This document shows, in pieces, positions 1-37,720 of a stretch of 37,720 nt of DNA (positions within the stretch are counted from its first letter, which is position 1; every line of letters begins with the position of its first letter). This DNA comes from a virus (taxonomy: Duplodnaviria > Caudoviricetes). Below the pieces are notes generated by a model that saw only the letters and a list, made by a program, of their open reading frames with translations, was not told the DNA's origin and made no database searches. The stretch lies in the IMG/VR virus record IMGVR_UViG_3300047282_000546, positions 1-37,720 of that record, one strand, 5' to 3'. The position numbers and the translations under genes were made by a program.

Positions 1-127
1 GCATCGGCACCACATCGCGTAGAAGCCGTGTCCTGAGTTGCCAACTGCTCAACCTTGACCGCGAGAGAGTTTGCGGCTGGTGGCGCTTTTCCTTTTGCTA
101 TTGACGCCTTGGCCTTGGCGGGTGCGC
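1..127 (+). repeat. Terminal direct repeat, copy 1 (assembly circular overlap)
   Basis: Identical to 37594-37720; 127 nt is a common assembler k-mer length. Confidence 0.95.
35..42 (-). promoter_or_regulatory. Putative late promoter for the capsid operon
   Basis: GGCAACTC just after the stop of 49..186 and upstream of the capsid leader (duplicate at 37628-37635). Confidence 0.6.
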
Positions 128-186
128 TTGGGTTTGTTCTGCTTGTAGACAGTCTTGCTAGCGGTCGTCTTGGCTTTTGCGGCCAT
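49..186 (-). CDS. Small basic protein (45 aa, RQGQG...RGQG type), absent from the ORF track
   Basis: Manual translation MAAKAKTTASKTVYKQNKPKRTRQGQGVNSKRKSATSRKLSRGQG; late motif about 20 nt upstream. Confidence 0.8.
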   Translation of the reverse strand: MAAKAKTTASKTVYKQNKPKRTRQGQGVNSKRKSATSRKLSRGQG

Positions 187-215
187 AAAAAATGGGCAAC
201 CGTTTCAGTTGCCCC
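187..215 (-). terminator. Rho-independent terminator with an embedded late-promoter motif
   Basis: GGGCAAC-tgaaacg-GTTGCCC-ATTTTTT on the minus strand after the tail fibre genes. Confidence 0.7.
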
Positions 216-315
216 TTTAATGCGCTGCGTTAAGGGTTCGCTGTCGGCTGTTGCGGAGAGGTTGACTCTCCAGCTTCAGCTGCTTGAGGTCGCGCAATCT
301 TCGCTGAAATAGCGC

Positions 316-507
316 TCACGAGGGCTGTGTGGCGGGCGGAAGCGGGTCAACCCAGCTAGAGCCAGTCCATAGCTTGTCGCAGAGAGATGTGTCTTCTGAC
401 TCAATGGGGATCATGTGAGGAAGATCAACTGGGCCTGAAAGTCTGGAGATGCAGATGCAGATTCCGGCTTCGGAAATCTGAGCGTAGTAATAAGACATTG
501 GCTTCAT
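316..507 (-). CDS. Small tail-fibre-associated protein
   Basis: YYAQISEAGICI...LWTGSSW pattern typical of small genes after tail fibres; start at 507 or 498. Confidence 0.6.
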   Translation of the reverse strand: MKPMSYYYAQISEAGICICISRLSGPVDLPHMIPIESEDTSLCDKLWTGSSWVDPLPPATQPS

Positions 508-512
508 CCGAA

Positions 513-908
513 TTAGTTGTAGGAAATAACCGTCCAACGGCCGGCGACACGCAAGGTTTCAGTGCTGGACCAAGCAGCGCTTCTTGGGAAACTTATCCTA
601 AGATTGGTAGAACTGGTTAGTCGGACAGAAAAAAAGCTGCTATAAGTGTTTGAAGTGTTTATACCCGCCAACGTAGATAGCAGTGGAATACTCCCACTAG
701 AGAGCACTCTTCTTAGATCGTAAGTTACAAAAGATTTAGCGGTTGAAACAGAAGAGATTGTTATGTCAATAAAAATCGTGTCTTCGGTTTCAGCCGATCC
801 TATACTTGGATTGATTCCGCCAGACTGTGTGTAACCAGCGTTTAGAAAGCCAGTCTGCACCGTTTGGATCGGGCTAGATGGGCCAAAGAACTGAGAAAGT
901 GTAGACAT
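513..908 (-). CDS. Putative tail fibre tip / receptor-binding protein
   Basis: Ser/Thr-rich beta-type sequence ending WTVISYN; low GC; overlaps stop of upstream fibre gene. Confidence 0.55.
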   Translation of the reverse strand: MSTLSQFFGPSSPIQTVQTGFLNAGYTQSGGINPSIGSAETEDTIFIDITISSVSTAKSFVTYDLRRVLSSGSIPLLSTLAGINTSNTYSSFFSVRLTSSTNLRISFPRSAAWSSTETLRVAGRWTVISYN

Positions 909-1477
909 CAGATAACCCTCCAGCCACGGGTGGCATCAACGTAGTAAAGAGTGACAGTCAGTTCGTCCTTATCAATGGTCATATTTTCGGCAAGGTTCAT
1001 AATGTTAGCGCCGTTTCTGCCAACAATAGTATTAGTATAGTTTCCCGCAATCGTAATGGCTACTTCCCAGCCAGCCAACGGAGAGGCAGGAAGGGTAATC
1101 GTTAGGCCAGAAGCCACGACTGTGCAGCGCTCGCGGTTGGCCAAAGTCTTGCTGATGGCCGTGGTGGTAATCGTGTAGATCGTGTTTCCAATCTTGCTGG
1201 TGGTAACAGCCCCATTGGCCAGCTTGGTCTCGCTTACAACACCCGCATCTATGGTCCATGTGGCACCGGAACTGCTGACGGTGATGTCACCTTTATCGCC
1301 GTCAGCAACGCCAGCACCGCTGCCGATTTCAACAATGCTCTCAACGCCGCTGACGCTCTTTTTTGTAAAGAGCTTTCCGTCGTACGTGTTCAGCGCTAGA
1401 GACCCTAGCGGTACATCGCTGGTGAGGGGCACTTTGCCGGCGACGGCAGAGCGCTTGAGAAGAATTGTGTTCGCCAT
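908..1477 (-). CDS. Tail fibre protein
   Basis: MANTILLKRS...G.LALN..DGKLF fibre N-terminus, DGDKGDITVS and AVTTSKI repeats, YVDATRGWRVI end. Confidence 0.75.
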   Translation of the reverse strand: MANTILLKRSAVAGKVPLTSDVPLGSLALNTYDGKLFTKKSVSGVESIVEIGSGAGVADGDKGDITVSSSGATWTIDAGVVSETKLANGAVTTSKIGNTIYTITTTAISKTLANRERCTVVASGLTITLPASPLAGWEVAITIAGNYTNTIVGRNGANIMNLAENMTIDKDELTVTLYYVDATRGWRVI

Positions 1478-1514
1478 CAGGCAGTCCTTGCGTGGCTATG
1501 TAGCCGGACTGCCT

Positions 1515-1522
1515 AAGTTGCC
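1515..1522 (-). promoter_or_regulatory. Putative late promoter
   Basis: GGCAACTT, intergenic, 37 nt upstream of ATG 1477. Confidence 0.7.
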
Positions 1523-1528
1523 TTCGCC

Positions 1529-2356
1529 CTAGAACTCGCCGCCGTCAATCGTGGCGTTGGGGCTCAGATAGTCAGTGCCATCTACCGCAGCGCTATAGCC
1601 CGATCCGTTGCCTTTGAGCAGGCCAGTGACCGCCGAGGTCAGGCCAGTGCCGCCATAGCCCACCGCCACGGCGGTGCCCTGCCACACGCCGGTGGCGATG
1701 GTGCCCACGCTGGTCAGGCTGGAGCCGGTGATCCCAGAACCCAGCGCTGATCCTGAAAGCACCTGCGTGCCGTTGATGTAGTAGCTCTTGCCACTAGCGA
1801 GGTTGATGTGCTCGCTGCTAGTCCACGCATCGGTGACATCGACCCACAGCCAGGTCTTATCGGTGGTGCCTTTGAGCACCAAACCGCCACCATCAGCGGT
1901 GGAATCATCCGGGCTGGTGACAGCACCCAGCTCAAAGGTCTTGTCATCCACCGAGACCACGGTGGAGTTGATCGTCGTCGTCGTTCCGTTGACGGTGAGG
2001 TTGCCCGAGACCGTCAGATTTCCCGACAGCGTGCCGCCGCTTAAGGCAAGGTAGACGCTGCTCAGATCAGGAATGTCGCCCGCCACCAAGCTGCGGAACG
2101 TTGGCGCTGCAGCTGAGCCACTGGCTGGACCCGCCAGCACCAGATTGGCATTGCGCGTGGTTGCCGAGCTGATGAACGCACCAGGGCCAGCAATCGCTAA
2201 GGCACTGGTGGCCGTACCGCCTGCACCGCCAGTGCCGAGGCCGTAATAGAGAACTTGGCTGTCTTCGTTAAAGGCCAGCTCAGCATTGGCCAAGCTGCTG
2301 GGCGCACCGCTGCCGCCACCAATGGCACGGCGTTTGATACGGATCGTGTTCGCCAC
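1529..2356 (-). CDS. Tail fibre protein
   Basis: MANTIRIKRR...L.NAELAFNE start, GNLTVSGNLTVNGTTTT repeat, IDGGEF C-terminus. Confidence 0.8.
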   Translation of the reverse strand: MANTIRIKRRAIGGGSGAPSSLANAELAFNEDSQVLYYGLGTGGAGGTATSALAIAGPGAFISSATTRNANLVLAGPASGSAAAPTFRSLVAGDIPDLSSVYLALSGGTLSGNLTVSGNLTVNGTTTTINSTVVSVDDKTFELGAVTSPDDSTADGGGLVLKGTTDKTWLWVDVTDAWTSSEHINLASGKSYYINGTQVLSGSALGSGITGSSLTSVGTIATGVWQGTAVAVGYGGTGLTSAVTGLLKGNGSGYSAAVDGTDYLSPNATIDGGEF

Positions 2357-2378
2357 GGGCTAGCAGGGTCTTTGAGTC

Positions 2379-2388
2379 AAGTTGCCCC
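2379..2388 (-). promoter_or_regulatory. Putative late promoter
   Basis: (TA)GGGGCAACTT abutting the upstream stop, 22 nt before GTG 2356. Confidence 0.7.
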
Positions 2389-2981
2389 TACCAGTTCCCT
2401 CCATCGGTCAAGGTCAACGTTGTGTGTTGATTGACCTTCCAGCTGCTGCTCGTGGCATCCCACACCAGCACCGCGTCATCCACCAGGCCGGTGTCATCCA
2501 CATCATCGAGATCAGCCAAGCCAAGGCTCACCACACCGGTTTGACCGTTGACGCTCTGCACCTGCAAGGTCGGCGGCACCTGAAAGGCAAACGCACCACC
2601 AGCGCGGCTGAGCGGGATGCGCAGCTGCGTTTGACGCTTCGGGCCAATGTCTTCAGTGACTGCCAAGATCACCGCCGTGGTGCCTGGAAAGCCAGCCTGC
2701 ACCAACGCCGCTGCACCTTCTAGATCAGCACCGCCCCAGTCCACCAAGAACACGTTCCAGGTCTGCACGAACGGGCTGTCCTTGTACTGCAGCTGTTGCT
2801 CCAGCTCCGGCACGCTGCTGATCACCACCTCCAAGCCGCTCACCGTGGTGCCGGCGCTCATCCCCTGCCCCGGATCCCGCACCACCAAGGCCGGCGTAGT
2901 GCTGCCATTGCCGAGGGTGTAGGTGCCGAGGTGAGCAGAGAGAGCCGTGGCAAGGGCTCCCCGTAGCGCAAGGATGTCCAC
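2388..2981 (-). CDS. Virion protein (tail-completion-like domain plus fibre-like C-terminal segment)
   Basis: N-domain with W.V.LV.W pattern; C-terminal SVNGQTGVVSL...L.DLDDV...DGGNW typical of fibre segments. Confidence 0.5.
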   Translation of the reverse strand: MDILALRGALATALSAHLGTYTLGNGSTTPALVVRDPGQGMSAGTTVSGLEVVISSVPELEQQLQYKDSPFVQTWNVFLVDWGGADLEGAAALVQAGFPGTTAVILAVTEDIGPKRQTQLRIPLSRAGGAFAFQVPPTLQVQSVNGQTGVVSLGLADLDDVDDTGLVDDAVLVWDATSSSWKVNQHTTLTLTDGGNW

Positions 2982-2990
2982 GCCTGGGCT

Positions 2991-3680
2991 TTAACTTGAA
3001 CTTGCCCCTAACAGGCGGCTGCCACTGGCCTCTTGGTTGACCAGCAGCACACCCGCTTCAAAGTGAATTGGCTGCAGGTGACCGGGCAGCTTGAAGCTGT
3101 AGCGCAGCATCGGCCGATCAATGTCCACCAGGCTGATCACTGCATGGCGGCTGTGACCTTTGACCGCAAGGAACCCGCGCAGGTTGCTGCCCTCCCAGCT
3201 TGGGGCCACCACCACCACCCCTTGATCGTCGCTCACCAAGGCGCGGATCTCCGGCAGATTCGCTGCGGCGCTAGAGCGTTTGAGCACATGCTTCCAAATG
3301 CCGATCAGCAGCGGCGGCAGCTTCTGCTCATGGCGCAGCGCCAAGCAGACCTGGGCCACCACGGCCGGCAGCTCATCGGCCTCCTCGCGCACCTCTTGGC
3401 GGAAGAACAGCCAGTCCTGATGCGTTGTTGCTTTGCCTTTGCGTTGATCGCGGTTGATGTTGTACAGCAGGCTGCAGAGCTGAGCGCCTTGCAGTTCCTG
3501 CAGCTGCAGCTGCTGCCGCTCTAGCTCCAGCAGTTGACGATGGGCCGCAAGCACCACCGCCACCTTCTCTTGGGCAAAGGTGGAGCGGTGGAACTGGCCG
3601 GGGAAGGCACGGCAGAGCGCCCAGAACAGCGCTAACCAATCGACGCGGCTTTGCTTCCAGTCCCCGGCGGCTGCTTTTTT
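2991..3680 (-). CDS. Tail assembly chaperone T segment (-1 frameshift extension of 3632..4204)
   Basis: Frame is open from the slippery site at 3680 into ORF 2991..3563 (KKAAAGDWKQSRVDWLALFWAL...LLYNINRD). Confidence 0.75.
   Translation of the reverse strand, partial: KKAAAGDWKQSRVDWLALFWALCRAFPGQFHRSTFAQEKVAVVLAAHRQLLELERQQLQLQELQGAQLCSLLYNINRDQRKGKATTHQDWLFFRQEVREEADELPAVVAQVCLALRHEQKLPPLLIGIWKHVLKRSSAAANLPEIRALVSDDQGVVVVAPSWEGSNLRGFLAVKGHSRHAVISLVDIDRPMLRYSFKLPGHLQPIHFEAGVLLVNQEASGSRLLGASSS
2999..3008 (-). promoter_or_regulatory. Putative late promoter
   Basis: GGGGCAAGTT 17 nt upstream of GTG 2981. Confidence 0.6.
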
Positions 3681-4204
3681 ATCTCCTCCTCAGAGGGCGG
3701 CGCAGCACTATCGGGCTCGGCGGCGGTGCGCTCCTGCTCAAAGAAGCCGAACAACGCATCCATCAACGGCTGCGGCAAGGTCATCGTTTGCTCCATGCCC
3801 CATTCCGGTCGCTCCAAGCGGTGACGGATCAAGGCCGTGACACTGGCCAGCATCCGCTCGCGGCCGCGTTGGATGTAGGTCTTGGTCAGCTCGGCGATCT
3901 CGGGCAGGTAGCGCAGCTTGATCGCCTCCTGCTGCTCGCTCATCTCACGGCCCACGGCAGCCCCTTCCACCAGGGCAAAGGCTTCCAGAATCGTGATGTC
4001 CTGCTCAGCGCTGATGCGCTGCGCCAACTTGGCCGCCACCACCACAGCGGCATCGGTGTCACCGGTGAGATCGCTGACGGTGATCACCTCACCGACCTGC
4101 AGCGACCCCAGCACGGGCAGCTCCAGGATGCCGGTGTCTTTGCTGCCAATCCGCTGCGTCTTGCGCTTCGGCGGGGCAACGACAAAGGGAAGATCGAGGG
4201 CCAT
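3632..4204 (-). CDS. Tail assembly chaperone G-like protein
   Basis: 190 aa helical protein with a slippery A_AAA_AAG near the 3' end and an overlapping -1 ORF. Confidence 0.7.
   Translation of the reverse strand: MALDLPFVVAPPKRKTQRIGSKDTGILELPVLGSLQVGEVITVSDLTGDTDAAVVVAAKLAQRISAEQDITILEAFALVEGAAVGREMSEQQEAIKLRYLPEIAELTKTYIQRGRERMLASVTALIRHRLERPEWGMEQTMTLPQPLMDALFGFFEQERTAAEPDSAAPPSEEEIKKQPPGTGSKAASIG
3674..3680 (-). promoter_or_regulatory. Programmed -1 ribosomal frameshift heptamer A_AAA_AAG
   Basis: GAG GAG GAG ATA AAA AAG CAG in the correct phase; GAGGAGG just upstream. Confidence 0.8.
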
Positions 4205-4908
4205 CAGCTCAGGCCAAAGCTGATCTTGTCCATGGCGCTCATGCCCTGCAGGCTGCCGTTGGTCAGGTTGCCGGTGCCCCGCATGCCGCCGCCGTGGCCG
4301 TTGCTGGTAGGGGCGAAGAAGTGGCCGTAGACCGGATGGGTCTTCAGCTGCTCTAAGTAGGCGGTGGGAGTAAGCGCATCGCCGTTGTCGTTGAGCATCG
4401 GCTCACCGTTGGCGTTGATCACCACCACATCGCCGGCGTCGTTCACCTTGAAGCGACTGCCGACCGCACCCATCAAGGCGTTGAAGTAGGTGATGCCATC
4501 TTCAGCGCCACCACTGCGGCCACCAGCGGCTTGAAAGGCATTGGCGAGGGCCTGCTGGCGATACAGCTCCGACTTTTCCGCCAAGGCTTCGGCCAGCTTT
4601 TGATCCTTGACCTTCACCTGCTGCAGCGCTTCGGCTTTGGCGGCTTCGGCGGCTTCTTTGATGCGTTGATCCATCTCCGAGCGCAGGCGCTCTTCCCGTT
4701 CTTGCGCTTCTTTGATGTTGCGCAGCTGATCAGGATCCAAGCCCTGCAGCTGCTTTTCAATCGCTTCGAGGCGGCGTTCGGCTTGACGGCGAGCCTCGCG
4801 TTCTTTCTCCAACGCAGCTAAACCAGCCGCACCCAAGGGTTCTGAACTTGGTGCAGAAGCAGACTGATCAGGTGGCGCTAACTCTTGCGTGTTGAGGGCG
4901 TCCGACAT
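4204..4908 (-). CDS. Capsid scaffolding protein
   Basis: Acidic/Pro N-terminus, ALEKEREARR coiled coil, HFF...G.GGG and SAMDKISFGL C-terminus. Confidence 0.75.
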   Translation of the reverse strand: MSDALNTQELAPPDQSASAPSSEPLGAAGLAALEKEREARRQAERRLEAIEKQLQGLDPDQLRNIKEAQEREERLRSEMDQRIKEAAEAAKAEALQQVKVKDQKLAEALAEKSELYRQQALANAFQAAGGRSGGAEDGITYFNALMGAVGSRFKVNDAGDVVVINANGEPMLNDNGDALTPTAYLEQLKTHPVYGHFFAPTSNGHGGGMRGTGNLTNGSLQGMSAMDKISFGLS

Positions 4909-4942
4909 GCAATCACATCACTACAGTTCAGACTAGCGCTTG

Positions 4943-6139
4943 TTATTCCGTGATCCAGTAACGCAGCGCACGGCTCTTGTTGCCTACAAAACTGAGCTGG
5001 CCAAGCGTATCGGTCTCCATGAAATAACTCGCCTCACTGGTAGTGCCGGCAGTGGATGTACCCGGTGCGATACCAGCAGGCGGCGCATAGCTGGTGGAAA
5101 CAAACAGCTGCTGATCCGCTGCCGACAGCCCGCTCAGATCAGCAAACACATCAACGCGATCCTGCACCGCTGCCGGGTCATAAGCGCCGTAGGAATCGGA
5201 CCACGCTAGGCCGATGTCTTGATACAGGGCACAGCTGCTGCCGCTGTTGTTTTGATAGGTGCTCAGCTCCAGCACCTGATCCAAACCATTGACGAACAAG
5301 GCTTTGCTGATTACCCGCTGGGCTTGCGTGGTGTCCAAGGCCAGCAGGCTGTTGAAGGGGCGTGAGACCTGCGCCGAGAAATAGCCCAGCCCCCTAGAAT
5401 TCATCTGTGAGCCCGTGGTGGTGGTCGGCCCAGAATCCACAGCCGTCAAACTCCAGATGGCGCTGCCGCAGCTCTTGAACGGATGCGCGGCAGGCAGCAG
5501 ATTGGTGATCGCCAAGGGGGTCGGCACACGGGTTTCTGTGGCTGTGTACTGCAGCGCGTAGAAGTTCCCGAAGCTGCTCGGTATAGCGGCATAGCTATAA
5601 ATCACCTCGGCACTGCTGCTGACTTGCGCGGTGTCCAAGTCCACAGCAAACACCACCGCGTCATAGATCGCATCCAGCACCTGCGAGCGTGCAGTCGTGA
5701 TCACCGGGCCAATCGGGCCATACTCTTGGCCGTTTAAGCCTTGGAAGTCGAAATACTGATAGGTGACGGAAGCGGCATGGGTGACCGTGTGCGAGCGCAG
5801 GGCCAGCAGATAGGCCACGCCATTGATCACATGCCGCGACAGCACCGCCAAGCCATTGGCCTCGGTGATCGTCTCGCTTTGTGCCGTGATCACGGTGTCG
5901 GCGCTGATGTCCGTGACCGCTGTGATCAGCAGATTGAGCATCCCCTTGGAGGCCATCGGCGCCAACGTGCGCGGCACGTCGTTGTAGATGTCCAGCACCT
6001 CCACCACGCCGCCGAGCTGAGCGCCGCTGTAGATCTCCACCTGACTGGTGCTGTCCGGCCCGACAAAAAACACGGGCACCAACTCACCCGTGATTGGGCG
6101 TCTGGCTGCCGGCCGAAACCGTGCAACCGGTCTAACCAC
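4943..6139 (-). CDS. Putative minor tail/structural protein
   Basis: 398 aa, beta-rich, within the tail module; no family recognised. Confidence 0.55.
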   Translation of the reverse strand: MVRPVARFRPAARRPITGELVPVFFVGPDSTSQVEIYSGAQLGGVVEVLDIYNDVPRTLAPMASKGMLNLLITAVTDISADTVITAQSETITEANGLAVLSRHVINGVAYLLALRSHTVTHAASVTYQYFDFQGLNGQEYGPIGPVITTARSQVLDAIYDAVVFAVDLDTAQVSSSAEVIYSYAAIPSSFGNFYALQYTATETRVPTPLAITNLLPAAHPFKSCGSAIWSLTAVDSGPTTTTGSQMNSRGLGYFSAQVSRPFNSLLALDTTQAQRVISKALFVNGLDQVLELSTYQNNSGSSCALYQDIGLAWSDSYGAYDPAAVQDRVDVFADLSGLSAADQQLFVSTSYAPPAGIAPGTSTAGTTSEASYFMETDTLGQLSFVGNKSRALRYWITE

Positions 6140-6290
6140 GCAGCAGCTGGGCCGTCTTGGCCGCTGTGATCTTGGCCTGCTGCCTGAGATTCATCGCAAT
6201 CCGGTTGGCCTCCACCTGCTCCTGCAAGCGTTGCCTCAGGTCGCTGGTGCCACCACCGCTGACCTGCACATTCACCTGCGCGTCAGCCAT
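6132..6290 (-). CDS. Small hypothetical protein (52 aa), absent from the ORF track
   Basis: MADAQVNVQVSGGGTSDLRQRLQEQVEANR...; TGATG coupling to the upstream gene; fills the gap exactly. Confidence 0.7.
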   Translation of the reverse strand: MADAQVNVQVSGGGTSDLRQRLQEQVEANRIAMNLRQQAKITAAKTAQLLRG

Positions 6291-6985
6291 CAGTCATTCA
6301 CCGCCAGCTTGACGCTGTAGCCCACGGTCTGGCCGTTGCTGATCGTGACCGCTGCGGTTTCACTGAGCACGCCGTAGACACTGCCGGCGCACTTGCGGAT
6401 GCGCAGGGTGCCGCTGCCAGTGCTGGTGATGTTGACCTTGTTGCCACTGCCCACCGAGCTGCCGGTGTGCAGGGTGATCGTGGAGCTGGTCACGCTGTCC
6501 ACGTAGTACAGGGAGCCAGCGGTGAGACCACCCGGCAGGGTGCCGCCGCTATCGACGGTGACGGTGACCGGATCGCTATCGCTGAGGCCATGGCTGGCCA
6601 CGGTGATCACATCCGTGGCGGGATCCACGGCACTGCTGGCCGTCAGGGCGCCGCCGGCTTGGCCATCAGCGGCTGCATTAATTAGCAGCACCACATGGGT
6701 GTAGGTCAGGTTGCCGCCGTTGGCGCTGAACTCCACGCTCACCGAGTCCTGCTCGTAGCGGGTGTTGGTGGCGCTGTAGCTGCCGCCGGTCAACGCCGCA
6801 CTTTGAAAACGGGCGTAGCCATTGGTGCCTTCCGTCAGCTCGTACTGCAGCCAAGCGGCAATGCCGGCATCGGTGACAGGGGCTGTCGCCGCGTTGACGA
6901 GGGCAGCGGTGAGCACCTTGCCGCTGTAGGCCGCCGACATCACGCGAGCCATTTCAGCCTGAGTCAGGGCGCTGGTAACTGCCAT
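6290..6985 (-). CDS. Minor tail protein with inserted beta-sandwich
   Basis: E..GTNGYAR motif; ITVASHGLSDSDPVTV...LPGGLTAGSLYYV insert common in phage tail proteins. Confidence 0.65.
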   Translation of the reverse strand: MAVTSALTQAEMARVMSAAYSGKVLTAALVNAATAPVTDAGIAAWLQYELTEGTNGYARFQSAALTGGSYSATNTRYEQDSVSVEFSANGGNLTYTHVVLLINAAADGQAGGALTASSAVDPATDVITVASHGLSDSDPVTVTVDSGGTLPGGLTAGSLYYVDSVTSSTITLHTGSSVGSGNKVNITSTGSGTLRIRKCAGSVYGVLSETAAVTISNGQTVGYSVKLAVND

Positions 6986-7004
6986 GGATCAACCTCTATG
7001 CCTG

Positions 7005-7012
7005 AACTTGCC
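7005..7012 (-). promoter_or_regulatory. Putative late promoter
   Basis: GGCAAGTT directly after stop 7013, 19 nt before ATG 6985. Confidence 0.65.
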
Positions 7013-7453
7013 TTAATCAGGCTGAGCAAAGAGATTGAGGTTGTAGGTCTTGGTGCTACCTGAATTGAGCGTGACCAGTGAAGGCTCGTGAATCACGCCA
7101 ACAAATGGCAATGCGTGATCAGGTGGCGATGCGCCGGGGCTAATCGCAGGAACCACATAGATCAGCACATCTGTATAGCTTACGGCTGATGCGTAGCTCA
7201 GCTCAATTTCAAGCAACGGCAGCGTAGCTTTTGAGGTTTGTGTGGCGTCATAGGCAACCGTGCCACCTGTGAAGAACAAGTCAAACTCAGAATCCAAGGC
7301 GTAGACAAGCCAACTCGACCAAGGATCCGTTAATGCCGGAGCAGGCGATGCTCCTGTTGTATCGGCAAGCACCGTGCCAAAGGTCGCACCTTGATACAGC
7401 CACCACAAAGCACCCAATGACACCTCACGATTGGTGGTGAACGTGGCTGTCAT
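7013..7453 (-). CDS. Minor tail protein
   Basis: 146 aa; C-terminus (GVIHEPSLVTLNSGSTKTY) resembles the end of 6290..6985 (GVLSETAAVTISNGQTVGY). Confidence 0.55.
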   Translation of the reverse strand: MTATFTTNREVSLGALWWLYQGATFGTVLADTTGASPAPALTDPWSSWLVYALDSEFDLFFTGGTVAYDATQTSKATLPLLEIELSYASAVSYTDVLIYVVPAISPGASPPDHALPFVGVIHEPSLVTLNSGSTKTYNLNLFAQPD

Positions 7454-7467
7454 TTGTGAGTTCTTCT

Positions 7468-9909
7468 TCAGCTAAGGTTGCCGCCCAAGCTGAAACCTCC
7501 ACTGAGCGTTTCCTGTAGAACTTGGCGCTCACCAGACGCAACCTGCAGCACCACCTGCTTGGCGATCTCCTGTTGCGCCTTGACCTGCAGCACCACTTGG
7601 CCGGTGGCATCGCCCAGGCTGCGGTTGATACCAAGCGGCACCAGCAGCTGCTCCAGTTGCAACCGCACCTGCAGCGCGGTCTCCGTAATTGGCTTGTAGG
7701 GCAGGGCCAACGCTACGGGCGTCAGCTCCAGCTCAAAGGTCTCCGTCTCGTCATCTGGCAGCGAATCCAGCAGCGTCTCCACCGCTGCGCTGTCCGTCTC
7801 ATCCACCGGGCTGACGATGGTGGCGCTGTTGACTGGATCCTGCGGGCCGTTGTCCACATCAGCAGGTGGAATCGGAAGGGCACTGGTGCCAGGGGCCACG
7901 GGCGTCCAGCGCGGGCCGCTCACATCACCACCGGCCAAGCCCCAGTAGAGGGCATCCGTGGACACTAAGCAGCTATTAGCGTCAAAGGTCCAGACCGTGC
8001 CGTTGGTGCGGTAGGTGGCCGTGATGCCGCCGTTGCGCAGGTGGAAAGCACCAAGCGGCTGCGTGGGCAGCACGCCCAAAGCGGTGGTCACCTGCAGGCC
8101 AAGGCGGTGGCCGAGCAGCAGGCGGTTCTGCTCTTCCGCGTAGTCAGCTGCTGCGCTGGTGGAAGAGCCTTTCGTCACCGTGCCGTCATCGTTCACCACG
8201 TCATCAGGCAGGAACGGCACCGAAAAGCTGAATGAAGTGTTTGGGCGCGTTTCAGGTGTTGCGCCTACCTGTATGCGGCTTCCGCCTTGTATAACAGCCA
8301 TGGCCCATTGATACGGCGCTAAATAGTCAGGTACAGGCTTTTCGTCATCCTTGTTATCCAAGTCAGATGTCACCACCTTGACATCTTCTAGCACTAACTC
8401 AAAAAACTGATCCAGAACCGGATTTAGATCCCATCCCGTTGTCGCATTTGCCGCAGCAGCACTGATTGCCTGCTGTCCCATTTGTGTCAAGCCATATGCC
8501 ACATAAGTGCGTTCAATCTTTTTTAGCTTTTTGTCAGCGTAAAGGGTATCAGTCACGATCCGCTGCTTAATTTTTTCTCCGTTAGGTATGATTATGATTT
8601 TGGTGTAATCCTTTATTCCCATGCGACCTAGGGCTTCAATGTAGGACATCGTTTCTACGCTTTCGTGGCGGATCTCTCGGTAAGTCGGCAGCGTCGGCAG
8701 CAGAACAACAGTTCCACCAGTGGACAAGATCGGATGACTACTACCTGGATGGCTGCTTGCAACCTGCTGACGGGCTGCATCAATCTCTTGTTCCACCTGA
8801 GATTGCTCTTGCTCGCTTAGTGGCGGTGGCGGTATTTCTTCATAAGTGTAGCGATCAGTTTTTTTACTACTAACCTGCCTGGACGCACTTGGCCCAAACA
8901 AACCATAAACGCCTGCATTCAAGAAGTCCTGAATTATCTGACTATTTACCTTAACTAGCGAAGTGGTGGTTTCTGTAATGCGCTCTATTACTCGGTTGTC
9001 GGGTTCAGCCTTTTTTTCAAAAGTCTTTACCGTTTCGATTACAGGGAAAGATCTGGTTAAAGGCTGCACCGAAAGGAGCCTGTTTTTCAGAGTAAGCTTG
9101 ATTGATGTTTCTGTAATCGTTTCTGATGTACCCCAGTCAGCTGTAAAGCTTCCATATTCGGCATCTATGACCATGATGCCAGGCTTGTAAATAGGTGAAC
9201 TTTCACCCGTGTCTGCTGAAACAACCGCGCTCTCACCTGTGCCTGTTGGGTTTTCTGTAAAGTTAAGACCGCCTTGGTTGCCGGCTAGGTCAACAACTTG
9301 ATCAAACCCAACCACTGGCCCTTTGTCCGGCAGCTTCTTGTATGAATAGGTGACAAGTTTATTCCTTGCATTAAGGTGGCCAAAGCGGGTGACGCTGGCC
9401 AAAATGTCTGAAAGCGTTTCAATGTAATCGGTTGACTCCAGCGATGGTATTTGCTTAGGCAGCTTCCAGTTGCCAGCATCTTCCACATCAATATCAAGAC
9501 GCTTTGCAATGACATCAAACGCCTCACGCAAATCAAGAGCCTTGGCGACTTTGGGCTCTCGTCCATTCAGCGCATCCACCAAGGCGCTGTTAACGACGCC
9601 GCCGCCTTTGTTCTTCTCAAACGCCAGCTTGTCGGCAATGCTGACCTGCGTCTGATTGGCCAGCGGATCAGCAAAGGCCTTGGTCACATAAAAGGGACCA
9701 CGAGGGAAACGCGCTGCCTTCGTGCCGTCTGGGGTGACATAGCCAAGAGTGACCTTTGAGCCATGGCTGACGGGCACTAAGCCAGCAATCACCAGTTCAC
9801 CGGTAGTCATCACAAGGCCTTGCCCTTGCACGTGGTCATCCTTGACGCTGCCGGAGATGACCGGGCCTAAGTTGCAAATAATCTGAGCACGAATATCAAG
9901 AACCATCAC
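7468..9909 (-). CDS. Large tail tip / baseplate hub protein
   Basis: 813 aa ORF two genes after the tape measure; position-based call. Confidence 0.6.
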   Translation of the reverse strand: MMVLDIRAQIICNLGPVISGSVKDDHVQGQGLVMTTGELVIAGLVPVSHGSKVTLGYVTPDGTKAARFPRGPFYVTKAFADPLANQTQVSIADKLAFEKNKGGGVVNSALVDALNGREPKVAKALDLREAFDVIAKRLDIDVEDAGNWKLPKQIPSLESTDYIETLSDILASVTRFGHLNARNKLVTYSYKKLPDKGPVVGFDQVVDLAGNQGGLNFTENPTGTGESAVVSADTGESSPIYKPGIMVIDAEYGSFTADWGTSETITETSIKLTLKNRLLSVQPLTRSFPVIETVKTFEKKAEPDNRVIERITETTTSLVKVNSQIIQDFLNAGVYGLFGPSASRQVSSKKTDRYTYEEIPPPPLSEQEQSQVEQEIDAARQQVASSHPGSSHPILSTGGTVVLLPTLPTYREIRHESVETMSYIEALGRMGIKDYTKIIIIPNGEKIKQRIVTDTLYADKKLKKIERTYVAYGLTQMGQQAISAAAANATTGWDLNPVLDQFFELVLEDVKVVTSDLDNKDDEKPVPDYLAPYQWAMAVIQGGSRIQVGATPETRPNTSFSFSVPFLPDDVVNDDGTVTKGSSTSAAADYAEEQNRLLLGHRLGLQVTTALGVLPTQPLGAFHLRNGGITATYRTNGTVWTFDANSCLVSTDALYWGLAGGDVSGPRWTPVAPGTSALPIPPADVDNGPQDPVNSATIVSPVDETDSAAVETLLDSLPDDETETFELELTPVALALPYKPITETALQVRLQLEQLLVPLGINRSLGDATGQVVLQVKAQQEIAKQVVLQVASGERQVLQETLSGGFSLGGNLS
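7475..7482 (-). promoter_or_regulatory. Putative late promoter
   Basis: GGCAACCT 21 nt upstream of ATG 7453. Confidence 0.6.
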
Positions 9910-10655
9910 ACTTGCTCCACAGTTAGGCTGACAGTCCAGACATCTGTCTTGACGCCATCAATCATCTTGGCTTCTACGCTTGCAGTTGGTGGACGTGTTG
10001 GCCACCAAGCACCTGCTTGCGGCGTGGTTTGAACAGTGGAAGCAACCCAATTCCTAAGCGTCACATAGGCTGCTTCATTTTCAACGGTGCCAGTGATGTC
10101 CCTAACAGCAGAGGCCCGCAGAGGGCCTTGGATGTAGGCAAAGCCGCCTGCTGTGCGCTCCAGCGTTGGCAGGTCATCCAATGTCTCCATCGGCTCGGTC
10201 AGTGTGATCACAACACCGCCAAGGGTGACTGTGCCTAAATCTGGCTTAAGAGCTTCTTCGGCTTTTGCCTCTTGCTCTAATGCCGTCTTGGTAATTTCTA
10301 AAGACTGAGCGGCATCAACAAGGGTTGCTGTCAGTTGAACGTACCGCCCAACCTGTTCAATCTGAGGAGCTTCGCTAAACCAGCAAGCAACGCCTGAAGC
10401 CGTCAGCCCATTAGCACTGCAACTGAGCGCGACGGTCGAGCCAATGTCATCTGCGCCTACAGGGTCAGGATCTGCACGACGAGCGGCCGACCAAGTGTTG
10501 AAGATGCTGACAAACTGTGCAAGCTCGCTTTGATCTAAAAGCCCAGAAACGGTCCAACTACGTGCGGCGCGTCCTTTGCTGACATCATCCGATGTATAAC
10601 CAAAAGGTTGCGCCGTGAGCCTGGTGATTGTGAGGCCGTTGATGGTGACGCTCAT
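9906..10655 (-). CDS. Distal-tail-like protein
   Basis: Directly follows the tape measure; two similar halves (VTINGLTITRL / VTLGGVVITL). Confidence 0.55.
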   Translation of the reverse strand: MSVTINGLTITRLTAQPFGYTSDDVSKGRAARSWTVSGLLDQSELAQFVSIFNTWSAARRADPDPVGADDIGSTVALSCSANGLTASGVACWFSEAPQIEQVGRYVQLTATLVDAAQSLEITKTALEQEAKAEEALKPDLGTVTLGGVVITLTEPMETLDDLPTLERTAGGFAYIQGPLRASAVRDITGTVENEAAYVTLRNWVASTVQTTPQAGAWWPTRPPTASVEAKMIDGVKTDVWTVSLTVEQV

Positions 10656-10656
10656 C

Positions 10657-12963
10657 TCAGCCTGAAGTCCCGCTTACCACTGCACCAGTTGAGTTGCCCC
10701 TTCCGCTGCCGCTGTTGTTGACGGTGACGTTGACCACGGGCTGCCTGGCGGTGTTGGTGGCGATGGTGGACAGGAACTTGTTCATGGTGGTGAACTGCTG
10801 GCTGCCGTCAATCACCGTGTTGACCTGGGCCTGGAAGGCCGTGGAGAGATCCCCACGGGCCTCAGCAGCACCTTGCAGCTGGGCCTTGAAGTTTTGAGCT
10901 GAGACCGCAGCAGCGTTGGCGTAGCCGGCCTGGTTGCGCAGCTCCTTGTTGACATCAGCCTGCAGCTGGGCTTGCTGCTCTTTGGAGCCGTATTCAGCCT
11001 GGGCGTTGAGGGCAATCAGCCGCTGCTGCTCCAACTGCTGGCGCTGTGCGGCTTGCTGCTCCCGTAACAAGTCACTGCGCAGATTGCCAAGTCCAATTTC
11101 TTCAGCGTTGGTCTGACGGATCAGATCTAGGTTTTGCTGCGCCAGCGCCACCTGCTGCTGCGTTTCAGCGCTGCCTTTCTCAGCGTTACGGGACTGTGCC
11201 TGCAAAAGGGCAATGCGAGCCTCAATTTCAGCGCGCTGACCTGCTGCTGCGTTCTTCTGCTGCTCAAAGGCCAAGGCAGCCTGCTGCGCTTGCTGCTCCG
11301 TCACCAGAGCGCGGGCCTTGAGGTCAAACTCGGCCACGGTCTGATTGAACTTGCGCTGCCCAAAGTCCAGCTCTAGCGCCCGGCGCTGCGCGTCATTCGT
11401 GGCGAGCTTTTGCGCCTGCGATAGCTCCTGATCCAGCAGGCTCTTGATCGTGTCGCTGCGGCCGATGGCGGCATCAGCGCGGACCTTGTTGATCTGGCCC
11501 AGCAGTGTGAACTCTTGGCTGTAGAAGCCCAATCGCGCTTCCTGCTGCTGCAGCGCTGCCTTTTCCGTGGACAGCGTGCTGATCTTCTCGGTCCGCAGCT
11601 TTGTCTCGGCTTGCTGCTGTTTGGCTAAGCCTTGCGCTGCTGCTGCATTGGCCGCCTGCAGCTCAGCGGTCACATCCTTGTAGCGAGCGCGAAACTCCTT
11701 CGCTAAGCCTGGCAGCCTCGCCAACACCTCTTCAAACTCTTTGGGCTTGGCAAAGGCGATGTTGTTGATGCCTTCCAACTTCACCGCGTCGGTGAACAGC
11801 GCCCGCGCTTGCTTGTCGGTGAGGTTGAACTGCTGCTGCAGTTGACGCAAGGCCGCCACTGCCTGCGTGCCCTGCTCTGGAATGACACCGAGGGCATTGC
11901 CAAACACGCCGCCACCGAGGCCGAGCTTGTTGGCGTCCATGACGATCTTGACGCCCTTGAGCGCCCCCGTCAGGTTCTTGATCTGATCAATGATTGCCGG
12001 CAGCAGGCTTTCGCCAAAGGCCACCTGCAGCTCCTCCCATGCGTTGCCGAGCTTCTGGAATTGCTGGGCACTGGTTTCAATCCCGCCCGCACCAGCGGTC
12101 AGCTGATTGAGGCCCTTGGCCAAGGCCGGAAAGAACTCCTGCGCGGTGAGCTGGCCTGACTCCACGAGCTTGTTGAGTTGTTGCTGCGTGATGCCAAGAC
12201 CCTGCGCTGCAGCCGAAAAGGCAATCGGCAGCCGCTCACCCAACTGCTGGCGCAGCTCCTCCATGGAGACCACACCCTTGGAAGCGATCTGCTGCAGAGC
12301 AAGCAAGCTCCCGGTGACGGCATCGCCGCTTAAGCCAAGCGACTGACCAGCCTTGGCCACCGCTTGAAAGACGGCCTGCTGCTGTTGCAGCGGGATGCCA
12401 GCCGCACTAGCAGCAGCGGTGAAGCTGCCGAAGTCACTGGCCAGCTGTTTGAAGGAAAGACCAAGCTGCTCAGAGAGACCACGGGTGAACTGCAGCGCCC
12501 CTGCAGCACCTTGCGGGCCAAGCGTGTTCTGCAGCTTGCGGGTGATGGATTCAAACTCCACCGCCGCATTCACTGCATCTTTGACAGCGGTGGCGACTCC
12601 CGCAAAGCCAATGCCGATGCCTACGGCACCAGCCAGGTTGCCAATGCCACCAGCAAGCTGTGGCCCAAAGCCTCCACCTGCGCCGCCTTCGGCCTTCTGA
12701 CGCTCCTGCGTGGCATCACGGATGGCCTTCTGCAGCTCCTTGTATTTCTGACTGCCGATCTCTACAAGGCGGATCTCCTGCTGCAGGCTGGTGATCCTGA
12801 TGTCGAGCGCGGCCAGCGTTCCCTTGCTGGCTTTGCTCCCCAGAGCGCTCTCAATACTGCGGCCGGCTTGCGTCGCCAGGCTGCGGACCTGCTCAATGCC
12901 AGCGCGGAAGGCGGTGGTGTCCAGCAGGACATCAAAGGTTGCCCTTCCAAGCGAATCCGCCAC
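10657..12963 (-). CDS. Tail tape measure protein
   Basis: 768 aa Ala/Gln-rich; ALQQIASKGVVSMEELRQQLGERLP tape-measure domain signature. Confidence 0.92.
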   Translation of the reverse strand: MADSLGRATFDVLLDTTAFRAGIEQVRSLATQAGRSIESALGSKASKGTLAALDIRITSLQQEIRLVEIGSQKYKELQKAIRDATQERQKAEGGAGGGFGPQLAGGIGNLAGAVGIGIGFAGVATAVKDAVNAAVEFESITRKLQNTLGPQGAAGALQFTRGLSEQLGLSFKQLASDFGSFTAAASAAGIPLQQQQAVFQAVAKAGQSLGLSGDAVTGSLLALQQIASKGVVSMEELRQQLGERLPIAFSAAAQGLGITQQQLNKLVESGQLTAQEFFPALAKGLNQLTAGAGGIETSAQQFQKLGNAWEELQVAFGESLLPAIIDQIKNLTGALKGVKIVMDANKLGLGGGVFGNALGVIPEQGTQAVAALRQLQQQFNLTDKQARALFTDAVKLEGINNIAFAKPKEFEEVLARLPGLAKEFRARYKDVTAELQAANAAAAQGLAKQQQAETKLRTEKISTLSTEKAALQQQEARLGFYSQEFTLLGQINKVRADAAIGRSDTIKSLLDQELSQAQKLATNDAQRRALELDFGQRKFNQTVAEFDLKARALVTEQQAQQAALAFEQQKNAAAGQRAEIEARIALLQAQSRNAEKGSAETQQQVALAQQNLDLIRQTNAEEIGLGNLRSDLLREQQAAQRQQLEQQRLIALNAQAEYGSKEQQAQLQADVNKELRNQAGYANAAAVSAQNFKAQLQGAAEARGDLSTAFQAQVNTVIDGSQQFTTMNKFLSTIATNTARQPVVNVTVNNSGSGRGNSTGAVVSGTSG

Positions 12964-12985
12964 GCCTACGCCTTGCTGTGCCTAG

Positions 12986-12995
12986 AAGTTGCCCC
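12986..12995 (-). promoter_or_regulatory. Putative late promoter
   Basis: (TA)GGGGCAACTT 22 nt before GTG 12963. Confidence 0.7.
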
Positions 12996-13402
12996 TACTT
13001 CACCAACTTCTGCAGCGTGGAGGTGATCGGCAGTCGGTTCAGTGCCGGGCTGATCCAATCCCTAGCAGGCATCTGATTGCCTGCTTGCGTGCGATAACCA
13101 CGCAGCACATAGAGCGAATAGTCCACGTTCCAGGTGTAGCGATAGCTGAACGGTCCGCTTTTGCTGCGCACAATGCTCTGCCGCAACGCGCCGCTGTCCA
13201 CGATGTCGCGGGGGCTGCCGACACTCTCGCGGCCTTTGCCCTTGCGGTTGTAGCTACCGCGTCTGGTCTTGTAGGTGCTCGGCCAGGTGAACTGCTTAGT
13301 GCTGATCTCTTTGGTGAACTGCCCCTCCAGCAGCTGGCTGTAGCGCTCGAACGCTTTCTCTAGCCGCTCTTCAATCAGCCTGCTGTCAATCTCGATGCGC
13401 AT
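12995..13402 (-). CDS. Neck / tail-completion protein (HK97 gp10-like)
   Basis: PRDIVDSGALRQSI...YSLYVLRG...PARDWI motifs. Confidence 0.7.
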   Translation of the reverse strand: MRIEIDSRLIEERLEKAFERYSQLLEGQFTKEISTKQFTWPSTYKTRRGSYNRKGKGRESVGSPRDIVDSGALRQSIVRSKSGPFSYRYTWNVDYSLYVLRGYRTQAGNQMPARDWISPALNRLPITSTLQKLVK

Positions 13403-13405
13403 CGC

Positions 13406-13801
13406 TCACTCCTGCCGCACCGCATCCAGCACCACCACATGACCGACGTTGGCCTCTAGCAGCGCACCAATGCCGCCACGGCCATAGGCACTGCGAGCGG
13501 CCACCAGGGTGACGTTGTAGGTGCTGCCGTTGTCAATCTCCAGCGTGCCGGTCATCCCTTCCAGCACGTCGTCGTTGAGCAGCTGCGGATCGATGACGTA
13601 GCCCTCAAAGCGTGAGGTGCGCACATCCACGCCAGCGAAGTTCTGGCCGATGGTGGCGCCAATCTCTTTAACAAAAACCCGGTACGCCGCAGCCGTGGTG
13701 TTGGCTGTGACGTTACCGGTGTAGGGATCTGTGACGGTGCCCGCTGCGGGGAGCTGAAAGGTCAACTCCCCGTTGCTGTAGGCATCCAGCGGGCTAGCCA
13801 T
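13406..13801 (-). CDS. Putative head-closure protein
   Basis: 131 aa beta-rich ORF between the tail tube and neck genes; DPYTGN motif. Confidence 0.5.
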   Translation of the reverse strand: MASPLDAYSNGELTFQLPAAGTVTDPYTGNVTANTTAAAYRVFVKEIGATIGQNFAGVDVRTSRFEGYVIDPQLLNDDVLEGMTGTLEIDNGSTYNVTLVAARSAYGRGGIGALLEANVGHVVVLDAVRQE

Positions 13802-13809
13802 TAACTACC

Positions 13810-14283
13810 TCAGGGTGCAGGTGCGGTTGCTTCGGTGTAGGTGTAGGAGCCGTAGCCCTGAAGGGTGAAGCTCACAGTGGCGATTCCGCCAGCCTCAATC
13901 GACTCGGAAAAGTCGGTGATGATGCCGATACCGGCGTGCTTCTCGACGGTGGCCACCGAGGCGCCAGGGTCAGGCGATTCGCGATACCACTTCACGTATT
14001 GCCCGGTGGGCGCATCCATGGCTGCATCTTTCAGCAGCTTGTAGCCCGCATCCACGGTGTCCAAATTCATGGTCATCGGGATGCTGTAGCTCTGGGAGGT
14101 GGCCACAGCCTTTTGGAAGCCACCGCTGGTGGCGTAATCCGTCACCGTCTGGGTTTCAGTGGTGCCCTCAATGCCTGCATTCGTCAGGTTGAGGATCTCG
14201 GTGAGGCCGGTGCTGCTCGTAGGATGAGCTGCATCAGCAGAGGTGGCGTCGGCCATCCAAAGCCGATATCCGACCGATGCCAT
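13810..14283 (-). CDS. Major tail (tube) protein
   Basis: 157 aa; ITDFSESIEAGGIATVSFTLQGYG C-terminus typical of tube proteins. Confidence 0.8.
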   Translation of the reverse strand: MASVGYRLWMADATSADAAHPTSSTGLTEILNLTNAGIEGTTETQTVTDYATSGGFQKAVATSQSYSIPMTMNLDTVDAGYKLLKDAAMDAPTGQYVKWYRESPDPGASVATVEKHAGIGIITDFSESIEAGGIATVSFTLQGYGSYTYTEATAPAP

Positions 14284-14316
14284 AAAGGCCAAGGCTTTGC
14301 TCCTGAGCGATCTGGC

Positions 14317-14823
14317 TCAAGTTGCCTGTGGTTTTTTACCCCAACGCCTATGACGGCGGTTGTTGGCCTGCTGCCACTTATCCGCCCATCGGCAGTTCTC
14401 GGGTGAGTAGCCCAGTTCATTGTTGATGCGATCCAAACTGCATCCTTCGGGGCGGTCGCCCATATCGAGGTAGAACTCGTCAAAGCTGTGTTGCCATGCC
14501 TGGCAGACCGTGATGCCTCTTCCGCCGTATTCGGCAAAGTCTGGATTTTGCGGGTTGCCGCAGCGTTGCTTCATGCTTAACCAACTGGTGTAAGCGCCAC
14601 TGCGGCGACCCTCCATGGTCTTTGTTAGGCGGTTTGCCTCCGGTCGCCAGCACCCGCAACTGCGTGTCGTGCCATGCACCACATTGGTGGGCTGAAAAGT
14701 CTTGACCGTGCCGCAATCACAACGGCAGATCAGGTGCCTTCTGCCGTTGATCCGTTCTTCTGTGTACCCCAGAACAGTGAGGTAATGGAACCGTTGGCCG
14801 GTTCGATCTATCTTGCGTGGCAT
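14317..14823 (-). CDS. Free-standing HNH homing endonuclease
   Basis: CRCDCG, SCGC, W.SMKQRC, YGGRGITVC, SLDRINNELGYSPENCRWA...QANN motifs. Confidence 0.9.
   Translation of the reverse strand: MPRKIDRTGQRFHYLTVLGYTEERINGRRHLICRCDCGTVKTFQPTNVVHGTTRSCGCWRPEANRLTKTMEGRRSGAYTSWLSMKQRCGNPQNPDFAEYGGRGITVCQAWQHSFDEFYLDMGDRPEGCSLDRINNELGYSPENCRWADKWQQANNRRHRRWGKKPQAT
14319..14326 (-). promoter_or_regulatory. Putative late promoter for the tail tube gene
   Basis: GGCAACTT overlapping the last HNH codons, 35 nt before ATG 14283. Confidence 0.65.
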
Positions 14824-14898
14824 CAGCCTGGTGCTTCAGGGTGGTCACGGATCAGGCAGTTGGCTCTGCGCTGATCCACCCCATTGTCCGAGCTGTTT

Positions 14899-15270
14899 TC
14901 AGGAGCGCAGCAGCTCGGCCTGCCCTGCTTGGCGGGCGTAGAGGTTGGAATACCTGCCGTCGTAGCCGATGGCGAGCGAGAGCTGCTCGCGCCAGTAGCT
15001 CTGCTGGGTGGTGATGCCGGCGAGCTTGGCGGTCGGGTTACCGGGCTGCCATTCAAGAACGTCGGCGCGGATCAGGCCGAGGTCTTCGGAGGCCTTGCTC
15101 TCAAAGTCGGCCTCAAGGGCGTTGAGCTTGCCGATTGCGGTCTGGCTGGTGGTGATGGACGCCGCAGAGGCCTCGTTCATCAACACATCCAGGTGATCCA
15201 GCGGCGTGTCAGAGGCAGGGATGGCGAGGTGACGGCGGATGGCCTCGCGGTCAGTGGAAAGCCAGGGCAT
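14899..15270 (-). CDS. Putative head-tail adaptor
   Basis: 123 aa helical protein, DREAIRRHL and LIRADVLEW; position after MuF. Confidence 0.55.
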   Translation of the reverse strand: MPWLSTDREAIRRHLAIPASDTPLDHLDVLMNEASAASITTSQTAIGKLNALEADFESKASEDLGLIRADVLEWQPGNPTAKLAGITTQQSYWREQLSLAIGYDGRYSNLYARQAGQAELLRS

Positions 15271-15287
15271 GGCGGCACCTTTTGCTT

Positions 15288-15297
15288 AGGTTGCCCC
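15288..15297 (-). promoter_or_regulatory. Putative late promoter
   Basis: (TA)GGGGCAACCT 17 nt before ATG 15270. Confidence 0.7.
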
Positions 15298-15491
15298 TAG
15301 CCGAAGAACTCTTGAATCAAGGCCAAGTCCTCTTGGGTTTGTGCTGCAGCGAATAGAGCCTCCACAAGCATCCCCAGCTGAGCTTTCTGCTCTGGATTCT
15401 GGGCTTGCTGTATGGCTTCTGACAGCTGTTCTGGAATCGTTCGGTCATCAGGCCATTGGCTTACCAGCATCACAGCTTGTTCAGGGTTCAC
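15297..15491 (-). CDS. Small acidic protein, candidate immunity partner of the MuF C-terminal domain
   Basis: 64 aa, GTGA-coupled to the muF stop, same lower GC as the MuF C-terminus. Confidence 0.55.
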   Translation of the reverse strand: MNPEQAVMLVSQWPDDRTIPEQLSEAIQQAQNPEQKAQLGMLVEALFAAAQTQEDLALIQEFFG

Positions 15492-17422
15492 TTCATAGCC
15501 TCCGTTAGAGCATCATCAACCCACTGATACAAGCGTGGGTGACTGGCTTTTAGGCCAGACGGATTTAGAACAAAATGCACAAAGGCCTCGGCAAACTGCT
15601 CTGTTTCTTTGCTGTGAGCGTACTGAGAGACATAGGTTTCACCCTTCAGTCCCTTGTACTTGTTCGCCAGCTTGGTTGCCGAGAGTCCCCTGTAATGGAC
15701 TTGATGCCCTGTCTCGTGAATCAGGGTGCTCAACCAGCCATCAGGATCCTGGTCTGGCAAACCACCGGCATTCCATGCGGCCTTGGGAGGCTTTTGGCTA
15801 GAGCCGTAATTCTTCTTGTAATAATAGATGTATTCATTTTGCTGAGCCAGCGAAGCGGAGGCCGCATCAATCACCTTCTGCACTGATTTTGCGTCAAGGG
15901 TTTTTGATTGCGCTGTCATATAAGCATTAACAATGCCAGTGTCTCGCGTTGTGTACCCTGCGGCGACACTGCACTTCCCCATCACATATTTCAGGTCTGC
16001 GGTGTTGCCGCTTGACAGGGAATCCATCAAAGACCTGGCGCCTGAGAGTGGGCCTACGGCTTTTAGGTCCGTGGGCCTTTGCTTTTCCAAAACAGCCAAT
16101 GCCTGCTGCTGACTGCGTAGAAGCACCTCACTTTGGGCCAAGCGTTCACCGTTGGCAAACTTTTCAGGCAAGCCGAGATTATAAACAATCTGCTGCTTTT
16201 CCACAAAAGCTCTCATGCGCTTCGCATTTGCACCAACATCGCCTCCAACAGCTTCTAGTTGCTGCCAGCTATCCGCAAAGATCTTTCCAGTTCCCCCCTG
16301 TTTCTTAAATACCAATTCAGTTTGCGATCCTGGCGGCAACACTTGATTCCCCAAGCTGAATGCCGTTGCAGCAGGCTTTGGCTGTTTCTTGACCTTTTCG
16401 CCTACCCGTGGCGGGGTCCACAACGCCTCCGGCGCTTGTTCCATGCCCAGCGCCTTTTCAAAGGGCGTGGGTCCGCTAATCGGCTTCTTGCCCGCAGCCT
16501 CTAGGTCAGCCAGCACATCAGCCCGTGCCTTGGCTTCGGCCTGCGGATCCACCAGGCCCAGCTCCACCCATTCGGGATCCCACGGCGTCACCGTGCAGCG
16601 GCAGTTCGGATGCGCCGGGGCGATCACATCACCGAGCTTGTAGACCTTGCCGTGACGCGGGGCGCAGTAGCCACAGGTACGGCTGCTGCCGACCGCCTGC
16701 CATTGCACCTGCTCAATGCCTTCGGCTTCGTAGCGGAGCTTGGTGCCTTCCACCATTGCGGCGGCCATCTCGGTGCGGGCGACGGTTTGGGCGCGGCTCT
16801 TGGTCAGCTCCACGCTGGTCTGCAGGGTGCTGCGCAGCTGCCGCCAGCTGTCGCCTTGCGCGAGGTGAAACTCCACGGCGCCGATGATCCGGCCGCGTAG
16901 ATCCACATCCACGAGGCGGTTGAGGGTGGCAAAGGCTTGGGTGCCGCGAGCACCGGCGGCGTAGTTCGCCAAGGCGTTCTGGCGTTGGGCGGCAGCGATC
17001 AAAGCGGTGGGGTTCTGCTGCGCCATGCCGGGGCCCAGCAGCAGATCGGCATCGGTGGTGGCGTTAGCGAAGACCTGAGCGGCCTGCTCAGGCGTCAGCT
17101 TGCTGGCCTCCTGCTTCACCTTGTTCAGCTCCGCCAGCGCCCAGAAGTCGGACGACACCTGCCCATCCAGCAGAGCTTGGTTGACGGTTTGCGCCAACTC
17201 AGGCGGCAGGCGCAAGGCGCTTAGCTCTTGGCCGAGCTGTTGCCTGAGGATCAGCAACCGCTGCAGCGGCATTGCGCTGCCACCGTCCAGGCTGCGCTTA
17301 AAGGCCTGCTCAATGCGCGGCTCCATTGCCCGGTAAGCACCGGTGAGGCCGTTGATGATGTCCCGCTCAAACGGGCCGAGCAGGGCATCACTGAGCTTCT
17401 CCCAGCTGTCGGCTGGATCCAT
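15488..17422 (-). CDS. MuF (SPP1 gp7-like) minor head protein with C-terminal zincin metallopeptidase domain
   Basis: RAQTVARTE, TCGYC, PAHPNCRC MuF motifs; C-terminal LIHETGH...VSQYA...EQFAEAF. Confidence 0.88.
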   Translation of the reverse strand: MDPADSWEKLSDALLGPFERDIINGLTGAYRAMEPRIEQAFKRSLDGGSAMPLQRLLILRQQLGQELSALRLPPELAQTVNQALLDGQVSSDFWALAELNKVKQEASKLTPEQAAQVFANATTDADLLLGPGMAQQNPTALIAAAQRQNALANYAAGARGTQAFATLNRLVDVDLRGRIIGAVEFHLAQGDSWRQLRSTLQTSVELTKSRAQTVARTEMAAAMVEGTKLRYEAEGIEQVQWQAVGSSRTCGYCAPRHGKVYKLGDVIAPAHPNCRCTVTPWDPEWVELGLVDPQAEAKARADVLADLEAAGKKPISGPTPFEKALGMEQAPEALWTPPRVGEKVKKQPKPAATAFSLGNQVLPPGSQTELVFKKQGGTGKIFADSWQQLEAVGGDVGANAKRMRAFVEKQQIVYNLGLPEKFANGERLAQSEVLLRSQQQALAVLEKQRPTDLKAVGPLSGARSLMDSLSSGNTADLKYVMGKCSVAAGYTTRDTGIVNAYMTAQSKTLDAKSVQKVIDAASASLAQQNEYIYYYKKNYGSSQKPPKAAWNAGGLPDQDPDGWLSTLIHETGHQVHYRGLSATKLANKYKGLKGETYVSQYAHSKETEQFAEAFVHFVLNPSGLKASHPRLYQWVDDALTEAMK

Positions 17423-18945
17423 CAGCTACCCGGCAGGGCCTGGGGCGGGAGCATCACGCCGCCTTCCATCAGCAGGCGGTCGCGCTCCAGTCGGGACTGC
17501 AGTTCGGCTTGGTGATCGGCATCCATGCCAAGCACTTCGGCTTCCACGTCGAAGTCCACCGGCAGGATGCCGCCGCGTTGCAGCAGCTCCAGCGCGGTTT
17601 GCTTGCTGAGGTAGCCGCCATCGGCCAGGCTCTGGATCTGGGCCACCTGCTGCGGCTCCAGCTTGGATTCCAACGCCTGCGCTGCGATCTGCAGGTTGCC
17701 GGTCGGTTCTTCCCCGGTGTATTCACACCAGAGGAATTGGATCTGCTCAAACAGGTTGGCCTTCTGCATCCCTGCAAGGCTCAAGCCGCTCTGCACCTGC
17801 CCGGCCTGCAGGCGTGCCTGCGTGGCGGTGACGGCCTCCTTGCCAGACATGAAGGCGAGCGTCTCGTTGTTGATCAGCTCTTCGATGTGCAGCAGGTGCT
17901 GCTGCTGTTGCTGCAGGCTGCTGCCGCTCGGTTCCGCAAAGCTGAAGTCGCCATCAGTGGGCACATCGACGACGCTGTTCGGGCCGATCACCAACGGCGG
18001 CGGTGTTTGCCCATCCATCAGCAGCGCACCACGGCGCACGGGCACCGGCAGCGCACAGCGATGCAGCAGCTCATTGAGGTCAGAGCGGCTGCGGTAGTGC
18101 TGCAGGGTGAGCAGCGCCAGCTCGCGGAACGGCGGTAGGCCATGGCCCCAGCGTTGGAGTTGCGGGCTGTACCAAACCAGCGGCACATCCATCACGCTGG
18201 TGAAGCCTTCCTCCACCAGCAGTAGCTTCTGCGTGGCACCGAGCTGGCGGTTGATCTGCCACACCTGGAAGGCACCAGGGGTGAGCACGCGGAAAAAGGG
18301 CTCAACGGTGAAGCCGAAGTCCCCGGCCTCCACCTCACGCCACTCCAGCAGCGTGGCTTGAATTAGCCGCTCCTGGCCAGCGATGTATTCCGTGCGCCAG
18401 TTGAGGATGTTGCGGCGCTCCAGCAGCACCAAGTAGGGCTGCCGTCCGAGGGCGAGGCGATCCGCTTCCGAGGGCACCGCGACTTGCTGCGGCATCTCCA
18501 CCATCACCGCGCAGCCGCCATCGCGCATCGCCAGCGCATCGGCCATCGCAATAAAGGCGGTGAGGTTGTTGCCGAGCTGATCAATGTCATCAAGCTGCTG
18601 CTCAAGACTGGGCGGCAGATCGGTGACGGTGAACTGCGACAGGATGCCGGCCATCGCCTCAATGGCCTTGCGGAAGCTCGGCACATAGGTGGCGCGTGCC
18701 AAGCGCGAGCGATAGGCGCGGTCGGGCTCTTTGACTTCCTGGGGCAGGTAAGTGCTTTCTGCACCACGCAGCCCTAACCAGCAATCGGCCAGCAGGGTGA
18801 GATCGGGCTCAATGTCCCGCAACACCGGATGCTTCCAGGTCGGCAGGTTTGGCGCATCAAAGAGATCGCCGTCAATGGCAGGCCTGCCGTCCATCCATGT
18901 GATCTTCTTCCGTGCCCTGAAATTGCCGCTGATGGTTACAGCCAA
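17422..18945 (-). CDS. Portal protein (DUF4055-like)
   Basis: 507 aa; YLPQEVKE...AYRSRLARA, PPFRELALL..QHYRSRSD, TATQA motifs; follows terminase. Confidence 0.88.
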   Translation of the reverse strand: MAVTISGNFRARKKITWMDGRPAIDGDLFDAPNLPTWKHPVLRDIEPDLTLLADCWLGLRGAESTYLPQEVKEPDRAYRSRLARATYVPSFRKAIEAMAGILSQFTVTDLPPSLEQQLDDIDQLGNNLTAFIAMADALAMRDGGCAVMVEMPQQVAVPSEADRLALGRQPYLVLLERRNILNWRTEYIAGQERLIQATLLEWREVEAGDFGFTVEPFFRVLTPGAFQVWQINRQLGATQKLLLVEEGFTSVMDVPLVWYSPQLQRWGHGLPPFRELALLTLQHYRSRSDLNELLHRCALPVPVRRGALLMDGQTPPPLVIGPNSVVDVPTDGDFSFAEPSGSSLQQQQQHLLHIEELINNETLAFMSGKEAVTATQARLQAGQVQSGLSLAGMQKANLFEQIQFLWCEYTGEEPTGNLQIAAQALESKLEPQQVAQIQSLADGGYLSKQTALELLQRGGILPVDFDVEAEVLGMDADHQAELQSRLERDRLLMEGGVMLPPQALPGS

Positions 18946-19556
18946 CCGGCATCCATTTGATCAGCGCTGTCGTGCAGCTCAAAGCCTCCGAGTTCGTGAC
19001 CCATGCCGGCGGTTGCGCGGAGGTCGAGCTTGAGTTCATCGCTGCTGATGCCAAGCTTTTCGCACACCTGCGCCATGGTCTCGCCACGCTCCAGCAGGCG
19101 GCGGGCTTGCATGCCGCGCTGCCGCACTGCACCGGGGGCCTTCAGCCAGAAGTTGTGATCGCGGATGTAGTGCCGCCACTCGCCCAGGATGAAGGGCAGG
19201 GCGATGGTGGAGAACTTGAAGCCCTTGGCCGGGTCGTAGCGGCGCACGGCTTTGAGCAGACCGATCAGCCCGAGGCTGTAGAGATCTTCCACCTCAATGC
19301 AGCGGTACTTATGGAACTGCTGCTTGATGATTGTCTTGAGCAGCGGGATGTGCTGCTGCACCATGCGCTCCTCAGCGCGGCGTTTGCGCGGGCAGTGCTC
19401 TTGGTAGAGCAGGGTGCGGGGGCGGTCTGACTTGGGCTTGCGCGGCGGCAGCTTGCCGGTCGGTAGCGGTGCGGGCTGCCATGGCCCCTGCGGCAGATGC
19501 TCCAGGCCGAAGCTGAGCTGGCCATCAGGGATGTGGTGCTTGCTAGCCCTAGCCAT
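18936..19556 (-). CDS. SigF/SigB-type sigma factor, apparently lacking region 4
   Basis: EDLYSLGLIGLLKAVRRYDPAKGFKFSTIALPFILGEWRHYIRD is a group-3 region 2; only one short HTH follows. Confidence 0.85.
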   Translation of the reverse strand: MARASKHHIPDGQLSFGLEHLPQGPWQPAPLPTGKLPPRKPKSDRPRTLLYQEHCPRKRRAEERMVQQHIPLLKTIIKQQFHKYRCIEVEDLYSLGLIGLLKAVRRYDPAKGFKFSTIALPFILGEWRHYIRDHNFWLKAPGAVRQRGMQARRLLERGETMAQVCEKLGISSDELKLDLRATAGMGHELGGFELHDSADQMDAGWL

Positions 19557-19561
19557 GACCG

Positions 19562-20956
19562 TCACCAGATCGCTCCTTGGCCGTAGGAGACCGCTGCAGA
19601 GGTGGCGATAGCGGGACGGGAACGCAGCCAGGCGAGGCCTTGACTGAGGGCGTCCACTTGGTCGTCGTGCGCGGCGTTGGGGAAGGCGGCGGCCTCTTCG
19701 ATCAGGGCGGAGGCCCAGCTGCTGCGCTCCGGCAGGTAGACGTTGCCCGCTTCGATCATCGGGGAGATGGCGGCAGCGCGTGAGAACTTCCCGCCTTGAG
19801 GATTGACGGCGATCAGGCCAGGGATCTTGCTCTTAAGCATGGAGATCACGGCCGGGCCATTGGCCTTGTCTTCCACGACGGTGGCGACGGGCTTGTAGCG
19901 GTTAAAGGTGTTGACGATGGCGGGGATGGTTTCGGTGATGTCCAGGCGGTCGCGGATGCAGTCGAGCAGGTAGAAGGCCGCGCCTTTCTGGGCAATCACC
20001 AGGCCGACCACGTAGTCAGTGTTGGGGCCGTCTTTGAAGGTGAGATCCCAGCTCGTGATGATGCGGTCGAAGCTGGGTTGCTCGCGGTAGGTCTGCCACC
20101 AGGAGCGCTTGAACAGACCACCAGCTGGTGGGGAGGGGCGCTGTTGGAACAGGGCGTTGAAGCCGTATTCACCGAGAACGCGGCGGCGATCTTCCAAGGC
20201 CTCGCGGTCGTAACGCGCAGGGCAGAGCGGTTCACCGGGTTGGCGCTCAAGGGGGTCGCCTTCCTCAGCGATGGCCGGCAGGTTCACCACCGTCCAGTTG
20301 TCGGCGTCTTCGGAGTTGAGGATGCGCCCGGCCAAGTCGTCTTCATGCCAGCGCGTCATGGTGAGCACCACAGCGCCACCGGGTTCCAGACGGGTGTAGA
20401 GGTCGTCGCGGTACCAGTTCCAGACGCGCTCGCGGTAGGCCTCGGACTCGGCCTCCTCCCGTGATTTCACGGGGTCGTCGATGATGATCAGGTTGGCGCC
20501 AAGGCCGGTGATGCCGGCACCAACGCCAACGGCTCTGAGGCCACCGCCTTCGATGGTGTCCCACTGCTCCACGGCCTTGCGGTCTGAGGCGAGGGAGAGC
20601 AGGTCTTGCGCGATGCGGCGTGCTTTGCGGCTGAACGTGTTGGCGAGGGTTTGGGAATAGGCGGCGATCACCACGCGCTGCGCGGGGTCTTGCTGCAGGC
20701 GGAAGACGGGGTAGCGGATGGTGCCCATCTCGCTTTTGCCGTGGCGCGGGGGCACGGTGATCACGAGGCGCTTGAGGGTGCCTGCGGTGATGTCGTCAAG
20801 CTTTTCGCGAATGTGCTTGAGGTGCGGCCAGTTCCAGGTGAACGCCGGCGACTGCTCTGTGAGCCAGTCCGAGAAAGAGGTTGGAAGTGCGGCCTGCTTG
20901 CGCTCTTCCCCGATGGAGAGAGGGGAGTGAGCGGGTACAGCAAGGCAGCCGGTCAT
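19562..20956 (-). CDS. terL: Terminase large subunit
   Basis: Walker A PPRHGKS, Walker B LIIIDDP, MTRWHEDD, SWD, VEDKANG, FPNAAHDDQVDA. Confidence 0.96.
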   Translation of the reverse strand: MTGCLAVPAHSPLSIGEERKQAALPTSFSDWLTEQSPAFTWNWPHLKHIREKLDDITAGTLKRLVITVPPRHGKSEMGTIRYPVFRLQQDPAQRVVIAAYSQTLANTFSRKARRIAQDLLSLASDRKAVEQWDTIEGGGLRAVGVGAGITGLGANLIIIDDPVKSREEAESEAYRERVWNWYRDDLYTRLEPGGAVVLTMTRWHEDDLAGRILNSEDADNWTVVNLPAIAEEGDPLERQPGEPLCPARYDREALEDRRRVLGEYGFNALFQQRPSPPAGGLFKRSWWQTYREQPSFDRIITSWDLTFKDGPNTDYVVGLVIAQKGAAFYLLDCIRDRLDITETIPAIVNTFNRYKPVATVVEDKANGPAVISMLKSKIPGLIAVNPQGGKFSRAAAISPMIEAGNVYLPERSSWASALIEEAAAFPNAAHDDQVDALSQGLAWLRSRPAIATSAAVSYGQGAIW

Positions 20957-21285
20957 TGCAGCAGGCCTAGGAGTTCGGACTGCAGACGAACAGCACCAAC
21001 GACAGCGGAGAGCTGATTGGACTCCATGGCTTTGTTGATGGTGGCCTCAAGGGTTTGAAGGCGAGCGGCTTTCTTTTCAGCGAGGGTGGAGTTGTCCCAG
21101 GTTGTGTAGAGGAGTTGTTTGGCGCAGTTGAGCCACTTATCTGCGGTGGTGCGCGATACCCCCCAACGTGAGCGAATAACTGGGATAACGGAAAGCTCGT
21201 TTTTACCGATTGCCATGCACTCGGCTATCTCCGTCCAGATGTCTAGGAGTTCCTCGTGTGTGTAGTGAGTCTTCTCTTTTGCCAT
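20953..21285 (-). CDS. Terminase small subunit (putative)
   Basis: HTH-like RWGVSRTTADKW; ATGA overlap with terL. Confidence 0.7.
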   Translation of the reverse strand: MAKEKTHYTHEELLDIWTEIAECMAIGKNELSVIPVIRSRWGVSRTTADKWLNCAKQLLYTTWDNSTLAEKKAARLQTLEATINKAMESNQLSAVVGAVRLQSELLGLLQ

Positions 21286-21294
21286 GGCCTGAGT

Positions 21295-21609
21295 TTAACC
21301 GGAGGCCGGGAGGAAGAGTGTTCCGTCTGAGGCGAGGATGTTGAGCTTGTCTTCTGCGTCAGCGAAGGATGTGGCCCAGATGGAGGCCATGCGAGCGACA
21401 GGTTCGGGGGAGACGGTGTAGAGGAACAGGTAGTGGCCTCGGAGTGAACGAGTGCCGGATGTGGGGAGGTAGGCGCCGGTGAGGCGGAAGGTAGCGAGGA
21501 GATTGCGAGCGATGTGTTCGGCGAGTTCAGCGTCTGCTTCGTGCTGAAGGATCAGGCCGAACGGTTCGCCTGTATTGGGGTCTTCTGCAACGATGGACCA
21601 GGGTTCCAT
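21295..21609 (-). CDS. Hypothetical protein, first gene of the late operon
   Basis: ATG 21609 (MEPWSIVAED...) sits 21 nt below a late motif. Confidence 0.6.
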   Translation of the reverse strand: MEPWSIVAEDPNTGEPFGLILQHEADAELAEHIARNLLATFRLTGAYLPTSGTRSLRGHYLFLYTVSPEPVARMASIWATSFADAEDKLNILASDGTLFLPASG

Positions 21610-21628
21610 GGCACAAGGTGCCTTTGGA

Positions 21629-22159
21629 TCAAGTTGCCAGAGGAATGATGGTGATGAGAGCGCCAGGTTTTTCTTCTGGCGTGCAGTAGCGCTTGTGAGC
21701 AGCGAGTTGCACCACCTGCGAATCGTCGTGAAGAAGGGTGCCAGTGAGGGCATCGAGAATGGCGCGTGAGAGTTTGTCGATGTCGCCCTTTTGCTTGGAG
21801 GTTAGGTGGGCTGGAGCGCTTGGGGATAGGCCGGATTTGTTGTAGTGACCCTTGGCGCGGAGGAAGCGGAAGGTGATTGAGATGGAGACGGGATGGTTGA
21901 GCAGGGGGTGATTGGTGGCGAGGGCAGCGTCGGCGACAAGGGAGCGCCAGGCAGGGAGGCGTGCGTTGGTTTCACGCATGATTCCGTGACCAACGTGGCG
22001 TTTACTGCCTTGTGTGGCGGGGTCCATGCCAATAGCGTCAAAGGTGACGGCGCTAGGCGCGGACGATGATGGTGGCGGTGTTGATGCGGGATTGTTCTCG
22101 TTCAATCCACCAGCGTTCTGCTGTGAGGGCGTGAGCAGGGTCTGCGGAGAAGGTGCCAT
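21629..22159 (-). CDS. rusA: RusA-like Holliday junction resolvase (true start probably downstream)
   Basis: PATQGSK, AWR..V, DIDKLSRAILDALT...DDSQVV motifs. Confidence 0.88.
   Translation of the reverse strand: MAPSPQTLLTPSQQNAGGLNENNPASTPPPSSSAPSAVTFDAIGMDPATQGSKRHVGHGIMRETNARLPAWRSLVADAALATNHPLLNHPVSISITFRFLRAKGHYNKSGLSPSAPAHLTSKQKGDIDKLSRAILDALTGTLLHDDSQVVQLAAHKRYCTPEEKPGALITIIPLAT
21631..21638 (-). promoter_or_regulatory. Putative late promoter heading the packaging operon
   Basis: GGCAACTT overlapping the rusA stop. Confidence 0.65.
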
Positions 22160-22226
22160 TAACGGTTAGGAACTGACCGCAGAGGGTGACGAGCTTGCAG
22201 GGCTGGTATTCAGGCCGCTTGGTCAT
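22053..22226 (-). CDS. Hypothetical protein
   Basis: 57 aa ORF in the tightly packed leftward operon. Confidence 0.5.
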   Translation of the reverse strand: MTKRPEYQPCKLVTLCGQFLTVNGTFSADPAHALTAERWWIEREQSRINTATIIVRA

Positions 22227-22482
22227 CTCTTGGTTTGCCAATCGCGGTGATCGCAGCAGCGACGATGGCCTCCAGTTGCTGTCGGGGGATGCCGGAGACG
22301 GTGCGAGCGGCAGCGTCTACAGCCCGTTGATAGGCAGCGAGGTTGACGGTGGCTGTGGGGAGGGTGCCAACAGCGCGATGGCGGATCAGTTCACCACGGG
22401 TGGTGGTGAGTGCTTGCGCCTGTTGATCGAGGTAGGTGCGTTCATCTGGGGTGAGCCAGATTTTGGTTTCAACGCGCTTCAC
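22210..22482 (-). CDS. Ribbon-helix-helix-like DNA-binding protein
   Basis: VETKIWLTPDERTYLDQQAQALTTTRGELIR fits the strand-helix-helix pattern. Confidence 0.6.
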   Translation of the reverse strand: MKRVETKIWLTPDERTYLDQQAQALTTTRGELIRHRAVGTLPTATVNLAAYQRAVDAAARTVSGIPRQQLEAIVAAAITAIGKPRDDQAA

Positions 22483-22828
22483 TGATGGTCCAGTAGGTGG
22501 TGAGTTTTACCGTGGCCTCGCCCAAGGCGAGTGATAGTCGTTCGGATGCCTTGAGCTGCTCGCGTAGTTCAAGGATGTGAGCTGGGTAGGTGTAGGACTT
22601 GCGGCTGCGGCGTGTGATCTTGCAGTCATTCCACGCGAGCGATTCCTCTGCTTCACCCGCTTCCACCAGTTGATCCAATAGGTCAAGCAGCTCTTGTCGT
22701 CGGGCTTGGATTTCCTTCTCACGTCTTGCTAGGTGTGTGAGTTCTTCTAGCAGCGGTTCAAGAGAAGGCTGTGTAGACGAGTGCAGCGATGAGGATGCAA
22801 GTCCAGATGAAGGTGATGCGGTCGCCAT
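22469..22828 (-). CDS. Hypothetical coiled-coil protein (start uncertain)
   Basis: LEELTHLARREKEIQARRQELL coiled coil, then RKSYTY. Confidence 0.6.
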   Translation of the reverse strand: MATASPSSGLASSSLHSSTQPSLEPLLEELTHLARREKEIQARRQELLDLLDQLVEAGEAEESLAWNDCKITRRSRKSYTYPAHILELREQLKASERLSLALGEATVKLTTYWTISEAR

Positions 22829-22952
22829 GACGATCAAGGAAGGAGCGTTTGGGTTGTGGGGTGCGGTGCGGGCGTCGGGTGGGTTGCACGGGTCTGGCGT
22901 AGACGCGGCGGGTGGAGCGGGTGACAAAAGGAGGAAGGGAGGGAGCGGTCAT
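22758..22952 (-). CDS. Small membrane protein
   Basis: Basic N-terminus and C-terminal hydrophobic helix; ATGA-coupled. Confidence 0.55.
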   Translation of the reverse strand: MTAPSLPPFVTRSTRRVYARPVQPTRRPHRTPQPKRSFLDRHGDRITFIWTCILIAALVYTAFS

Positions 22953-23119
22953 TGGTGAGGCCTCCAGCCGTTGCGGTAGGCGAGGGAGATGAGGGTTTGA
23001 CGGTTGTGGGTGAAGTAGGGGATGCCGTTGTCGTCGAGGTAGTCCTGAGCGGATTCCTCGTGCTCGTCGGAGAGCAGGGCCGTGGCGAGGAGGGACTGCA
23101 GCTCGCTAGCGCTAGTCAT
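22949..23119 (-). CDS. Hypothetical protein
   Basis: MTSASELQ...LAYRNGWRP; ATGA-coupled on both sides. Confidence 0.6.
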   Translation of the reverse strand: MTSASELQSLLATALLSDEHEESAQDYLDDNGIPYFTHNRQTLISLAYRNGWRPHQ

Positions 23120-23367
23120 TGGAAGCGAGCGAAGGAGTTGCGGGACTCGGCCGAGCGGCATTCATCGGCCCAATCGCCGGAGTCGGCCTTGACGGCGGGA
23201 GGCACGAACTGAACGGTGTAGGGGATGCCCGCCTCAGCAAAGGTGGCGTGCATGTCGCTGAGATCGTGCTCGTGGCACCAGTCGGAGAGGATTGCGCTGT
23301 TGAAGAGATAGCGCTCAGCCCAACCGGACGGCGGGAGATCTGGGAGAACCGTGCAGAGCGGGTTCAT
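23116..23367 (-). CDS. Hypothetical protein, first gene after the leftward early promoter
   Basis: 83 aa ORF starting 36 nt below the -10 box. Confidence 0.65.
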   Translation of the reverse strand: MNPLCTVLPDLPPSGWAERYLFNSAILSDWCHEHDLSDMHATFAEAGIPYTVQFVPPAVKADSGDWADECRSAESRNSFARFQ

Positions 23368-23403
23368 GGGTGGTTGTGCGGTGGGGTCGCCCCCTTGATC
23401 AGG

Positions 23404-23432
23404 AGAATAGGCTAGCCAACGCTAGGCGTCAA
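23404..23432 (-). promoter_or_regulatory. Sigma70-type early promoter with paired CTAG boxes in the spacer
   Basis: TTGACG-cctagcgttggctagcc(17)-TATTCT. Confidence 0.8.
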
Positions 23433-23452
23433 GGTCTGGCTAGCGATTGGGT

Positions 23453-23525
23453 GCCGGGATTCCGATGGTGCCGCATGCACCTGCCCTGATTCCCCTTGCG
23501 GGTGTTGTATTCGGGCCATCCCGGC
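23453..23525 (+). ncRNA. Candidate structured RNA (long imperfect hairpin)
   Basis: GCCGGGAT/ATCCCGGC, CCGA/TCGG and GCACCTGC/GCGGGTGT stems; G-U pairs favour the + strand. Confidence 0.45.
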
Positions 23526-23996
23526 GGTTCAAGAGTGCCACGGGATGGGTCCGCAGTGGACTAGCTGAAGCTACTTAGCGAAGCTTTGCGCTATGGCTGC
23601 TTAGCCCTAGCAAGCAATCTGCAGCAGATCCAGCTGTTGCATCGGAGCTGGCAAAGGCTGAGCGCCCCACTGCTGAGCCATGGCAACAGCTACGCCTTGA
23701 TAGGTGCGGCTGCGTTCTTTCCAGCGATCAGGCCCTGGCGGCATGCGATGCACTCGCTGCTCACGACCTTGAACGCAGTGGGTCGGGGTCAACTTGGGCA
23801 GATTCTTCAGCCAAAGGCAAGTGGCTTTGACTTCACCGTGGCCGTATTGCCACGGCTGGATGATCTGATCGGGCGGCCGGATCGCAGAGCTGATCACGCT
23901 GACCGGGTTCTCAATGCACCACCGCTCAATAGGTGCCGCCATGAGTAGGCGCACGAAGGCAAGCGCTTCTGCTTGTTCACGTTGCTTGCGATGGAA

Positions 23997-24048
23997 GGCC
24001 CGGCAGCGTTGAGGCCGGCACCGCGTGAGGACCGGCTACCGGGCACCC
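23997..24048 (-). ncRNA. Covarying structured element, copy A
   Basis: 37/52 gapless identity to 32609-32660 with four compensatory base-pair changes. Confidence 0.7.
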
Positions 24049-24156
24049 CATTGCACAGCCCGATGCCGAGGCAGAGCGGGAACCAGCCCATTGTAGGGAA
24101 GGTGACTACTTGCCCCAGCGGGCAATGCAAGCTTCAGCAAACGCAGCCATGCTTCC
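23997..24156 (-). other. 160-nt insertion in the methyltransferase, containing stops and a structured element
   Basis: Junctions ...CGG CAC|GGAAGC and CCGGGCC|TTC CAT; length not a multiple of 3. Confidence 0.8.
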
Positions 24157-24368
24157 GTGCCGCGATCCACTGACCGCTAGATGAGTGCAGGGCGGATGAG
24201 CCACCATCAGATCCCAGCCAAGGTCAAGGATGTGCTCAACGTGGGCCATCCAATGCGGCCCTGGCACTTCAGTGGGCAGCAGGTCGCAGCTCCATGCGTC
24301 ATGGCCGTGAGCGCGAAAGGCATCACGGACCCGGCCGCTGTACTCACAGGCGACTAAGACCCGCATGG

Positions 24369-25046
24369 TCAGAAGGGCCTGAAGCGTGCGGCGTAGAGAT
24401 CGCAGATGTCCAGCCAAGCCTGCAGGCACTCGTCTGCGGTGTGGGTCTGGATCGTGAGGCTGCCGGGGCGTGACCAGATGGTGAGGCAGCGCGAGATCAG
24501 CAGCTTGTAGTGGTCGCCGATCATTTCGACACCGGCACCGAGTTGGGGGCGGGTGTCGTAGGGCCTAGAGGTTTTGGTCTCTTGGGTTTTGAGGTCAGCG
24601 ATGCCGTAGGTGCCGTCAGGGAAACGCAGCACCAGATCGGCGGTGCCGGCGACGTTCCGCCGCAGGCTGTAGGCCATGACTTCAGCGCCGATCACGGTCA
24701 CCCGATCCCAGAGCGGATCGGCAAGCAACGGCTCAATCCAGGCGCTGTAGTCACCAAGGGGCGGTGGAGACAGATCGGCTGGTGGGTTCGGGTTGAAGCG
24801 CTGGTGGGTCATCACCTCCAAGGCCTTGTGGATCGTGTTGCCCCGTGGCTCCCAGATGTGGCGGCTGGCCATGATCGCCTCCATCTGTTGTGGCGTCTTG
24901 GTGACCGCCGAGATCAGGCTCGTGACGGACACGGGGAACTGGTGGCCACTGGTGAGGCAGTACGTCCACGTCTGGCTGTCCCTTGTTAGGCCTAGTGGCT
25001 GCAGCCACGTCGAAGTCGCGGGGGCTGATGGGTTGGACGGCTTCAC
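24369..25046 (-). CDS. PD-(D/E)XK exonuclease (start uncertain)
   Basis: SVTSLI, RGNTIH, E...VAGTADL, IADLKT, QL motifs. Confidence 0.85.
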   Translation of the reverse strand: MKPSNPSAPATSTWLQPLGLTRDSQTWTYCLTSGHQFPVSVTSLISAVTKTPQQMEAIMASRHIWEPRGNTIHKALEVMTHQRFNPNPPADLSPPPLGDYSAWIEPLLADPLWDRVTVIGAEVMAYSLRRNVAGTADLVLRFPDGTYGIADLKTQETKTSRPYDTRPQLGAGVEMIGDHYKLLISRCLTIWSRPGSLTIQTHTADECLQAWLDICDLYAARFRPF

Positions 25047-25248
25047 CGGTGTTGGGATTGCGGAGTGGATTGAAGTAGGGAACTGGGTAGTCGAAGTTGG
25101 GGCCGAAGTATGAAGAGCGGCGAGCTTGCAGGAGCTGGTATTCGTAGTCGGGAGGCGGGATGTCGAGCTGTTCCATCGTCCAGTAGCCGGCATTGATGCC
25201 GCGTTGGAGGATTGCTTGGACGGCTGAGAGATCAAGGAAGCGTTGCAT
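24751..25248 (-). CDS. Hypothetical protein overlapping the exonuclease 5' end
   Basis: MQRFLDLSAVQAILQRGINAGYWTMEQLD; TGATG-coupled to the upstream gene. Confidence 0.55.
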   Translation of the reverse strand: MQRFLDLSAVQAILQRGINAGYWTMEQLDIPPPDYEYQLLQARRSSYFGPNFDYPVPYFNPLRNPNTGEAVQPISPRDFDVAAATRPNKGQPDVDVLPHQWPPVPRVRHEPDLGGHQDATTDGGDHGQPPHLGATGQHDPQGLGGDDPPALQPEPTSRSVSTAPW

Positions 25249-25583
25249 CAGCGCACCCTCCAGATCGGCTGGCGGCGGGCGTGGCTGCGCAGGCTGGTGC
25301 TTTTGCCTAAGCGGCCGGTGTCGATCAGGACGCCAGCCCTGACCAGCTGATTGGTGAGACTGCCCCAAGCGTTGTGGTGATGGGGCACCACACCGGCGTC
25401 TTCGCAGACGCGGCGCATCTCTTCGGCCAGGCACTCGGTGCCTGAGAGGCGCTCAAGGATGACGGCCTTGGCCTGCTCCATGAAGGCGGTGCCGGCATTG
25501 CGTGCAACCGTGGCGATGGCGTGATCCTTGGCAGCCTCGCTAGCGCTAGCCGAGAAGTCAAACAGGGGTCCGTAGGTCACCAT
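25248..25583 (-). CDS. Hypothetical protein (possibly winged helix)
   Basis: PHHHNAWGSL...AGVLIDTG...SHARRQPIWR. Confidence 0.65.
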   Translation of the reverse strand: MVTYGPLFDFSASASEAAKDHAIATVARNAGTAFMEQAKAVILERLSGTECLAEEMRRVCEDAGVVPHHHNAWGSLTNQLVRAGVLIDTGRLGKSTSLRSHARRQPIWRVR

Positions 25584-26068
25584 GTGTCCTCTTGATCCCA
25601 TAGACAGCGATTGCATGGCTCGGTTGGATCTGGGTGCGTTTTCTTGGCGACATCACAAGCAAGTTGCATGTATTGATCAAACTTGTCTTGACCAATACAG
25701 CCAAGTATCAACTGATAAAACACCTTTCGCTTTTGATTTTCATAGGCTTTCAGGAGGGCATCGTGCTTGCTCTCTGCAAGTTCCCCCTTTTTTCTTCTGT
25801 GACGCTCATTGGTGAGCCCTTTATTGAAGACCCTCAAGAAATCAAGCTTCTGCCTAATCTTTACAGACGCTTCTGGGCCATCAGCGGCAACAATAGCCTT
25901 AACCTGGATAATCTCTTTATTGGTTTCAAGAATCAACTCCTTAAGGACTTCCGTCTTTAAGGTTGGTATTTCGCTAAAGAGATAAACGCGCTGTCTCCCC
26001 TTACTCTGGTAAAAGGCCTCGCGACGCACAGTGCTTACTTGGTGAATCGGCTTGCTTAATGTGGTCAC
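25577..26068 (-). CDS. Hypothetical protein, AT-rich
   Basis: 163 aa ORF coupled at both ends; composition differs from neighbours. Confidence 0.65.
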   Translation of the reverse strand: MTTLSKPIHQVSTVRREAFYQSKGRQRVYLFSEIPTLKTEVLKELILETNKEIIQVKAIVAADGPEASVKIRQKLDFLRVFNKGLTNERHRRKKGELAESKHDALLKAYENQKRKVFYQLILGCIGQDKFDQYMQLACDVAKKTHPDPTEPCNRCLWDQEDTW

Positions 26069-26460
26069 CAGCGCACCTCCTGCAGCAGCGGATTGGTCAC
26101 CGCAGGCTCCGGCGGCAGCACCAGCTGCCCTGGCACCGGCTGCGGGTTGAAGCGATCAGGGTTGGCCATGCGCTCGGGCAGGTCAGCCTTGAGGCCCCAC
26201 GAGACGTTGGCGCGGCCGTTCTCGTTGCGGAACACGTAGTTGAGCAGCTGCATCGGCAGCGGCAGATCTTCCATCGGATCAGGATCGAGCAGTCGCTGCG
26301 CAGCCGCATACATCCAGATCTCAGGCGTGAGGTCTTGCTTGGCCTTGGCCGGGAAGGTGGCCCACATCAAGGCATAGGTGGCCTCGCCGAGCCGCTTGCC
26401 GCGTGGCAGGGCCTCCTGCAGGGCGTTCAGGGTGGAGATGAAGTGCTCAAGCTGCAGCAC
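26065..26460 (-). CDS. Putative replication accessory (helicase loader/inhibitor-like) protein
   Basis: Helical 131 aa ORF immediately after the initiator-like gene; positional inference. Confidence 0.4.
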   Translation of the reverse strand: MLQLEHFISTLNALQEALPRGKRLGEATYALMWATFPAKAKQDLTPEIWMYAAAQRLLDPDPMEDLPLPMQLLNYVFRNENGRANVSWGLKADLPERMANPDRFNPQPVPGQLVLPPEPAVTNPLLQEVRW

Positions 26461-27115
26461 GGCGCTCCTCCATGGCTCGGATGTTGCGGATGGCAGCGGC
26501 CGCGATCTGCTCGTTGACCGTCAAAGGCGTGCCGGTAGCTGAGAGCGCGAAGCCCTGCTGCACAGGCTTGGCTGTAGGCGGTTCAAACACGTCGCCCCAG
26601 CCGCTGGCGATGGCACGCTCTAGGGCTTCACGCCGCTGCTCTGGCGTCCATTGGCGGAGCTTGTTGCAGACGCGGTTCCAGACGCCTTCGGAGCGGGTGC
26701 CTTTCTTGACCGCCCAGAACTCGGGCAGCAGTTGCTGGCAGTCGAGCAGATCGGCTGGCACCAGATCTGGATTGATCGCCTTCACCCCATACGCATCCTT
26801 CGCACGCGCTTTGTTTTTTTTGGGTTCAAGGGCTTGGTCAATGTCCGGTTGGACAGCCTCAACAGCCTCTTGAGCCAAGGCAGCTGAGGCAGAGCGTCCT
26901 AGCTCTGCGTCTGAAGCCGTAACAGTCAGAAACCCGTTGGACTGGGGGGTTCCCGCACCGACACGGTACGCGGGTAGGTTACTAGCGCTGTCAAGCCCTA
27001 GTAATTGCTGCTCCAACAGATAGGCGCAGAAGGCTGGCAGTGACAGGCTTTTGGGCTTTTGCCTCAAGATGTCGTCGTGCAGCTCAGGCGGTAATCGCAG
27101 CTCTAAGCGTGGCAT
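26447..27115 (-). CDS. Putative replication initiator with N-terminal RHH domain
   Basis: MPRLELRLPPELHDDI Arc-like start; C-terminal ALERAIASGWGDVFEP seen in phage initiators. Confidence 0.55.
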   Translation of the reverse strand: MPRLELRLPPELHDDILRQKPKSLSLPAFCAYLLEQQLLGLDSASNLPAYRVGAGTPQSNGFLTVTASDAELGRSASAALAQEAVEAVQPDIDQALEPKKNKARAKDAYGVKAINPDLVPADLLDCQQLLPEFWAVKKGTRSEGVWNRVCNKLRQWTPEQRREALERAIASGWGDVFEPPTAKPVQQGFALSATGTPLTVNEQIAAAAIRNIRAMEERRAAA

Positions 27116-27259
27116 CGGGGTTTGCTGGTGATTGCCGTTGATCTGCCGGTTATTCCCGGCGGCAGCAGGCTAGCGCCGGCTAGCCGCAAATCAACAGCAT
27201 CCTTGCCCTAGTCACCTAGTCCCTTGCGACCCGCTGCAGGACTGGTGCAAACGCGCATG

Positions 27260-27279
27260 AAAAAAGCCCCTTGCGGGGC
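27260..27279 (-). terminator. Rho-independent terminator
   Basis: GCCCC-GCAA-GGGGC-TTTTTT just after the stop at 27286. Confidence 0.85.
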
Positions 27280-27285
27280 CGTGGG

Positions 27286-27489
27286 TTACGCAGCTTGGCC
27301 AGGCCATCGCTTCTTGATCGGTGGTTCCTGCATGCCGCCTAGGGCCACCTCCAAGAGGTGCGCGGCGAGGTTGCTGGTGGATCGCCCCTGCTCATCGCTG
27401 ATGTTCAGCAGGTGCTCGGCGACGGCGTAGGACACGGTGATGGTGATGCGCTTCGGCCGGCGCGACACCATGGAGAGGTTTGCGGTCAT
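27286..27489 (-). CDS. Ribbon-helix-helix regulator
   Basis: KRITITVSYAVAEHLLNISDEQGRSTSNLAAHLLE is a clear RHH pattern; has its own terminator. Confidence 0.85.
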   Translation of the reverse strand: MTANLSMVSRRPKRITITVSYAVAEHLLNISDEQGRSTSNLAAHLLEVALGGMQEPPIKKRWPGQAA

Positions 27490-27565
27490 GGTCGGAATTG
27501 GCAATCGCTAGCCGTCGCATTGCGGGACTAGCGCGTACCCGAACAATAAACTGCGCTAGCGGGAA

Positions 27566-27838
27566 TTAGTCGACCCGCTGCAGATCTGCTGCTTCACCCA
27601 CCAGTTCCCTCGCGTCCTCTAACGCCACAAAGGCTTGATCCAGATGCCAGCGGAACCGCGTCAGCGGTTCGCTCAGCACCGCCGGCAGGTCATAGAACGC
27701 TTGCGCTTCGCTAAGGCATAGGGCAGCCTCACGGACCCCGGCTCCGAGGTTCTCGTAGGCAGCTCCCTGGCTGCTGAGCAGCTCCAGGAGGGTGCTGCGC
27801 GTGATCGGCTGGGCGGTCAGCTCAGAGAGTGCAGTCAT
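27566..27838 (-). CDS. Hypothetical protein divergent from the integrase
   Basis: 90 aa helical acidic ORF; alternative start 27901. Confidence 0.55.
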   Translation of the reverse strand: MTALSELTAQPITRSTLLELLSSQGAAYENLGAGVREAALCLSEAQAFYDLPAVLSEPLTRFRWHLDQAFVALEDARELVGEAADLQRVD

Positions 27839-27927
27839 CGTGCGGCTTTTCGGCTGTGGTTCCTGACGTAGCAGCTCTGGCGCGGCTAGGTCAGTAGCCA
27901 CACACTAGCCCGAAGCGAAGCCTAAAA

Positions 27928-29349
27928 ATGACGACGGCCATCTACGCCCGCGTCAGCACCGAGTCCGAGGATCAAGCCCACGCCCTTGAGCAGCAGCTCC
28001 ACCGGCTTCGCGCTCGTGCAGCGGACCTTGGCGAACCTGTGGCTGAGTTCATTGACGTCGCCTCAGGCACGCGTGACGACAGGCCTCAGCTGAAGCGCCT
28101 GCTCGAAGCGTGTGCCGATGGCTTGCTCACCACGGTCTTATGCACGCGCTTGGATCGCATGAGTCGATCCACGGTGCATGGGGGGAAGCTGATGCGCCTC
28201 TTCACCCAACCCGACTGGCCCAACTTGATCTGCCTCGATCAGCCCATTGATCTGGCTTCAGCGGCAGGGCGGTTCTACGCCAACATGCTCATGGGCATGG
28301 CCCAGATGGAATCTGAGCTAATTGGTGAGCGAGTACATCACGGGCAGATGTATGCCCGCAACAAGCTAAAACCCCAAGCCGGCAAGCCACCCTTTGGCTA
28401 TCTGTACAACACCGATAAAACCAACTATGTCATCAACGCAGAACAGCTGCCTATTGCCAAGCAAATTGTTCAGAAGTTGATCGAAACCGGGAGCATCCGA
28501 GACACGTTTGATTTCCAAATGCAGCAATGCGGCCGCCCGTTTCGCAGCTTGGAGGGTTTGCGGCGTTGGCTAATGAATCCAGCGATTGCTGGACATCGCG
28601 TCTATGGCACCTGCCGCTGGGAAATGGATGCCGATGGCAACAAGAGGCGGTTGATCAACAAGCCCGGCCAAGTTGACGAGATCCATCCCAACGCACATCC
28701 AGCGCTAATCAGTGCGCAGGAAGAGGAGGAGGTCCATCAGGTCATTGAATCGCTGAAACAGCGAAGCCTTGGACCAATTCGCAAGCGGCGGCACAGATTG
28801 CTAACAGGCTTGGTGCGCTGCGGTCATTGCGGTGGACGGATGCATTACCACGTCCCTCGGAGCGGCCAAACCTACGTGCGTTGCACGCATGAGACCTGTC
28901 CAGTTAGGCCTCATCGCGTTTTGAGAGAACAGGAGGTAATTGATGCCGCGATTCAAAAGCTGTATGAACGCCGTGAGCTGCTGGCCTACAACTCAGTGGT
29001 GGAGGAGTTGCGCTTGAAGCAACAGCTCAGCCCCGAGATCAAGCGGTTGCAGACTCAGATTCGCGACTTGAAGCTGCTGAATGACCCGGATTTGCTGGGC
29101 GTCATCACGCAAAAACAACAGCGCCTCACTGCTCTGCTGCAGGGATGCATGAACAACGGCGCAAGTCGGTGGAGCGTTGAGGAGGCAATGACCGCATTGG
29201 ACCAACCTGAGCTTTGGAACGATCTGACCAGGACACCCGAGCATCTCAGGAGCCTGCTTTCGCAATGGGTGGAGGAGATCGTGATCACGGACGGGGCAGT
29301 GAGCTGTGTACGACTACGTGCCGGCGAGCAGCCGACTAGCTCCTCCTAG
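27928..29349 (+). CDS. int: Large serine recombinase (integrase)
   Basis: AIYARVST catalytic Ser, SG..DDRPQL, RLDRMSR, PPFGY, LLTGLVRCGHCG zinc ribbon, coiled coil. Confidence 0.95.
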   Translation: MTTAIYARVSTESEDQAHALEQQLHRLRARAADLGEPVAEFIDVASGTRDDRPQLKRLLEACADGLLTTVLCTRLDRMSRSTVHGGKLMRLFTQPDWPNLICLDQPIDLASAAGRFYANMLMGMAQMESELIGERVHHGQMYARNKLKPQAGKPPFGYLYNTDKTNYVINAEQLPIAKQIVQKLIETGSIRDTFDFQMQQCGRPFRSLEGLRRWLMNPAIAGHRVYGTCRWEMDADGNKRRLINKPGQVDEIHPNAHPALISAQEEEEVHQVIESLKQRSLGPIRKRRHRLLTGLVRCGHCGGRMHYHVPRSGQTYVRCTHETCPVRPHRVLREQEVIDAAIQKLYERRELLAYNSVVEELRLKQQLSPEIKRLQTQIRDLKLLNDPDLLGVITQKQQRLTALLQGCMNNGASRWSVEEAMTALDQPELWNDLTRTPEHLRSLLSQWVEEIVITDGAVSCVRLRAGEQPTSSS

Positions 29350-29380
29350 GGTTAGGCTAGCCGCTAGCGAACCCCGGGCA

Positions 29381-30043
29381 ATGAATCAAGACCGCTACGA
29401 GCACCCGCCCCTAGCCAGTCGTCAACGCTTTGGCCGCACGCTCACGGCGTGGTGCAACCGCAACGGCTGGATCCACAGCACCCTGCATGAGTGGGGTGAG
29501 CAAGCGCGCTTTCCAGCGGTACGGGACAGCACGTTTAACAAGCTGCAGAACGCCAAGACAGATCAACCTCTACCGCTCACGTTCATTCAGCTGGCCATTG
29601 CCAACGCCCGGGTCGCCGATGGCGACTACAGCGGCGTCACCGACCGCCGCCTGAAGGATCGGCTGGTGGATTCGCAGGCGATCTGCGACGAGCACGGCAC
29701 CCCCTGGCGAGCCACGGAGTTCTTCTCTCACTTCATCGGTGAGCTAGATGCGCCGGATTGGCTGCAGCAGCCCAAGCCCCTATCCGCTGAAGAAGCGCAG
29801 ACCTTGAGCCGTCAGCACCAAGAGAAGTTCGCCGCCATCGCCGAAGCCAAGGGGCTCAGTCCCGCTGTGGCGTGGAAGCAGCTGGAGCAGCAATGCCAAA
29901 GCATGAACAGCACGCAGCGCGACCTGCTGCGCAACGTGCTGAGCGGCTGGCATGAGTGGATGCCGGCGGAGTGGGAGTCGATCTGCCTGAACGGCTCCGA
30001 CCCGGTTGCCAACGCGCTAGCGACGTGGGAGAAAAGCGCTTGA
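29381..30043 (+). CDS. Putative repressor-like HTH protein
   Basis: FGRTLTAWCNRNGWIHSTL...STFNKLQNAKTDQP resembles an XRE fold; follows int. Confidence 0.55.
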   Translation: MNQDRYEHPPLASRQRFGRTLTAWCNRNGWIHSTLHEWGEQARFPAVRDSTFNKLQNAKTDQPLPLTFIQLAIANARVADGDYSGVTDRRLKDRLVDSQAICDEHGTPWRATEFFSHFIGELDAPDWLQQPKPLSAEEAQTLSRQHQEKFAAIAEAKGLSPAVAWKQLEQQCQSMNSTQRDLLRNVLSGWHEWMPAEWESICLNGSDPVANALATWEKSA

Positions 30044-30068
30044 CCGCTAGCGAAGGCTAGCCTAGGAT
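30040..30068 (+). promoter_or_regulatory. Sigma70-type early promoter with paired GCTAGC boxes in the spacer
   Basis: TTGACC-gctagcgaaggctagcc(17)-TAGGAT. Confidence 0.82.
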
Positions 30069-30111
30069 GCAGGGGTGCTGCAGCGACGCGGCACCCGATA
30101 CCTCCGCATCC

Positions 30112-30810
30112 ATGACCGATTTCCCGCAGCTTGGTGGGGTCATCTCTCCTGATGACATCTCCACCAAGGGCAGCGGCTCCTATGCCGCTGACTATGTGAA
30201 CTGGGCGAAGATTGCCCACCTGCTCCACGTCCACGCCCCCGGCTGGCAGTTCCAACTCAGCAGCGCCCCCGATGGCGGCCATGTCTGGAAAGCCCCGGAT
30301 GGCAGCGGCTATGTCGTCGGCTACTTCGCCAACGGCGATCTGATCACGCCCGACTTCCCGCAGGCGTGCATGGACAACCGCAACAACCCGATCCCGTTTG
30401 AGCGGATCACAGCGCGGACGCTGACCGACACGCACCGCCGCTGCCTCTGCACCGCTGCGGCCTTCACCTTTGGCCTCGGCTATGAGCTGTGGGCGCGGGT
30501 GGAGGTGGAGAACCCGATGCGCGACGACGACGCGCAGCCTGCAATGGCTAGCGCTAGCAAGCCACCAGCCGCCAAGGTGACGCCGGCAAAGAAGGCACCC
30601 AGCTCCCCCAACCCAGATCGGCTCAGCGCGGCTGAGATCCAAGAGCTGGTGGAGGCTGTGCTCAAGGTGTCCGATGAGCGCCGCAAGCAGATCGTGCTGG
30701 CGTTCCAAGAGCGCTTCAGCCTGCCGGCCGACAAGAAGGCCGCCGACTACATCAAGACCGCCGCGCACCGCGACTTCCTGATGGAGCAGCTCCATGCCGC
30801 CGTCGCCTGA
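30112..30810 (+). CDS. Sak3/DUF1071-like single-strand annealing protein
   Basis: DYVNWA, MDNRNNPI, RRCLC.AAA..FGLGYELW motifs. Confidence 0.75.
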   Translation: MTDFPQLGGVISPDDISTKGSGSYAADYVNWAKIAHLLHVHAPGWQFQLSSAPDGGHVWKAPDGSGYVVGYFANGDLITPDFPQACMDNRNNPIPFERITARTLTDTHRRCLCTAAAFTFGLGYELWARVEVENPMRDDDAQPAMASASKPPAAKVTPAKKAPSSPNPDRLSAAEIQELVEAVLKVSDERRKQIVLAFQERFSLPADKKAADYIKTAAHRDFLMEQLHAAVA

Positions 30811-31027
30811 TGAGCACATCCGACTTGCTCACGCGCATGTATGCGATGCCATCCGAGGCATTGAATCGACAGCAGCAGATGCTTATGCAGAAGCTGCATA
30901 CAACGCTCGCCTCACCTATTTCGGCAACCACTGCGCGAAGCGGGCGCTCCTCCAGCGCATCCGCGCTGATCTCAAGCTCTTGCAGCGATCCGTATCTGCA
31001 CCGGGTGTATTGGCTGCTGAGGAATAG
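30794..31027 (+). CDS. Hypothetical protein
   Basis: 77 aa ORF overlapping the SSAP stop; competes with 30810..31253. Confidence 0.4.
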   Translation: MPPSPDEHIRLAHAHVCDAIRGIESTAADAYAEAAYNARLTYFGNHCAKRALLQRIRADLKLLQRSVSAPGVLAAEE

Positions 31028-31253
31028 GGACGGCGCTTACCTTGCTGCACTTTGCGGCAATGCGCTGCAGTGGGTGCAATCAGCCAATGCCGTGCCGGTG
31101 GAATGCCGCTTTTGCACCTATCAGCGCGTGAAGTCGTACTGGCTTCAACTACGCGAGTGGGCGGCATTAGAGGATGAGGGGTTATCCATTGCACCCGTTG
31201 ATTTCTATGCCCACCGCTCAACGCCTTACCTCTGGTGCGCTTGCGATGACTAG
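30810..31253 (+). CDS. Hypothetical protein (start uncertain)
   Basis: C-terminal half (YWLLRNRDGAYLA...) looks coding; coupled to the next gene. Confidence 0.5.
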   Translation: MSTSDLLTRMYAMPSEALNRQQQMLMQKLHTTLASPISATTARSGRSSSASALISSSCSDPYLHRVYWLLRNRDGAYLAALCGNALQWVQSANAVPVECRFCTYQRVKSYWLQLREWAALEDEGLSIAPVDFYAHRSTPYLWCACDD

Positions 31254-31449
31254 CACTAGCAAAGGCAAGCCCGCTCCCAGGCGGCGCTACGGGCGCAGCA
31301 CCAAAAGCGTGGCTGTCTGCGCCCACCTCTGGCCCGACGTGATGGAACTGATTCGCCAGCACGCCGACGAGCACCAGCTCACCCCTAGCGGCGCGGTGCA
31401 TGACGCCCTGCGCCGTTACTTCAACCTTCCCTCCTTGACTGATGCCTGA
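31246..31449 (+). CDS. Ribbon-helix-helix-like protein
   Basis: VAVCAHLWPDVMELIRQHADEHQLTPSGAVHDALRRYF. Confidence 0.6.
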   Translation: MTSTSKGKPAPRRRYGRSTKSVAVCAHLWPDVMELIRQHADEHQLTPSGAVHDALRRYFNLPSLTDA

Positions 31450-31729
31450 CTTCGCACCTGACGCCTTCACTCTTTGGTTCACTTGCAACCAAGACAAGAA
31501 AACAGAAGGCGCCTACTGGGCTTCTTCAGAAGTGCCAGTGGATGAGATTGAGAAGCTCTACAACTGGGCGCTAACGCAAAACCCGGTGGCCAACGACAAG
31601 GGCCAGCCCTGCGTGCAGCTGCGGGCCAATCTGCGCCCCCGCACCAGCAAAGCGGGCAATGAGTATCTGCTGCTGGCGGTGAGCGATCAAAAGGCCAAGG
31701 CTGATTCACCCGCAGCGATGCCGTTCTGA
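31442..31729 (+). CDS. Putative single-stranded DNA-binding protein
   Basis: TSKAGNEYL motif and C-terminal PF; in the recombination operon. Confidence 0.55.
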   Translation: MPDFAPDAFTLWFTCNQDKKTEGAYWASSEVPVDEIEKLYNWALTQNPVANDKGQPCVQLRANLRPRTSKAGNEYLLLAVSDQKAKADSPAAMPF

Positions 31730-31893
31730 TGAATCCCGATTGCAATCCCGTGGAGCAGCAGGCTGTCCAAGACCGCCTAGAGGCTGCCTACCAAGCCAGC
31801 GGCCGCGATCAGCTGCCTGATGGCAACCCGCTCAAGTCCACCTACACCGGTCTGCTCACCAAAACCGATGACGACAACGCATCAGCCGCTTGA
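31729..31893 (+). CDS. Small hypothetical protein (54 aa), absent from the ORF track
   Basis: MNPDCNPVEQQAVQDRLEAAYQASGR...STYTGL; TGATG-coupled. Confidence 0.65.
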   Translation: MNPDCNPVEQQAVQDRLEAAYQASGRDQLPDGNPLKSTYTGLLTKTDDDNASAA

Positions 31894-32023
31894 AGATCTG
31901 CTTGCTGAGTGGTGGCGCGACAGCTACCCCCACGCCTCACCGATTAACAACCAAACCGCCAGCTTGATCGTGGCCTTTGCCGCTTGGGTGCTGGCCCGTA
32001 GGGCACGGGAGGCAGCGGAGTGA
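31868..32023 (+). CDS. Small hypothetical protein
   Basis: EWWRDSYPHASPIN...AFAAWV; GTGA-coupled to dcd. Confidence 0.65.
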   Translation: MTTTHQPLEDLLAEWWRDSYPHASPINNQTASLIVAFAAWVLARRAREAAE

Positions 32024-32601
32024 TCAAGGCCGACCACTGGATCCGCGAGCGTGCCGCCAGCGGCATGATCCAGCCCTTTGAGCCCACCCTGATCCGGCAG
32101 ATCGCTAGCCACAAGGTGCTCAGCTACGGCTGCAGCTCCTACGGCTACGACATCCGCCTCTCACCAGCGGATTTCCGCGTGTTCCAGCATGTGCCGGGCA
32201 CGATCATGGACCCCAAGGCGTTCAACCCCGACAACCTGCGCAACGTCGAGCTGAAGAGCGACGAGCGCGGTCGCTACTTCGTGCTGCCGGCCCATAGCTA
32301 CGGCTTGGGTGTGGCCTACGAAAAGCTCAGCGTGCCGGAGAACGTCACGGTGATCTGCCTGGGCAAGTCCACCTATGCCCGGATGGGGGTGATCGCGAAC
32401 ATGACCCCAGCGGAAGCGGGCTGGCGCGGGCACCTCACCTTGGAGTTCTCCAACTCCAGCGGTGCCGACTGCCGCATCTATGCCAACGAGGGCATCTGCC
32501 AGCTGCTGTTCTTTGAAGGTGAACCCTGTGAGGTCACCTATGAGAAACGCTCCGGCAAATACCAAGACCAGGAGCACACCGTGACCTTGGCCACGGTCTA
32601 A
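32020..32601 (+). CDS. dcd: dCTP deaminase
   Basis: SYGCSSYGYDIRL, GKSTYARMG, TPAEAGWRGHLTLE, YANEGICQ, KYQDQ. Confidence 0.96.
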   Translation: MIKADHWIRERAASGMIQPFEPTLIRQIASHKVLSYGCSSYGYDIRLSPADFRVFQHVPGTIMDPKAFNPDNLRNVELKSDERGRYFVLPAHSYGLGVAYEKLSVPENVTVICLGKSTYARMGVIANMTPAEAGWRGHLTLEFSNSSGADCRIYANEGICQLLFFEGEPCEVTYEKRSGKYQDQEHTVTLATV

Positions 32602-32608
32602 TTGAAGA

Positions 32609-32660
32609 GGGTGGCAGGTAGCCAGGGCTCACGCACCACTGGCCTCACCGCAGCCTGCCG
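32609..32660 (+). ncRNA. Covarying structured element, copy B
   Basis: Intergenic between dcd and the sigma gene; shares its fold with 23997-24048. Confidence 0.7.
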
Positions 32661-32727
32661 CTACGGACGCTTCGAGCCTTGTTAGAGGTCGAGCCAAAAG
32701 TTTAGCAACTTCTCCCTATTGCCGCTG

Positions 32728-33642
32728 ATGGCGCACCTTGCCAGTTCCGTTGACTGGATCCTCAAGCAATCCCACCGCTATCCGTTACTCACAGCAGATG
32801 AAGAGATCACCTTGGCCCGTCAGGTGCAGGACTGGCTGGCCCTCGGTGAGATCAAACGCCCGACCGTCAAACAGCGGGCGATCATCCGCAAAGGGCAACG
32901 TGCCCGCGAGCGCTTCTACCTCTCCAACATCCGCCTAGCGGTCAACTGCGCCGGGAAATACGCGGGCTGCTCCGGCACCTTGACCCTGGAAGACCTGATC
33001 CAAGAGGGTCTGCTTGGCTTGGATTCCGCCATCAACAAGTTCGATCCGACCCTCGGCTACAAGTTCTCCACCTACAGCTACTGGTGGATTCGCCAAGGGA
33101 TCATCCGCTCAATCAACAAATACAGCCGGTTGATCCACCTGCCGACAGCGGCGAATGATTCGATCCGCAAGGCGATGGATTACATGCGGGACTACAGCCG
33201 GATTCACGGCAAGCCACCGCCGGTGGCGGAGGTCGCTGAGGTGTGCGAGATCGGCACCAGAACCCTGCTGGCCTATCTCAATCACAACGCCAGCTTGATC
33301 AGCCTGGATTCACTGATGCCCAACAGCAGTGAACCCAGCACTTGGATGGATGTGGTGGCTGATCAAAGCGATAACGGCCCGCAAGTGAACGACAGCGAGG
33401 TGTTGGCCGATGTGGTCTTGCGCGAAGTGAACAAGCTGCCCGAGCAGCTGCAGCGCATCGTCAAGCAGCGCTACCTCAACGGGGAAAAGCGACCGACCAC
33501 CTACAAGGTCTTGGGGCAAGAGATCGGCACCTCCCGCGAGACCGTGCGCCATCTCCATGATGAAGCGCTGAATAGCCTGCGCCTCAAGCTGGGCGATCTA
33601 AGAGGGCAAGATTACATTCAAGCTCTGCAATCCGCCGCGTAG
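32728..33642 (+). CDS. RpoD/SigA-family (cyanobacterial group 2-like) sigma factor
   Basis: YPLLTADEEITLARQVQ, SNIRL, DLIQEG..GL..A..KFDPTLGYKFSTYSYWWIRQGI, region 4 SRETVR. Confidence 0.92.
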   Translation: MAHLASSVDWILKQSHRYPLLTADEEITLARQVQDWLALGEIKRPTVKQRAIIRKGQRARERFYLSNIRLAVNCAGKYAGCSGTLTLEDLIQEGLLGLDSAINKFDPTLGYKFSTYSYWWIRQGIIRSINKYSRLIHLPTAANDSIRKAMDYMRDYSRIHGKPPPVAEVAEVCEIGTRTLLAYLNHNASLISLDSLMPNSSEPSTWMDVVADQSDNGPQVNDSEVLADVVLREVNKLPEQLQRIVKQRYLNGEKRPTTYKVLGQEIGTSRETVRHLHDEALNSLRLKLGDLRGQDYIQALQSAA

Positions 33643-33805
33643 CGCCTCGGATGATCAGGTCTTGGTGCATCGAGAGCTGACAAAGCTTGAGCAGCATCTG
33701 CTGCGCCTGCGCTAAGTCGTAGCTCTCCACCGCCCTTCGCTGCCGCTCCAGAGTGAGCAGGTGCTCTGGCCCCGGTTGGGGCACCATCCACTCACCCCAG
33801 GCCAT
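33584..33805 (-). CDS. nblA: NblA-like phycobilisome degradation protein
   Basis: Gapless fit to the NblA two-helix pattern as recalled: E..L.L......V......QA...L.KL. Confidence 0.6.
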   Translation of the reverse strand: MAWGEWMVPQPGPEHLLTLERQRRAVESYDLAQAQQMLLKLCQLSMHQDLIIRGATRRIAELECNLALLDRPA

Positions 33806-33807
33806 AA

Positions 33808-33838
33808 GGGCAACCTAGGAAGTCAAGGTAAGGTGCCC
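33808..33838. promoter_or_regulatory. Pair of opposed late-promoter motifs
   Basis: + strand GGGCAACCT (33808-33816) for ORF 33840; - strand GGGCACCTT (33830-33838) for the nblA-like gene. Confidence 0.6.
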
Positions 33839-33839
33839 A

Positions 33840-34001
33840 ATGGATGAGCCCACCGTCGAACTGGTGGAGACATCCAAGGGCCCTAGGTGGCGAGTGTGCG
33901 GTCTGGGCTACTGCACCGAGCACCAACAGCGCTGGCAAGCCGAGGTGCTGTTTGAGTGCCTGAAGGTGGCCAAGGGCTGCCCGGAGCAGCGCAAGCTTTA
34001 G
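33840..34001 (+). CDS. Small hypothetical protein (53 aa), absent from the ORF track
   Basis: MDEPTVELVETSKGPRWRVCGLGYCTEHQQRWQAEVLFECLK...; late motif 23 nt upstream. Confidence 0.65.
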   Translation: MDEPTVELVETSKGPRWRVCGLGYCTEHQQRWQAEVLFECLKVAKGCPEQRKL

Positions 34002-34180
34002 GCCGCTGTCGGCGGCTGTGGCTCATCCAATTCACGGCTCAACCAGAGCCGTGTGCCGGCCTCGTCGTAACTGATGTAGGTGATGCCGTTGGCCATCGCC
34101 ATCCAGACCTTCACGCCGGTGTTGGGGCGCTGCACGATCCAGAGACCGGGCTGAATGCGGCGGCTGATGCTTTCTGCCAT
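33998..34180 (-). CDS. Small hypothetical protein
   Basis: 60 aa, starts 3 nt after the endolysin stop. Confidence 0.55.
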   Translation of the reverse strand: MAESISRRIQPGLWIVQRPNTGVKVWMAMANGITYISYDEAGTRLWLSRELDEPQPPTAA

Positions 34181-34183
34181 GGC

Positions 34184-35251
34184 TCAGTAATCCCAGCGGC
34201 GGCGTTGGCCGTCTGCGCGTCGGCCGAGATGCACAAAGCCCTTGGGGGCGCCGTAGCCCACGGAATAGGGCCAGTGCTTGTCGCAGTAGGCCTGCACCTG
34301 CTCAATCGGCACCCCTTCGATGTAGAAATCGACGGCGCCTTCCTTCGGGCAGCTGTAGAGGTGCTCGGAGTTCTTGGCACCACCGACGGCATCGTTGACG
34401 GGCTTGGGGCGGTAGCCGCTGGTGATGATCACCGGCAGCCCTTTGAACTCCCGCCGCACCTTCTCCATGAAGTTGGCCAGCGTGGTGGCCGTCTCAATCT
34501 GATGCTGCTGTTGGAAGCGGCGATCCGCTTGATCCAGCGCAAACTCGCCGATGCGGATGTTGGGGGTGATCTTGGTGCTGAACGGTGACTGGGGCGTGAG
34601 GCGTGGGCTGCTCTGCTGCGGCGGCACCTGCAGCTGCTGCTCACCGCAGAACAGCGCCACCTCAGCCTGACGACGGCGCACCAGCCCTGCCAGCACCGCC
34701 TCACCGGCATGCACCCACTTGGGCAGCTCTTCCTTGACCACCTTGCACGGTTCTTCACCGGCCAAGAGCCGCTTGCGCAGCGTGCTCTCCTCCAAGGCCC
34801 CGAGGCCGAGGTTGTAGGCAAAGCTCACCAACGCGCCGACCTGTTCGGGTTTCCACTGCTTGGCCAGCGGCAGCAGGTGCAGCACCCCCGGACCGAAGAG
34901 GTTCTCCACCTCGTTCTGCAGCAGTTCATCGGCCAGGTCTTGGCTGATCTTGTCGCCGCTGCGCACCGGGGCATCCATGTAGCGCGTGGTGCCCCAGCCG
35001 ATGGTCCACACTCCCGCCGGGCATTGGTAGGCCTGCAGCTGGCAGCCTTCAAACTCGCGGATCAACTTGAGCGCTGGCGCCACCCAGGCCTGGGGCAGCA
35101 GCTCCTTGGGTTTGGGATCTGCGCGATATAGCTCCGCAAACTCCTCCAGCACCTGCGGCGGCACATGGCTCTGCAGCCAATCCCAGGCCGCCAGCTGATG
35201 GGGCAGCTGCTTGAAATGCTTCGCCGCTTGACGCAACTGGATGGCGCTCAT
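34184..35251 (-). CDS. Endolysin: GH24 lysozyme plus peptidase M15 domain
   Basis: FEG..L.AY.CPAGVWTIGWGTT, GLVRRRQAE; then ITSGYR...VGGAKNSEH...AVD...FVH. Confidence 0.92.
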   Translation of the reverse strand: MSAIQLRQAAKHFKQLPHQLAAWDWLQSHVPPQVLEEFAELYRADPKPKELLPQAWVAPALKLIREFEGCQLQAYQCPAGVWTIGWGTTRYMDAPVRSGDKISQDLADELLQNEVENLFGPGVLHLLPLAKQWKPEQVGALVSFAYNLGLGALEESTLRKRLLAGEEPCKVVKEELPKWVHAGEAVLAGLVRRRQAEVALFCGEQQLQVPPQQSSPRLTPQSPFSTKITPNIRIGEFALDQADRRFQQQHQIETATTLANFMEKVRREFKGLPVIITSGYRPKPVNDAVGGAKNSEHLYSCPKEGAVDFYIEGVPIEQVQAYCDKHWPYSVGYGAPKGFVHLGRRADGQRRRWDY

Positions 35252-35481
35252 CCTTCAGGCTCCTGGCGTTTGCGGGTTTGAGCTGGGCTGTCGATGAAGT
35301 AAGCGAGCAAGGTGCCAGCGGTGCTGCCCGCGACGGTGAAGGCTTGCGTCCACTGTTGACCGCAGGCCATGGGCTTTCGGGCCTCGCAGTTCACCACGTT
35401 GCCGGTGGCCATCAGCAGGCTGTAGCCATAGCAAACAGCCAAGAACTTCAGCACCCAAGCAGACACTGAGGCTTGGTTCAT
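35248..35481 (-). CDS. Two-helix membrane protein (holin candidate)
   Basis: Two hydrophobic segments and a charged tail; ATGA-coupled to the endolysin. Confidence 0.55.
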   Translation of the reverse strand: MNQASVSAWVLKFLAVCYGYSLLMATGNVVNCEARKPMACGQQWTQAFTVAGSTAGTLLAYFIDSPAQTRKRQEPEG

Positions 35482-35711
35482 TTGCTGATCTCTAACCGCC
35501 TGACGCGGCTCTCCAGATCCGCCAGCCGCTCCTTGCTGTCGGTCTTGAGTTCCGTGATGTCGCTCTGCAATGTCTCCAGCGCTTGGTCGATCTTGGTCAC
35601 CTGCAGGAACAGGCCACCAAGGCCCAAGACGGCGGCCACCAGAAGAGCCGGAACGGTTTGAGCGACCCATTGCGGTGCGATCACCTCAACGTCGTGGTGC
35701 TGCTCACTCAC
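35478..35711 (-). CDS. Membrane-anchored coiled-coil protein (lysis cassette)
   Basis: TM segment ALLVAAVLGLGGLFL then heptads ending RVRRLE; GTG start 35711. Confidence 0.65.
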   Translation of the reverse strand: MSEQHHDVEVIAPQWVAQTVPALLVAAVLGLGGLFLQVTKIDQALETLQSDITELKTDSKERLADLESRVRRLEISK

Positions 35712-35715
35712 GGCT

Positions 35716-35880
35716 TCAGCGGCGACGCTTCTGCTTTTGCTTGCCGCTGGCAGCCACGATCTCCAACACGTTGAGACCAAGTTGCACCCAGCCGTTGGCT
35801 TTGACACTGGGCACCAGACTGAGTAGCTCACTGCCCGCTAAGGCAACAGTGGCTACTTCAGCCACGGTTTTGTAGTCCAT
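35716..35880 (-). CDS. Small holin-like protein (54 aa), absent from the ORF track
   Basis: MDYKTVAEVATVALAGSELLSLVPSVKANGWVQLGLNVLEIVAASGKQKQKRRR. Confidence 0.7.
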   Translation of the reverse strand: MDYKTVAEVATVALAGSELLSLVPSVKANGWVQLGLNVLEIVAASGKQKQKRRR

Positions 35881-35899
35881 GCGGCAGTGGCGTTTCCCT

Positions 35900-35907
35900 A
35901 AGGTGCC
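35900..35907 (-). promoter_or_regulatory. Putative late promoter for the lysis cassette
   Basis: GGCACCTT variant right after the terminator, 19 nt before ATG 35880. Confidence 0.55.
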
Positions 35908-35912
35908 GCCAT

Positions 35913-35939
35913 AAAAAAGCCCCCGCTGCTGCGAGGGCT
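35913..35939 (-). terminator. Rho-independent terminator of the capsid operon
   Basis: AGCCCTCGC-AGCA-GCGGGGGCT-TTTTT. Confidence 0.85.
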
Positions 35940-35960
35940 GGCTGCTCTCCGACCCACCCC

Positions 35961-36152
35961 TTAAGCCGATTCTTCAGGGGCTTGTTCGGAACTTGCCTTC
36001 TTCTTGCCGCTGGTTTTGGCCACCACCGCCTTGCGCTCGTCAGCGCTCAGCGTCCAGCCATTCCCCAGGGCTTCCATCAGCTCCAGCCGGGTCGAGGCCA
36101 CATAGGTGGCCCCAGAGTCCGGGTGGGTGAGGGTGACCGGGTAGGCCGACAT
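35961..36152 (-). CDS. Small capsid-operon protein
   Basis: 63 aa; YPVTLTHP...NGW and Lys-rich tail; coupled to the upstream gene. Confidence 0.65.
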   Translation of the reverse strand: MSAYPVTLTHPDSGATYVASTRLELMEALGNGWTLSADERKAVVAKTSGKKKASSEQAPEESA

Positions 36153-36559
36153 CACTTGGCGATGTAGACCGTGGCGGTAGCAGCACCGGGGCTGCCGGTC
36201 TTGGTGATCACACCCTTGACCACAGCGGCACGGCCGCCGAGGCGTTGGGTCACTTCAGGACCAGAGAAGGGCACTTCAATGGTCTTGGCGGTGGCGGGCA
36301 GCACGATGGACTCAATGGTCACAAAGCTGCCACCAGCAGCGGTAGCGGCTTGCAGGCTCACGGTCCACTCGGCAGTGCCGGCGGTGTAAGAGCTGTAGCC
36401 ACCGGAGGCGATCACCACCTTGGCGGTGTTGAGGCTGGAGGCATCAAAGGTCACCTCAGAACCGGTGACGGTGGCGGTAGCGCCGCTGGCCACAGCCAGC
36501 TCAAGAGCGGAATCGCGCAGATAGCTGCGGCGGTCGCTCATTCCAGTTGCGACGGGCAT
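36152..36559 (-). CDS. Head decoration / cement protein
   Basis: 135 aa Ala/Thr-rich beta protein directly after the capsid gene. Confidence 0.65.
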   Translation of the reverse strand: MPVATGMSDRRSYLRDSALELAVASGATATVTGSEVTFDASSLNTAKVVIASGGYSSYTAGTAEWTVSLQAATAAGGSFVTIESIVLPATAKTIEVPFSGPEVTQRLGGRAAVVKGVITKTGSPGAATATVYIAK

Positions 36560-36590
36560 GGTGGAAATCCTCTAAGAGGGTGAACAGGAA

Positions 36591-37520
36591 TCAGGCGGCC
36601 ACAGCGGCATTGGTGATGCCGGCCAGGCGAGCAATCGCACGGGGGTGGAACACCGCCATGCCGAGGTAGGCCTCAACGCGGATGCGGCGCACGGGCTTGG
36701 TAGGGATTTCGCCCAGATCGCGCACACCGATGCCACCGTTGGTGATCAGGGTGGCGCCATTGACACCAGCGGCCACGCAGTACACAGAGCTGCAGAGGCT
36801 GCTGCTGCCTTGGGTCTCGTTGAAGGCGAGGATCTCAGCGCCAGCCTCGTCGTGGTCGATGTCGATGATCGGCACGCCGTTGTAGCTGTACTGCTGACGG
36901 CCCAGGGCGTCTTGGCCGTACTGCAGGTTGCCCACCGCAGAAGCCACGCGAGCAGCAGCCGACAGACGGCGGCGCAGGGCGCGGTTCATGATCAGCACCG
37001 GGTTGCCCACGGTTTCATCCACAGCGTCGATCAGCTCATCAAGAGCAGCGAGGCTGAGGCCGCCGCCGTTGGCAGCGTTGGTGATCAGCTGGGAAGAACC
37101 CGAAGGGATGCGAGCCTGCAGGCCGTCAAACTCGTTGACGTTGCTGGTGGAATCACCCTTGATCAGGGTCTTCTCCAGCTTGAGGCGGGCAGCCTTGACC
37201 TTCATCGCCACTTGAGCGGTGCGGATCTCGGGGCCTTGCATGGCCTCAAGAGCCAGGTCAATGTCCACATCACCGCCGAAGATCTTGAGGGCTTCGGACT
37301 GGGGGTTGATGATGCCGGTGGACTCGCTGTAGGCCTCATTGACACCACGGAAGCCGATCCCAGGCAGGGTCTGCTCTTGGTTGTAATGAATGCCGGTGCC
37401 AGTCACCGACAGCTGGGGCATGGCTGCGTAGAGCTTGCCTTCGCGGAAGATTTCAACGATCCCCTGCTTGAGGGAATCCTGCCGGCCGAGTTTGCCGGCC
37501 TCAACAGTTGTGAGTGCCAC
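36591..37520 (-). CDS. Major capsid protein (HK97 fold)
   Basis: 309 aa; LPGIGFRGVNE, GGDVDID, EFDGL, LDELID, YNGVPI, ARLAGI motifs. Confidence 0.92.
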   Translation of the reverse strand: MALTTVEAGKLGRQDSLKQGIVEIFREGKLYAAMPQLSVTGTGIHYNQEQTLPGIGFRGVNEAYSESTGIINPQSEALKIFGGDVDIDLALEAMQGPEIRTAQVAMKVKAARLKLEKTLIKGDSTSNVNEFDGLQARIPSGSSQLITNAANGGGLSLAALDELIDAVDETVGNPVLIMNRALRRRLSAAARVASAVGNLQYGQDALGRQQYSYNGVPIIDIDHDEAGAEILAFNETQGSSSLCSSVYCVAAGVNGATLITNGGIGVRDLGEIPTKPVRRIRVEAYLGMAVFHPRAIARLAGITNAAVAA

Positions 37521-37549
37521 GGTCTTGTGTGGTTAGGGGTTGGCAGCTG

Positions 37550-37622
37550 CTGCAGGCATCGCGCCTAGGAGCAGGTGTTGGCATCGCGCCAACGCATCGG
37601 CACCACATCGCGTAGAAGCCGT
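37550..37622 (-). promoter_or_regulatory. Capsid mRNA leader with three GCGAU-loop hairpins
   Basis: CGCGATG cores at 37557-37563, 37582-37588 and 37606-37612, each closing a different stem. Confidence 0.7.
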
Positions 37623-37720
37623 GTCCTGAGTTGCCAACTGCTCAACCTTGACCGCGAGAGAGTTTGCGGCTGGTGGCGCTTTTCCTTTTGCTATTGACGC
37701 CTTGGCCTTGGCGGGTGCGC
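37594..37720 (+). repeat. Terminal direct repeat, copy 2
   Basis: Identical to 1-127. Confidence 0.95.

Follow-up and report, generated by a model that had tools for sequence, protein, structure and literature searches.

What is the 160-nt segment that splits a DNA methyltransferase gene in a phage genome, where did it come from, and why was it kept? The window, by which we mean the whole 37,720-nt stretch of DNA that was analysed (IMG/VR record IMGVR_UViG_3300047282_000546), is a complete circular phage of 37.6 kb with a 127-nt terminal repeat, whose gene content includes a serine recombinase, Sak, terminase, tape measure protein and sigma factor. Because the best phage matches of the sigma factor are those of Synechococcus phages S-CBS3 and S-CBS1 (37-38%), the host of this phage is probably a picocyanobacterium.

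A methyltransferase gene interrupted by foreign DNA

The first 70 codons of the methyltransferase gene, with the PC motif inside, occupy positions 24157-24366 (-), and their translation (24366-24157) ends in HPPCTHLAVSGSRH; the last 129 codons and the stop lie at 23607-23996 (-), with a translation (23996-23607) that starts FHRKQ and first in-frame starts at GTG 23954 and ATG 23942. Taking out the intervening 160 nt (23997-24156 (-), or equally 23998-24157, the ends being ambiguous by one shared C) rejoins the frame, 70 + 129 = 199 aa, and an intact 199-aa allele, L157, matches the rejoined frame. Only 1 nt is common to insert and target at one junction, and 0 at the other. L157 matches phrog_757, annotated as DNA methyltransferase, with an E of 6e-70 and, like the phage enzymes of that family, keeps the PC and ENP motifs; unlike those enzymes, the window allele is interrupted, and cytosine-5 specificity is assigned to it from motifs only. 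Among the best 80 viral homologues, 78 are intact, one is cut by a contig end, one, from a related phage, carries a nonsense codon (L085:2501-2650), and none has a frame-breaking insert at the window's junction. One homologue, L142, has 19 extra residues at the loop where the window insert falls. Exact patterns for further alleles found only L157 and G001, a sister phage described below.

The junctions were checked in contigs assembled from sequencing runs, which are evidence of presence only. Two contigs of run X1, with depths of 159 and 122, each extend over one junction, and one 1171-nt contig of run X3, from another study, covers both with 0 differences, which rules out an assembly chimera; in run X4, 2 contigs skip exactly the 160 nt, and the 160 nt are separately present in other flanks. 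The split by a 160-nt insert, described in an earlier note on this DNA, is thus confirmed by the X1 and X3 contigs, the intact allele and the 199-aa rejoined frame, and an insert-free form exists in the X4 contigs. With a frameshift and a stop between the PC and ENP motifs, methyltransferase activity has presumably been lost, and the gene is likely to be merely a dispensable landing place in an early operon. Elsewhere in the window, two inverted copies of a palindrome, at 23408-23433 and 30039-30064, lie between a TTGAC and a -10 box, and are likely the operator-promoters of divergent early operons.

The insert is 100% identical over its 160 nt to a sequence from another phage, L021, and 96% identical to G004; judged by this match, it is foreign DNA, an exact copy of another phage's sequence. 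In L021 the 160 nt run from the end of a small gene through a -10-like box and a 27-nt hairpin into the start of a longer element, and the donor sequence extends beyond both insert ends. The same layout can be read in the window. Positions 24106-24156 (-) hold the last 16 codons and stop of the donor small gene, identified from the L021 translation; this tail reads GSMAAFAEACIARWGK-stop, and its stop at 24108-24106 truncates the methyltransferase. The predicted -10 box of the donor small-RNA promoter, TACAAT, is at 24090-24095 (-), placed by the position count of TAnnnT given below, with no canonical -35 upstream of it in the insert. At the predicted +1 stands the 27-nt hairpin, a putative antitoxin decoy (24057-24083 (-)), and 23998-24049 (-) is the first part of a structured element without an Rfam family, its outer and inner stems, cut before the third pairing strand. 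Folding of the whole insert gave a modest z of -1.97, and an Rfam search with the insert returned no family.

The tail, TACAAT box, hairpin, 52-nt element and AAG codons all lie where the earlier note placed them. Its statement that the insert ends exactly at the structured element stands as far as the junction at the stem base is concerned, but only the element's first part is inside and a further strand is missing. The reading that it ranked first, inactivation of the gene by a recent insertion, holds, the 160 nt being the end of a gene and an intergenic region in L021; this occurrence is also the ordinary context that it had named as telling against more exotic readings. That note had also asked whether the segment recurs in other genes with the same ends: it matches L021 and G004, but the same ends were seen in none of 225 contexts.

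A second insert in a sister phage

G001, reached via loose contig ends in run X7, is a complete 38.6-kb phage that is 97.5-99.9% identical to the window over about 24 kb. Its methyltransferase gene is identical to the window's at 599 of 600 nt and is interrupted at codon 8 by 239 additional nt, which lie on the other strand relative to the window insert. The corresponding site, at 24343-24345 (+), is intact in the window; this 3-nt word is found at both ends of the G001 insert. Contigs 26 and 27 of X7 carry the same second-insert site, and X7 and G001 may be one sample. No donor was found for this insert, which consists of a gene end, a -10-like box, the identical 27-nt hairpin, other modules and half of the structured element.

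Both inserts begin 52-74 nt upstream of the predicted +1 and end inside the same structured element. They have different sites, strands, lengths and ends, which rules out a single intron, hop or two-chain design as the cause of both; the downstream modules differ too, and the only complete part common to both is the -10 box with the 27-nt hairpin. The earlier note, made from the window alone, could not see that the event repeats, and while it had singled out the 52-nt element, the shared cargo is the small hairpin. No other copy of the hairpin within 6 edits was found in the window or G001 genomes, and it is present in 2 of 24 records with an intact methyltransferase homologue (1 of the 6 complete ones, most of the 24 being fragments). 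By simple arithmetic, a 240-nt piece taken at random from a 40-kb donor would include promoter and hairpin about once in 200 times.

Screens of 176 and 225 contexts for a third split gene, 210 of the latter with library matches on both sides, returned only the window and G001. Four other rows of the larger screen were rejected: L057 is an antisense frame across two genes, and L206, L236 and L273 align to frames in other array loci.

The hairpin heads small-RNA arrays in phages

Exact scans found the 27-nt hairpin at no fewer than 119 viral loci and on 24 bacterial contigs, and a variant is present in S-CBS2. Among the matches listed, TAnnnT occurs at -12 to -7 in 52 of 106 distinct upstream sequences and in 0-4 at other offsets; given this fixed position, the start of the hairpin is the predicted transcript start, and the captured hairpin is probably transcribed from the promoter inserted with it. 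The stems pair in all of 20 pattern-selected rows, with 2 of 7 pairs changing on both sides, and the apical loop varies while the internal loop is kept. A terminator-like hairpin follows directly in 6 of 89 toxin-free contexts among the matches listed (control 0), so the 27 nt can be a whole RNA.

Elsewhere the hairpin heads arrays. Among the matches listed, 24 of 104 contexts of the hairpin contain the structured element and 16 a tRNA T-loop; scans of 12 array loci returned tRNA matches and one abiF-like RNA at 33.8 bits, below the cut-off of 37. Promoter-led arrays of shuffled small structured RNAs were observed in S-CBS2 (56651-56760) and at L250 (G003:9100-9400), L180, L186, L225 and L234, which are likely from cyanophages. 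In the window itself, a match to sRNA-Xcc1 directly behind the methyltransferase gene (23445-23525 (-), 56.4 bits, above the Rfam cut-off) may be one more small-RNA module of this kind.

The structured element

Covariation shows the structured element to be real: across 40 hand-picked rows, both partners vary at 12 of 18 pairs, compared with 0 of 500 shuffles. It occurs after many different genes (74 loci). In 86 of 87 scored copies another pairing strand follows, the sole exception being the copy in the window's insert, so the stem-base end of the insert is a cut through the element rather than the element's own end. The window has a full-length copy of its own at 32609-32700 (+), between the dCTP deaminase and sigma factor genes and without the 27-nt hairpin. 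An Rfam search with the element found no family and a plasmid search no informative match. There was a resemblance to the D12-methyl RNA (RF02950), which shares short words with the opposite strand of hairpin and element at 12.6 bits and an E of 9.3, far under the cut-off of 57.

Two further features of the element were seen. The full element, about 106 nt, is present in one and absent from the other of two loci, L057 and L405 (G164), between the same two tail-region genes. The G-U wobbles of alignment A1 speak for the forward strand at the inner stem and for the reverse strand at the third helix, and structure may therefore exist on both strands; in the third helix (columns 55-68), 19 cells are paired and 20 unpaired.

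A MazF-like toxin gene precedes the hairpin in bacteria

On bacterial contigs, the 27-nt hairpin is the first of three in an RNA that lies directly downstream of an orphan PemK/YifN gene. Starting from the hairpin, a gene for this MazF-fold protein ends 6-104 nt upstream in 15 of 23 distinct bacterial contexts and is convergent with the hairpin in one more; viral contexts among the matches listed are toxin-linked in 4 of 93 cases and toxin-free in 89. The protein has 110-150 aa, scores above the cut-off for PF02452, matches solved MazF chains weakly (E 0.004) and has invariant E, R and T positions, which we take to be the MazF active site. Its subfamily numbers 3,683 proteins at E <= 1e-20.

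Starting from the protein, 17 of 69 distinct toxin loci are followed by the hairpin within 5 edits (controls 0/69 and 0/65), and 57 of 69 by the wider three-hairpin core (controls 1 and 4), the latter by a pattern drawn by eye from the same rows. By that pattern, hairpins 2 and 3 are retained most widely next to the toxin. Loci L312-L391 show this conserved RNA just behind the PemK/YifN stop, with a terminator-like end. Rfam holds no family for it. Toxin-linked copies carry the whole core in 18 of 19 cases; of the 89 toxin-free viral contexts among the matches listed, 82 carry hairpin 1 only and none the full core. Since hairpin 1 is mostly the only one present in phages, and toxin loci retain hairpins 2 and 3 best, hairpin 1 may not be the toxin-binding part.

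No MazE/PemI family member was found among 63 ORFs upstream of the toxin. Some toxins do have a gene upstream that might encode a protein antitoxin, namely three ribbon-helix-helix and about six small HTH genes, and in a Sphingomonas replicon the toxin gene and RNA stand alone between dnaN and recF. A PemK/YifN gene with such an RNA adjacent to it is the layout that would be expected of a toxin with an RNA antitoxin.

Present in 3 of 151 sampled Pseudomonadota genomes, the toxin is patchy. No cyanobacterial toxin was found among 13 and 18 plasmid matches, 11 phage matches and the named clusters, and no antiphage role is on record for it, PADLOC giving no match. In prophages the gene often follows a CI-like repressor, terminase or integrase gene, and in Vibrio records PQ189288-PQ189317 (13-15 kb) eleven small phage-like elements have it near the record end. 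In phages that carry the hairpin, the antitoxin-like RNA occurs without the toxin, as a phage mimic of an RNA antitoxin would: a search with a positive control found PemK/YifN in 0 of 50 larger viral records that bear the hairpin. These were chosen from the records lacking a linked toxin, and 10 of them are at least 90% complete. The window, G001 and G004 also have none. The literature searched, mostly open-access with subscription papers largely outside it, contained no description of the toxin-RNA pair or the arrays.

Why was the fragment captured and kept?

We are confident that the insert is a recent capture of a foreign phage fragment that breaks the methyltransferase gene. DNA of a co-infecting phage would have been joined into the gene by illegitimate recombination, bringing with it a predicted promoter and a 27-nt RNA hairpin. 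The hairpin RNA could then act as an orphan antitoxin that binds a PemK/MazF-like toxin of the host, and such a decoy would block a suicide defence, so that the insert would be kept by selection. Because both inserts carry a predicted promoter and the hairpin that sits behind a MazF-like toxin gene in bacteria, the phages likely captured an RNA decoy. We regard two independent captures of the same hairpin into the same gene, like the hijacking of toxI by phiTE, as the best reading. For the whole statement, with the capture kept because the hairpin is an antitoxin decoy, we put the chances at about even; it would require that the hairpin binds the toxin, that the host has a cognate toxin and that the cargo is under selection. 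More tentatively still, the YifN/PemK subfamily may be a so far undescribed RNA-antitoxin abortive-infection system that cyanophages and other phages counter with promoter-led arrays of orphan antitoxin and tRNA decoys, the window showing one of two recent natural thefts of a decoy from a co-infecting phage, paid for with the methyltransferase. On that view, the other modules of the arrays, among them the 52-nt element, would each indicate another defence under RNA control.

Could the fragments have been kept for another reason? Loss of the methyltransferase may itself have been selected, or the inserts may be nearly neutral, with the small-RNA promoter region a hot donor, its DNA being rich in hairpins, strongly transcribed and prone to breaks. 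Methylation-sensing defences exist, and losing the gene could evade one. Both events in one 600-nt gene, the nonsense codon in the relative L085 and the ending of both inserts inside the same element would all fit, yet point mutations should inactivate a gene far more often than foreign inserts do, 78 of the best 80 homologues are intact, and both inserts start just far enough upstream to include the whole promoter. We consider this explanation unlikely, though the strongest of the alternatives.

Selection might also have acted on a cargo with a different task, as a 5' leader that stabilises or processes small RNAs downstream of it, a C4-like immunity or regulatory RNA, or a sponge for a different host protein. 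The hairpin always stands at the predicted +1 and heads many different modules, and the toxin-linked RNA has other hairpins that are more widely kept. Set against this are the differing downstream modules of the two inserts, with the element cut in both, the hairpins that stand alone before a terminator-like hairpin, and the internal loop kept while the apical loop varies, and we find a different task rather improbable.

That the gene still yields enzyme, by splicing, a T4 gene 60-like hop or two chains, is very improbable. The bypass codons that the earlier note pointed to are present: AAG-TAG lies at 24111-24106, and the fourth codon of the second half is an AAG. A second chain might begin at GTG 23954, M.AquI is reportedly a precedent for a two-chain methyltransferase, and the loop tolerates extra residues in homologues, as in L142. 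However, AAG-TAG is the ordinary end of the donor gene in L021, the gap is absent from all 80 homologues, and neither a hop nor two chains explains a sister allele broken at codon 8, on the other strand and by an insert of another length. A second chain would also lack 14 residues, at a split that is not conserved. Introns fare no better, as had been argued from the junction letters: a group I intron needs U before the 5' splice site, a terminal G and a catalytic core, a group II intron a GUGYG start, an AY end and domain V, and the junctions and Rfam search showed neither. HDV-like, hammerhead and pistol ribozyme folds, compared by eye with their consensus, did not fit.

A small mobile or removable element with defined ends, mobilised in trans, is more improbable still. 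In its favour, one insert end falls exactly at a stem base, and L057 and G164 differ in whether the full element lies between their shared pair of tail genes. Against it, the break in the sister allele has a different site, strand and length, the two inserts have no end, length or target motif in common, the donor sequence extends past either insert end, RVT_1 and Y1 transposase are absent from the 5 records searched, and the fixed recurring ends of an insertion sequence or miniature element were seen in 0 of 225 contexts. An origin of the stem-base junction through RNase P or cDNA was dropped, as the G001 insert ends in a loop and the 5 records have no RVT_1.

If the capture of an antitoxin decoy is right, it would provide a large toxin subfamily, at present annotated as type II, with an RNA antitoxin, give a function to the small-RNA arrays of abundant freshwater and estuarine phages, and mean that counter-defence RNAs move between phages in nature by gene-breaking capture, a step earlier seen only as laboratory escape. 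If it is wrong, a broken accessory gene and a conserved toxin-linked RNA remain.

Comparison with known systems

Type III toxin-antitoxin systems comprise ToxIN, CptIN and TenpIN. The PemK/YifN locus shares with them a MazF-fold endoribonuclease and an adjacent conserved structured RNA with no evident protein antitoxin, the last point with some doubt from the HTH and ribbon-helix-helix genes. Unlike the type III arrangement of tandem repeats upstream of the toxin, the RNA lies downstream, with its own predicted promoter and terminator and no repeats in the rows viewed, and the protein is annotated as type II. The locus would resemble type III in its working, but by its layout it is not filed in any of the three families.

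AbiF and AbiFr (RF03085) are likewise a toxin with a short hairpin RNA antitoxin, and one array here contains an abiF-like RNA, but AbiF is a HEPN toxin with a different RNA, and the 27-nt hairpin does not match RF03085. The available text of PMC12737573 presents AbiFr as a shown RNA antitoxin of AbiF, and that of PMC9964418 reports an orphan abiF RNA in cyanophage S-CREM1.

A precedent is phiTE. As the available text of PMC3475682 has it, the phage phiTE-F took up toxI by recombination and so escaped ToxIN; with its pseudo-ToxI repeats, phiTE offers the same outline of a phage that acquires a non-coding sequence resembling the RNA which pairs with a MazF-fold toxin, but not the toxin itself. 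In phiTE this RNA is a pseudoknot of tandem repeats, its function was shown, and the donor was a defence plasmid at a homologous locus. In the window the RNA is a single hairpin and a putative decoy, the donor was another phage, and the joining was nearly blunt and into a coding gene, an event that is seen twice and in natural samples.

Follow-up and report, generated by a model that had tools for sequence, protein, structure and literature searches.

The window, that is, the whole stretch of DNA that was analyzed and to which all coordinates refer unless a locus is named, is an entire 37,720-bp virus record. Its genes include those for head and tail proteins, for a serine integrase, and for two sigma factors, and its lysin is closest to the lysins of the Synechococcus phages S-CBS3 and S-LBS1; we infer that the genome is that of a temperate siphovirus of picocyanobacteria. 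The two sigma-factor-like genes in this 38-kb phage are located at 18936–19565 (minus strand) and 32728–33642 (plus strand), and one of them sits between the terminase and portal genes. The cyanophage-like genome also has a match to sRNA-Xcc1 (RF02221) at 23445–23525 (minus strand; 56.4 bits, above the gathering score); this RNA is matched at locus L246 (546–626) as well, and a similar stretch is found in phage S-SRP02. The element described in this work is located between the dCTP deaminase gene and the second sigma gene:

32020–32601, plus strand: dCTP deaminase gene, convergent with the 3′ end of the predicted RNA
32605–32695, minus strand: predicted complete small RNA (native copy B, extended), ∼90 nt; both ends inferred from family alignments
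32699–32707, minus strand: extended −10 box TG-C-TAAACT, the predicted promoter (from the statistics of TAnnnT in the family)
32728–33642, plus strand: sigma-70 family gene, divergent from the predicted RNA promoter

A sequence-only reading of the window had described a 52-nt element in two copies, A (24048–23997, minus strand) and B (32609–32660, plus strand), and proposed that it is a structured RNA. The gapless alignment of A and B with 37/52 identities is borne out (the runner-up 52-mer in the window has 28 matches to A and 29 to B), and the sequences of A and B confirm the four compensatory pairs (positions 6–50, 8–48, 16–32, and 19–28) and the U11/G45 pair that is common to both copies. 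Neither 52-mer folds better than its own shuffles on either strand (z −0.09 to −0.92); the A/B pair alone is therefore no proof of structure, and the support for structure is comparative, not thermodynamic. From the overall reading, the selected structure, the lack of an Rfam family, and the −10-like box as a clue survive the analysis; the strand, the unpaired linker, the conserved loop, the role as leader of the sigma gene, and the number of copies do not.

The element runs ∼35 nt beyond B, to about 32695, so the original 52 nt are about half of it. Its parts are:

32669–32694, minus strand: P0, a 5′ hairpin of variable sequence (fold; z < −1.5 in 65/78 members)
32661–32666, minus strand: S1a, the 5′ strand of pseudoknot stem S1, absent from A (S1 paired 6/6 in 70/70 loci; covariation)
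32654–32660, minus strand: loop 1 (C at 32660) and S2a (32659–32654), with G+1 in 82/82 members
32645–32653, minus strand: S1b (32653–32648) and the U-R-A junction (32647–32645), formerly the ‘linker’ (family alignment; UAA variants exist)
32619–32644, minus strand: P2, a hairpin in loop 3 (32644–32620), and the single A before S2b (32619) (covariation, loop variants)
32605–32618, minus strand: S2b (32618–32613) and the 3′ tail (S2 paired 6/6 in 110 of 119 listed matches)

The order on the minus strand, 5′ to 3′, is −10 box, P0, a short linker, S1a, loop 1, S2a, S1b, U-R-A, P2, A, S2b, and tail. S1a/S1b crosses S2a/S2b, so the predicted fold is an H-type pseudoknot with a hairpin in loop 3; the segment that had been taken as an unpaired linker pairs with a segment outside of the 52 nt and forms stem S1. 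In all 82 members of the alignment used for statistics (vide infra), S2a abuts S1b directly and one A links P2 to S2b; this single A directly follows P2 in all 110 true loci. Loop 1 has 0–2 nt (a single C in 44/82), and the consensus of the tail is A(C/A)CC-N-W-UU. The CUCACGC-type loop that had been considered conserved is not a constant of the family, that is, the common hexamer occurs in the P2 loop of 67/82 members and eight other loops are found. The junction bases are fixed and the peripheral helices are variable. The calculated energies of S1 + P2 and S2 + P2 are nearly equal (−20.4 vs −21.0 kcal/mol), so that a switch between two states is as good a fit as a knot with both stems formed at once. 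One locus upstream of a sigma gene (L107) is a diverged member with an altered P2 loop, apparently without P0.

Three patterns, each of which leaves out part of the structure, were used to collect the family. A pattern for the central hairpin identified 8 viral and 69 metagenome loci; S2, which is absent from the metagenome pattern, is paired 6/6 in 8/8 viral and 19/69 metagenome loci, and the other 50 metagenome loci (S2 at ≤4/6) are chance matches. In these central-hairpin loci the element was seen to continue past B. A pattern for the newly found part alone identified at least 119 viral loci; among the 119 matches listed, 110 carry both S2 paired 6/6 and the P2 base, S2b being absent from the pattern. 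A third pattern, with S1a left out, identified 70 loci, and S1 pairs 6/6 in every one of them. Over the 2.34 Mb of fetched DNA, a structure descriptor matched 171 times, compared with 0 times in block-shuffled sequence. The motif is carried by 270 of the 614 fetched loci, with 92 distinct cores; many of these loci are redundant.

For statistics we used 82 of 107 distinct extended sequences, dropping two with short flanks and 23 that are >93% identical to others; since pairing was a criterion for inclusion, the percent-paired figure of this set is circular, and the independent tests of pairing are the counts for S2 (8/8, 19/69, and 110/119) and S1 (70/70) given above. In the 82-member set, double-sided changes occur at 15/21 pairs, including 3/6 in S1, 4/6 in S2, and 5/6 of the outer pairs of P2; covariation in a larger alignment, to which the sequence-only reading had tied its RNA interpretation, is found, and the covarying stems bear out the claim that structure is under selection. 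Single pairs in S1 and S2 changed at least 6–7 separate times on a tree, a rough count because the tree is from the same alignment; one S1 pair switches between C-G and U-G at least 14 times on the tree. A structured RNA very probably exists. It would represent an uncatalogued RNA family of picocyanobacterial phages, with a putative function; the element itself is real, and it is larger and has better support than in the first description.

The leftward −10-like box at 32699–32707 had been noted in the sequence-only reading as a reason to doubt its own choice of strand; the box is confirmed and is the key clue. A TAnnnT hexamer is found 30–38 nt upstream of S1a in 78/82 members (3/82 in a control window), and neither the −10 box nor P0 was among the features used in the searches. 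In S1 of 46 distinct members found without S1a in the pattern, there are 26 G-U and 0 A·C pairs; for 20 columns in the 82-member set the counts are 116 G-U vs 15 A·C, partly due to selection. Two inner P2 columns favor the opposite strand, with A·C exceeding G-U on the promoter strand (12 vs 5 and 2 vs 0). Judged from these sequence statistics, above all S1 and the −10 box, the RNA is most likely encoded by the minus strand, the reverse of the strand first written. A scan for −35/−10 pairs gave 0 sites at B, that is, the box has no canonical −35 partner, and a scan for intrinsic terminators at B also gave 0. In 25/78 members, the TA of this box is part of a stop codon, mostly that of a same-strand upstream HNH gene, and in 53/78 the box is free of such overlap; the overlap makes co-transcription and a cis role possible in those 25. 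Two RNA-labelled runs do not contain this phage and are thus neutral as to its expression.

The carriers are many viruses of lake and estuary cyanobacteria; they include siphovirus-like records and an isolated podovirus, S-SRP02, that has a full copy and infects Synechococcus sp. SR-C1. In S-SRP02, a hypothetical ORF of 47 aa (S-SRP02_p033; L499 19752–19895) overlaps the RNA on the opposite strand; this ORF is probably not a protein gene but a mis-annotation, and no non-coding RNA is mentioned in the sections consulted of the S-SRP02 genome paper (PMC8790148). The motif is absent from S-CBS3, S-LBS1, and S-CBS2, and S-CBS3 has an empty HNH junction. A first search of INPHARED gave one real and one chance match, and a second gave only chance matches. 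A gene of the host chromosome is rejected within the reach of two strict patterns: in genome contigs, one gave 0 matches and the other gave 1 true match in 14, on a 1.5-kb contig; plasmids gave no match to the motif.

A covariance model that uses only the S2 and P2 pairs gives exactly one match in each of 23/23 motif-bearing records, and its match in G001, a sister genome of the window, is a single one; the element is therefore a single-copy element, not the two-copy element first described. The flanks of the 82 members fall into 27 clusters on the 3′ side and 28 on the 5′ side (the largest with 41/82), and with at least 27 such contexts the element is no leader of the sigma gene. In 64/82, the closest frame on the 3′ side is antisense to the RNA (crude ORF calls). 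The single copy, own predicted promoter, free position, and patchy presence point to an accessory, trans-acting gene. In 18 of 20 inspected loci, mostly in a lysin-linked context, the element comes after the end of an HNH gene, where convergent genes meet, and at the dCTP deaminase–sigma junction all 19 close relatives whose sequence is long enough have it (19/19), with sigma identities as low as 54% (by eye). Both arrangements fit an element that acts in cis, either as a nuclease-blocking 3′ end of a late mRNA, the commonest position being directly behind a same-strand HNH gene, or as an antisense promoter by which convergent operons are damped or insulated, the pseudoknot serving only to stabilize the transcript. 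Such a role is unlikely, however: at B and in its relatives both neighbors run antisense, leaving no upstream mRNA in need of protection; the element occurs once per genome in unrelated places; and antisense damping needs no invariant junction bases.

For the trans-acting gene that we favor, we looked for a partner by comparing gene content in 21 genomes (S-SRP02 and 20 of 22 metagenomic records; these were mostly complete or almost complete, and one covered 20 of 32 kb). The lysin family is the only one that is common to all 21. A dedicated phage partner protein is rejected: the candidate, a 96-aa protein of no assigned family, is present in 19/21 genomes, yet it is also present in S-CBS3, which lacks the RNA. 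Linkage to tRNA genes is not observed, with a tRNA within 700 nt of 1/82 members. In one motif-bearing phage (G013, near 13369–13445; one of L580/L581), ARAGORN identifies a tRNA with the anticodon TTA, similar to that of a stop suppressor.

Copy A is located in a DNA methyltransferase gene:

23607–23996, minus strand: 3′ part of the methyltransferase (profile 96–221), from the same gene as the 5′ part
23998–24048, plus strand: copy A, the motif cut down to the part from S2a (G+1) through the tail; promoter, P0, and S1a are missing
23998–24156, no strand assigned: insertion of 159 bp with the same sequence as part of another phage's record (L005/G004); one C is shared at the junction
24057–24095, minus strand: unit 2, an unrelated second hairpin motif (24083–24057) inside the insertion, with a −10-like TACAAT at 24095–24090
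24157–24366, minus strand: 5′ part of the methyltransferase (phrog_757, profile 15–96), interrupted by the insertion

Both halves of the methyltransferase meet at the same position of the profile, and G001, a complete phage that is nearly identical to the window, lacks an insert at the A site. In the donor record, to which the insert is 100% identical, the motif runs on into S1a, P0, and a −10 box; the insert starts exactly at G+1 of S2a (on the RNA strand), so A is without these parts. Thus, A is a truncated passenger, not a native copy; its last base as first delimited (23997) is outside of the stretch shared with the donor phage. An assembly artefact is rejected, because a 1171-nt contig (X3) from an independent study spans both junctions with 0 differences; the donor stretch is also present in further contigs, from runs X1 and X4. 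A programmed intron or bypass is also rejected: 90 of 95 methyltransferase loci with a match are uninterrupted (a count that does not reveal the insertion in G001 described next), and the insert is identical to the ordinary locus of another phage.

G001 has a separate, 236-bp insertion near the start of the same gene (G001 36034–36269, the same as L571 16034–16269; at 24343–24345 in the window), with a 3-base repeat at its ends. The inserted sequence opens at the P2 loop of a variant of the motif, and unit 2 is part of it as well; this form is also found in run X8. That the same small-RNA-rich locus was captured twice suggests a bias in its favor. In the window, the insertion joins the N-terminal 70 residues of the methyltransferase to the final 16 codons of a donor ORF, in the same reading frame (24106–24366, minus strand); it also supplies a −10-like box directed toward the downstream genes. 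Other methyltransferase homologues are broken in other ways: L300 and L416 have a frameshifting internal deletion, and L072 has a duplicated N-terminal piece.

We think it probable that A arose by end-joining of DNA fragments from a co-infecting phage, which is the simpler account; capture of a cDNA from a processed read-through RNA is the less probable route, although a real candidate. The junction at G+1 is one event, and the junction of the second insertion is elsewhere; truncated copies as a regular retro-product are rejected, with 0/70 other copies truncated. The bond at which A starts is also the one that would be cut by a small self-cleaving ribozyme acting in loop 1, 5′ of G+1. The compact pseudoknot (∼55 nt), its invariant junction bases, and a variable N−1 before a fixed G+1 are consistent with this activity, but the unpaired bases that are invariant are few (U-R-A and A), Rfam has no matching ribozyme, and neither the start of the G001 insertion (in the P2 loop) nor the 70 untruncated copies would be expected from cleavage there. 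HDV-like ribozymes have a nested double pseudoknot, P3/L3, P1.1, and a catalytic C in J4/2; the strand order of the element is HDV-like but without P3/L3 and the J4/2 cytosine; S2a runs straight into S1b and one A connects P2 and S2b (82/82). We regard a ribozyme as decidedly doubtful.

Because both methyltransferase insertions begin inside the motif, and because the element has many insertion sites and is often beside HNH genes, we also considered that it is not an RNA but a single-stranded DNA structure or mobile-element end that is recognized by a nuclease or recombinase (e.g., the neighboring HNH protein). This explanation is very improbable: the element is single copy, the −10 box is conserved at a fixed distance, the C-G/U-G pair switches at least 14 times, and the HNH family is absent from 4/21 motif-bearing genomes, yet it is present in the motif-less S-CBS3.

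Unit 2, the other hairpin in the insertion, is 27 nt long and is found in at least 119 viral loci (L366–L484); in 52 of 91 distinct copies, a TAnnnT box is located 5–8 nt upstream. It heads varied arrays of further hairpins, sometimes with tRNA or tRNA-like sequences, and is convergent to the pseudoknot RNA in 15/107 members; no match to Rfam was found for unit 2, in the window or in the G001 insert. A third motif of ∼45 nt, with a closing stem, two small internal loops, and a capped hairpin, is usually directly behind unit 2 (L571 16034–16269, that is, G001 36034–36269, and L388, L389, L394, L415, and L600); the sequence of one loop in this motif is complementary to that of the common P2 loop in the pseudoknot RNA.

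Rfam 15 has no family at gathering score for the element in the whole window, in the 200 nt around B (best E 1.4), or in 13 other loci, in which the only match is to a separate sRNA-Xcc1; the cmscan that the sequence-only reading had proposed thus leaves both A and B without a family. The G001 insertion likewise gave no credible match. The motif is not described in the literature searched, in so far as the consulted parts extend; an unnamed listing is possible among the thousands of unnamed IMG/VR candidates in PMC10690425 or in the supplements of PMC5737381, and the consulted part of the supplement of PMC10085705 has no match. The element differs in a defining feature from each of C4, CI, sRNA-Xcc1, and STAXI, so we assign it to none of them, although it works most like them.

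C4 and CI are processed by RNase P. With C4 (RF01695) and P4 CI the element shares a small size, phage origin, its own (here predicted) promoter, and an RCC-like tail after the closing stem (for CI, as given in part of PMC4825925); an upstream site complementary to an exposed bulge is also found (here S1a:S1b, 70/70). In the sequence of its end, G+1 in 82/82, A at tail position +1 (A73) in 77/82, and RCC in 65/82 are hints of a possible maturation by RNase P. The element has no downstream complementary site or regulated operon, however, is a pseudoknot rather than a cloverleaf or double stem-loop, and lies antisense or convergent to its neighbors.

These likenesses raise the possibility of a processed antisense regulator similar to P4 CI and P1 C4, in which S1a would mask the 9-nt S1b-URA segment until cleavage at G+1 (e.g., by RNase P) frees a 52–55-nt hairpin, the bulge and loop of which would pair with phage or host mRNAs. 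The upstream segment would then parallel seqA (PMC4825925, in part), the G+1, A73, and RCC features and the start of the A insertion exactly at G+1 would follow, and complements of the S1b segment are in mild excess genome-wide (46 vs 37 expected, and 24 for a swapped variant). Several observations make such a regulator improbable: a downstream seqC-like site is found within 500 nt in only 3/70 loci for the bulge and 2/70 for the loop, 4/21 genomes have no complement at all, the P2 loop varies, and the 3′ side has no regulated operon, the nearest frame being antisense in 64/82.

sRNA-Xcc1 is likewise an sRNA of mobile elements, is present in the same window, and has a closing stem followed by the same ACCC-type tail; its three-way junction and conserved AUACAA loop are not found in the element, its model misses both A and B, and its core is within 600 nt of 0/107 members. 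STAXI (RF01728) is a pseudoknot motif of mobile DNA with no known function, according to the part consulted of PMC2864571. It occurs as tandem repeats in enterobacteria; in contrast, the element is single with its own −10 box, and the STAXI model gives no match. The topology of a hairpin in loop 3 is that of the preQ1-II riboswitch, and protein-binding pseudoknots are known from the type III antitoxin RNAs (ToxI, CptI). Unlike preQ1-II, the element has no downstream gene or ribosome-binding site in S2b (the 3′ frame is antisense in 64/82, in at least 27 contexts); unlike type III antitoxins, it has no tandem repeats (one match per genome, 23/23) and no linked toxin gene. Neither gives a match in Rfam.

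We therefore return to the trans-acting RNA. In this proposal, B is the 3′ part of a ∼90-nt element with its own predicted −10 promoter and a predicted pseudoknot that a host protein would bind by its shape; we hold it with about even confidence. Fixed junction bases together with free peripheral helices suggest recognition of shape, and a host protein is the likeliest partner because no phage partner is common to all carriers, an argument by exclusion. Host RNA polymerase would start a few bases past the −10 box, and P0 would cap the 5′ end. S1 and S2 would stack into a single helix of 12 bp, P2 being bulged out of loop 3, and triples from the loop-1 C and the loop-3 adenosines may hold the stacked helix, by analogy with other pseudoknot structures. 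After trimming of the 3′ end to the A(C/A)CC tail, the product would be compact and stable, with an S2 end that resembles the acceptor end of a tRNA (G+1, A73, CC). Two points count against the proposal here: the full ACCA is encoded in only 10/82, and cyanobacterial RNase P RNA depends little on a 3′ CCA. During infection or lysogeny the RNA could serve as a decoy or ligand for a host protein that handles tRNA or participates in defense, and the accessory gene would move between phages with its own promoter by exchange at the DNA level.

A mimic of tRNA would be one form of this shape-recognized role, to which, from sequence features, we assign about a third of the weight of the role as a whole. 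The closest parallel is the TYMV-type tRNA-like structure, also an H-type pseudoknot with S2 ending in a discriminator base and CC; as reported in part of PMC12710915, H-type pseudoknots with a 3′ RCC are cleaved within loop 1 by RNase P in vitro, and the enzyme also cuts the tRNA-like end of TYMV. The element differs from these in being encoded by dsDNA phages, in the hairpin in loop 3, in the scarcity of ACCA (10/82), and in having no conserved anticodon-like loop, its P0 and P2 loops being variable. Taken to its full extent, the idea is that a stand-alone gene of dsDNA cyanophages encodes a pseudoknotted mimic of the tRNA acceptor, the fold of plant RNA virus 3′ ends, as a decoy against tRNA-targeting defense or stress sensing by the host, and that read-through RNA cut by RNase P can be copied to DNA and captured by co-infecting phages. 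Capture of such a cut transcript would explain why the A insertion starts exactly at G+1; we consider this full version a long shot.

Two independent motif-bearing insertions in one methyltransferase gene provide a clean case that bears on the capture of RNA-derived DNA from co-infecting phages. We know of few phage small RNAs with known function, and Rfam 15 and the literature searched gave none with this fold. Because the cultured pair of S-SRP02 and Synechococcus sp. SR-C1 carries the element, its expression, fold, and partner are directly testable. A small, single-copy, strongly covarying RNA that is found in unrelated types of phages with a common host range has the distribution expected of a host-takeover or counter-defense factor.
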